64,000 nt of DNA from Octopus vulgaris (taxonomy: Eukaryota), in assembly GCA_951406725.2 (NCBI GenBank), contig OX597817.1, positions 62,868,001 through 62,932,000 of the forward strand. The letters are read 5' to 3'. The translations under genes and the position numbers were made by a program. Below the pieces are notes generated by a model. The model was not told the DNA's origin. It worked only from the letters and a program-made list of their open reading frames with translations, and made no database searches. Below, in pieces: positions 1 to 64,000 of this stretch. Every line of letters starts with the position of its first letter. Position 1 is the first letter of the stretch.

Positions 1-313
1 TTAATACATATAAAACAGATTGCTAATAAAGTATATTTAGCAAAACGGTGTACTTTATACTGCAGACTAGTTTGTTCAGATAACGTTGGCCGTCAATATT
101 TTATCTCATTCAATTTCGTGCAGCGTGCATGTATAATGCTGCCATCAAAAATTCAATAATACGACGCAACATAAATAAATTGTGACCTGGATATCTCAGG
201 AAAACAGGTGAGAACTAGCAGTAGCGGAGAAGATAAAATGGTGGAATTGACGTTTTATATTTTGCATCCCATGCTTGTTTCCTTTGTCTTGGTATATACG
301 TTATATTCAAAGA

Positions 314-665
314 AGGCGGCGAGCTGGCAGAAACGTTTGCACGCCGGGCGAAATGCGTAGCCGCATTTCGTCTGCATTTCTATACATTTTCTTTTATCTA
401 CAATTGGCATTATTAAGATTTACCTTAATATAAAAGAGGAAAGAAAGGCAGCTAGCTGGCAGAACCGTTAGTACTCGGGGAAAGAGCTTAGCGGCATTTA
501 GTCTGTCTCTACGTTCTGAGTTCAAATTCCGCCGAGGTCGACTTTGCCTTTCATCCTTTCGGGGTCGATAAATAAAGTACCAGTTTCGCACTGGGGTCGA
601 TGTAATCGACTTAATCCTCTTGTTTGTCCCCTCTATGTTTAGCTCCTTGTGGGCAATAAAGAAAT
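314..665 (+). mobile_element. tRNA-derived SINE (family A, Deu/Nin-like domain), composite copy with an internal templated insertion
   Basis: Head GGCGGCGAGCTGGCAGAAACG, B-box-like GAGTTCAAATTCC and core GCCTTTCATCCTTTCGGGGTCGATAAA..GTACCAG; the same sequence recurs more than 10 times in the window. Confidence 0.85.
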
Positions 666-1687
666 ATATATACGTTATATTTATAGTCAGACATTTAATT
701 TTCAAATGACTCAGTAACTAACCTATAATTAGCTATCACTATAGTGTACACCTGCAACGATACATACTCTGTAATGATCGCTAATTATAGATTGTTACTT
801 AAGGCAGTGGGGCTACATAACTGACGATTGCTTCCATAGGTTGCGATGTTGAAATCATTTCCCAAGTATCACTTTTAACAAGATTACTTAACGTGGCCGG
901 TTTTCACTGGACGTATTACACGGAGTAATAAAATTCAAATAGTGTGATTCCGTAATGATTTAGGAAATTCACACACAAATGAAATATTGAAATTGGAAAT
1001 TATTAATGGTCTCTGAAGATGGTTGAATTATGTTTGTCAATGAATTCTTGTACCTGACAATGTAAGCTTCCTGTTCGCTTTTCTCCGGTGTTCAGTGTTT
1101 CTACTTTTTTGAAAAATGTTCATTATCATAATTTGATCAAAACCCCAAGATACAGAGGTTCATCTTAACTGCCGCATAAAATGGATAAATCCCTCCTGTA
1201 AACACCGGTGATTTATTTGAAGCAAGCTATACACAAATGAGAAAATTTATTATATATTGCTTTAAGTGTTATAAGAATTCCCTAGGAGAAAAAAGAATAA
1301 TAATATATTTATTCTAAATTCTAATCATAGAATTGAGCTGACTGTAAGAACACTATATATGTCATACGTATATGTTGCCTTTTGGGTCTCATCATTTTCT
1401 CAGCTATCCTTTTGTAAGAAATAGAAATTGTATTGACACAGATTAAATTTACATCTTAATGCGGTGATTCGGCAAATGCAGATTGTTCTCTATATAAACT
1501 CAATGCAATTCAAAAGCAGGAAACCGACTATCAATATTTCTGTCAGAAGTGTGGTATCATATGAAGGTAAATTTGTTTATAAGAACAATTACATCGTGGT
1601 GGACATATTTTTAGCCATTCAAACACTTTTAACTTTATTTCCATTATTTACATTTGGCAGGTATTTGTCCTCATCTTGTTTGTTGCT

Positions 1688-1733
1688 AACATAACGTTTC
1701 GGCTGATATACCCTCCAGTCTTCTTCAGGTATC
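1688..1733 (-). ncRNA. Minimal type I hammerhead ribozyme motif
   Basis: Minus strand: GATAC-CTGAAGA-A-GACTG..CAGCC-GAAAC-GTT-ATGTT; stems slightly decayed. Confidence 0.7.
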
Positions 1734-1780
1734 TTGGGGAAATTTCGAACCTGGGTTCTCATTTCTAAGGTATTTTTAGA

Positions 1781-1844
<64 letters not shown>

Positions 1845-2091
1845 CAGGTCACTGCCTGGAATCGAACTTGGAATCTTGGGGTTAGTAGCCCGTGCGCATA
1901 TGGCGTTAAGAGCGCGTGCTACTAATCCTAAGATTCCGAGCTCGATTACAGGCAGTGACCTGAATACTACTAATACTACTACAACTACTAATACTACTAA
2001 TACTACTACTAATAATAATAATAATAATAATAATAGCAACAACATAGAAAAATACCTTAGCAATAAGAACCCAGTTTCGAAATTTCCCCAA

Positions 2092-2137
2092 GACACCTGA
2101 TGAAGGCTGGGGGTATTATCAGCCGAAACGTTGTGTT
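2092..2137 (+). ncRNA. Minimal type I hammerhead ribozyme motif
   Basis: GACAC-CTGATGA-A-GGCTG(GGGGTATTAT)CAGCC-GAAAC-GTT-GTGTT: stem I, intact core, 5-bp stem II, palindromic AACGTT stem III. Confidence 0.85.
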
Positions 2138-3390
2138 AACAACAAACAAGATGTGGACAAATATCCGTCAAATGTAAATAATGTAAATAATGTACATAAT
2201 TCCTCATCTCTTAAATATAAAACTATACTTTTAACTTTCACAAACTTTTAGCTTCAATCAATCATTTATTACTTGGAGACAACCTTTTCGATACACTATC
2301 CACCACCTGATCACTCACATAGTTCCACTGCAAGTTACCAGGCAAATACAACTCCGAAATTGATTAGAGTTTTAAACCTTAACAAATAATCGGGAGCCTA
2401 AATAACCAAATTTAACAATATTATTTATTAATTTCATTCGCTCTTGTATTTACAATTTACAACCAGATTAGTGTCGACTTTGATAAGATCATGTTATTAT
2501 ATAACATCATAAAATACATAAAAGTGTTATTCTAATGACAAGACATTTTGGTGAACATAATCGTTTCTGTACAAGTTCAGTTGGCGCCAATTTTTTCCAT
2601 TAAAATATTGCCAAGTTGTTAAACCTTCTTCTGAAGTCTTTAACTATCTTTGATCATTGCCGTTCGATAATATTCTTTCATATGATTCCGTTCATCTATT
2701 TTCACAACTTTTAACTTTCATAGTTTTCCTGTTGGCTTCTGAAGACAATTAATAAACATTCCGGTAAAATTTTAGTGAAATTTTTAACGTCTTTGCCAAA
2801 CTTTAAATAAACGACCGGCCGAAATAAATAGAGATTCACTAATTGCATTTGCACTGTCGACATTTAACATAAGGTATCTTGTTCCAGAGAGGGATAAATA
2901 ATTTAAACCGACTTTTCAGAAAAACAGAAAGGAAATAGGAAGTTCTCTGAGAATCTCTGAGTATATTCCAGCCCGTTCAACACTAGCTAATGGTATTTAT
3001 AATTACAGTAATTAAATTAACAAGAGAACAATATACCATAATGAATGCCCTAATTAACGTTCATTTAATCCAACATCAATTTTGCATTTAAGGGAATATG
3101 CAAGTCTTGGTATTTCTGAATATCGATCAGTGTACTTGTGAATAAAATTACACGACTATTGTGGCGCAGACAAGACTAAATGGTTTAGACGTTTGCTTCG
3201 TAATAACATGGCCTTGAATTCGATCCCAGTGAACAGCACTCTCCGCAAATATCTTCTATAATTTCTGCTCCACCCCTGCCTTGTGCAGAAATTATGCAAG
3301 ACAGTCACCGAGTTGAAACCGGTTGGATAAAATTCGACCTGCATTCAAGAATACTTGACCCACTCGTTTCTCTCTCTCTATCTATCTCTA

Positions 3391-3457
<67 letters not shown>

Positions 3458-4099
3458 TTGCTTGCCCGCTTAAGAGCTGCAAGAATCACCACTCTCTATC
3501 CTTGTTTCGGGACATAGACGCCCTGGAAATTCCTCCTTGCTCATGTTTTTCTCGCCGGTGTTGATTTGTAATGGTTTAAATGAAATATCAGTGGTATCAA
3601 CCTCACCATTGTCTGTGGTAGGGGTGCTTGCGATGTTCATAAGCACTACTCCTTCATCCTAATCCAGTAAATAAACACTAAATATTGTTACATGATATTT
3701 TTCAATTACATTCTTCACGGATTTCTACGCTGTTTATCTATTTAGAAATGATTTTATATCTATGTAATTAACTTATGTAATTAATGTACTAGTTATCATA
3801 TTTGGGGAATCACTATGCATTAATGGGCTATTTGAGTGGTATTTATTTCATATTAATGTTAAAAGTGAAAATATAGATTTATATAAATATGTGTAAAGAA
3901 TGGATAAAGAAGAGTTGCCATGCTAGTTCATGTAGTATTGCAAATTCTCGTTTTTACGCCCAGTCTAATAATTATGAAATTTCATTTTGAAAAATTCAAG
4001 TCAGAATTGCACAACAGCTCTGAAAATTCTTCTTCGGGTTTAAAAGACAGATCTCTTGCCTTATAGGTTGCTGCAATGAACAGGATTTTGAACCAATGT

Positions 4100-4430
4100 A
4101 CTTTAAAACTGTCTGTTGGGTAATAATGAAAAGAGTACGATCGCGAAAACAAGCGGTAGGAACAGAATTTCTCCGGAGGATCTTTGGAGAAACATTACTG
4201 GGCAAGATGAGCAACTAGAAGATCAAGAAGTCTCTCCAGGCCAAGCCGCTACATACAGAGGTCACTGCACCGATACTACAGACACGTTATTAAAATATCA
4301 CAAGAAAGCCAAGACGGATTATTCAAGCCGAGCCGAGCCAGCTGGCAGGAAACCTAGAAGCAGACCAAGAACGAGACAGTTGGAAAATATCCATAGTCTC
4401 AGTTAATCAGGCTTGGTAATCCAGCCGGAA
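4100..4430 (+). mobile_element. Decayed RTE-type LINE 3' coding remnant
   Basis: Frames give RVRSRKQAVGTEFLRRIFGETLL and PAGRKPRSRPRTRQLENI, resembling RTE ORF2 C-terminal motifs. Confidence 0.55.
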
Positions 4431-4619
4431 AGTGTAATGACCGTTACTTCCGGTAGGATCCTATGGAAGAAGTACCGGAAGATTATAACCTCATGACCCT
4501 CACAAGAATATTAGGCGGAGAAGATGGATGGATGTATTTCCATACATAGAAAATATTCGATTATGATCTGTCTACTAGAATTGAAACGCAAATTATTTCA
4601 CGGGCAAAATCACTTTGCA

Positions 4620-4935
4620 GCCACGTGGTTTCAAGTTCAGTCCCACTGGGCGGCACTTTGGATATGTGTCACCTATCATAGCTCCGGGCTATAGTAGGTT
4701 GTGAACTCGGTTGACGGAAACTTTGTGTGTTCGTGTTTTTGTGCCTGTTTTTGTCCGCCTCTTCACAACCGATTTTGGCTTGTTTACATCTCTATAACTT
4801 AGCAGTGAAAAAAAGATCATAAAATAAGTACAAGACTAAAAAACAATTAATACTGGGGTCGATCTGTTGGAGTATAGTCCTCCATAGCGGTGCCCCAGCA
4901 TAGCCGTAAGCCAACAACTGAAACAAGTAATAGAT
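4620..4935 (+). mobile_element. Diverged tRNA-derived SINE (family B)
   Basis: GTTCAGTCCCACTG..GGCACTTTGG..GACGGAAACT..CTGGGGTCGAT..GCGGTGCCCCAGCAT matches the full copy at 48409-48785. Confidence 0.7.
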
Positions 4936-6049
4936 CAAAGATATCTTATTATAGCTTTACCGCCTTTAACGGTGAAGAAATATTTTTAGCCCCTAATACC
5001 TCTCAATGGTATTCACGGATTTCAGCCGACAGATTTAATTCTAACTTCAATGTCTATTTTTCTGTCATTGCTGCAACATTATAGATACGTGCACCAACTG
5101 AATTAGTCCATTGCAGACATACGAAAGATGGTACCCGATGAGGAAAAAACATTTTCAGATTTTGTATATCCGTCCAATGCTTGGCAATGTTGTAAGTCCT
5201 CCTGCACAAATTTTGTACGAATACCTGAGAAATATACCAAAAGTTAAGAAACATGCGTAATGTTCTTCAAAACATCCAAATGTATCCTGTCTTTAGTAGT
5301 TCTTTTAATTCTTTAAATAAGTTGCACAAATTGGTTATTGCTCATTCTACAATTCTTTCATAGATCGTATCATTTAACAATGAAATTTTTCTTATTACCT
5401 CTGCATCGATCTCTGATAGAATAATTTCTGTGATTCTTATATGCCGCTGGCAACACAAGTTCTTCGCCAATTGTGTTTGGCTTCTTAGCTTTTGTAATTA
5501 AGTGTGAGGCTTCGCATGATATCATCAAGTATTTGTCGTGAATCAGAGAACGGTTTTCAAAAAATTGTTTTAGTACTGAAACTTTCAGTAATCAAACACC
5601 GTGTCTTGTCTCGTATCATGATGTCTTTTAAATTTAATTGGTTTTTATACTTAATTCACCAAATATTCGTTACAAATTAAACAAGCAAGACAATACTCTT
5701 CATACCCAGGAGCAAAATACAATATAAATTAAAAAAAAAAAACACATGTTCATTGCAGTTCCTCACCTTCTTCGGGACTGTTCAGTTTCTGCACTTTCAC
5801 CCAATTTTCGATTCGTGTTGCCGTGTCCAAGTTAAGTAAGAACTAATATTTTAACATTGCTTATTGTCATGTTCTCTCTTGGTGGATTTAACTATTAATC
5901 CATCGTAGAAGTTGTTTTCAGTTCAGTGTAATATAAAACTACCCATATATTTTAAAATACCTGTAACGTTTAAAACAATAACTCGTATAACGTAATGTCG
6001 ACGAAATTATAGAATCAGAGATGGTTGTACTGAACTTACTGAAACAAAT

Positions 6050-6410
6050 ATTTTGGCACACGGACAGCAGTTTTAGGAGAAGGGGTAAATCGATTAGATC
6101 GACCCCAATGATAAACTGGTACTTGTTTTATCGACCCCACAAAGAGGAAAAGCAAAGTCGGCCCCATGCAGAATTTGAACTCAAAACGCAAAGACGGACG
6201 AAATGCCGCTAAGTAATTTGCCCGGCGTGCTAACGATTTTGCCAGCTCACCGACTTCCCAGAGACAAATATTGGTTTTAGATTTTGGCCATTTCTGAGGA
6301 GTGGCTTGGTCGATTACATCGACTCCAGTGTTCAACTGGTGTTTATTTTATCGATCATTAATGGATGAAAGGCAAAGTCGACTTAGGTGGAATTTGAATA
6401 CAGAACGTTT
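6050..6410 (-). mobile_element. Two adjacent family A SINE copies
   Basis: Reverse complements of the head and core (ATCGACCCC..ACTGGTAC..AAGTCG..GAATTTGAACTC). Confidence 0.8.
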
Positions 6411-6703
6411 AGGGTAGGGTAGGATCATTGTCTCTAGTTTAAGAACAATACCGAAGACAGCAGAGTAGTTATAACTCATTGCGATTCTTTTAGCTTGAGT
6501 TTTGAGTTCAACACACGGAGTAATTTGTTAGCACACAGCTCAACTGATCCCCTGTATGCATCTTCGTGAGGAAGTACCAAACAAAAAATTAACCTCGTGT
6601 TCCTTAACTGAATTAGTATTTTCATATATTACTAACTTCTATACATTTTCTTTTATCTACAATTGGCATTAATAAGATTTACCTTAATATAAAAGAGGAA
6701 AGA

Positions 6704-6915
6704 AAGGCAGCTAGCTGGTAGAATTGTTAGTACGCGGGGCAAAGAGCTTAGCAGCATTTAGTCTGTCTTTACGTTCTGAGTTCAAATTCCGCCGAGGCCA
6801 GCTTTGCTTTTCATCCTTCCGGAGTCGATAAAATAAATGCCAGTTGAGCCCTAGGGTCGATGTAATTGACTCACACTCTCCCCTGAAGTTGCTGGCTTGG
6901 GCCAAAATATGAAAT
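6704..6915 (+). mobile_element. Family A SINE
   Basis: AAGGCAGCTAGCTGGTAGAA..GTTCTGAGTTCAAATTCCGCCGAGG..GTCGATAAAA. Confidence 0.8.
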
Positions 6916-7453
6916 CAATACATACAGGTTATATACGAGGTTATGATTCACCTCTTTTTATAAGATATTCTGCTTATATTTCTGCTTGCTGTTATCATGT
7001 TTGAGTTGCCAACAATAGGTGAATTCACTCGGCCATTTTGAAAACGACATTAAAAACGCAAATTTGTCTATAAAATAAAACAATAATACTCGATTACTTA
7101 AAGCTATCACGCTCGTTATATTAAATACGTTAACATTTCTCTGCTTGGTTAAGTGGTTAGAATCTAACCAATCGACTGAAAGACTGGAATCTTCGTGTTC
7201 TTCTACCACATTGCACTGCGTTTATGAGAATAACGCTAAGTTTCATATGGCTCAGTATAGACATCTCTAAGTAATTATATCCTTCATTATACGTGTGGAC
7301 TTGCTTTCTGAAGGTTAAATATTGTGCGGTAAACCGGATAAAGATGCATTCAGTATTTTCCTTCGTCAAACAGCAAGCAGCGTGTTAACAATTACATTTT
7401 CACTGCGTTCCATCGTCTTATTTACTCTTCACTTCCATTTGAAATTTAGGATA

Positions 7454-7522
<69 letters not shown>

Positions 7523-7740
7523 CTATCTCTATCTATCTCTCTCTCTCTCTCTCACGTACACACTCACTTGCTCGCATGCACCGTGCAAGCTATCGTGAAA
7601 ATTGGTCAAGGGCCAAACCCTCAGTTTCACTAAATAATTCTCTCAAATGTTTACCAGTTTGTTGCAATGGAATTATAGTACTTGAATACTTAAACATGTG
7701 TGTGTGTGTGCGTTTGTGTGTGTGTGTGTATGTATGTGTG

Positions 7741-7809
<69 letters not shown>

Positions 7810-8175
7810 AATCAAACTTCTGGACTTCTATACAAATAATAGTTATCTGTTAAATGCACGAGGAAACTTGTGAATATAAATGCATCGTCTGTATGGTACT
7901 GATAATGCTTTCCGCATTAAAGTAGAAAGGTAACTATAATTCTTGGTTGTTTAAAGAGAACGCTCTGTATAGCAACATTTCTGGCAGAGCTGTCTTCCTT
8001 CCAAAATTTTCATTCATTATTCCCCAGTTTAAAGCCACATACAGCTAGCCATGCTGAAATACAGGTTTCTCAAAATAAAGATATCCTACATAGTCTGCAC
8101 CAGTGCTGTATGTCTAGTCATTCTAAAACATCACGGAACCGGGCACTTGATCCGTAGGACAGATACATTTTAATC

Positions 8176-8372
8176 CAGTGGTTCCCAAACTATGAGCCGC
8201 GACCCACAAATGGGTCGCGAACAGAATCTTAGTGGGTCGCAAAAAGTTATAAAATTACGCATTAGCTTTGATTAACTGCTGTCTATCGAGATACTCAGTA
8301 GAGTTAAGTGGGTCGTCATAAACTGGTGTGATAAATAGTGGGTCGCGACTCTAAAAAGTTTGGGAACCACTG
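8176..8372. mobile_element. hAT-type MITE
   Basis: TIRs CAGTGGTTCCCAAACT / AGTTTGGGAACCACTG; 8-bp TSD TTTTAATC / TCTTAATC; internal GGGTCGC repeats. Confidence 0.9.
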
Positions 8373-8404
8373 TCTTAATCAATTAAACTTAATTATAAGA
8401 TTCA

Positions 8405-8545
8405 TTCGGAGTTCAAATTCCGCTGGGCTCCACTTTGCCTTTTATCCTTACGGGGTTGATAAAATAAGTACCAGTTGGATATTGGGGTCGATGTAATCGA
8501 CTTACCCCTCCAGTGAAATTGCTGGCCCAGTGCCAAAATTTGAAA
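8405..8545 (+). mobile_element. Family A SINE, 5'-truncated
   Basis: GAGTTCAAATTCCGC..AAGTACCAGTT..GGGGTCGATGTAATCGACTT. Confidence 0.75.
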
Positions 8546-8589
8546 GAAATTCTAGGATTCATGTCGGAATTATTTTTTTAATGCACCAA

Positions 8590-8710
8590 CATTTGTCTTT
8601 GCTATGATTAGATTCTTGTGCTTTTTCTTGTACGGTCAACCGTGTTCCATTGCAAAGCCTTAGAGGATCCAAGTTTCTGCTATTCTTTGTCTCACATCCT
8701 GGGGCAATGT
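8590..8710 (-). mobile_element. Helitron Pif1-type helicase remnant
   Basis: Translation RNLDPLRLCNGTRLTV matches the Pif1/Helitron motif LRNLxPxxLCNGTRLxV. Confidence 0.6.
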
Positions 8711-9989
8711 ATTCCTCTCTTGTCCTCATTGTATCCTTCTCCCCTTTATTTCTTAACTCTGCTGCCGTCATCGTAGGTGGGTTTTTTTATGGTCTCCTTT
8801 CCATTGACACTTCCCGATACCGTTTCGCATCGTCTCTTGACTTCTTCCCTTTCCAAATGGGATAATTGATAAATGTGTATTTCTCTATATAACAATGCAT
8901 TAGAAAAGTCAAAAGAAATCAACAAAGTGATGCAAGTCGAAAGAAGGAATTATGAATAATGAAAACTTGAACTGTAAGGAAAGGAGTTTGTAACACGACA
9001 TGATAAATAATCTACTCCAAATACTGTATCTATGTAAGTATGAAAGAGACGGTATATGTGTAAGTGTATGTGTGTGTATGTGTGTGTGCGCGCGCGATGT
9101 ATGTGTTTGAGAGAGTATGTGAGCTATATGCGTGTGTGAGAGAGAGACAGTGTGTGTGTGTACTGTGTGTACTGTGTGTACGGTGTGAGTGTACTGTGTG
9201 TATGAATGACAGTCTGTGTTATATGTGTGTGTGAGAGTGTCAGTGTGTGCTGTGTGTGTGTGTCTGTGCGAGGATGTGTGTATTCTCTATGTTTATGTGA
9301 GTGTGTGTATGAAAGAAACAGTGAATGCTGTATGTGTGTGCATTTGTGTGTGTATATATGTGTGTTGTATGTGTGAAAGCGAGAAACAGTGTTTGTTTTT
9401 AAATTTTTATTGAATAAATAAATATTGAAACGAATTGTATGTATAAAATTCCATTTGAATATTTCCAAGAATTCTAGACTTGACAAAACAAAAATGTCAA
9501 AATAATAAATTGAACTGTAAATATTAACAATAATATTTACGATATTCATATTATCTTTGAAGTCAAAGCAAATGAAGATCGTAAAAACAACCCTTGGTCA
9601 TGCAGCATATCAACAATATAAACGGATCCTGTCTGAGAGAGAGAGTTTATGTGTGTGTGAGAGATAAAGAGAAGGTACGTGAGAATGATAATGTGGGTAT
9701 TTGTCTATATATGCGTGTATTCTATGTGTGTGTGGCAGACAGAGGGGCAGTCTGTATGTGTGTGCTAAGCCACCATGACAGTTCTTGCTAATAAATTTGT
9801 CCGAAAAATAATATCCGAATATTTTCAACAGTATAGACTTCATAAAACCCACGAAAAGTTCCACTGCAACAAAATATATGATTAAAAGGCTAGATATAAA
9901 ACAAACTGGAGTGTATAATAGATTGTTTCAGCTATAATAAAGGGGCAACTAAACATCCCTTAGACTTTTAGTATAATATATATATAAAG

Positions 9990-10085
9990 AAGTAGCAAAC
10001 AACCCTCAGATAACATGGGACATTATTGCTAGAGCCAGAAAATACAGGCGATGGGGCAACAGATGTATGCTCTGTATTACATCTA
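9990..10085 (+). mobile_element. Penelope-like GIY-YIG C-terminal remnant
   Basis: NPQITWDIIARARKYRRWGNRCMLCIT parallels the W..CxxC segment of the element at 63830-63910. Confidence 0.6.
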
Positions 10086-10449
10086 GTCGATTGATGGTAT
10101 TTTAAACATTAGGGAGAAAACCCTGATGTAATATAGTATAAACGAATTCATTATTTAGGACAGTTTTCTTCTGAAGTCACACCCGAGGGAGGTAATCAGT
10201 CAAAGGGTAACGTCCAAGAGTAGCACCCATTGAATTTGTTGTTTTGTTTACGAGACTTCATCGTGAAATCTCGTTAATTTTCGTGTGTTAATCCAAGATG
10301 GAGACGAACATCATTCCTCCATGTGATCGGCTTCAAAATTAAGATTTTACGATATTTTCATGAAATCAATGGTAGCCTTAATACACAAATAAAGAATTGT
10401 TATCCATCAATGCGGTGCTTAGCAATCATATTTATTGTTCGACATTTAC

Positions 10450-10498
<49 letters not shown>

Positions 10499-10697
10499 TA
10501 TAACATAGTCTAGTGTTCACGTTTTTTTATTATTGTATAAATTGTTTTTTTACAATGTATTGTAATATTCATAACGTTCAATTAACGCTATCATACGTTC
10601 GTAATAATCGTCAGATTTAAAAATGTATTTAACTTGACAGTTGAGTTTTCGAGATATAAATATATACGTGTATATATATATATATGTATATATGTAT

Positions 10698-10750
<53 letters not shown>

Positions 10751-10757
10751 TATATAA

Positions 10758-10791
<34 letters not shown>

Positions 10792-10796
<5 letters not shown>

Positions 10797-11063
10797 TGCA
10801 GCGTGGGAGGTGTTTATAAGCCATTTAAGAAACACACAAAAGCCGTTCGATTCACTCCAACATTTAAGTTTAATTTGTCAAAATATTTTCGTCGCTAAAA
10901 TCCGCGACCTGTTCACTGACAAAGTCCGTGCTGCATCTCGTGATGCAGCACGGACTTTGTCGTAAAGGTATATAGCGACGAAAATATTTTGACAAATTAA
11001 ACTTAAATGTTGGAGTGATATATGTGTGTTTCTTAAATATATACACCTCCACGCTGCAATTGT
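10792..11063. repeat. Fold-back inverted repeat next to (TA)n, probable Penelope-end derivative
   Basis: Perfect 20-bp central stem GACAAAGTCCGTGCTGCATC-TCGT-GATGCAGCACGGACTTTGTC, plus outer complementary blocks out to ACAATTGCAGCGTGG / CCACGCTGCAATTGT. Confidence 0.9.
10874..10923 (-). ncRNA. Hammerhead-like motif with G3-C8 swapped core
   Basis: TTTGTCA-GTGAACA-G-GTCGC(GGATTTTA)GCGAC-GAAAATATTT-TGACAAA: 7-bp stem I, 5-bp stem II, palindromic stem III. Confidence 0.7.
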
Positions 11064-11118
11064 TTTCGTTTCAGCACACGATCTCAGATCAAATTACTTG
11101 CTATGCGAGTACATCTCC

Positions 11119-11164
<46 letters not shown>

Positions 11165-11168
<4 letters not shown>

Positions 11169-11570
11169 GTTTAAATATTTGTTGTGCAAGATTTTTTTAT
11201 GTGAAGTCGTGTGTTGAAACAGATATTGTTATATTTCGGAATGGTCATTTTGCCAGTTTAACCAATAAAAACACACGCACTATATATTTGGTGTTACTTT
11301 GCTTCAGTGTTATTTATTTTTTACATTAATCTTAATCTTATTTCAGCCAGAGTTCTTTCGTCACACTCCTGTGACCGCATCAGTGGTCCTTTGTTTTCTT
11401 CTTTCTTATTTGTGTCTCTCCTTACTAACCGTCAGCCATTTTGTATTTCTATTGTATGTCTTCATTTGCGCATGCTTATATCTCTATGTGCGTTTATGTT
11501 TATTTAGTGTGTGTATGTGGGGGATGCCTGTAATATTTGTATCTTCTGTTTATATATGTTCATGTAATTT
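11165..11570 (-). mobile_element. Dispersed repeat inserted in (TA)n, probable Penelope 3' end
   Basis: Near-identical to 38796-39022 and 61389-61423; carries a hammerhead-like motif. Confidence 0.7.
11346..11387 (-). ncRNA. Minimal type I hammerhead variant (A9C)
   Basis: CCA-CTGATGC-G-GTCAC(AGGAGT)GTGAC-GAAAG-AA-CTC-TGG. Confidence 0.65.
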
Positions 11571-11609
11571 GTAATTTTATATGTTCAAATATATATGTAT
11601 GTTTATATA

Positions 11610-11694
<85 letters not shown>

Positions 11695-12746
11695 TATAAT
11701 ATAATATAATTTGTGGATTAAGAAAGTGACCAACGGTTTCATGCAAAGACATCTTCACAATTGTTCAACCCTGAGAATGTGGTGTTGAGCACACATTCTC
11801 TCAGTTGGATATCAGCGTGTAAATATATATGAATATAGCATTTAATTAAAATCTATAGCATCTAAATAGAAACACGATTTCGACGCTTTCCAGTTTATAA
11901 AACTTTGCAAAACGGAATTATCGCGCAGCACAACTTATCATTTGAGCTTCTTCCAAAGGTTTATATGATCTAGTCTCCAGTGGGATTTGAAAACTTTGAA
12001 TACTTACTATTGCTCTACTATGATCTCTCCATTCGACCGATAATATTGATTTCCTTATATTCAATTTCCCCTTTCATTTTAATACAAAGGACTCGAGTCA
12101 CAATCTAATGTACACACTCAAAAGGCATGTGCATTCCTTATATAATATTGATTTCTTGCTTAGATACAGTAATGATGAAAGATTTACTTTGCCGCTTGGT
12201 TTAACAGTCATTCCTTGGTACATACACTAGTCTTTCTACCACTGACTAAATCTTAAGGAAATATGAAATGCAAGCAAGAAACTGAAATCAGACGGTGAAC
12301 TCAGCTTGCTACGAATATATTTCTACCCACGTCGGATATTAAATCAAAGAATATAAGAATATATATTGTTTTCGTTTCGGATTGTTTTTTTGTAATTGTT
12401 TGTTGCAAACTTTTAATGAACGAGAACAATCCTGTATTTTAGGCGAGCAAATATAAGCGTGATAGTCTCCATGCCAACATCTATTTTGAGTGACACTAGT
12501 GTCAGACGAAAAGTGTAATGTATTCAACTAAAGATCAGAAGAAAATTATTTTTAACAATGGAACTCGAGGTCGATACAATTATAAATTATAACATGTAGC
12601 ATGGTACTGGGTCAAAAATATTCTTTGATGGAAAACAGATTAAAGTTTGCCTTTCCATCCAAGGTTTTTAACCTAATATTCTGCACGCTATTATTTATAG
12701 TTTACGCTTCCAAATTTACTTGTCATGTGTTGTGTAACGCGAATTA

Positions 12747-13341
12747 TCTATAATATAAATTGGACAAGGGCGATCATTGTATTCTTTCTTGTCTTGATGT
12801 TCACAGCCAAACGGCTGAGTGGGTTCGCGTAAAAATTGGCACACATGTATTTTTTCCCTAGCCCCCATACTTACCGAGAAAATCGATTAAAACTTTTCTA
12901 ATGGAATTTCGATGTTTGTTCCGCCATTGAAACAACCAGTTGCTCACACAGCCGGCATATACCATTTCGCTAGCAACAAGGGGAGTACAGGATGATAGTC
13001 AACCAAGACTTTAGCTATGCTGTCTTTCTTCTCTCCCACATTCACACGCGCAAGCACACATGCACACACACATACACGCAAACACACAAACACACATCCA
13101 TTTCAAATCAATGTTTTAATGATTAGACAGAGGTTCAATAGAATAGCTCTCAGAAACAAACTACGTACAAATTCTTTCTTCACAACTCCTGAAGCTGTTT
13201 TCTGACAAGGGGAAGGCTCCAATCGAAACAGGGGACTCGAAATGATAAGGTTGAGAAACACTGTTATAGATTATACCTAAAGGAAAACGATCATAGCCAT
13301 ATCCTCCAAACAGACCGGGTGAAACCGGGCTTAGCTACTAG
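12747..13341 (+). mobile_element. Non-autonomous Helitron
   Basis: A^TCTATAATATAAA 5' end; 3' hairpin CCGGGTGAAACCGG followed by CTAG^T. Confidence 0.65.
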
Positions 13342-14249
13342 TTTTATATAATCACTGAAGAATTTTAAATGGTTCGTGTATTTGTCAAGTACAAATATTA
13401 TCATATCATAATTTCCATCCCTGAACTATAAATCTAAATAACAACTTCGAATCTGTGAAGAGTACAATATCATGAACGCATACAATCATTGATTCTACAC
13501 CAGAATATCATTTCTAATTTAACCAATATCAAACATCTTTCAACTGTTTTAAAATCTCCAACTGAAGAATGTTCTTCCATTTGTTTAATACGATTGCGAA
13601 CGATAGATCGATAAATCAATCAAATTCTGTAAATAAAACTACCTATGTAGTGAAATAATATCCGTAAGTCAATATAGAGTGGTAGTCAAGCATATGACAA
13701 TAAGATAGATTTTACTGTGATTGGTAAGAAATCGATAAGAATCATACAATCAGGATATGTTATGTTCACGTCGCTCACAATGTTACATTAGTTGGTCATG
13801 TTAATAATGTTAAACCAAACATGACCTTTGTTGAATTCCATGTTATGATAGTTTAAAGAATATAGCATTATTATTTACCTTACGTTAGCTATATTTACAT
13901 GATTATTGCGTATTTGATCCGGCAATACCAATGGAAAAAGTAGATTGTGATACTGATACCAATTCTTTAAGCTCGCCTAGCAACTCCATGGTTTCGGGTT
14001 CGATCTCACTGCGCAACACCCGGCACAAAGACCTTCTCCGCCTTTGCCACGGGTTGGCCTGGTAGAGCAGTACTTTCAGGATTTAGCCCATCTCCCACCA
14101 AGGAGATAAACATAAACTATAGCCCTGAGCTGAGCAATACTTGTGAGTGAACTTCGTAAGCGAAAATTGTGAGGAAACCCAGTGTTTGAGTGCGTGCGTT
14201 CATGCGTGTGTCTCTGTGTCTGTGTGTATCTATGTATGTACTATTTTAC

Positions 14250-14670
14250 TCTTTTACTTGTTTCAGTCATATGACTGTGGCCATGCTGGAGCACCGCCTT
14301 TTAGTCGAGCAAATCAACCCCACGACTTATTCTTTGTAAGCCTAGTACTTATTTTATTGGTCTCTTTTGCCGAACCGCTAAGTTACTGGACGTAAACACA
14401 CCATAATCGGTTATCAAGTGATGTTGGGGGGATAAACACAGACACACAAACACGCACACACACACACACACACACATACATATATATACATATATATATA
14501 TACATATATACGACGGGCTTCTTTCAGTTTCCGTCTACCAAATCCACTCACAAGGCTTTGGTCGGCCCGAGGCTATATTATAAGACACTTGCCGAAGGTG
14601 TCACGCAGTGGGACTGAACCCGGAACCGCGTGGTTCGTAAGAAAGCTACTTACCACACACCCACTCCTAC
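14250..14670 (-). mobile_element. tRNA-derived SINE (family B), near full length
   Basis: Reverse complement of the 48409-48785 copy, including the head and the internal (CA/TA)n. Confidence 0.9.
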
Positions 14671-15471
14671 GGCTATGTGTGTATCTTTCTGTTTGTGTTT
14701 GTCCAACACAAGGCTTAGTAACTTCAACGGGAATAAGTACCAAATTTTTTTTTAAATAATAATTACTGGGGTCGATCTGTTTGACTAAAACCTCTCAACG
14801 CGGGATCCCAGTATGATCGCAGTTCAATGCCTGAAACAATTAAATGCTAAATGATAAATTTGTAGTATTTCAGTTTGATATGCTCTATATATCAGAACAA
14901 AAACACAATTGCCTTTGGCACTTTCAAAGACTGGTTTCAGTCATTATCTTTGTGTGCCAGCAAACTAATTCTCTTTATATGTTGACTAGTATTTCTTTTT
15001 ATTCTGAGAATAATTTATGTTTTGTATTATTCAAATTATTTTCATAAATTGCTACTATTTCTAAAAATATAAATGATTAATTATTTTAATTCATTCAATA
15101 ATTATTGAATTGCTAATCACGGAAAAATCTTTCGTCATATAAATATTTAGCAGATATAGATTTTGCTCTATCATTTTAACTCTACAATATTTAAAAGCTG
15201 AAAGTGTTCAACAGAATCGCGAAGGTACTTCTTAGAAGATAGCACTTGACATGGACTACCTTCAATATCTGTTAATGGTAACAAGACAAAAAGACATACT
15301 ATAGACATACTCTCCATATACTACATTACTGAAGTGTCCCGTTTGATCTGAGCCTATATGCATCCCAGAATATTCTCTTTTTAGAAAGCTACCATGATTG
15401 GGTATATATATATATATATAATATACAATACGCAATATTAAATCTCTGAGTGAGAAGTAAAGAGTAGCAGT

Positions 15472-15607
15472 ACTTTGCTTTTCCTCCTTTCGAGATCGAT
15501 AAATTAAATACCAGTTGCGTACTGGGGTCGATCTAATCGACTGCTCCCTCCCCCCAAATTTCTGGCCCTGTGTCTAGAATGGAAAAGAATATTCTCCTTC
15601 TCTTAAG
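15472..15607 (+). repeat. 136-bp perfect inverted duplicate of 16644-16779 (SINE 3' half plus flank)
   Basis: No mismatches found by base-by-base comparison with the reverse complement. Confidence 0.9.
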
Positions 15608-16254
15608 AGAAAAAGAACATATTATACTAAAAGTCTGTATAGAGAAAAAGAACATATTTCGGACGAGTCCAACCTTTAATTCTCTTTTAATTCTCCTCTT
15701 TTTGTCGAGATGTTGTAACTTTGTCTCAATTAGTACTCGAAAGCACATCACTGACAGCTGACATTTTATTCGACGGCGACTGCGATATATCTTAATTCAG
15801 TAAAAAGTTTATCTCTTGCCAGTCTTCTTTCTGGCCGTCGCATTCAAATTCATAGCCACATTCCAAATAATTTATTCCACATTATTCTTCTCGTCTGTCA
15901 TTCCATTACATCCCTTCTAAGATTCATGCTGTTCTTTTCTTCACTCATTTCAACACGTTTATTCCATGCTGTTCTTCTATTATGCGAGGTAAGTTTTCAG
16001 ATTATTTTCGGACATCATCTTATCCTACGGCACCTCCTCTGAATTACCATTGAAACAAAAATTTCTTCTTGACTTCTAGATATGTGAGTTTTATCAGTTC
16101 CAAATAATTTTGTAATACCTTTGATTTGGACTGTATCGGTTAAGCAATTATTTTTATACTCCGTTTATAGGTCCTGAATCTTCCCTTATCCCCTTTGTAC
16201 TTGTGCAAGTTTAGAAACCATAAATGAAGACAAAATATAAGGAGAATATTCTTT

Positions 16255-16867
16255 TGTACTCTAGGTACAAGGCCAGAAATTTTAGGGAAGGGGCCAGTTG
16301 ATTAGATCGACCCTAGCATGCAACTGGTAATTAATTTATCGTCTTCGAAAGGATGCAAGACAAAGTCGACCTCGGCTGAATTTGAACTCAGAACGTGACG
16401 GCAGACGAAATGCTTATTTCTATTTCTTTACTACCCACAAGGGGCTGAACACAGGGAGGACAAACAAGGACAGAGAAACGGATTAAGATGATTATATCGA
16501 TCCCAGTGCGGAACTGGTACTTATTTAATTGACCCCGAAAGGATGAAAGGCAAAGTCGACCTCGACGGAATTTGAACGTAGCGGCAGACGAAATACCGCT
16601 AAGCAGTTCGCCCGATGTGCTAACGTTTCTGCCAGCTCGCCGCCTTAAGAGAAGGAGAATATTCTTTTCCATTCTAGACACAGGGCCAGAAATTTGGGGG
16701 GAGGGAGCAGTCGATTAGATCGACCCCAGTACGCAACTGGTATTTAATTTATCGATCTCGAAAGGAGGAAAAGCAAAGTCGGCCTCGGGGGAATTTGAAC
16801 TCAGAACATAAAGACAGACGAAATACTGCTAAGCATTTCGCCCGACGTTTCTGCGAGCTTGCCGCCT
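16255..16867 (-). mobile_element. Cluster of three family A SINEs
   Basis: Copies at about 16255-16410, 16415-16645 and 16665-16867; AAGGAGAATATT repeated at 16239, 16652 and 16869. Confidence 0.85.
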
Positions 16868-16956
16868 TAAGGAGAATATTGAAACAAAAAGGGGATAAAA
16901 CCTTAAAACACACATTTTCGTTTTACTTTCAATATTTCCTCCCATTTTTCTCAATC

Positions 16957-17012
16957 ATATAAACGTTTCTGATATTCTGAAATCTGTTCAGGATATCATT
17001 GTCATCAGGCGT
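16957..17012 (-). ncRNA. Hammerhead-like motif with weak stem I
   Basis: CTGATGA-CAA-TGATATCCTGAA(CAGAT)TTCAGAATATCA-GAAAC-GTT; stem II 11/12 paired. Confidence 0.5.
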
Positions 17013-17039
17013 AGCTTCTTCGTGTATCATGGCACATTG

Positions 17040-17342
17040 ACTTGTTTGTTCCTTCTCAAGCCATGCCTGGTTCAAAGGGCTGGTTTCCCGGTTTCCTTGG
17101 CGTATCGGTTCCCCACCTGGACGGGACGCCGGTCCGTCGCAGGTAAGCTGCAAGATGCAGGAGAAAAGAGTGAGAGAAAGTTGTGGCGAAAGAGTCAGCA
17201 GAAGTTCGCCATTACCTTCTACCAGAGCCGCGTGGAGCTTAGGTGTTTCGCTCATAAACACACTCATCGCCAGGTCTGAGATTCGAACCCGCGATCCCTC
17301 GGCCGCGAGTCAGCTGCTCTAACCACTAGGCCATGTGCCTCC
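17040..17342 (-). mobile_element. tRNA-derived SINE (family C, Meta/V-domain-like)
   Basis: Head GGAGGCACATGGCCTAGTGGTTAGAGC (A box) and GGTTCGAATCT (B box); CCTGCGACGGACCGGCGTCCCGTCCAGG domain; ATCATGGC repeated on both flanks. Confidence 0.8.
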
Positions 17343-17457
17343 ACATCATGGCGTATAGATTTCCTAATTCATCTATATTGTTCACCTTTTCATTATTTAT
17401 GGATACTATCTACATATTTCTGTAATTCTGTTTTGTCCTAATATTAAATTGTTCCCA

Positions 17458-18010
17458 AACGGCGGACGGCTGGTAGAATTGTTAGGTGGTAAAGCATAAG
17501 ACAGGCAAATTGCCTGGCGACATTTCGCCGGTCTTAATGTTCTGAGTTCATATCCCGCCGAGGTCGAATTCCCTTTATCCTTTCAGGGTCGATAAAATAA
17601 ATACAAGTAGAACTCTGTGGCCGATGTAATCGATTTACTCCCTTCCCCGAAATTTATGGCTGTGTACCAAACTTTGAAAAATCACTCCATAAAGCGATGA
17701 GCTGGCAGAATCGTTCGCGAGCTGGACCAAATGCCGTTACGGCATTTCGCCTGTCTTTACGTTCTGAGTTCAAATCCCATCGAGTTTGCCCTTCATCTTT
17801 TCTGGGTCTGTGCCAAAAGAATCAGTCGCGCTCTAGGGTCAAGATAATCGAATATCCTCCTCCCTCAATATTTCAGGCCTTGTGTCTGCAGTAGTAAGGA
17901 TTATTTTTTTAAAAGAAGGTAGCAAGCTGGCAGAATCGTTAGCACGCCGGGCAAAATGCTTGCCGTCATTTCGCCTGTCTTTATCTTCTAAGTTCAAATT
18001 CCATCGAGAT
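17458..18010 (+). mobile_element. Tandem cluster of three decayed family A SINEs
   Basis: Three GCTGG(C/T)AGAAT..TTCT(G/A)AGTTCA heads at about 17468, 17701 and 17925. Confidence 0.8.
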
Positions 18011-18826
18011 TGACCGGTGTTACTGACAGTAATGTATTTATTCACACACACGTTGCTTGCTTTGTACAAATAATTCATTTCCAAATATTATGATCTTTAT
18101 TCGATTATCCAACTTAACAAAACAATAGAACAAATGTCGGTGACAGAGAATTTGTATTTAATATGAACAAAAGGAAAAGAAAATAATATTCATAAAGGGA
18201 AGCAGTATGGCCGATTAGCTCAACATGAAGCACAATTGACATTTACTGAATCGTCTAAGACACAACTGGCATTTATTTCTTGGACTACAACGAAACAAGC
18301 TGCGAAAGTAGTTTTACATGGAAATCATTTGAGGTGCTCGTCAAAAAGTCAAAGTAATAATAAATACCATGTTCAATCTCTGAATGTTCTCCGTTGCTGT
18401 GTTATTTTTTCCTTTCAGAGAATTGTTTACCAATATTTATACCTGATTAATGTGCAACATATAAATACATGGATATGTATATGCGCATGTGTGTGCGTAT
18501 ATCAGTGCGTGGGGGCTGTGTGTGTTGATATATGAGGGGATTAGAGATTACTTAATAAAAAATTTAATTTTGTCATATTTACTCGACTACTGTCCGAACA
18601 TTACAAATACACGCACACGCACGTGCACACACGTGCGCGCGCACGCACGTGCACACACGTGCGCGCGCACGCACACACACATAGTACTGGACACACCTGC
18701 ACGTGCCCTCTCTATTTTACCAGTCTACTGTTTTATGTGTTTGTATATGTATGTGTGTGCATGCATGTATCTATATATGTGTGTGTTTGTGTGTCTGTGT
18801 TAGTGTGTAGAAATATGTAAATATAC

Positions 18827-19302
18827 GTATGTACATACATTCATACATACATACATAATACATACATACATACATACATACATACATACATACATACATA
18901 CATACATACATACATACGAGGTGAATCCCTGGAGTCTTGTATCTTTTTTTAGGAGAGGCAGTAATTATAACTGTCCCCGGGTTATTACAATTTCAGTATA
19001 TCTTTAATATACATCTAAATAAGCTTACCTGGCGAATTTCTTCATTCTGCTAAGAACCGCTTATCATAGATGATTAGCTTGCAGAATGCAATCGGGACGT
19101 AAAATCAATTTTTGAGTTCGCTATGTTATTAGGCTCTCTATTAAACGTTACAGAAACATGAACTGCTCCAGACGGCCTACATACATACATCATTTATGTA
19201 TGTATGTATGTATGTATGTATGTATGTATGTATGTATGTATGTATGTATGTATGTATGTATGTATGTATGTATGTATGTATGTATGCATGTATGTATGTA
19301 TA

Positions 19303-19335
<33 letters not shown>

Positions 19336-19446
19336 ATGTATGTATGCATGTATGTATGTACGTATGAGTGTATGTATGTATATGTGTGTGTACGTATGTA
19401 TGTATGTATGTATGTATGTATGTATGTATGTATGTATGTATGTATG
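18827..19446. repeat. (TACA)n and (TGTA)n microsatellites
   Basis: Tetranucleotide arrays at 18827-18917 and 19195-19446, in opposite orientation. Confidence 0.95.
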
Positions 19447-19645
19447 TGGAAGTGGTTGGATGGATGCATCCAAGTGAAATTAAATTAGTTAATACCTGTA
19501 GTTTATTAATAAATTCGACATCGTTGCCTCCCTTTGTCGGCTTTGTAGCTACGCCGAGTTTCAACAAATTGCAAACATTTTGTTTTCCAACAAACAAATT
19601 ATTCCCTAATAGCTGCTGAGATAAATGTTTTCCTTTATTTCAATA

Positions 19646-19944
19646 CTAGCTGAATAGCCCGTCATTGCCAGGCAATTTTTACAATAGAATGTCATATATA
19701 TTTTTGTTTATTCTTTGTTAGACCATGCCTTCCCCGACAGAAAGGCCTCTTGATCAGAACAGATTTGTGGAATTTTTCGCAAGAAAAAATTCGTTATGGA
19801 TTTTTTCTCCTTTTTAAATTATTTAAATGTCTGTTCGACCGTTTCACATGACTTTATTCATTAAAACGTCAGACGTTCTTACAAGTTTGGTCGTTATAAT
19901 GCTTTGCTCTAGTTTGTTTAATACAAATATGGTGTATAGTAGAC

Positions 19945-19975
<31 letters not shown>

Positions 19976-20452
19976 TATATATTTCAGTATGTGAATGTGT
20001 GTCTGTGTGTGCGTGTTTCTCTGCGATGGACATCAGAAAGGCCACCTACCCTCTCTCTCCTTAAAGCTATTTCTCTGAGTACGTGTGTGTGTGTGTGTGT
20101 GTTGTATCTATGTATTTACGACAGTATGTATTCAGCGTTGCGTGTATATGACAGCTATATTAACGTTAACTTCCCATTTCCACTCAGATTTGTCGCTTAC
20201 ATAATGCTGTTTTCGCGTTCCCTGCTATAAATCACCCTCACTCTGCTACTGCGTTTCCCTCAGACTTATACTTTTTGTGCCCTTCTCATTTTATCATAAT
20301 GCATCCAACCCCACGAGGGGGGGGGGGGCTTATAATTTTTTATTGAAATGGATGTGAGTGTAACATGTATGCTAAGTTTCGTGAATATTGGTTCGCTGTT
20401 TTAGGCACTATGTTGGTAACAGTCAGACAGAAATTGTCATTTATACATATGA
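19646..20452 (-). mobile_element. Non-autonomous Helitron
   Basis: Minus strand begins A^TCATATGTATAAA and ends with hairpin CCTGGCAATGACGGG then CTAG^T. Confidence 0.6.
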
Positions 20453-21156
20453 TTATTCTTGATCGAATAACAAATTTATACACAACAAATTTATACACAA
20501 AATCAAATCAATTCTATTTGCGCCCATCTCCTCTTATTTTTCATTTTCAGGAATAGATTACATAGCACTCCATCATCCAATGTATGTTTAATATTTTCTT
20601 AATACTGTAAGATTTTATCAAATATCGGAGATTTGGTTACTTCCTCTAGCATATTATGAGACCGTACAGTGGTTTTATACTTAGTTCTTCTTTAATTACG
20701 TTTATCATGGTAACCATGTTTATTCGAGAAAAAATTTCGATTAAACATTTATTTATTCTTTCATCCAATTCTTTCAAGCATTACTTTTACTTTACGTCTG
20801 CTATTCAATACCTTACAAAGAGCATAGAATTTACAATTACCTATCCAGAAATCTCACATAACACTTAAACTTTGTATCGAATCTAGAGAATATCATTTAG
20901 TAAATGTTTCATATATAATTTTATTTTACGCAAACCCATTATACGCTCTCCAAGAACTTTGGTGATTTTTTATGGTGTAATTCAGTCTGTTTTTTTTTTT
21001 TGTTTTTATTTTTATTTTGGTTTGGTTTGGGGTTTTTTTGTTTTGTGTGTATGAGAATGTGTCTATGTATCAATATGTTTTAAAACTTGGGGGCAAGTGT
21101 GTGTATACTTTCATAAATATGGGTAGTTATAAATATCGGTGAAATCGTATGCCTGT

Positions 21157-21221
<65 letters not shown>

Positions 21222-22184
21222 TGTATTGGTGTGTATGCATATGCGTTTGTTTATCGTCTCTTTATTTAACACATTTTAAAATAAAAAGTCAGTTATCTGC
21301 AGACACTCTAATGATGCTTTGAAATGAATATGATTATTATTATTATTATTGCTGTTGTTGTTACTGTTGTTTTTGTCGTCGTCGTCGTCGGTTTTAGTTT
21401 TTCTTACTGTTGTTCCAATACAAATTAACGCAAATATTTAACAATTAAAATAAAAATAATCGCTCACATAAATGAAAATACATATACTCTAGTGTACCAC
21501 AATTAGTTAATTGGCATCAAACAGATTTTGGAACATTAGTTCTGCGATATTATGAAAGAGTTTTACAGTAGTTGATAAATTATAGTGACAGATAATAAAT
21601 ATACTAATGATGATTATGAGTGCTTCCTGAGGAATTCAACGCACAGATAGCCACATAGGTGAAACACAGGCGCCATTTTGATCATAACAAGTGGACAAGC
21701 ATAGGCGCCGAATTGATTACATACTTACACACACACACACACACGAATAAATACGTTAATTACCTGTTAAATTTAAACACTGAACAACGTAAATGAAGCC
21801 GTAACTATAGCCTTAGTCGAGCCATAGCTTTTGGGTAAAACTGGAAGGACTGAATCTGTATAGAAGGCCATTGGATGGATTGTAACAGCAATTAGAATTC
21901 TACCACCTTGTCTCACTGCTTGATGCTGACTCTGTCTGGTGAGTAGGTTAAGATATGTTTTTGTGAAGGAATACTCATCCATGTACACGTTAATTCAGTG
22001 AGCAATTAATTCAATCAACCGAATAACCGAATCCACGCTGTAATATATACGGAATGCTCACGATTGTAATTGCAGCTGATCAACTAGAAATAACAATAAT
22101 AGTGACTTTAGTTGCTTTCTTTCTGCACAAACCGATAGCGAGGAGAATGTATTAGTAAAAGCTGTTTCGTGAGTTTATGATATT

Positions 22185-22457
22185 ATGTGCTCTACCACTT
22201 ATATCATCTCTTGTGACAGGTAGAAGAGTCCAGTTTGCTGGACATTGTTGTAGAGCTGAAAACGAAGTAATTTCTGCTCTTCTCCTCTGGAAGCCATCTA
22301 CTCGCGATACCAGAGGGCGCACACTCTCCTACCCTGATGTAATCTCCAGGGATACAGGCATCCAGCAATAGGACCTCCGTAATGCTATGATGGACCGTGA
22401 AGTCTGGCATAGCATAATAAATAACATTGTCTCGACCACGGTCGAACAATGATGAAT
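22185..22457 (+). mobile_element. LINE 3' end (RTE-like)
   Basis: LPLISSLVTGRRVQFAGHCCRAENEVISALLLWKP..MMDREVW, followed by a TGATGA tail. Confidence 0.75.
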
Positions 22458-22479
22458 GAGGATGCTATCTTCAACATCA

Positions 22480-23140
22480 CCAGTCAGCTTCGATGAAGAA
22501 AGATTAGAACACGCTTCACTATTCAACCGCAGTCAGCACCATTCGACCTTCTCCATTACTTTTACATTAGATCTCTGATTACAGTAGGCTTCAGTATCAC
22601 CGAGAAACTACCTTGGCGAATGTCCATCCTTACCATAGTTAGAACTACGTCATAAACACTAGCCCCTCTCTTTAGGGCTAGAAGTTATTTCGTCCTAAAC
22701 ACTACTGACAATCTATAAGCCTCAAGGAAGACCCTCAATGAGGCTGTGCGCACGGATCTGGGATGTTACTGCTTCTTGTACTCAGACTTCTCTGAACACA
22801 TCCATAGAAGGAGCATTCGGTTTGTTGTTATTACATCACTAATAAACTTATTCTAGCCTTTGACTCACAGAAATTTCCCCTGCACACTCTGTCTTTTCCA
22901 TCACTACTGTAATAGCCTCTGCTTTTCATATCTAGCTCGTCTTATATCTCCACCCATCAGGCATTCCCAAATCACTCGCCTTTCTACCTCATGTCACTCT
23001 TTTTGCGTCGACTCCTCATCCGGCCTCGCCTTAAGAACTATGTTCAATCTTCCTCCCCCAGAAATCGCACCTCTGGAATGACTTCCCTGCAGGTGTTGAA
23101 ATTCAACAACGTAAATTTAACATTGTGTCACGTCATATCT
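22480..23140 (+). mobile_element. Decayed CR1/Jockey-group LINE 3' remnant
   Basis: LCLFHHYCNSLCFSYLARLISPPIRHSQITRLSTSCHSFCV resembles the LFYRYxxGxCSSELxxLxP..TR..H C-terminal motif. Confidence 0.5.
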
Positions 23141-23554
23141 TGATACAATATCCATGCAGTAACAATGTAAATAATTCTTGTTGTGCTTTATTAGGGGAGC
23201 GTAAAAATGCAAGTAATGTAAATGTTTCCGTATTTACTGCACTTGCGTAAATCGATGTTTCATCTGTAATAGAAAATGAAATACTTTATTAGCTCACACG
23301 TTGTAAATATACATCTTAGAATTTCCATTCCTAGAATGATCCCTCTGGATAAACCTAACCTAATGCACGCAGAATTAGTAGCCTCTTATTATTCCAAGCT
23401 CTTTATATCCAACGTTTCTGAAAAAACGCGTTAACGATTAGAAAAGTCCGATAGGTGGAATCGCTTTTTTCTTCCTCACTTTTTTCTTCTATGTACCTGT
23501 CGATTCCATGACAATTGCATTGGTATCATAGGAATATGCATACACCCCCCATAT

Positions 23555-23689
<135 letters not shown>

Positions 23690-26534
23690 TAGATATATAC
23701 AGGCACACACACACACACACGCGCGCACAGATACATTCATAGATGCACTCATACACACACATGTATACATAGATACATATGCATGCATGTGTGTATGCTT
23801 TTTTCATGACGTCCAAGTGAGATCTGGCTTTATCATACTGCGGTCAAACCAAGTCACGAAATATTAAGAATATTAAGAACACATAACGCGCCAATTGTCC
23901 AAAGTCTCTTATTGTATTTGGACAATATTAGAAGTAACCAACTGGCTTCACCAATCAGTTATATCGGTTTATTTCCCGCACGCTTTTCTCTGTCATCACC
24001 GGTGACCACCAAACATTCTTCGGTCTTGATACCCACCTATCTTCTTTAATTTCAGTTTATCAATCACTACCAAAGTAATAGAAATTATTCAACTGAAACA
24101 ATTTGTTAATGTCTATACACACTCATGACTTCCAACAATTAACATCTTCGCCAAATCACCCGATGAACTACTGACATCTTGGTACTCAGTAGTAACATCA
24201 AGCTTGGAATTTGAAGAATATCAATGACAATGATCTACATCTCATTTGGATAAACTTCCAACGTAAATTATTTTCTTCATTAAATTGTTTAAAATCTTAG
24301 TTTTATCTTCTGAAGATCCAGTTTAAATCCACCCCCCACCCCCGGATATCCGTGTTTTAAATTATCCTCCACCTCTTTAAACTCTTTGTTAATAACTCAG
24401 TTGTCATTCATTTTAACTATTTCATATTGGATAAGGTCCAGTGAGGTTTAATAATGTCAGTTCTTCTCAAACTTTGTTAAAAAGAAGGATATTGTATAAA
24501 AAGCTCGTTGCTTTTCGCTTCATGCAAAAAGATAACCACCGCCTTATGTATACGTACCTAGCTTACATTTCTATAGCAATGCATTTGAACAAATTAAAAG
24601 TGGTAAACAGGAGAAATATATACTAAGATGATTGCTAATTTTGCAAAGTGAAGACACTGACTCTTATAGTTTATCGATTAATTTTCAAGATACGTAATCA
24701 GAATAAGATGTTGTATATTGGCACAAAATCTATCTTATTGTCGTCCATAAATAGCGCAAACTACGAATGTTCTTTGTAATTTTCTAGTGGTTTATTTCCT
24801 ACAATACGTTTTAATTCAATCGATACTTCCAATCTATATCTGACAGCGTATTCTTGTTGTTATGTTTCTCTATTTTTTGCTTTATTATAGATAGGTTTCG
24901 CTACAACGTATATTGTCTCAAGATACCGACAATGAAAGACCAATTAAAGATGAAAATCAATAGAAACCATAATATTTTAACGTTTATTTGGAGTATGTTG
25001 CTAAAATTGATAAAATTAAATGGAAATAAACTTAAAAAATACATTAAGCACAACTAAGAACCACTGCCAATTCTACTCAAACAAAATAATAATAATTTCT
25101 AACACAGATTCAAGGTTTCTATGGATAATGATTCCATCCTTCACTCATCTCCTCTCTGCTTTGCAGATTTACATTTCACCGACCCCTGGTAAAGGTGAGA
25201 GGCAAATTTGACTTCTGAGGGATTTGAATTCAAATTGAGGTGTGACCTAATGGAATATTACACAACAGTATAAAAAAATCGGTTAATACAATTACAACAT
25301 CAAATGTGACTTATCTGAATTATTATATAATTTTAAAGCTTAATTTGTTAAATATATAAGAAAAACAATAAGGCATTGTGTTTCGATAGCTGATAATAAA
25401 AAGTGTGATATAGTTTCTCCTGTTTTCACGTTCGACATTGATTCTATTGCATCATTAGAAAAATGCATATCTTTTACCAAGAACTCAAAGTTTGCATAGA
25501 ATTGATGCTGGGAGGTATTACAATTACCCAACTTCTGTTTGAAACATTCTCTTGAGAACAGTATTGTGTTATTATCAAAATAAAAGATAACAAACGCAGA
25601 GACATCTGCCAGTTGATACCTAATTGATTTGCTTCTGAAAGGCAAAATAACACATCACTACTGTGTCTAGATAATAGTAGTTTATAATTTATTAATAATG
25701 TTTTGTATGATAAACATTTGCCTCGTTCTAGGAAATTTCGAAGAGCGATGGAGATGCTGTCGAAAAACTGAAAATGCCTTCATTCCCAGGTATCATTTAT
25801 AACCTTGAGGAAGACATCAACACAACATAACCTCATTCCCTCAACGTTGAGATCAATTATGCTACTCTCCAATTTATACGAACTGCTGATTAGCAACAGC
25901 TAATCAGAAAACACATTTAATCATTCATTTTATTTCCCGTGTGACTAAATAGTTTATTAGTTTTTCTCACAAGCATATTGGCTTTTGATTAAATAGACTA
26001 GAGTTGTGGAGAAGATTTCCTGTTAATCGATAATACAGATCCCATATTTCTGATGTCAAGGTAGGCTTTATTATTGCTGTTCACTTTTTTTCTTTTGCTA
26101 AACGAAAGATCTAAATTATGGAGGAAGTCTGAATTTTTCAATATTCACCTAGAATTCAAGATTCTACATTCAGCTAACTCATAGATAACAAGATTGAAGA
26201 CAGGCAACACAATTTCCATAGACCCTTATAGCTTCAGAAATAGCAGTCGTTGTTGTGGTGGTGGTTGTTACTGTTAACCAACAATTACTACTTCAGTACT
26301 CAAGGCATGTGTTCCTTTACGTATGATTGATCGAATAATCGGGAAACTTGAAGTTACTGCAAATAGTATCAGCGGAATAAATATAATTATACTCTACATT
26401 ATGTATTCAGTATTTTCTCTAATTCACAATAAGCTACATGTTTGTACATACATATGTTTATGTATATGTGAATGTGTATGTGTGTGTGTATGTGCTCGTG
26501 TACCTCCACCCTGTATGCGTATATATATATAATT

Positions 26535-26780
26535 ATTATTTAAGGGAATATTAATCCTAACATACAGGGAAAAAATTCAATTTAGAAATACTAAGTCAAA
26601 TTTCACACAATATAATATATATATATATATATATAAATTAGAAAAAAAAACACCTTTTATCAATTCAAAATGAACAATTAAATTACACCATCTAGAAAAT
26701 TATATGTAATAGAAATATTAAAATTAAAATAACAATAAAATACCAAAGATTAAGTAAATTGCAAAAAAATAATAAAAACG
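26535..26780 (+). repeat. Dispersed AT-rich repeat flanked by (TA)n; inverted copy at 58279-58550
   Basis: CCTTTTATCAATTCAAAATGAACAATTAAATTACACCATCTAGAAAATTA shared in opposite orientation. Confidence 0.8.
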
Positions 26781-26807
26781 TATATAATTTCCATAGACCA
26801 CTATAGC

Positions 26808-26854
<47 letters not shown>

Positions 26855-26867
26855 ATATATATGAATA

Positions 26868-27929
26868 AAAAATGGAGTTAACGTAGGTGTAAACAAATAT
26901 TTTTACTTTCAACACATGTTTCGAAAATTCCACTGATACTATTCAAAAGAATAAATGGTATAAACAATGCAATCTTCTCCTCAGGAAAGTGAAAAAAACG
27001 AAACTCGTCAATAAGACATTTTAGCAAAAAATGATGGATTTGTATAGCGATAGACAGAACGCTATTAATATTGTTTAAAAAAACGTTAAATGATATAACG
27101 TCATAAGTAGCTAACAGAAAGAGTAAGGATATTAATAGTGAATGTCAAATATAAAGGAAATTAAAGTTTAAATTATATATAATGATAGAGACTACTTATA
27201 TGCACTAAATGTATGTTTTTGCCAATGCTTACATCTGTATGCTCATTCTATAACTGTGTTTACTAGAGTATTTTTAGAAAAAATAATGAAAAATAGCTCA
27301 GAATTGCAGAGAAGACAGAATTTCTTGCCTTTGTCATATGGTATCGAAATTGAGAGGATCAACCATTCTAAATGAAATTGTTCATTGTGGTCTTTTAAAT
27401 CCCAAATCAGTTTGCTGAGACCGGTACTATTCCGTTTATTTCTATCCCTAAATGTTGAGTAATGGATAGAAATTTATTTTAGATAATTCTAACGATGTGC
27501 TTCCAATGTAAAATCGTACTTTATTACGAGTACTGATTATACACTGGTATATATAATTTTTAATCTTAGAGTTACTTGACATAAATTTAATTCTATTGGA
27601 ATTGACTTCAGATACAATAACCTTGTTATTAATATTTCTAGAGGGCTGGATGGTATTAGCTAAATTAATGTTAGTATTAGTAAATGTATTAATATTTAAC
27701 AGTTTGTTATTATGAGAAGATATAATTTGCAAGAGATTTTTTGTGTTTGAAAAACCTATCCTAACCTTATGTGAATTAATTATAGAGTAATATCTAGAAT
27801 TGTTTGGAAAATTCCTAGCAATAGCTTGACGAAACAGCAGTGGGAGATTAGATTTAATTTGTCTCCCGTAAGGAATTATTAACCAAATATTTTTATTAGT
27901 ATTCATAGCGTAATTACTTTTGAAGGTGT

Positions 27930-27930
<1 letters not shown>
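26868..27930 (-). mobile_element. Penelope-like (Naiad-type) element 3' fragment: GIY-YIG endonuclease, 3' UTR and hammerhead
   Basis: NYIYQC..FYIGST (GIY-YIG) and CLFC..CKH; clearly homologous to 63200-64000; frameshift and stop present. Confidence 0.9.
26905..26989 (-). ncRNA. Type I hammerhead in the Penelope 3' UTR (sense)
   Basis: ACTTTC-CTGAGGA-GAAGATT..AATTTTC-GAAAC-ATGT-GTT-GAAAGT; 6-bp stem I. Confidence 0.85.
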
Positions 27931-27963
<33 letters not shown>

Positions 27964-28182
27964 TGTATGTATGTATGTATGTATGTATGCATGCATATGT
28001 AGTAAAAATGACATTATTTACTAGATGTTTCATAATTTAATTTCTGAATTCCACAACGGTTTGAAAAGTTAAAATACAACGCACATCATCTATATAACTA
28101 ACTAAGAGATAAAACATCATAGTTAATTCCTTGAGAAATAAAAGTGAAATATGAAAATGGAAACACATATATATGAGGAATT

Positions 28183-28600
28183 TCAACCGTGTTTCGTGGT
28201 CTGCTACCACAACAGCTCCTTTATAGGATCCAGTTAGCTCAAGACATCATCAGGAGGGACCACGTCCGGTTTCGGCCCCTACTCCTCTACCGAGGCAAAT
28301 GTTCCAGCTCTGGTGTTGAGTGCATGTCTTCTTTCTTCTGTTCCCTGGCCTCTTCGATGTAGCATCAACGAGTGTCAGCGGGCGACTGACTGTATGGTGA
28401 AATTTAGCTTTAAATATCAGGTCATTCTTAGTGATACTGGTAACATATAATCCAATGCAACCTTTCGCATAATCGGGCCGTCGGTTACTAAATACTACAA
28501 AGTGAGCTCGATAAGGGATGAGGGTGGCTTCGTTGGATACTTTGCAGGATGATAAACAAAACCTGTCAAAGTGTAAAATCAATAAAGTTCACGACCATCC
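28183..28600 (-). mobile_element. Highly decayed Penelope-like 3' end with hammerhead-like motif
   Basis: TC-CTGATGA..ACCAC-GAAAC-ACG-GTT-GA at 28183-28255; upstream YRAH..F..R and WNICL weakly resemble a GIY-YIG C-terminus. Confidence 0.4.
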
Positions 28601-31055
28601 AACAACTGTGAGTGAGAAACCCATTGTCTAGCAGAAGAAAATTCTGAAATAATACTCAACCCATTGCGATCTTAATTGTTTCTAAACTACTTGGTGTTCT
28701 AGGTGAGAGTTTATACGGTCCTTTGCAAGCTGTTATTGATTTAAAATTTCAGCACGTTCATTGCTAACAGCCATTTTCTTTCAACATCTCGGATAAAATA
28801 ATTTGTCAAAGATTGTTATACTCGTCTACGAGCTGACAATCATCATGTATGTATGTATGTATGTATGTATGTATGTATGTATGTATGTATGTATGTATGT
28901 ATGTATGTATGATTTGTTTCTTCTTTGAGTTTTTTTTAAGTTCTTCTTAAGAGAATTCAAGCCGCTTGCTAACAAAGCTACAAGACTTCTAGAGTTAAGA
29001 GAGTTCTCTGTGTTTGTGAATATGTGGTTAACTTGGTGTCTTGAGCTGTCTTACAAATCTTCATTGTGCCGCTAATAGATTGGACTTGAAGTAACCGCGC
29101 CAGTCTATTTTGAAGTTTCTCGGAAAAGCCAAGTATATCTAAGCCTTTGTATAACTTAGTTGATACTTAGCCAAATACATCTATGATAATACGTAAAAAT
29201 GGGGATTTATAGTCAGACTAATGATTTCTACGTACGTGACATTTCGTTATGCAATCATAATATACTATAAAGTATATTAAATGAGTTTATAAGTCAATAT
29301 CACGTTCTACTGCTTTAGCAATGCTTTTTACATTGTTTTTCTAAGAGTGTCTACCGATGTTTTATAGAAATTATAGCTAGCACTGATACGAAACGTAGCA
29401 AAAATTAGTGCTGGCTATAATTTCTACAGAATATCTGTAGAAATAACCATAAAAAAAATTATAGACAGAGTACAAGAACTGTAAGTTCCGCATTAATTCA
29501 CCATAAATGTTCTTTTTTTTACTCAACTTCACATCGACGGGGCGGTTAATATATACAACGATGCAAGACTTTTGTTCTCTATACCAAAGAACAATGCCAA
29601 GTCCGTTATGTTTGCTCCGAATTACTGTTTTTATTGGAGTGTTCCGCTAGAATTCCTTTTTAAAGGTGAAGATATATGCTGGTTCTGACATGTCTCTGAT
29701 GTATACGTCAAGGCAATCCTTCCTGCACATAGCAAACTACATCAGTGCCTAAGGGGCAGTTAGTATGTCTGTCTGTCTGCCTGTATGTATGTATGTATGT
29801 ATGTATGTATGTATGTATGTATGTATGTATGTATGCATGCATGTATGTATGTATGTATGTATGTATGTATGTGTGTATGTATGTATGTGTGTATACAGGT
29901 GTGTGCGGGCGCGAGCTCGCTTATGTATTTATATACGTATGTATGTATTATCTTCACCCAACTTTGGCTCTTAAAAATCTTCGTCCGTTATCTCTCTGAC
30001 AACTGAGTAATGTTCAAATATAATTTAACTTCAAGGGAACATTGGTCAGTGTATATGATACATCATAAGATTCACCTGCTCATACGCATTGAGGTATCCA
30101 TGTGATTCACTTATTTAAACAATACACTCCATTGCCAATTTTAAGATTTACATTCGCTTCTGAGAAGGCACACTACAATACAAACGTGTCTGACCAAGAA
30201 GTGACTTATCTTTCCTTCACTTAAACACTGTACAAATGTAAGCTTACAAAAGCCTTTGATGTATCTGAAACATTTAGGCTACCTTCCCTCAATTCTACCA
30301 ATCCTAGAAATAAAACGAGAGTATAAATTTTCTGTTGGGCACCCAAGATCTACTACTAATTTTCTTTTATATCGACTCACTACGACACATGGTTAGGCAA
30401 ATTTTTATAACATGCCTTGTGTCTCCAAGCAATCTGAATGCTATGATTATATGGTTAGTACTATTTGAAAATCAGAACGCTGGTACATGAGAACCATGAG
30501 AAAAAAACGAGAAGGCTCATGCTAAAAAGTAGAATAAGACGAGTGAAGTAAAACGGAGAAAGAAAAGAAAATTAGTTACGTCCCCTTCGACCATAGAAGT
30601 CTTAATTAAACTAGTTGTCGTACCACAATTACACAGAAAGTGGTTCAAAATCTGCGAGACAACTACTCCGTAGAGGGTGACATCATCCAGTTCGCCAAAG
30701 GAAATTTGTCGATAAGCTTGCATTGACTGCAAATTTCAGATCTTGAATTCAGTGTGTGGAGGAATTTTTGGATCTAAAAAGAAATATGCGATTCTTCAGC
30801 AACGCATAATTTGCATTTCTTAGATCCATTTACATAAGGCATGGATTTCTCCATAGTTTTTCACTTGATTGTATGTGGTGTGCAGTTGGTCTTCAAAATC
30901 TATACGTGGCTAACCAACTTTGATGATTTACTTTTGCCGATGTGGCACAAAAAAAGATTGCATCAAATATATGAACTTTACAAGTTGCTCTTGCTTTCAT
31001 ATAAAGCTCCCGATTCATGGAATAAACATTCAAACATATAACAAGGAACAACATC

Positions 31056-31120
<65 letters not shown>

Positions 31121-31385
31121 TCTGTATGTATGTATGTGTTACGAGGTGAAAATGTAGTATTGCATAGTGTGTGTCTGTGTGTGGGTGCGTGTATACATTC
31201 CTTTATATAGTGCGTATTTGTCTGGATATATATGTATGTATGTATCTACCTGTCTATCAATTTAGCAATCTATCTAGCCATATATATATATATATTCGTA
31301 TGCATACATAGCTATATATATGTTTATATGTATATGTATATATATATATATGTGTGTGTGTGGTGTGTGTGTGTGTGTGTATGTA

Positions 31386-31930
<545 letters not shown>

Positions 31931-32502
31931 AGCACATAAAACTTCTTTCTCAAAAGAAACACTAATATATCATTCCATACCCATAAATAGAAAAAATGAA
32001 ACATAAATTCTCTTTAAATCAACAATGTAACCTAAACAATAATAGAAATATATTGTATGGAGAAACAAAATTAACAAGTGATAATTAAAATAAGGTGCAA
32101 TTAGATGACACAAAGATTGATACACTCCTCCACAGCCCTACGTATTTTTTTTTTTTTTAGTTAATTAAATGTAATTAGACTGACTTTCAGAAACTCTGAA
32201 ACTCTGAAGAACGAAGAGACAGTGAGAGAAAAAAGAAATAATTGATGCGATTCCATTCCATATATGAATCTAATTGGCCTAAATTCAGGCTTTCAAAGAA
32301 TTTACGTTTTGTTATGTACGCGTTTCTGTATATTTCTTTCAATAGATTTGTAAGAAAAAAACCTAAAATTTTATTTTGAATTTGTCCTAAATCCATAATT
32401 AATTTCTGTAAAATTGTTTGACATCATTTCTTATTGTTACTGTAAGTTGAAATTCCATCTGCCTTTTTTCTTTAGTGTATGTATATTTGTGTGTGTAGAT
32501 AA

Positions 32503-32590
<88 letters not shown>

Positions 32591-32654
32591 GTAGGTAGAT
32601 TGGTAGATAGATAGATAGATAGATAGATAGATATATAGATTGATTGATAGATAA

Positions 32655-32719
<65 letters not shown>

Positions 32720-32948
32720 CAGATAGATAGATATGAATATAGTTATAAATACAGCCGTGTATGTGTGCGTCTTCATGTATGCAGATATACACACATATAC
32801 ACAACCTGAGGGATGCTAAACTATACCACATTTGCTTTTGTTTGGAGATTTTGTTCCTTTACCACTACTTTACTGTACTTTCAATGACCCCCCTAATCTC
32901 TCTCTCTGTTACTTTCTCTCTCACTCTCTCTCACTCTATATATACATC

Positions 32949-33003
<55 letters not shown>

Positions 33004-33109
33004 CAGCAAAATTTCAGCAAAATTTAGATTCAGATGGATATGGTACTTAAGTCAAAGGCACCAGAATTTTGTATGGTATTATCCATATAAATCAAATGGG
33101 GTGATTATA

Positions 33110-33280
33110 ATCAAAATAAGCAACAAGTATATCCAAGGTAGAGTAGTACAATTGTTTCGTGCTACTTCATTTTATTAAACACTGTAAGTATTACATCAGT
33201 TTTAAAATGTCGAGCAATCTTCAGCCACGTGGCTTTAAACAATTGTACTACTCTACCTTGGATATACTTGTTGTTTATTT

Positions 33281-33284
<4 letters not shown>
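33110..33284. repeat. 48-bp inverted repeat enclosing a hammerhead
   Basis: Arms 33110-33157 and 33237-33284 with one mismatch; the right arm abuts (TA)n. Confidence 0.9.
33143..33228 (-). ncRNA. Type I hammerhead ribozyme motif
   Basis: GTGG-CTGAAGA-TTGCT..AGCAC-GAAAC-AATT-GTA-CTAC; palindromic stem III ACAATTGT. Confidence 0.8.
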
Positions 33285-33362
<78 letters not shown>

Positions 33363-33365
<3 letters not shown>

Positions 33366-33748
33366 AGAGCCTGAGGCCATGCTGGTGCACAGCCTTTACT
33401 GCATCCGGGGATTTTTCCAGTATTGTTTCTGGTGAAGAAGTGAGTTGGACGTTGCCGCTCTTCTTTGTACTTCTTGTCGCGATCTGGGTACATCCACGGT
33501 TCGTATCCTCGATGATAGTACCTTTGGTACTCTGAAGTACCCTCCAAATCGGTGATTGTTTTAGAATTTGATTCCGAAATTTGGAGCTAGACCCTCCATT
33601 ATTTTCCATATGTAAAGCTTTGCATATCTCTCACGTCTCCTCTCCGGGGCGTAGAGTCCCAGTTCTTTCAACCTCTCTCAGTAGCCCATGTGTTTTACTG
33701 AATCTATATTCTTAGTGTAGTGACGTTGGATCGCCTCTACTTCCGCAA
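33363..33748 (-). mobile_element. CR1/L2-group LINE 3' remnant
   Basis: AEVEAIQRHYTKNIDSVKHMGY*ERLKELGLYAPEERRERYAKLYIWKIMEGLAPN. Confidence 0.75.
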
Positions 33749-34379
33749 AAGTTTAAATATTCCCGCTACAGGTCTTTTATAACGGTGAATTATTATCGCC
33801 CGCACAATCGTAACAGATATTATTAATCATATATATATATATATATATATATGGCGACTTTGAGTTTGCTCAATTGAAAGGCATGGCCTGTAGGGAAAAA
33901 TTCCTCATCTTTTAAAATGTGGCCCGCGTAGACCCGAATGAAATCGGGTTATAATACCGAAACACGTAAAACAATAGATAAACCATTTTAATCCCGAGCA
34001 AGGCTGGGTATATCTGTCTAATCTATAAAATGAAGAAGGCAAACGTTGATACAAATTGGATTTTTATGTAAAAAGAGGTCTAAATGGGGCTGGAAGGGGA
34101 TTAAAATATAAGGGGGTAACATGAAGTGAGAAATTGATTGGGAGACGTTTTGGGGCGCTACAGTGGTTGCTTTGGTATGAAAACGGGGATTTCATTGTTT
34201 TTTAGGGACACTTGGGGGTCTATATTGGACACTTTTTGCCCGATTTCAATCCAATTTTCAACGTGGTAAAGTGGAAGCGAGTTTGTAATTTAAGCGCGGA
34301 AATCTAAAATTTTATACATGGGAGAGAGAGAGATAGATAGATAAAAGTAGAGAGTAAGAGAAAGCGAGGGAGAGTCCGA

Positions 34380-34775
34380 GAGAACCGCTAAGTAATTTTG
34401 TCGATCTCCTTTGACGAAACGCTAAGCTATTTTATCGATAACATTTGGCGAACCGCTAAGATATTTGATCGATCACGTTTGCCAAATCGCTTATTCTATT
34501 ATCAATGCAGTTTGGCGAACCGCTAGGTTATTTTATCGATCACGTTTGGCGAAACGCTAAGTTTTTTATAGATCATGTTTGGCGAACCGCTAAGTTATTT
34601 TATCGAGGTCTTTTGGCGAGCCCGTTTGGCGAACCCGTCTTTTTTCGATCCCGTTTGGCGAACCCGTCTTTTTTCGATCCCGTTTGGCGAACCGTTACGT
34701 CATTTTATCGATCACGTTTGGCAAAGCGCTTATTCTATTATCGATCACGTTTGGCGACCCGCTAACTTATTTTAT
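34380..34775 (+). repeat. Minisatellite of roughly 28-35-bp units
   Basis: Consensus approximately CGATCACGTTTGGCGAACCGCTAAGTTATTTTAT, about 12 degenerate units. Confidence 0.9.
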
Positions 34776-35437
34776 CATTTTATTATTTTATTTATATTTT
34801 AAATAAATATTGTTTAATTCTATTTGCGCATTTATTTAACTATTATAGTTAACCTGAATATTGACTATAATGTATTTCAATTGAATTTAAGCTTAATTGT
34901 AATTCGAATTTACTTGTAGCCATGAAACGTACGTAGTTTTTCTTACTTAATATATATTGATCATTCATTTTTATACTTTTTGAATATGTTTTAAAAAGAT
35001 ATATTTTATTTGTTATTTATGTTTTGGTTTATGTCTATCACTGAGTTGCATAATTGTGGTTTTATCTGTAATTTATATTTTATATATTTACATTGTGAAA
35101 TTTGATTTAATACTACATTGAAGCTTTCTTTGCAAGTTTGGAGTTATACTCCCAATTAAAATTATATACATATATAGATACATACGTATACCTACATACA
35201 TGTATATGTATATACAGATGCGCACTCTTCTATCTTTCTATCTCTTCCCTGTCTATCTATCGCCCTCTCTTGTTCTTCTTCCTTTCTGTTTTTCTCTCCC
35301 CCCTTTCCCTACTCTTCTCTTCCTTTCACCGTTACCTCTCTCTCTCTCCTCTCACTCTTCCTCCTTGACTCTCTCGTCGCTGACACACACACACACACAC
35401 ATATATATATATGTGTGTGTGTCTCTGTGTGTGTGTG

Positions 35438-35488
<51 letters not shown>

Positions 35489-35505
35489 GTACATATATGT
35501 ATGTA

Positions 35506-35690
35506 TGTATGCATATATTTTATTTATTACACTATTGTATGACTGAGCGCCCTCGAGTCGATTCGACTCGATTCGTTTCGTTTCGTTTCGTTTCTTCTTC
35601 TTCTCTAAGCCAGTTTTTATTTATAATTATGACGCGATACTCTATTACTCTTTCTTCTCTCTTTATTTCACCCTCTTTGACTTCCTTCCC

Positions 35691-35744
<54 letters not shown>

Positions 35745-36435
35745 TCCTCATCTCTCTCACATCCGGGTCGATAAACGTCCTTTCGTTGGCGGCCTGCTTC
35801 AAGTAAACATGTTTCTTCTACGCTGGGGAAATTTTCCTTCGTCTAAGCCTATAGGCCCTTATTGCTTGTTTTCCTGTCCTGTTTTTATTCCTTCTTGTAC
35901 TGTATTTTTTTGTAATTGTATTTTTATTTTTGTATTTGTTTTAACTGTATTGTTTTTACGTCCTGTTTTTGTCACAATTTTTTTTCCTTGTTTTTGCCCC
36001 TCTGCGAAGGATTTTTATTTAATTCCTTCGCAGGAAGGATTAGTTCAACGAGACGTGTCCTGTCCTACCTTCGAAACACGCTGGAGTTGAACTAGGGACA
36101 GCTGATGAAGGCGATTTTTCCTGTGTAGTTTGTCTTGTACCCTGTTTTTTCGTTGTTTAAAAGAATGGTCCGTTCCCTGCTTGTTTTTACTTTTTCGTTT
36201 TCGTTTTTCGTTTTTTGTTTCTCGTTTAGTTCTACGTCTAATTGTGGTGTCCTGTACTCACGTATATATATTTATATATGCATGTATATATACATATATA
36301 CATGTAGATGTAGGTACATACATATATGTATTATGTATGCATATATTTTATTTATTACACTATTGTATGACTGAGCGCCCTCGCGTCGATTCGATACGAT
36401 TCGTTTCGTTTCGTTTCTTCTTCTTCTCTAAGCCA

Positions 36436-36441
<6 letters not shown>
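35506..36441 (+). mobile_element. Element with roughly 110-bp direct terminal repeats (pseudo-LTR-like) carrying a permuted hammerhead
   Basis: TGTATGCATATATTTTATTTATTACACTATTGTATGACTGAGCGCCCTCG..CTAAGCCAGTTTT at about 35506-35618 and 36334-36441; flanked by (TA)n. Confidence 0.7.
36041..36122 (+). ncRNA. Candidate strand-permuted (pseudoknotted) hammerhead
   Basis: CGTGT-C-CTGTCC-TA-CCTTC-GAA-ACACG-(15 nt)-GGACAG-CTGATGA-AGG; stem III 5/5 and stem I 6/6 paired. Confidence 0.6.
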
Positions 36442-36524
<83 letters not shown>

Positions 36525-36576
36525 CGTTGGCGATTTTTTCCTCCGTCTTCAGTTCTCTGGATCTTTCCTTTTCCTA

Positions 36577-36613
36577 CGTTTCTGACGAAGAGCTTCGCTC
36601 GAAACGTAAAGTC
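36577..36613 (+). ncRNA. Minimal type I hammerhead motif
   Basis: GTTT-CTGACGA-A-GAGC(TTC)GCTC-GAAAC-GTA-AAGT; lies within a repeat (36520-36715) that has an inverted homolog at 42607-42820. Confidence 0.85.
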
Positions 36614-36711
36614 TTCCTTCTTCCCTTCCTTCCTGAGCGTCCAATAATACTATATTTGTTCCACGCCCTCGCGTTGTTGTGTTTTCTCTTTGTGTTTTCA
36701 TGTTTGGATTA

Positions 36712-36746
<35 letters not shown>

Positions 36747-36767
36747 CCTATATATATATTGCATTTA

Positions 36768-37220
36768 TAAGATGGGCTGCAGAAAAGTTCCGGGTTAGGT
36801 TAAAAGAAATTACAGGATGACCAGTTAATTATGATTTTATTCAACATATTTCCTGTTCAGATTCATACTCTCTATTGCCACAGTTCTTTAAATTTTCAAA
36901 GTCCTGTAAGAGAACTCGGAAGTTTGAACCTGCAAACAAACATTTCGCGGGTCCCTTAAAGCAATGAACTTTTCAGCATACCCTCATAGTTACATGTTCA
37001 CGCTGGTGTGAAGACGACACTCTTCCGATTTGCAAATTCTGGACATTCTCATCAATTGTCTATTTAACGGGTCTAATTAAGAACAATAATTTAATTAAAA
37101 TTCCAAATTTTACGGAAGGAGCTTGGGATTCACAATCCCCTTTCAGTTCAACCATATAAAGATCATCACATTTTTCGGATACTGATACGGATATCCGGCA
37201 ACATCCGATAGTTTGGTCGA
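36768..37220. mobile_element. Possible decayed mariner-like remnant
   Basis: Terminus-like ..GAAAAGTTCC.. followed by TTTTATTCAACATA; no intact ORF. Confidence 0.3.
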
Positions 37221-37270
37221 CCATGTGATCGCATGATATGTACTTATATCTATATATATATATATATATA

Positions 37271-37928
37271 TATAAATTTAAAAATAGGATAAAATCTTTA
37301 TAAGAAATTATCAGTAGTTAGCGCGAAAAACCTCGGTACAATTTGTACAATTGGTACAATTTGTTTATTTTAGTAGTTTTGACTGCAAAAGACCCTCCTA
37401 GCGTGTGGTACCTATTAATAATAGTACCCTCTATATAATATAAATAAATATTTTCAAAGTTGAAAAAATTTACAGATTTTTTCTCTTACGAGGTTTTTCA
37501 CGCTAACTACTGATAATTTCTTATAAAGATTTTATCCTATTTTTAGATTTATATTTTTCACCGGAATAGCTCAATACTGAATTTTTGTTCCGAGTAGGCA
37601 AGTTGTTACCGAAATGCATTGCGAAAAAGCCCGCCATTTTCATAGATATGTAAAGATAAACATTCGTACATGCTGCGTCGAATTCTACGGTTGGTTGTCG
37701 GGTATGTGATGTTTTTTTTCTTATATGTCTTGAGTTCGTTGCACTGAAGAGCATAGAATGCATATTCTGCATTGATTGCGAAATCACATGTGATATGTAA
37801 CTAAATTCTGTTTTTAAATGACTCGCTTTGAAGTTTTGCATTCGGTAAAATTTGTTTATTTTAGTAGTTTTGACTGCAAAAGTCCCTCCTAGCGTGCGGT
37901 ACCTATGAATAATAGTACCCTCTATATA

Positions 37929-37935
<7 letters not shown>
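37271..37935. repeat. Rearranged Penelope-end-like repeat with 65-bp inverted arms and an 85-bp direct repeat
   Basis: Inverted arms 37271-37335 / 37489-37553; direct repeat at about 37360-37446 / 37850-37936; HHR-like CTGAAGA-GCA..TGC-GAAAT at 37744-37790 with a decayed cleavage triplet. Confidence 0.8.
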
Positions 37936-37967
<32 letters not shown>

Positions 37968-38044
37968 AATGTGTGTATATATATATATATATATGTATAT
38001 AGATGGTAAGATATATATTCTGTATATATATATACATCTATGTA

Positions 38045-38086
<42 letters not shown>

Positions 38087-38206
38087 TTTTCCCTTGTTAA
38101 CAATTCACACGGAAAAAATAGATAAATAGTTACCAAGGTAGCAAAACAAAATAGTTTTATATATATATAAATACATATATTCATATATATATAGATATAT
38201 ATATTT

Positions 38207-38239
<33 letters not shown>

Positions 38240-38422
38240 CTATATTTATAAATGTGTATATGTAAATATGCAAATATATATGTATGTATATATATATATA
38301 TATATCAAATTAATAATAAAAGGGTAAAATTAATTAATTAAATTAATTAATCAATCAATCAATTAGTTTATAATTTTACCAAGTAGATCGGTTCGTTAAA
38401 ATAACTTTTTTAGGTAAAATTA

Positions 38423-38671
38423 TACAAATAATTTATAATTATAAACATGATTATAAGTAGGAGTCAGCTGATTGCTTCACCACATACCGAATGGGAGACG
38501 TATTGATTCATTATTTTTCTTTTTGCTTACGTAAAAAAGTGTGTTACTGTCTGGGAGATACTTTTGGTAGTAGAAAATGAATTTTTAAACTCCTATTTCT
38601 AAATTCTGTATGTGCTGAAGCAGTTAGCTGACCCCTAATTACAATTATGTTAATATTTATAAATTATTTGT

Positions 38672-38672
<1 letters not shown>
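38423..38672. repeat. Imperfect inverted repeat ending in (TA)n
   Basis: TACAAATAATTTATAA..GTCAGCTGATTGCTTCA versus TGAAGCAGTTAGCTGAC..TTATAAATTATTTGTA. Confidence 0.75.
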
Positions 38673-38734
<62 letters not shown>

Positions 38735-38744
38735 GTGTGTATAC

Positions 38745-38795
<51 letters not shown>

Positions 38796-38800
<5 letters not shown>

Positions 38801-39021
38801 ATATTTCGGAATGGTCATTTTGCCAGTTTAGTAATAAAAACACACGCACTATATATTTGGTGTTATTTTGCTTCAGTGTTATTTATTTTTTACATTAATC
38901 TTAATCTTAGTGCGTGTGTTTTTATTGGCTAAACTGGCAAAATGACCATTCCGAAATATAACAATATCTGTTTCAACACACGACTTCACATAAAAAATCT
39001 TGCACAACAAATATTTAAACG

Positions 39022-39022
<1 letters not shown>
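38796..39022. repeat. Fold-back copy of the 11165 family between (TA)n tracts
   Basis: Arms at about 38796-38851 and 38908-38965 are near-perfect complements. Confidence 0.9.
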
Positions 39023-39052
<30 letters not shown>

Positions 39053-39151
39053 GTATGTATGAATGTATCTATGTGTGTGTGTGTGTGTATGTATATAACA
39101 GATATATGTATATAGTAGTCATGCTGGACTGCTGAAATCTACACTTTTTTT

Positions 39152-39189
<38 letters not shown>

Positions 39190-39318
39190 CTCTCTCTGTT
39201 TATCTTCTCTTATCCCTTCCTGTTGAAGAGCGTAGGTTCCAAACGTAAAAGAATTTTACATTTTCCCAAGCGTTAATCCAATACACTTGTTTCTCTTTTG
39301 TTTTTCTATAAATTTCAA

Positions 39319-39408
<90 letters not shown>

Positions 39409-39448
39409 AAATCTCAGAGCGAGTTATAAACAGTAGCGGTAGCACATC

Positions 39449-39704
39449 GTGACGCATATTTGCCATTTGAATATGGCTAACCCCTAAGGGTGGATGCTAC
39501 TGTAGTTTGTAGCCCCAGAAAGATGATAGGTAAACACCTTGAAACTCGAGTCCGTGTGTATCATGAGTTGAAGACGGGGAGGAAAATACTGAGAGGGCAC
39601 AGATAGTGTGTCTATAGCCAGCTGGAGGAGATATCTTCCTGGGGCTACAAACTACAGTAGCATCCACCCTTAGGGGTTAGCCATATTCAAATGGCAAATA
39701 TGCG

Positions 39705-39708
<4 letters not shown>
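39449..39708. repeat. 70-bp perfect inverted repeat enclosing the 3' half of a hammerhead
   Basis: Arms 39449-39518 and 39639-39708 are identical; the spacer starts ATGAT-AGGT(AAAC)ACCT-T-GAAAC-TCGA-GTC. Confidence 0.9.
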
Positions 39709-39742
<34 letters not shown>

Positions 39743-40076
39743 TAATATCTGTATGTAAGTATGTAATATATATATACTTATATAAAAGTTTTTGGAAGAA
39801 GATAAAAATTTCAGTTATCGGTAATTTATATCCAGGAAACGAAATCGTGCTTACCAGTGATGGGATACATGTTTATATTAAAATTTCAAATAATAGTAAG
39901 AAAATTAAAAAAATAAAAAATAAGACATATAATGGAAATAATAGGATATAAAATGTAGATGAACTAATATATAATAACATGAAAAACCGTGCATATGTAT
40001 GTAGATACATGTATTCGAAGGTGAATAAATAGAGTTTCATAATACGAGATGTCATAAAGGTAAAAGTAAATTAAAA

Positions 40077-40483
40077 GGATCTTTTCGGTTTGACCGGCAG
40101 TTTTTACTAGCGGTGTCATATGAAATTCTCACCCATAATTATGACCCTAGTATCGATCTATTGCATTTCAATCTGTTTTAGGGTTAGGGTTAGGGTTAGG
40201 GGTGGGGGAAGGGTATCTTTTTTTTCTGCAGAAATGTAAATAAACCCAATATGTTTTTTAAACGAGGGACATATTCATACGGCACAGAATGTTTTCACCC
40301 CAATAGAATAAATTTCAGAAATTGAATAAAAAAACAACAAATATCTTACAAGCTATAGAATTTTCTCAATAAAGCCAAGAGAAAAAGATGTTTTATAAAC
40401 ACATTCTACCAGTATACGAAGTTTTAAATTTTTTAGTTAACTAGAAATTATGTTAAAAACTGCCGTTCAAACCGAAAAGATCC
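40077..40483. mobile_element. MITE with 29-bp TIRs and 8-bp TSD (Merlin-like), containing (TTAGGG)4
   Basis: GGATCTTTTCGGTTTGA(C/A)CGGCAGTTTTT at both ends; AATTAAAA on both flanks. Confidence 0.85.
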
Positions 40484-40516
40484 AATTAAAATCATGAAAA
40501 ATGAAAGTGATTTAAA

Positions 40517-40600
40517 AGCTATAGCTGTTTCAGAATATATTAAGGGGCTGCAGGAACAGTCCATGTTCAACTCCATCGAATAATACTTCCTTCATCAAGG
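40517..40600 (-). ncRNA. Decayed type I hammerhead motif
   Basis: TTGATGA-AGGAAGTAT..ATATTCT-GAAAC-AGCT-ATA; core substitutions present. Confidence 0.45.
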
Positions 40601-40856
40601 TTCACTGTTTGTGGTAAGGTTCAGTTAAAATTCTACATGATGAATTGGTGGGTGGACATCGAGTGGTTAAATAATTAACTACGAACTACGGAAAATTTCA
40701 TCAGCACTCTCCATGTCAGCTTGAAACCAGACTGGGTGCAGCCGATACCATAAAAAATTGATAATTATCTGACCACTAGCTTCCCTGAACTTGGTTTATG
40801 GTAGAAATGCTAGCAATGTCTTTGCTATTCTTACTATCAATATTGTTACTATTGTT

Positions 40857-41470
40857 AAGAATCGGTAACACGCCGGGTAAAATAGCTAGCATCATTTATT
40901 CCGTCTTTACGTTCTGAATTCAAATTCTGTCGTGGCCAACTTTGCCTTTCCTCTTTCGGGGTCGATAAAGTAAGTACCAGTTGAGTTCTGGGGTCGAGGT
41001 AATCGACTTCTCTCCTCCCCCGAAATTGCTGGCCGTGTGCCAAATTTAAGTCAGTGAGCTGGCAGAATCGTTAACACGCCGGGTAAAATGCTTCGCGACA
41101 TTTCGTCCGTCTTTGCGATCTAAGTTCAAATTCCACCGAGGTCGACTCTGCTATTCATCCTTTCGTGGTCGACCATTGAGGTCGATGTAATCTTGTTGCC
41201 CCTCTCCCCAAAATTACTGGCCTTGAGCCAAAATTTGGAACCAATGTTATTACTGGTATTACTGTTTACAGAACTGTTACCGTACCGGAAAACTGCTTGA
41301 CGGCATGTCTTCTGATTCTACATTCTGAGTTCAAATTCCGCCAAGATCAACTTTGCCTCTCAATCTTCCGGAATCGATGAAATATTTACCAGTTGAGCTG
41401 TGAAATCGATGTAATCAGCTAGGTCCCTCTCCCAAAATTTCGGATCTGGTGCCTAGAATTGAAAGGATTA
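40857..41470 (+). mobile_element. Tandem cluster of three family A SINEs
   Basis: Three GTTCAAATTC/ATTCAAATTC B-box-like segments with Nin-like cores. Confidence 0.8.
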
Positions 41471-42397
41471 CTAGTACTCCAATATGGACTAAGCCGTAAC
41501 GGAGGAAAAATAAATTCTAAGGAATTAAATATCTGAATGAAATAATAAAATTACGCAGAATTTTATTACTTGTTATTTTATGCGCTTGGTCCACCTTTTA
41601 CAAAAAATAATGCATCAGTGATATGGACATCTTTTAGTGTTTGAAAGTTTTGATCAAATGATTTTTATCTCAGATAAGGATAATCGAGCGCGCGACATAC
41701 CAATTAATCAATATTGAATGTATTATTCTCATGAAGACAGCCTTGCGGCTGTCTGCAAGTTTAAGTGTGTTTTCAAGGCAGGCCGCTATACACTGAATAG
41801 AAACTGTCCTAGTGAATTATCAATGGAGACCTTTAGTCCCTGGGCAATTCGTGTTATCGACAGCTGTTGCCAAAGAACAACAGATCGAAATTAGTTCATA
41901 AAAAATAGTTTTGTAACGTAATCGTATTATAATATATCATTTTAATTAGAATTAAAAAGAATAAATTAATGCCATAGTGAATGCAAAATTTTATGTCGAT
42001 TCTTGTTTATTTTCAATTTTTTTATGAAACTTTCTTGAAGTTTTTCAGGAAAATATAATCACGCCAACGGAATTTTTTTATTTCTTATACTCAGTATTGT
42101 TGTTGATGGATATTAACAGCTTTAATAAAATGTCGTTTTAGTTGTCAAGTAGTGACTGAGTTCTAAGTTAATAAACAATTATATATCTTTCATCTTTTAT
42201 TTCTTTGTTTCTATCTTAGGAGAACAGTCATGCAGGGACACCAGCTTGAAGGATTTTAGTCGGTTCCAGCAGATACTATTTTTTAAAGTCTGGCAGATAT
42301 CCTATCAGTTTCTTTTTTGTTTCTTAGTTTTTTTTATATAGACAAATGCAAACACACAGATAGACAGATACATTTATACATACATACATACATACAT

Positions 42398-42438
<41 letters not shown>

Positions 42439-42547
42439 CACACACATATATATATATACATCTATGTATATATATATATATATTTACATATACATATATA
42501 TATATATATACATATACACACACACAATCACACACACACATACACAC

Positions 42548-42582
<35 letters not shown>

Positions 42583-42713
42583 CATACACATACATACATA
42601 CATATAAATTTAATCCAAACAAACATGAAAACACAAAGAAAAAACACAATAACGCGAAGAAGTGGAACAAGTATAGTGTTATTGGACGCTCAGGAAAGGA
42701 AAGAAAGAAAGGG

Positions 42714-42750
42714 GATCTAACGTTTCGAGCAGAGCTCTTTGTCAGAAACA
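42714..42750 (-). ncRNA. Minimal hammerhead, mutated core (CTGACAA)
   Basis: GTTT-CTGACAA-A-GAGC(TCT)GCTC-GAAAC-GTT-AGAT; homolog of 36577-36613 with a CpG-type G8A change. Confidence 0.65.
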
Positions 42751-43229
42751 TAGGAAAAGGAAAGATACAAGGAAGGGAAGATGGAGGAAAAAAATCGCCA
42801 ACTATACACACGCGGTCACATTTTGAATATATGTATGTATATATATATAAGGTATGTTATGCAGTTTGTGTCAGGAGAATGGACAATAGTGGAAGACACT
42901 TTCTCACGGTGCCGTGCAGGAAAAACTTGGTTACAAATCGAGCTTCTTAACCACACAGTCATGCCTGGGCCATAGTGAAACACATCATCAGTGAATGTGT
43001 GAAAGAGTGAGTAAAATAACGTCTGTGAGCGTGTGTAGAACTAAGAACTGTGCATAACGCATACACAATTGTTGGGCCATGTAGGCATCTTTTCATCAGA
43101 TCACCAAACCACGGAACAAGAAATGTTGTGAACCCAAGAACTCTTGCTAAATAAAACACATTTGTATTGAAATTACTGAAAAGGACATACGCAAAGCAAA
43201 ACAACTATAATCCGTTTTTTCAAAAGGTT

Positions 43230-43420
43230 AATCTCAAAACAGACAAAGCTATAAACTTTAGCGTGTAAACACTGCCTTAAAATACTTTGGATGCAAGAAT
43301 TCTGTCATGTTTACCGGAGAAGTAGGTTTGTGTTCCACGAGCAACCTCCGACTTCTGTCTAAAGGGGGTTTAACCCAATATTTACATGCTATTCTTTATA
43401 GCTTTGTCTGATTCGAGATT
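43230..43420. repeat. MITE-like inverted repeat
   Basis: AATCTCAAAACAGACAAAGCTATAA..AGCGTGTAAA versus TTTACATGCT..TTATAGCTTTGTCTGATTCGAGATT. Confidence 0.65.
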
Positions 43421-43656
43421 CACTGTTCCAACAATGAACACTTTCACGTTCTCTCGAAAGTTTCTAAATTATTATGACGTCAAAAACAAAATATATTTCT
43501 TTTGTCACAAACTTGAAATTATCAATTAACACTGTTTCATAAGTTTAATATATGCTAGAATGCGTAACTATGATTCGCAAGGGAGCATGACGTGACAGCA
43601 AGTACCATGCTGTCGCTAATTCTTTTAAGCGCTTATGTAGTCGCGAACAGAAATAT

Positions 43657-43751
<95 letters not shown>

Positions 43752-44065
43752 TGATCCAGTTGAATATCGAAGAAATGAAAGCTTGAAGGAATAAGTGCTG
43801 CAACATCACCTGGCTGGTACATAATTTCAGCCGTGAAAGGAAGTGCCTTGTACAAGGGCACAACATGTCGACTATTCCGGGAAATGAACGCAAGACCGTA
43901 TGTTTGTGAAGTCAATATTCTAACCACTAAGCCAAGAGAAAAATCCAACATTTTGCGTTTATCTGCATTACAACACATATGCAAATATAATAATAGAGAA
44001 AGACCACTACCTAGATACTTGGTATAAGTCATTTTAGTTTATCACCTATTTCACATATTCGATAA

Positions 44066-45469
44066 CACAGGCTAAAAAAAAAACTTCCTCTTTTGTCAAA
44101 ACATTTGGACCAGTACTAGGTGACTTTTGACACAGAATCTGAAAATGACATTTCTTTATTATCATCGAACCAAGATTTTAAGACACTGGATCCATAGTAT
44201 TTCATTGTTTATTCAATGAAACAGCTTATGAGGAATAAGGCATAACATATAAGCATACACAGAAATTGGTGTTTCTTCAAAACCGGAATTTTTTCGAAAA
44301 ACTTCTACTAAATGCGTAGTTAAATTTTTTTTTGAATTTCCACACACATCATCGCTAATGCCTAATTTTCCATGAATTTACTTTTGAATAATTTTCTCGA
44401 GTGCTGAACCTCAGGAAGATTACGAACGAAGTTCCAGCAATGGTCTACTATCATGTGCAACTCCTCATATGTCTTGATATGTTTGTACCATGTATTTTAC
44501 ATCTTGATAGATACTGTCTCCGTGCTCGTCACTTGTGTCACCAAGATTTTCAGGTCATTATAGAGGTGACTGTGAAGAAAGTGCAGGTTTAGACTAACAT
44601 TTGCTCAAAATTTTGTATGTTCTCCAATATGTTGTCGACTATTTCGACACAGTTGGTTGCTTTCTCGTTGCCAAGAAAGTCATTCAAAACTATTACAAAA
44701 GAATACCACGCTGTTGCTTCAATGAAATTCATTCAATATACAAAATTCCTATCTTCCATCAGTTTTCTGATTTGAGGCCCATCAAATGCTCTAGCTTTTA
44801 TCTTGCCATTGCTCAAACTAGAAAATGTGCTGCAGATATAGTAAAAGCATTGTCCATCTTTATCCAGAACTCTGACAAACTGCTTCATACGACCAGTATG
44901 AAGTTTTATCAAAATCGATTCACAGAAAACTGATAAATCCTAAGTTTCACTCCTAAGCTATTAGCGTTGTTCTGAGTGTATATGTATACATACATACATG
45001 AAATAAGAAAAGTTCTCCTTCCTTTTTAATCTATAGAATTACCATGTAGGATTTCATCGCGAAGGAAACCATCCTGATGAGGGGAGCATTATGTTTTTGT
45101 ATTTGGAGTAGAAGTGGGAGGATTTTACTCCCATTGAACGAAAGGTTCTTCAATGGCATTAAAAGACCCGGAACTAATGTTCACTGCGTCCATTCTTTGA
45201 TCACCAATGATTTTCCCTAGCGCTGCTATCCCACGTGTATAAAAAGCTTGGATATTTGGTCAAACCACTTTCTTGCCCCAGGAGAAAATTGACCATCTCA
45301 AAGTCACCCACTGATGGCTGGGGTGTTTCGGGATCTTGAAATCTAGATGCGAGGGTAAAAAAATGGATTCCGTGTGTGGATTCTGCATATCAAAACATCT
45401 TCAGGTCAGGTCAAAACATCTTCAAGTCAGGTAAAAACGTCCTGACAACAAAATACCTGTTGGGTTGTG
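44066..45469 (-). mobile_element. Chapaev3-like DNA transposon, internally deleted
   Basis: Frameshifted FLGNEKATN..SLNLHFLHSHL..PENLGDTSDEHG..YQD..DHCW at about 44430-44690; candidate CAC...GTG ends (boundaries less certain than the coding match). Confidence 0.6.
44893..45110 (-). repeat. Inverted duplicate of 52703-52923 (TRT left end plus its flank)
   Basis: Colinear reverse complement, including the TIR, the TA, (CATA)n and CATC-CTGATGA-GGGGAGC. Confidence 0.9.
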
Positions 45470-45702
45470 AAAATACCTGTTGGGCCACACCGATTGCTTC
45501 GGCTATTATATATAAACACACACACACACACACACGCTCACACAAATACATACACACACATTAACAAACATTCACATGCAGACAGACAGACAGACAGATA
45601 GAAGAACGGACAAACTGACAAACAGATAGACCGCCAGAAGGGCAGAGAGACAGACACACAGACTTGCACAAAGACATATAGACACACTAAAAACAGATTC
45701 AC

Positions 45703-45816
<114 letters not shown>

Positions 45817-45836
45817 ATAGACATACTGACAGACAG

Positions 45837-45868
<32 letters not shown>

Positions 45869-46532
45869 GCAGGCAGGCAGGCAGACGGACGGACGGACAG
45901 ACAGACAGGTAGACATGCAGACATACAGACAGGCAGACAGGCAGGCAAACAGACAGACAGACAGACATCCGTGCATGTGTATGTCGTTGCTGGAGATCGT
46001 AACCCCGTTACCATTAAATCACTACCAATAAATTCATGCGTGTCTCAAACCTATCCACCAGCTTTAAACTTCGATTACACACTTATTAACTACTACTAAG
46101 TGGTCGTACTACGTGCTGCAGAAAAGAACCAATAAGTCAAACAGTCGTCACTCTCATGAATGTATGGGCTTTCCGCTAACTAAGTGCTGTTCACCAATTT
46201 CCTCCGCTTCTGAAATGTTCTTTTCTTTTTGGATTACATATATTGACTTTTAGTTTAGCCGGGTTTGATCAGTAAAGTGGATCGTTTTAGTTGTGGCATT
46301 TGTGCTTAATAAATACGATCATTTCATATTAATATACTTATCTCAAAGCAAAGTTCCCACTCATTTTGTTTCATGCGCAGTTTTAACCATATTTAGAATG
46401 TCAGTCATTCCTTTTCTCAGATTATTTTCGTCATAAGTTAACGACGTGTTGAAGTATTGGATGAGAGGTTCCCTTGAAATATTAATCTGTTCATCTACTC
46501 CCTCCAGATCGGAGAGGGAAGAAGCATACACA

Positions 46533-46587
<55 letters not shown>

Positions 46588-46666
46588 ACACACATACATA
46601 CATACATACACACATTTAAATATATAGATAAATATGTATATATATAAATATATATATATATAAGCA

Positions 46667-46704
<38 letters not shown>

Positions 46705-46806
46705 CATGAATGTATATGTATATGTGTTTTTGTATATATTTATATGCGTGTGTACGTGTCTGCGTGGATACTTATTTATATTAAAGAGAGAAGAGAGAGA
46801 GAGAGA

Positions 46807-46849
<43 letters not shown>

Positions 46850-47002
46850 AGTGGCAGCGAAAGTGGAAAATCTGAAATACGAAATGAACTGGAAATTTTA
46901 ATCTTTGAAAGCTTGTTCTTATTTCGGCATGGAGGTGGCGGTTGTGGTGGTTATGGTGGTGGTGGTGAAGGTGGTGGTGGTGGTGGTGGTGATGGTAGTA
47001 GT

Positions 47003-48219
47003 GGTTTGTGGTGGTCGTCGTCGTCGTGGTGGCGCGGCGGTGGTGGCGCTGCGGTGGTGGCGCGGCGGTGGTGGAGCGGCGGTGGTGGCGCGGCGGTGGT
47101 GGCGCGGCGGTGGTGGCGCGGCGGTGGTGGCGTGGCGGTGGTGGCGCGGCGGTGGTGGCGCGGCGGTGGTGGCGCGGCGGTGGTGGCGCGGCGGTGGTGG
47201 CGCGGCGGTGGTGGCGCGGCGGTGGTGGCGCGGCGGTGGTGGAGCGGCGGTGGTGGCGGCGGCGGTGGCGCGGCGGCGGTGGCGCGGCGGTGGTGGCGCG
47301 GCGGTGGTGGCGCGGCGGCGGTGGCGGCACGGCGGCGGTGGTTTAGTGCTCGACGCCATCTTATAGCCAAATACATTCCACTCTAAAGCACCCACATTTT
47401 TCTTGTATGCAGAAGACTCATGATTCGTTCCACTCAGTCGAATTTGAATGCTTTTTAACTAAAATGTCTCATAGATTTTAACCGCGAAGTTAAGTAATCA
47501 GAAAAAATCGTTTGTTTCATTTACCAAATTTTCATAGACTGTTTTCCTTGTCTTAACTGTTACAGGTTTGTGGTGGTCGTCGTCGTCGTCGTGGCGCGGC
47601 GGTGGTGGCGCGGCGGTGGTGGCGCGGCGGTGGTGGAGCGGCGGTGGTGGCGCGGCGGTGGTGGCGCGGCGGTGGTGGAGCGGCGGTGGTGGCGCGGCGG
47701 TGGTGGCGCGGCGGTGGTGGAGCGGCGGTGGTGGCGCGGCGGTGGTGGCGCGGCGGTGGTGGCGCGGCGGTGGTGGCGCGGCGGTGGTGGCGCGGCGGTG
47801 GTGGCGCGGCGGTGGTGGCGCGGCGGTGGTGGCGCGGCGGTGGTGGCGCGGCGGTGGTGGCGCGGCGGTGGTGGCGCGGCGGTGGTGGCGCGGCGGTGGT
47901 GGCGCGGCGGTGGTGGCGCGGCGGTGGTGGCGCGGCGGTGGTGGCGCGGCGGTGGTGGCGGCGGCGGTGGTGGCGCGGCGGCGGTGGTTTAGTGCTCGAC
48001 GCCATCTTATGGCCAAATACATTCCACCCTAAAGCACCCACATTTTTCTTGTATGCAGAAGACTCATGATTCGTTCCACTCAGTCGAATTTGAATGCTTT
48101 TTAACTAAAATGTCTCATAGATTTTAACCGCGAAGTTAAACAATCAGAAAAAATCGTTTGTTTCAGTTACCAAATTCTCATAGACTGTTTTCCTTGTCTT
48201 AACTGTTACAGGTTTGTGG
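47003..48219 (+). repeat. Tandem duplication, each unit a GC-rich 14-mer minisatellite (GGCGCGGCGGTGGT)n plus about 225 bp of unique DNA
   Basis: Units 47003-47564 and 47565-48210; GGTTTGTGG at all three junctions. Confidence 0.95.
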
Positions 48220-48408
48220 ATCCGGAATCTATTCCACACGGGTATAGCTGATTTCTCCAAACAACTATTTTGTTACTACGACCATACGTTATTCAACCAC
48301 AGCACTCTATCTTCTTAGATTCACCTCTTGTGATTCATGTGAATATGGATTTGATTTATCTAGGACATACGTTCAAATCTTGACGACTGGAAATAATTCA
48401 GAACAATA

Positions 48409-48785
48409 GGCGCAGGAGTGGCTGTGTGGTAAGTAGCTTGCTTACCAACCACATGGTTCCGGGTTCAGTCCCACTGCGTGGCACCTTGGGCAAGTGTCTT
48501 CTAATTTAGCCTCGGACCGACCAAAGCCTTGTGAGTGGATTTGGTAGACGGAAACTGAAAGAAGCCCGTCGTATATATGTGTTCATGTGTCTGTGTTTGT
48601 CCTCCCCAACATCGTTTGACAACCGATGCTGGTGTGTTTACATCCCCGTAACTTAGCGTTTCGGTAAAAGAGAACGATAGAATAAGTACTAGGCTTACAA
48701 AGAATAAGTCCTGGGGTTGATTTCCTCGACTAAAGGCGGTGCTCCAGTATGTCCGCAGTCAAATGACGGAAACAAATAAAAAGAA
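48409..48785 (+). mobile_element. tRNA-derived SINE (family B), full length
   Basis: A box TGGCTGTGTGG, B box GGTTCAGTCCC, CORE-like GCACCTTGGGCAAG, A-rich tail. Confidence 0.9.
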
Positions 48786-49159
48786 AAAGAACGAAAGAAA
48801 AGAATTGTTGACCTGATGAGGGTTAATGATCCAGATACATGTGTTCAGAATTCTCCAGACGATAAGATTGTCCTTTTCTTTAATGGTATGACAATTACAG
48901 ATAATTCTTGATTTCTGAGATTATACCCACTTCTCAAATGAAGTTAATCGTTACTGCTATTAAATAAGTTTTACACATTCTCTAGAGGCTGAGATGATTT
49001 TAACAAATCAGAATTTATGCTGTATGGTATTTGATATACATGTAGATGCCTATGTTTTTCCCTGCTTTGTCGCCATTGGCTATTGCTACAGAGGAATATT
49101 GTGAGCCGTATATATAAATTTACAGGCAACAGACGTTGTCTATTTTGATAGTATTTATA

Positions 49160-49384
49160 CCTATTTCTTTATTAACCACAAGGGGCTAAACATAGAGGGG
49201 ACAAACAAGGACAGACATAGGTATCAAGTCGATTACATCGACCCCAGTGCGTTACTGGTACTTAATTTATCGACCTCGAAAGGATGAAAGGTAAAGTCGA
49301 CCTCGGCGGAATTTGAACTCAGAACGTAACGGCAGACGAAATACGGCTACGCATTTCGCCCGGCGTGCTAACGGTTCTGCCAGT
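49160..49384 (-). mobile_element. Family A SINE with TSD
   Basis: Reverse-complement copy flanked by AGTATTTATACCT at about 49150-49162 and 49382-49394. Confidence 0.9.
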
Positions 49385-49779
49385 ATTTATACCTGCTTAC
49401 ATACAAATGATATATGAGACGTTGCTGTATTCGGCTCAACTTGAGCCAAACAAAACAAATAACATTACTGGTGTCGATAACTTCTTGTGAAATTCTTACT
49501 ATTTTAACTTAGATTACAATCTGTAATAATATTTTGGTATGGTCTGCGTAAGTATGTCTCTAAAGAAACGTTGACTTAACAAAGAAAAATAAAGCAAAGT
49601 TGTAATTGATTATACATAAAACATTATTTATAAAACACTTCACTGACAAACCATAAAACGACGTCGTAAATGTTTACAGATATATTTGTTTATAAAATTT
49701 GGGAGACATGCCTGATAAATAATAATTTTAAATTAAGGAAGACATGTGTGCGTATGTGTGCACGCGTAAGCATATATCT

Positions 49780-49819
<40 letters not shown>

Positions 49820-50135
49820 AAAGAGAGAAAGAAAGAGGGAGAAAGAAAGTGAGAGAGAGAGAGCGTAATATGTTGTATTCGGTTTCTTAAAGAGTATAAA
49901 AAGTTATAAAAACAAACCTATAACACACGGCACAAAAGTTATGGGAGATATATAATTATATATATTGTGGGAGATATATTTTAAATGCTTCACAACATAT
50001 CAAGACGCGAGGAGATACAGGCTCTGGATAACTTCAACATTACGAAGCATGTAGTAACCCTCTGTGATACGGGTAGAGCTTTGTGAGTGTTGTGTGTGTG
50101 TGTGTAATTATGTGTGTGTGTATGTGTACATATCC

Positions 50136-50180
<45 letters not shown>

Positions 50181-50340
50181 AAATTAAAGTCCAAATGAGG
50201 GTGGAAAAATTGTATATTAATTTAGTAACATCAATTTAACACCAGTGGTTTAGCGCATTAAAAACTGAGATTCAGCAAATAATATTATTAATACACATAT
50301 GAGACAGATTCTCTCTCATATGTGTATTATATATATATAA

Positions 50341-52152
50341 AGAGGTCAAGGATTACTCTCTCGCTCGAATTCCATCCCTCGAAGAGGTCAAAATTGCTAT
50401 CACAGCGATGAAGAACAACAAAGCCGCGGGTCCTGACGGAATCCCAGCTGAGATTTACAAACTGGGAGGTGATTTTGTCCAACACCAGCTCCACCAACTC
50501 TTGGTCAAAATCTGGACAAATGAAGTTGTACCATCCGACTTCAGGGATGCTAACATCATTACCATTTACAAACGAAAGGGCGATCGTTCTGAGTGTGGAA
50601 ATTACCGGTGTATTTCTTTATTAGCAACTGCTGGAAAGATTCTTGCACGCATCCTGAACAACCGCCTCAAAACGCTGTCAGAGACGCAGACCGGCTTTAG
50701 GCCATCACGAAGCACAACCGACATGATCTTCACGCTGCGACAGCTACAAGAAAAATGTCGTGAGCAACACCAACCGCTCTATTTGGCCTTTATCGACCTA
50801 TCCAAAGCCCTTTGATCGTGTCTCGCGAGAGCTCCTCTGGGATATTCTCGCCCAGTATGGATGCCCAGATAAGTTCATCTGGATCCTCAAACTCCTCCAC
50901 GACAATATGCACGCCAGAGTCCAGACCGACGGAGGCAGTTCTGAGCCCTTTAAAGTCACCTCCGGAGTGAAGCAAGGCTGCGTGATAGCGCCAACTCTCT
51001 TTACCATCTTTATCGCGACAGTGTTGCACATCATACGAGATGACCTTCCACCTGGCATCGAGATCTCGTGCAGAATGGACGGCAAGCTTTTCAACCTCGC
51101 TCGCCTCAAAAGTACGTCAAAGACAATGGCGCGAAGCTTGCTAGAGTTCCAATATGCCGACGACAACAGTGTAGCAGCTTACAGAGAGGATCACCTCCAA
51201 CAGATCCTAAATGCTTTTCATCATGCATATACTAAACTTGGACTGAGCATCAACATCAAGAAGACTCACTTACTCTACCAACCTCCTCCCAATGCCCGTG
51301 TTGACAACCCGCCATCGATTCAACTCGAAGGAATTCCACTGGAAAATGTGAACCATTTCTGCTACCTTGGGAGCCATCTGTCAGCAAAGGTAGACCTCAG
51401 CGATGAAATCCAACACCGTCTGAAGTGTGCAGGAACAGCTTTCGGCAAGCTTTGAACAAGAGTTTTTGCTGATCGGGACATCCGAACCGAAACCAAACTC
51501 ATGGTGTACAGGGCAGTCATTATTCCAACCCTCCTTTACGCATCCGAAACCTGGACCCCGTATAGTCACCACCTGAAAACGCTCGAGAAATTTCACCAAC
51601 GCTGTCTTCGGAAGATCCTTAACATCAGCTGGGAAGACAGAAGAACAAACGTCAGCGTGCTACAAGAAGCAAAAATGACCAGCATCGAAGCCTATGTCAT
51701 CAAAGGCCAACTAAGATGGAGCGGCCACGTGGTTAGAATGACTGACGAACGACTTCCCAAACAGATCTTCTACTCCCAACTCAAAGACGGCAAGCGTACA
51801 AAAGGAGGCCAGAAGAAACGCTACAAGGACTCCCTGAAAACGAACCTCAAAAAGTGTGACATCGACTTCACTAACTGGGAGGAAACGGCAAAAAACAGAC
51901 CACTCTGGAAAACCACCATCCATGAGGGAACGGCGACTTTCGAGTCGAAAAGGTCTGCAGAGCTGGAGGAGAAAAGACGACGACGGAAGGAGCGCCAACA
52001 ACAACCACGTGCGACTCTCCCTTCCGGCACTAGATGTCCGCATTGCGACCGATCTTTTCAAGCAAGAATTGGTCTTATCGGTCACCTACGGACTCACCAG
52101 TAAATTTGCGCGAAGACCATCATCCACGACCTTGAGGGATTGCCATCATCAT
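50341..52152 (+). mobile_element. 5'-truncated RTE-clade LINE (RT plus C-terminal C2H2 finger), with one frameshift and one stop
   Basis: KAAGPDGIPAE, QTGFR, FIDLSKA/FD, GVKQGCVIAPTLF, YADD, YLGS, QLRWSGHVVRM, CPHC..HLRTH; frameshift at about 50810, TGA at 51453; (CAT)3 tail. Confidence 0.97.
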
Positions 52153-52169
52153 GAGAGAGATTCTCTCTC

Positions 52170-52206
<37 letters not shown>

Positions 52207-52652
52207 TATTTGTGCATGCTTGTGTGTGAGTGAATGAGTGTGTGAAGGATGACTGTCAAATATATCACATAACGAAAAAAATGTAATTTCTCAGGAGATA
52301 CTTATCAGACATCTAGATCAGTGGTTCTGAAACTTTTCAATAAATTTTACGAGCCGGTTCCCTTACAGTTTTTTCAATGATTCACATTCCCCTATAAAAT
52401 GCAGGATAATCGACATGGAAAAAATTGTTGGATTCAGGTACTGTTGGCTTCAGGTACATGTTGGGTTCAGGTACTGAATGGAGGAGTAACAAATAAAGGG
52501 ATAAAAATTCGGGATAAGGCTTTCTATAAGGAACTGTCGGAATTGTTTAAGAATTTGATGTTTATACGAAATGTCAAAATTTAAAAATTCAGCGGTAAAT
52601 AGGTAGATTAAATAAATATATACAGATTCGGGTGAATTCGGATAAAGGATAT

Positions 52653-52743
52653 CATCTACGGCTGTTTCAGGGATACAATAAATGTATAAATGGCGTTTTA
52701 AGTATTCCTAATACACAAATATAACGCTCCCCTCATCAGGATG
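52653..52743 (-). ncRNA. Type I hammerhead ribozyme motif
   Basis: CATC-CTGATGA-GGGGA..TCCCT-GAAAC-AGCC-GTA-GATG. Confidence 0.85.
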
Positions 52744-52834
52744 GTTTCCTTCGCGATGAAATCCCACATGGTAATTCTAGAGATTAAAAAGGAAGGAGAA
52801 CTTTTCTTATCTCATGTATGTATGTATACATATA

Positions 52835-54135
52835 CACTCAGAACCACGCTAATAGCTTAGGAATGAAATTTAGGATTTCTCAGTTTTCTGTGAATCGATT
52901 TTGATAAAACTTTTCGTAGCTGGTTTGCATACTATGGCAACACCATTATTATGTTTTCCTGATTCTGTGTAACGTCCTTTCTTTTTTATTTCTGCTTCTT
53001 CAATTTTGGGGTGAACCACGCTAAAAGCGTCTCCGCTCTATAAGAACGATGGAATATAGAAAAGGCCTTAACGTTGAAGAAAATCTGTGATCATCAAGGA
53101 AAGTCTTAAAGGCATCTCTCTTCATGTCTTTGCGGAGTAGTTAAGTCGGCATGTTGACACGGTTAGACGATTCCTGAAGGACGCTTTGCCAAGGAAGAAT
53201 CGATCCGATTGTGGGACCTCCAAGACTGTGACAGCTATGGATTTAAGGAATATTGGCTGCAAGTTACGTGAGAAACCGGGACAAACAAGCAAGGCCATTT
53301 TCACCGCCTCCGGACTTCCTCATGTACGAAAACCACCAGAAATCGCATCCTTAGAACCATGGCTTCCGTGCGAGAACCCCTGAAACTGCCTCCTTTAACG
53401 CCCTGTCACAGTAGTTTGAGGTTTCAGTGGGCCCAAAAGTACATGACATTACACATGAGTTGTGTTCTGCTCACTGACGAAACCAGGGCAACCCTTGATG
53501 GACCTGACAGTTGGGCAATTAGTTGGGTCTATTTTGGAGGTGATCGTCAACAACGGGATGGAAGAGTCATGTTGTGGGCTGGGATCATTGGGAACAGACT
53601 TGTTGGCCCAGTCAGGGTGCCTGAAGGGGTTAAAATGACCGCAGCCGCCTACTGTAATCTCTTGAAGGAGGTCTTGGATTCCTGACTAGATGATATACCG
53701 CTGTCACTTCTAAGACATTTCTTATTCATGCATGACGACGCTCCCTCCCACTCTGCTAGAACCACCCAAACATTACTAGGTTCTTGTAGCAGACAAGGTG
53801 AAATGTTGATGGTGTGGCCGCCAACATCTCCGGATCTCAACCCTATCGAAAATCTTTGATCCACCATTAAACAAGATGCCTTTGCCAATGGACGCCAATT
53901 CACGACGATAGAAGTCTTATGGGCGACCATCAAAGTTGCAGCAGAGGCAGTCCAACCAGCTAATATCAAGAAATTGACAGATTCCATGACTAATAGACTT
54001 TTTAAGTTATCCGTCGAAATGGTGGTCATTATTTCAATAAATGTAATAATATTGTGGTTTTCTGTTAAATATATACTCAATGTATACTTAATATATATCA
54101 TTACTCTTCACAAGCTATTAGCGTGGTTCAGGGTG
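52835..54135 (+). mobile_element. Tc1-superfamily DD37E (TRT-like) transposon, pseudogenised
   Basis: TA-flanked TIRs CACTCAGAACCACGCTAATAGCTT / AAGCTATTAGCGTGGTTCAGGGTG; TDETRATLDGPD; HDDAPSH..SPDLNPIE with 37 residues between D and E; stops and frameshifts. Confidence 0.92.
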
Positions 54136-54180
54136 TATATATATGTGGGTGTATATTTACTTTCTAATTACCAATATACA

Positions 54181-54227
<47 letters not shown>

Positions 54228-54341
54228 CATTTTATAAAGGGCTTAGTAAAATAAATTACTTTGCCACATACTGAACTCATTAGAAATAGCAGCCAAAAAA
54301 TACTTGGTGAAATTGATTAATAATTAATTAATTTTACCCTC

Positions 54342-54398
<57 letters not shown>

Positions 54399-54521
54399 AA
54401 ATAACTGAGGTTCATTTGAATTAGGTACTTAAGTTGAAGCACCAAGTCAGTACGGTATTATCTGCACAGCCCGAAATAAGGTGAATGAAATCAAAATAAG
54501 CAACAGGATATCAAGTAGTAA

Positions 54522-54611
54522 TGCAGTACGACCGTTTCAAACAGCTCCATTTAATTGAACAATGCAATCAATCATTACATCAATTTAAATTCAATGCCAT
54601 CGTCAGCTACA
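54522..54611 (-). ncRNA. Type I hammerhead ribozyme motif
   Basis: TGTAG-CTGACGA-TGGCA..TGTTT-GAAAC-GGTC-GTA-CTGCA; the host repeat is related to 33040-33230. Confidence 0.7.
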
Positions 54612-56045
54612 CAAATAAACAAGTGGAATTTAAATCAATGAACGAAATTATATGTAAAAGTCATATGAGAAAACTATGCATCATATACGTTAGGTTCAGG
54701 TATTGAAGGGAAGAGTGACAAATAAAGAGATAAAAATTCGAGATAAGGGCTTCCAAAAGGAAGTGTTCGAATTGATTAACAAGTAGGACACTTTGATATA
54801 ATTTTTCTCAAGTATTTTAACAGAGCAAGAAGATGGAAGAAATTCATGTCGTCGCTATTGTAACAAAGAAGAGACATGGAGCATAGTCGTGTCATATGGT
54901 TGTAAGGTAATCTTAATTCATCTATCTCTTTATCAACTATTAAATCTAAAGCTGGAAGACAGTATCTATTTTGAATAATGAACAAGAGTGAATTGAGTAT
55001 GGTCATAAATATTATCATATTTACCCCTTTCATCGGGGAGGAAATAAGACATTAGGAGTAGTCATTTGGATATAAATAACTATCTATAAAAAGAGGCAGG
55101 ACAAGGGTGGACTTTAAATCATGATGTTAATTACCAGATAAAGGGGCAAGACGCTAAGAAACCTAAGATGTTAATACAGAGGAAAATTTATTTAGGGGCA
55201 CTATGGGTGATTGTTTATAAGCAATATTGTTATGCTGTATAAAATTAAAATTTAAGAATTTCAAAAATATCATAACCAAAATAGGTGAAAGGTGTATATA
55301 TATATCAATTATAAACATTAAAAAGGAAGATTAGATAGAATCAGTTTAATATTAATTCATGTACTTAATTAATTACTATTAGGTCGTTTCTATAAAGACA
55401 GCTCAAGTCATTTACTTATGGAATAACTGGAAATTTTATATATGCTATCTATTAATTTTAAGCCATCAATCAGAAAAATGTAAAAATGCATACAGATACA
55501 CACACATATATATGTGCATATATCCATATATAGACACAAATATTCATACGTTTCTATGGATATAGTATGTCGCATAGACATAAATAACTGAAAAATATCT
55601 ATTTAAGAACAAGAAAAATAACAATTTATTAGGGATATAAATATATATGCACACACACACACACACGTGCACATAAATAGGTAAAAACCTATTTTTCACT
55701 TCTATATTTAGATATGGATTAATCAAAGCCATGACCAATCTCCCAATCAAATATCATCAATCTTTTAATCTTGTCTTTCATAAATTCCTTCAAGTGAAAG
55801 TTTCACCTTTCTATAGACATTTGAACTACAACGAATGTTCGGTCATTCGTCATTTAACCCAAATGTGTTGAACACATCTATAAATATACCAGCGTTTTGA
55901 ATTTTCATTTACTTCCTGATGTGAAAAGCGATATCATTTCACATCCTGCGATCGAAACCTGTCAACAATTGCCACATGCCTTAGATATCAATATAAAATT
56001 TAACTTTTCAGTCTAGTGTAATGAACTGATAATCATTTCAATAAA

Positions 56046-56124
<79 letters not shown>

Positions 56125-56436
56125 CACACGTATATATATATACACATACATATATGTATGTATGTACACTGAATATAGTTACGAGCAACAAAGTATTTTC
56201 TACATTGGTGATGTTTTCTAGGCAGTTTTAAATAACACGAGACATTGCTTGTCTCCAAGCGATTACAGAATTACAGGTTATGGTTCGAGATATTAGGTAT
56301 TTTATTTAAATCAACCTAGAAAATATCTCCAGTGTAAGGAACATTAAACAATATTTATCTCTCACCAGATGAAATTCTTTTTTGTTAATCTTATCTTAAC
56401 GGAAATGTAAATTATATATGTACGTATGTATGTATG

Positions 56437-56467
<31 letters not shown>

Positions 56468-56537
56468 CATACACACATACATACATACATACATACATAC
56501 ATACATACATACATACATACATACATACATACATACA

Positions 56538-56568
<31 letters not shown>

Positions 56569-57027
56569 GTTCGTACATAAATATTAATTTTCATAAGGAA
56601 AATGTCAGCAATGATATCGAACTCCACCAAGCGTTACACCTGGAAAACTAGAACATACATTGAAGTTCACCTTTTCCTTGTAAAACTTTACAAAAATTTT
56701 AATAATTTTAATGTGTGTTGTCACGCTTACTCTTACGGCTGAGGAAGGGAGACAACAAACACCACCAACCCTACTACGAGCCATACTTGGGCCATTGTTA
56801 CGATTACTACTAGGTTACGTGTCGACAAAAGCCTCTAGAAACATGCTACCACTTTTATTAACTAGCCTTCTTGCCAATTAGCAAGAATCAGTAGGAACCG
56901 AATTACAGCACCATGTGACCTTTATAGCATGGAAAATTCCAGAACTGGTAATATGAAAATTTAATTTAATTTTTTTCCATTTTATTCTAGCATGACGAGG
57001 TCGTTTTGAATAATATGATGCAGTGAA

Positions 57028-57538
57028 TGCCCTGATGCAGTAACAGACAGTGGCTCTCATGGCTTCTGATCTTAACTGATTGAAAGTGTTATCATGTACA
57101 TTGTTTTGTCTTGGTATAAAAGATGGGTTCCAGCAAATATTCACAGATTTGCTTGGTCAGTTGTTTGGCCTTAACCAGTTGAGCATGTCGTATATTTTAC
57201 CCCAGTGTCACTTTGATGGCATGCACTGCTCTCTCACTCCAAAAGAAGAAGAAGAAGAAGAAGAAGAAGAAGAAGAAGAAGAAGAAGAAGAAGAAGAAGA
57301 AGAAGAAGAAGAAGAAGAAGAAGAAGAAGAAGAAGGAGGAGGAGCAGGAGCAGCAGCAGGAGGAGACGAAGGAGAAGGAGGAGGAGGAGAAGAAGAAGAA
57401 GAAGAAGAAGAAGAAGAAGAAGAAGAAGGGGAGGAGGCAAAGAAGAAGAAGAAGAAGAAGAAGGAGGAGGAGGAGGAGAAGAAGAAGAAGAAGAAGAAGA
57501 AGAAGAAGAAGAAGAAGAAGAAGAAGAAGAAGAAGAAG

Positions 57539-57570
<32 letters not shown>

Positions 57571-58122
57571 GAAGAAGAAGTACCCTGATGCAATACAAGG
57601 CTGTGGCTCTCATGGCTACTGATCTTAACTGATTGGAAGTGTTAGCATGTACATTGTTTTGTCTTGGTATAAAAGATAAGCTACAGAAAATACTTTGTTC
57701 AATACCACAGATTTACTTGTCAGTTGTTTGACCTTAAACGGTTAAGCATGTTCCTTACCGGCTAGCGATATGTGCATCTCTGATCACGAGCAGAAGTAGT
57801 GGGAGAGCATCATAGCCATGTGTTGAGAGGAATTCTTCAAGGTTTGGATAATTCACCTTTGGAAACATGAGTGTTTCGTTCAACATCCTTAAACAACCCT
57901 TCTTCAGGGACCTTTTGAGTAGGATGGACCACTCGACTTGAAGAAAATTCTAACTGGGCCCCACCTGCAGATGATGTGCTGTTTATCCTCATATGAGATC
58001 ACCATGTCGCGCACATATGGCTGTGATGCATGTGACTAGTGTAGCTATATCAGATGGGTAGCCATGATGTGTACACTGGGCTTCGTATATTTTACCTCAG
58101 TGTCACTTTGATGGCTTACAAT
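57028..58122. repeat. Two tandem copies of an interspersed repeat (one internally deleted), each ending in a trinucleotide run
   Basis: CCCTGATGCA..GTGGCTCTCATGGC..CAGTGTCACTTTGATGGC at 57030-57240 and 57582-58115. Confidence 0.75.
57243..57580 (+). repeat. (GAA)n/(GGA)n polypurine tract
   Basis: About 340 bp, almost all purine. Confidence 0.97.
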
Positions 58123-58123
58123 C

Positions 58124-58175
<52 letters not shown>

Positions 58176-58413
58176 TGTACACATATATATCCATGTATAT
58201 GTACATATACGTAAGTGTATATACATATATATACATAAATATGATATAGATATATACTATTTATATATATATATATAGGTTTTTATTATTTTTTTGGAAT
58301 TTACTTAATCATTGATATTTTATTGTTATTTTAATTTTAATATTTCTGTTATACGTAATTTTCTAGATGGTGTAATTTAATTGTTCATTTTGAATTGATA
58401 AAAGGTAGGTCTT

Positions 58414-58472
<59 letters not shown>

Positions 58473-58561
58473 TTTATATTGTGTGAAATTTGATTTAGTA
58501 TTTCTAAATTTAATTTTTTTCCCTGTAAGTTTGGATTAATAATCCCTCAATTAATTATTAT

Positions 58562-58605
<44 letters not shown>

Positions 58606-59397
58606 CTCACACATGCACACACGCGCGCGCACACATACATACATACATACATACATACATACATACAAACACATTTAAATACATATACGTACGAGGTACG
58701 ATCTAGGAACTAGCGAGACGTCCCAGCACGAAGATGTTCACACATGCGCAGGAAGGCTCGCATCACCACCGACTCAAAAGAGTTTTGCCCACATGGCCCT
58801 TGTTTTGGCGAGGAAAAAGTAAAATTGGATATTATTTAACACAATTCGTGTGTGTGTGGTGTGTGTGTTTGTACGTGTGTGTGCTTGTGTGTTTGTGTGT
58901 GTGGATGTGTGTATGTATATACATATACATACACATATCTATGTGTGCATCTGTGTGTCTGTGTCTGTGTGTGTTTGTGTGTGTGTCTGTCTGTGTGTCT
59001 GTGTCTGTGTGTGTCTGTGTGCGCATGCGCATATATACATGCAAAAAAGAAATCAATTACGAGATGGATCGGTGAGAATGATGAATTTTCTTTGTAATAC
59101 TTCTGTGCATGGTGAATTATTTTCTGAACCAAATACATGGATGCTAATACGTTGTGTTTTGTTTGTTTAATGTTTTTCTCGGTCAACGCAAAGGTATAAA
59201 AGGGAAATTAATGATGCTGGTGTCAGAACGTTCCCTGAATCTTATTTGAATGTGATGGCTGTCATTTACTGTCAGCGAAAAACCTCGGTATTATAAAAGA
59301 AATGTCTCCTTCCCACTTTATTCTATCGATGTGGGTGTGTAGTCTATATATATACATACATACAGGTACATAGACTCCTCGCCCACGATGATAGAAG

Positions 59398-59442
<45 letters not shown>

Positions 59443-59800
59443 ACCCGGGCGAATTGGATCCCATAGGAGTAAATTTTGTGGCGAGAAAATATGTGGAAGC
59501 TAGTCGATTATATAAAATTTTGGCCAAAGAAACATCCTTAAACTCCGATGAAGGGAATTTTAAGTCCGGAAATATTAGACACATAAAAAACCAACAGTGA
59601 CAACAATATAAAAACAAAAATCAAAATACAGCATACCAGTTAACTTACATTTAATTTTCGTTAACTCATCTTACAGTTCATTTTGCATTGTTTAACGTCA
59701 CATACTATACACAATGCTTCAAGCAAACTATAACATTTTATTATATATATATGAGTATACGTACGTATATATATATATATATATATATGGGTATACGTAC

Positions 59801-59857
<57 letters not shown>

Positions 59858-59923
59858 GGTATACGTACATATATGCATATACATAGATATGGAGGTGCAT
59901 GTAAATATATATATATATATATA

Positions 59924-59974
<51 letters not shown>

Positions 59975-60036
59975 GTGTGTGTGTAACCGTGGACATGTAG
60001 GGAAATACACATAACATACGGAGCTAGCGAAGGAAT

Positions 60037-60104
60037 CACCCGTCTTCAGCTATCTATGTACTGAATATTAGGGGTTTCGAAAAGTGTGGACAATACTGCC
60101 AATA
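60037..60104 (-). ncRNA. Candidate strand-permuted hammerhead, second family
   Basis: TATTGGCAGT-A-TTGTCC-A-CACTTTTC-GAA-ACCCCTAATA-(10 nt)-AGATAG-CTGAAGA-CGGGTG. Confidence 0.5.
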
Positions 60105-60790
60105 GTGCTCCGTTGTCAGCAACAACTCGCACATTCGCTTGCTCATATAGTTTAGCGCAGACGAGACGCAAAAGACATGAAAATATGTTGAATTTTAACG
60201 ACTGTATCTTAGGAAATTCGTTCGACAAGGAAAAGTGTATTCTTAAAGGCTAAACTTTAGCTGCTAGAACAAAAAGGAAAGAGATCAACTGTGAGTTATG
60301 ACAAAAATAACGCAAAACAGCACAAGAGTATGGTGCGTATGTAGAAGAGAGGAAAAATATTCTGTCAGCTACAGAAAGGTGAAGCAGAGCAGTTAGAATA
60401 ACAGTTATTTACTGAGCTAAATAGACTGACTAAGATATATGAGAGACCTGACCGTAAGTCAGGATATAAAATGAGAAATATGGGGGTATAAGAACAAAGA
60501 GAGGAAGAGAAATGTAGAGTGAGATTGTGTGTATATATATATATATATATACACTTGGAAATGGATGTGTGGCGTTCAATCATATACTAATATAAATAAT
60601 ATATATTTGCATATATACATATATATATGTACATACTTACATAAATGTGTATATTCATATGCATATATGGGTACAGGACATCATAAAACGTAAACAACAT
60701 GAAATAAGAGATACGAAAACATGGAATACAAACGTTTTTGTGAACAACAAAAGAAACAAATGGAAAACAAGACAAGTAGCATAAAGAACA

Positions 60791-60865
60791 ACCCTTCTTC
60801 AGTTGTCGGTTGCTTTATCTACTCCAAATTTCGGACTATTACAATAAGATATGTCTTCGAGAAAT
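60791..60865 (-). ncRNA. Candidate strand-permuted hammerhead, third copy
   Basis: CATAT-C-TTATTG-TAATA-GTCC-GAA-ATTTG-(16 nt)-CGACAA-CTGAAGA-A-GGGT. Confidence 0.55.
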
Positions 60866-61336
60866 CAGTTGCTCACGCAAAGCAAAAAAAATATTTGGAA
60901 TTTGCGGAGGGTCAAAGTTGGTAACAAAAACAGGACAGTGAAAAGAAACAGTAAAGTCTGCTAAGCTATAATGAGTTGAGGTGGCGAACGCTGTAGGATC
61001 AAGCTTTGACAGGAGAAAAGATAGAAGAAGAGACAGACAAGAATGCGTGTGATTTTGTTGCAGATCAAAAGGAAAGAAAGAAGCTCAAGTTTGATCAACG
61101 AAAGAGTAAAAGAAGAAGAGTGAGAAAGAGAGAGGGACAGATAGAGAACGGAAAAGGGGAGAGAAAAGGAATTAGAGAAGGGATGAGAGACAAAAAGAAA
61201 GAGGGGCAAGGGGAGATAAAGAGAATAAGAGAAAAGAAGAGAGAGGACACGAAAGGGAGAGAGAACAGTACAGAGAATCACATCAAAATTATTAAGTTAA
61301 ACTTACTTGAAATGGATGCGTATAATTCAATCATAT

Positions 61337-61392
<56 letters not shown>

Positions 61393-61470
61393 GTTTAAAT
61401 ATTTGTTGTGCAAGATTTTTTATATAAATGAAAGAATGGAGTTGAACGACGATTTAACAAAATTCCTTTA

Positions 61471-61553
61471 TTCTCGACATATGTTTCGAAGACTGCATAT
61501 TCCTAATTCCGAAGGAATAAGGGGTGCATTATGCCGCCTTCTCATCAGGAAAG
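61471..61553 (-). ncRNA. Type I hammerhead in the inverted pseudo-LTR
   Basis: TTTC-CTGATGA-GAAGGC..GTCTTC-GAAAC-ATAT-GTC-GAGA; 6-bp stem II, palindromic ACATATGT. Confidence 0.88.
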
Positions 61554-61680
61554 ACAAGGAACTTATGTCAGCATCATGACGAACAAAAATTTTTAGATGA
61601 CTGCCCACACGGAGTCCATGGTGATAGTGAGTGTTTCTTTAAAATATTCCGTTATAAGCAGTGACGTCAAAATTGGTTGA

Positions 61681-64000
61681 ATGGAGAAGAGTATCGACGC
61701 CTCTTTTGAATATAAAAAGTTATTTAAGTCGAGGGGAACCCCTCCACCTAATCCCAGACTGAAGAAATTTGAAGATTATCTGTGGGACATCGTAAGGGAC
61801 ATTAAATTCTGTAAATCGCCCCTTACGAATAAACACCTCAAATACCTCGATAAAGTCACCAGAGATATAAACAGATTAGACGCGATCCTGGTCCAATCGG
61901 ATAAAACCGGGAACATATATAAGCTTACAAGGAACCAGTATTTAGAAATGATCAAGAAAGAAATACTTAAGAATTACAGGACAACAAGTAGGAATACACT
62001 CAGACAAGCCAACTTAGAAATTAAGAAAATCATGGAAACGTATGGATTACAAATGAAAACACAACCGCTGAACCCCAGACAACCAAGATTCATCGTTAAG
62101 GACCATAAACAGAACTTTCCTACCAACCCAGCATTAAAGCTCATATGCCCTTCTAGTTCCGACATCGGTACCCTTAGTAAGTACATTTTAGATAAATACA
62201 TACCTATATTAATTAATAAGTTAAAACTCAGCTTATGGTCTAACTCCACTCAAGTCGTAGAGTGGTTTACTTCTATTACTAATAAGGACAACACAAAATT
62301 TATACAATTCGATATATCTAGTTTCTACCCTTTGATCAACCCTAGTGTACTCAATAAGGCCCTATGGCACGCACATAATAAGGCAGGCCTCTCCAGGGAG
62401 GAAATTAATGTGATATTAGCGGTTAGAAAATCTTTCATACAGTTCGATAAGTTGTGGGTCCGCAGAGATACCCCCAACGCGTTCGATGAGCTAATGGGAA
62501 GTACAGACAGCGCCCAGATAGTCGATTTGGTCGGAATCTATATTCTCTATGAATTGGCCGACCAATTCCCGGACATCTGTGGCGGTCTATATCGAGACGA
62601 TTGTCTACTTTACCTCCAGAATGCTCCGAACAATAGGGTACAGAAGACTAAGAACAGATTAGCTAGATTATTTAGCAGAATGGGCTTGAGCATAGTTTTC
62701 GACGACGAATTAACTAAAGTCAACTTCTTAGATGTTACCCTAAATCTGCAGAATAATTCATACTTCCCTTATCATAAGCCTTCTACTAATCTTAAATATA
62801 TCAGCATTTTCAGTAACCATGCCAAAACTGTTACCAATAATTTAGTTTTAAATATTTCTTTAAGACTGTCAAAATTATCTGCTGATGTCGACATCTTTAA
62901 CCAAAAAGCGGAATTTTATAATGCCGCCTTGTCAAAAGCCGGTTATAGAGATAAAGTATCATATAACGACCCGGCCCATTCTAAACCAATATATGCTTCT
63001 CAGGATAAGAAAACTAATAACAATAGAAATAGTGAGAATAATGATTTCAGCTCTAACAACGTCGACACCACTAGACTTAAGAAAAATAATTTACGGACCA
63101 GGGGAGGCAATCGGCAACCAACCCCAAATTTCCAGCACAGAAATATTCCCTTTAATGTAAATGGTAACACTCTGAACAATTCTATGTCCACAAAAATACT
63201 ATATCTGCTTTGTCATACCTTTCGGAAAACAAATCAAGTCTAACCTTCCTTTACAGTTCCGTGAAGCCGTAGCTAGGAACTTTCCCAGGAATTCTAGGTA
63301 TTACTCTACTATCAATTCGCATAAGGTAAGGATTGCATTCTCTAACACTAGAAATCTACCGCAAATTATTGCCTCCCATAATAACAAGCTGCTAAATAAG
63401 GATTCTTCACCCGGGAGTCACGACACTGCCCTTACCAATTCCAACCAAACATACAATAATAATAATAATAATAGAAATAGTATTGATAATAGCAACATTC
63501 ATAGCAGCGTTGGCATTAACAATAATAGGAATAGTATAGTGGTCAGTGCTAGCAATAATATTAACAGCAATCATAACAATAAAAACTCCGTCTTAGTCTC
63601 GGATGTAAACCCTAACAGATTAAAGTTCTTGTCCAGCAATTCCAAAATTAGAAATTCCATTTACCAGTGTAAAATTTCTTCCGGTACCGGTGTCTTCTTC
63701 TACATTGGGGCGACTACTTCTAAATTATCCCAGAGGATTTCCAATCATTATTCAACTTTCCGAGATAAGAGAAAACAACAAAGCACAGGACTAAGTAAAT
63801 TAGTTTGGCGCCTTAAGGACAGCAATATAACTTTCAAGCTGGAATGGTCCATATTGTCTGTATCCTTTCCGTTTGATAAAGGCAGAAAATTTTGTGGCGT
63901 CTGTAATTCCGAACTTTTCCATATACTTTTCGCCAAATTCCCTTTGGTAAACACAATGGTAGAAAAATCGTATAGGTGCATGCACTGGCAGAAACACACC
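61681..64000 (+). pseudogene. Penelope-type reverse transcriptase and GIY-YIG endonuclease, frameshifted near 63200
   Basis: KDHKQNF, FDISSFYP, MGSTDSAQIVDLVG, GLYRDD, VNFLDVTL, SNH; in the second frame SIYQC..FYIGAT..RISNH..CGVC..CMH. Confidence 0.92.

Follow-up and report, generated by a model that had tools for sequence, protein, structure and literature searches.

A likely decayed hammerhead motif in an Octopus vulgaris tandem repeat, with a predicted opening between A9 and G10.1 and a probable tie to Naiad-type retroelements

Described hammerhead layouts and the motif at 60k

Six layouts of the hammerhead ribozyme were distinguished by Eckert, Friedrich, Weinberg and Weinberg (2023; PMC10085705), among them type SGC, which includes HRIMA-1 and its variants, and type CSG, which is known from two sequences. 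In the accessible parts of that paper, the list of six assumes that at most 1-2 nt lie between CUGAnGA and stem I or stem II, the non-circular layouts come almost only from the environment, and the SGC ribozymes, validated from metatranscriptomes, are stated to be missing from the genomes of known organisms. Retroelements harbor a different form, the type I hammerheads of Penelope-like pseudo-LTRs and of non-LTR retrozymes (PMC4209133; bioRxiv 10.64898/2026.07.22.740005), for which the available portions of these papers give the circular CGS order and a minimal stem III that needs dimers. Penelope-like hammerheads can accommodate a bulged base at A9/10.1 (PMC4209133, in part), and variants with additional helices are reported in the accessible text of PMC13725137. 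Canonical hammerheads were stated to be absent from the Naiads (Craig et al., 2021; PMC8557442, in the parts at hand), some of which, including octopus and squid families, are labelled 'HHR_core' or 'HHR_half_core'; the lack was taken as a sign that hammerheads may be dispensable for Penelope-like elements or parasitic on them.

Here we analyze a hammerhead-like motif on the minus strand of a 64,000-nt window (the whole stretch of DNA that was analyzed; Octopus vulgaris, contig OX597817.1), hereinafter the 60k copy, the opened layout of which covers 60036-60164. We consider it likely, at a probability of roughly 65%, that this is a decayed copy of a hammerhead with a predicted opening between A9 and G10.1, in a new layout tied to Naiad-type retroelements. 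From 5' to 3', the order would be IV' - hairpin V - II - x - III' - NUH cut site - I' - short linker - II' - GAAA - III - x' - I - CUGAnGA - IV. Such an arrangement would be a circular permutation of pseudoknotted type SGC, closed between x and III and reopened between A9 and G10.1, with helix x replacing the stem I-II interaction helix and helix IV clamping A9 back beside the start of stem II, next to hairpin V. Hairpin V, stems II and III and helix x would fold during transcription, stem I with the CUGAnGA strand late, and helix IV last. The elements of the 60k copy are as follows.

60158..60164, minus strand: helix IV, 5' strand, outside the segment described in the sequence-only reading
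60137..60156, minus strand: hairpin V, with only 3 pairs remaining; an alternative at 60159-60128 has 5 pairs
60134..60136, minus strand: best-scoring upstream stem II strand, 3 pairs, ambiguous; alternatives start at 60144, 60128 and 60111
60125..60133, minus strand: helix x, 5' strand in the best parse
60112..60126, minus strand: small hairpin, probably within an insertion of ~25 nt not shared by the 36k and 60.8k copies (see below)
60095..60104, minus strand: stem III, 5' strand, 8/10 pairs with 60066-60075
60094..60096, minus strand: cleavage triplet GUA (block S), read from the sequence
60089..60093, minus strand: stem I, strand after the cut site, 5 pairs with 60050-60054, two of them G-U
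60079..60083, minus strand: stem II, 3' strand (11.1 onward), U-rich, probably decayed
60066..60078, minus strand: block G, GAAA (60078-60075) and the stem III 3' strand
60057..60065, minus strand: helix x, 3' strand, linking stem II to stem I, 9 pairs with one bulge; an alternative parse has 6/6
60043..60054, minus strand: block C, the stem I 3' strand and the core CTGAAGA (60049-60043)
60036..60042, minus strand: helix IV, 3' strand, directly after A9, 7/7 pairs with 60158-60164, three of them G-U

All invariant elements of the hammerhead core (CUGAnGA, GAAA and NUH) are present, in the non-circular order GUA, GAAA, CTGAAGA (S-G-C), and the core at 60049 does not parse in the circular CGS, GSC or SCG orders with nested stems. 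An earlier sequence-only reading had claimed the minus-strand GUA, a stem I of 5 pairs including two G-U, an extended stem III with 8/10 pairs and a spacing of 26 nt between GAA and CTGAAGA, equal to that of the 36k copy; each of these features was recovered at the positions listed above. Next to the core, stem III consists of an A-U and a G-C pair followed by two mismatches at positions 3 and 4, the 5/5 pairs of stem I are consecutive but start with U-G, and helix IV can slip by three bases, taking up the end of the core.

By hammerhead numbering, the predicted cut is between 60094 and 60093, after the NUH triplet, and would proceed by ordinary hammerhead chemistry. The mismatches in stem III, the G-U first pair of stem I and the 3-pair stem II would have abolished activity; judging from these letters, the 60k copy probably no longer cuts, and we put the chance that it does at 10% or less.

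Three other copies were identified in the window.

35995..36115, plus strand: the 36k relative, the best preserved (V 10/10, II 5/5, x 10/10, III 5/5, I 7/7), with a weak helix IV (3 pairs, a mismatch, 1 pair)
60789..60914, minus strand: the 60.8k copy, a decayed fourth motif within monomer A (see below), with CTGAAGA at 60802, helix IV 7/7 and 6 pairs in hairpin V; it can also be read as SGC
28241..28330, minus strand: the 28k motif, with S-G-C blocks (I 4, III 4, IV 6/6 pairs)

The cut-site, stem I and stem II' letters of the 28k motif closely resemble, by eye, a Naiad consensus from a distant phylum (probably Naiad_Plae, within the part of the published file at hand), and a second GAAA/NUH pair downstream permits a weak type I reading of the same motif.

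Upstream and downstream partners of stem II

With type SGC as described in the available text of PMC10085705, the motif shares the order of cut site, GAAA and CUGAnGA, the short I-II linker, a helix joining the far ends of the stems and the core letters. It differs in that the 5' strand of stem II lies upstream of the cut site, in that the additional helices IV and V are placed at A9/10.1, and in that the predicted opened layout is found in animal genomic repeats rather than in metatranscriptomes. The main text of Eckert et al. (2023) does not include the opened layout among the six, and it is not described in the accessible portions of PMC3088659, PMC10162972, PMC13725137 and two bioRxiv preprints. 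Within the accessible full-text literature, neither non-circular hammerheads in Penelope-like elements nor an A9/10.1-opened hammerhead was found, and the term 'type-SGC' occurs in one paper only.

The wiring turns on the partner of the stem II 3' strand. In the a-c-b arrangement of the sequence-only reading, stem II is poorly formed, whereas an upstream strand combined with helix IV fits better at 36k and probably at 60k. At 60k, a downstream stem II has a mismatch at 10.1-11.1 or, with a 1-nt bulge, 3 consecutive pairs (one G-C and two G-U) and 5/7 overall. Upstream, four candidate strands form 3-4 pairs each, and the assignment is ambiguous because the 3' strand is U-rich, so that several strands serve; a parse that places stem II at 60111, behind the small hairpin, was rejected because it did no better than three others. 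In monomer A, the closest relative, a 1-nt bulge allows the strand after the core to form a true SGC stem II with 7/7 pairs, and 7/7 pairs are likewise present in helix IV. At 36k, the downstream stem II ends after 2 pairs, whereas the upstream strand forms 5/5 Watson-Crick pairs directly behind a 10-pair hairpin. Given that the strand after CUGAAGA pairs better with the upstream strand (helix IV, 7/7), the partner of stem II is probably upstream as well.

The upstream helices were also evaluated with the S-G-C part fixed and the upstream bases alone shuffled (300 shuffles). Helices II, x, V and IV of the 36k copy score 67.5, compared to 29.8 +/- 11.2 in the shuffles, none of which (0/300) is as good; the 60k and 60.8k (monomer A) copies both score 43.5, a value reached by 6/300 and 3/300 shuffles, respectively. 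At 28k, neither an upstream stem II nor helix x was found, and 235/300 shuffles score equally well. Single-strand folding of the 60k region is no better than that of shuffled sequences (z -0.23), such folding being unable to show pseudoknots.

Under an alternative that we regard as rather improbable, the 60k copy is a decayed ordinary type SGC ribozyme, in which the strand following CTGAAGA makes stem II across a 1-nt bulge and the upstream pairing is a relic or an alternative, inhibitory fold. The block order is indeed SGC, the downstream pairing at 60k (3 consecutive pairs, 5/7) and in monomer A (7/7) can be accommodated, and the tail of one published Naiad consensus, Sdum (name by file order, from the excerpts at hand), reads by eye as true type SGC. 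However, the downstream pairs at 60k include just one G-C and one A-U, the 36k copy combines 2 downstream pairs with a full upstream stem, and the corresponding pairing in the metagenomic family described below amounts to 24%. A stem II strand within 1-2 nt of CUGAnGA, as in type SGC, is weakly formed at 60k (3 consecutive pairs), possible in monomer A (7/7) and found neither at 36k nor in the 22 copies of that family; a helix that connects stems I and II at their distal ends is present, with 9 pairs and a bulge at 60k and 10/10 pairs at 36k.

A metagenomic family and the tails of Naiads

A pattern scan of metagenomic contigs yielded at least 120 loci, from 7 of 64 contig parts, and 22 of these loci represent a single repeat family; the other 98 of the 120, including the inspected locus L191, are mostly GC-rich with scores of at most 61 and were left out as lying outside the family. 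The family consists of two subfamilies and is, by eye, close to a published Acropora consensus. Over the 48 proposed pairs, 91.6% of the cells in the alignment of the 22 copies pair, compared to 25-47% in slid controls. Two-sided changes were observed in helix I (C-G in 11, U-A in 9 copies), helix IV (U-A in 11, A-U in 8) and helix x (U-A in 11, A-U in 9, the only two-sided change in this helix, which is 95% paired); all three split the two subfamilies, and accordingly they amount to three events rather than many. Stem II formed with the upstream strand is 91.7% paired and has one-sided changes only, in part as a result of the search pattern, in which the last three bases of this stem were prescribed.

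In one of these loci (L176), the motif lies 326 nt behind the end of a reverse transcriptase reading frame. A relative of this frame, P0029 (858 aa), contains an N-terminal GIY-YIG remnant, CxC and DKA and has no C-terminal nuclease, which are the Naiad diagnostics in the parts of PMC8557442 at hand (N-terminal GIY-YIG, CxC, DKA, no C-terminal nuclease). On the strength of the L176 frame and of these features, we assign the 22-copy family to Naiad tails. Pfam provided no name for any reading frame tried.

We then read by eye excerpts of File S5 of PMC8557442, in which motif layouts could be assigned in 18 of the 54 consensus sequences and three were left unparsed. Within these excerpts, 11 Naiad tails have the opened layout with unrelated helix sequences, namely (names by file order) Bfor (with a short stem I), 3_Chem, Amil, Aacu, Anas, 2_Movir, probably Plae (part 12), EuTe, Obim, Ovul and, more weakly, Esco. 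In these 11 tails, a hairpin lies upstream of the cut site; the strand immediately following it is the partner of the strand before GAAA, and the bases that precede it are complementary to the strand after CUGAnGA. Six other tails in the excerpts (Parc, 2_Nbra, 3_Nbra, Hcon, Hpol and Smim, by file order) read by eye as clean type CSG. No such motif was noticed by eye in the last 600 bases of the Mmer, Omin, Adux, Tama, 1_Chem and 1_Movir consensuses in the same excerpts. As judged from the sequences, the predicted opened layout is clean at 36k, in the 22 metagenomic copies and, by eye, in the 11 Naiad consensuses.

The window copies are similar to Naiads, as far as these are described in the available text, in having the core words in a 3' tail, next to (TA)n, in a partial tandem and as old cephalopod remnants, and the octopus and squid Naiad consensuses in the excerpts have the same opened layout by eye. 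They differ in having no linked reading frame, and for the HHR_core labels the accessible parts of PMC8557442 give no fold. A search of the window with tblastn and a profile detected no Naiad coding remnant. A covariance model built from the 22 metagenomic copies did not find the 60k copy and found the 36k copy only at E 4.8; the link between the window and Naiads thus consists of the layout, the tandem and TA context and the by-eye likeness to octopus Naiads, and not of detected homology.

Among the 23 and 121 loci from two pattern scans of viral contigs, no family had the opened layout, the top scores being GC-rich and chance-like, and no Naiad loci were found in the viral and prokaryotic contigs searched. 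A GC-rich viral contig with short inverted motifs (L092:135-260, plus strand) parses as the opened layout with a score of 61, possibly by chance.

The layout could also be real and conserved without being self-cutting, if the retroelement tail folds into a docking or regulatory domain with hammerhead letters, or it could cut only together with protein; this appears to us unlikely. In the portions of the respective papers at hand, known alignments never have more than 1-2 nt between CUGAnGA and the stems (Eckert et al.; PMC10085705), and an Anolis Penelope-like element has a hammerhead that needed protein for cutting and was dispensable for insertion in vitro (PMC11167929). The invariant core, the NUH triplet and stems I-III, however, are kept in register across families whose helices are unrelated in sequence, and the short I'-II' linker together with the helix linking stems I and II resembles the active SGC ribozymes, which speaks against this alternative.

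Shuffled controls and the host repeat of the 60k copy

All descriptors employed were built after examples were known. The a-c-b descriptor (at least 4 pairs in stem I; 7/9 pairs in stem III, or its first 4 paired) has three matches in the window, with block C at 36102 (plus strand), 60049 (minus) and 28253 (minus). Block-wise dinucleotide shuffles contain on average 0.026 matches, with at least one in 24/1000 and at least three in 0/1000, a significance that is overstated because the thresholds were chosen once the matches were known. The four-block scan (IV' - V - II ... S ... GAAA ... CUGAnGA - IV) scored 12 candidates in the window: 73 for 36102 (plus strand), 48 for 28253 and for 60049 and 46 for 60802 (all three minus strand), the rest being at or below 40. 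In 150 shuffled windows, the mean number of candidates scoring at least 46 was 0.04, the top score was 52, and 48 or more was reached in 3/150; among GC-rich pattern matches in viral contigs, ~10% reach 46. CTGAnGA itself occurs 37 times in the window, compared to 23.7 in shuffles. A scan of the window against Rfam (E up to 1) shows no hammerhead family among the 150 matches listed of 171, those listed being only microsatellite-driven miRNA matches. The claim of the sequence-only reading that a permuted hammerhead recurs in the window is borne out in the form of a non-circular hammerhead-like motif, above chance, in different repeat copies.

The repeat that hosts the 60k copy consists of the following parts.

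61345-60555, minus strand: monomer A, the first unit of an old tandem
60555..60598, minus strand: terminal motif, at the monomer border beside TA repeats; common to 61345-61305, 35520-35551 and 36366-36379
59985..60530, minus strand: monomer B, a pyrimidine-rich non-coding unit holding the 60k copy and ending in a (CA)n/(TA)n array; as the second unit of the tandem it spans 60555-59985

The two tandem units, A and B, are both decayed and very divergent. The terminal motifs of A and B align with a score of 57, compared to 20 in shuffles (0/300), and the 36k unit carries this motif twice, likewise with 0/300 shuffles as good in the comparison with monomer B. Monomer A aligns with the 36k element in three segments, two of which extend beyond the terminal motif (0/300 shuffles each). 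The sequence-only reading had placed the 60k copy in an apparently unrelated repeat with flanks that do not match the other copies. The immediate flanks indeed have no detectable similarity to those of the 36k or 60.8k copies (138-234/300 shuffles as good), but the terminal motif ~530 nt upstream is common to both (0/300 each). The repeat is not unrelated, because it is the second monomer of a tandem whose first monomer aligns with the 36k element, and it is thus a distant relative of that element via the 60.8k copy. When the 60k copy is aligned with those at 36k and 60.8k, hairpin V seems to have undergone a deletion, and ~25 nt seem to have been inserted ahead of stem III.

That the 60k motif arose by chance from short words, with only the 36k copy being real, is very improbable: shuffled windows do produce such matches (24/1000 and 3/150, above) and the immediate flanks are unlike those of the other copies, but the 60k copy lies ~535 nt behind the terminal motif (~530-535 nt, compared to 533 nt in monomer A and ~560 nt at 36k) and its spacing from GAA to the core is practically equal to theirs (26-27 nt across the three).

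In monomers A and B and in the 36k unit, the terminal motif is repeated beside TA arrays (a partial tandem with (TA)n insertion); this structure is not diagnostic of Naiads because it is common to other Penelope-like clades. The host repeat of the 60k copy is likely an old non-coding tandem that originated from the tail of a Penelope-like retroelement. If active, cleavage would trim the tandem transcripts of such an element to monomers, and cuts in both A and B would release ~750 nt. The accessible parts of PMC4209133 and bioRxiv 10.64898/2026.07.22.740005 describe a comparable setting for type I hammerheads, namely a Penelope-tied non-coding tandem and tolerance of an extra base after A9; unlike these, the 60k copy has a long stem III arm and the pseudoknotted order.

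Paralogs were sought in the contigs of 4 of 24 public sequencing runs at 80% likeness; these contigs are filtered and show presence only. They contain one full-length 60k piece with a single difference, at 60129, one piece ending at 60098 and one 91% piece over 60145-60330, with nothing in the fourth run, and no paralog covering the 60k motif was found in this set. The missing close paralog fits an old family and is no proof of absence.

The window is AT-rich, full of microsatellites, and contains several other elements, as follows.

61681-63243, plus strand: 520-codon Penelope-like reverse transcriptase frame with a DKT motif, the best hits of which include Argonauta and Octopus proteins
61470-61555, minus strand: type I hammerhead just before this frame on the opposite strand, like an inverted pseudo-LTR copy
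26984 (minus), 33224 (minus), 37744 (plus), 54606 (minus) and 61548 (minus): at least five well-formed type I (CGS) hammerheads, of which those at 26984 and 61548 are related
27448-27930, minus strand: GIY-YIG-like frame, followed by the hammerhead at 26984
2097 (plus), 1728 (minus) and 36582 (plus): three minimal palindromic hammerheads, by eye
1632-2193: inverted pair of a 208-nt repeat with a minimal Penelope-type hammerhead in each arm
50303-52103, plus strand: broken reverse transcriptase frames of a non-LTR retrotransposon, which we take to be RTE-like from their appearance
46900-48030: two GC-rich arrays of a 14-nt-period repeat, ~600 nt apart

The frame at 61681-63243 was considered as the parent of the 60k repeat and rejected: it is on the other strand, contains DKT, which is the mark of the Hydra clade in the available text of PMC8557442, barely aligns with P0029 and has its own type I hammerhead.

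Implications for Naiads and non-circular hammerheads

We return to the reading that we prefer, in which the 60k copy is a decayed hammerhead opened between A9 and G10.1. An opened fold of this kind would explain why Naiads were taken to be without a hammerhead. A broader version of this reading, for which we see roughly even odds, is that the A9/G10.1-opened arrangement is an active seventh wiring and the regular tail ribozyme of many Naiads, from ctenophores and cnidarians to crustaceans and cephalopods; Naiads would then be the main home of non-circular hammerheads, along with types CSG and SGC, and the 60k copy would be a fossil of this ribozyme. The three pseudoknotted forms found in Naiad tails are mutual circular permutations, which hints at how they may have originated. 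Should the opened layout cut, the list of hammerhead layouts would grow, animal genomes would count among the places where non-circular hammerheads reside, and the clade that reaches the highest copy numbers could serve to test what ribozymes do in Penelope-like transposition.
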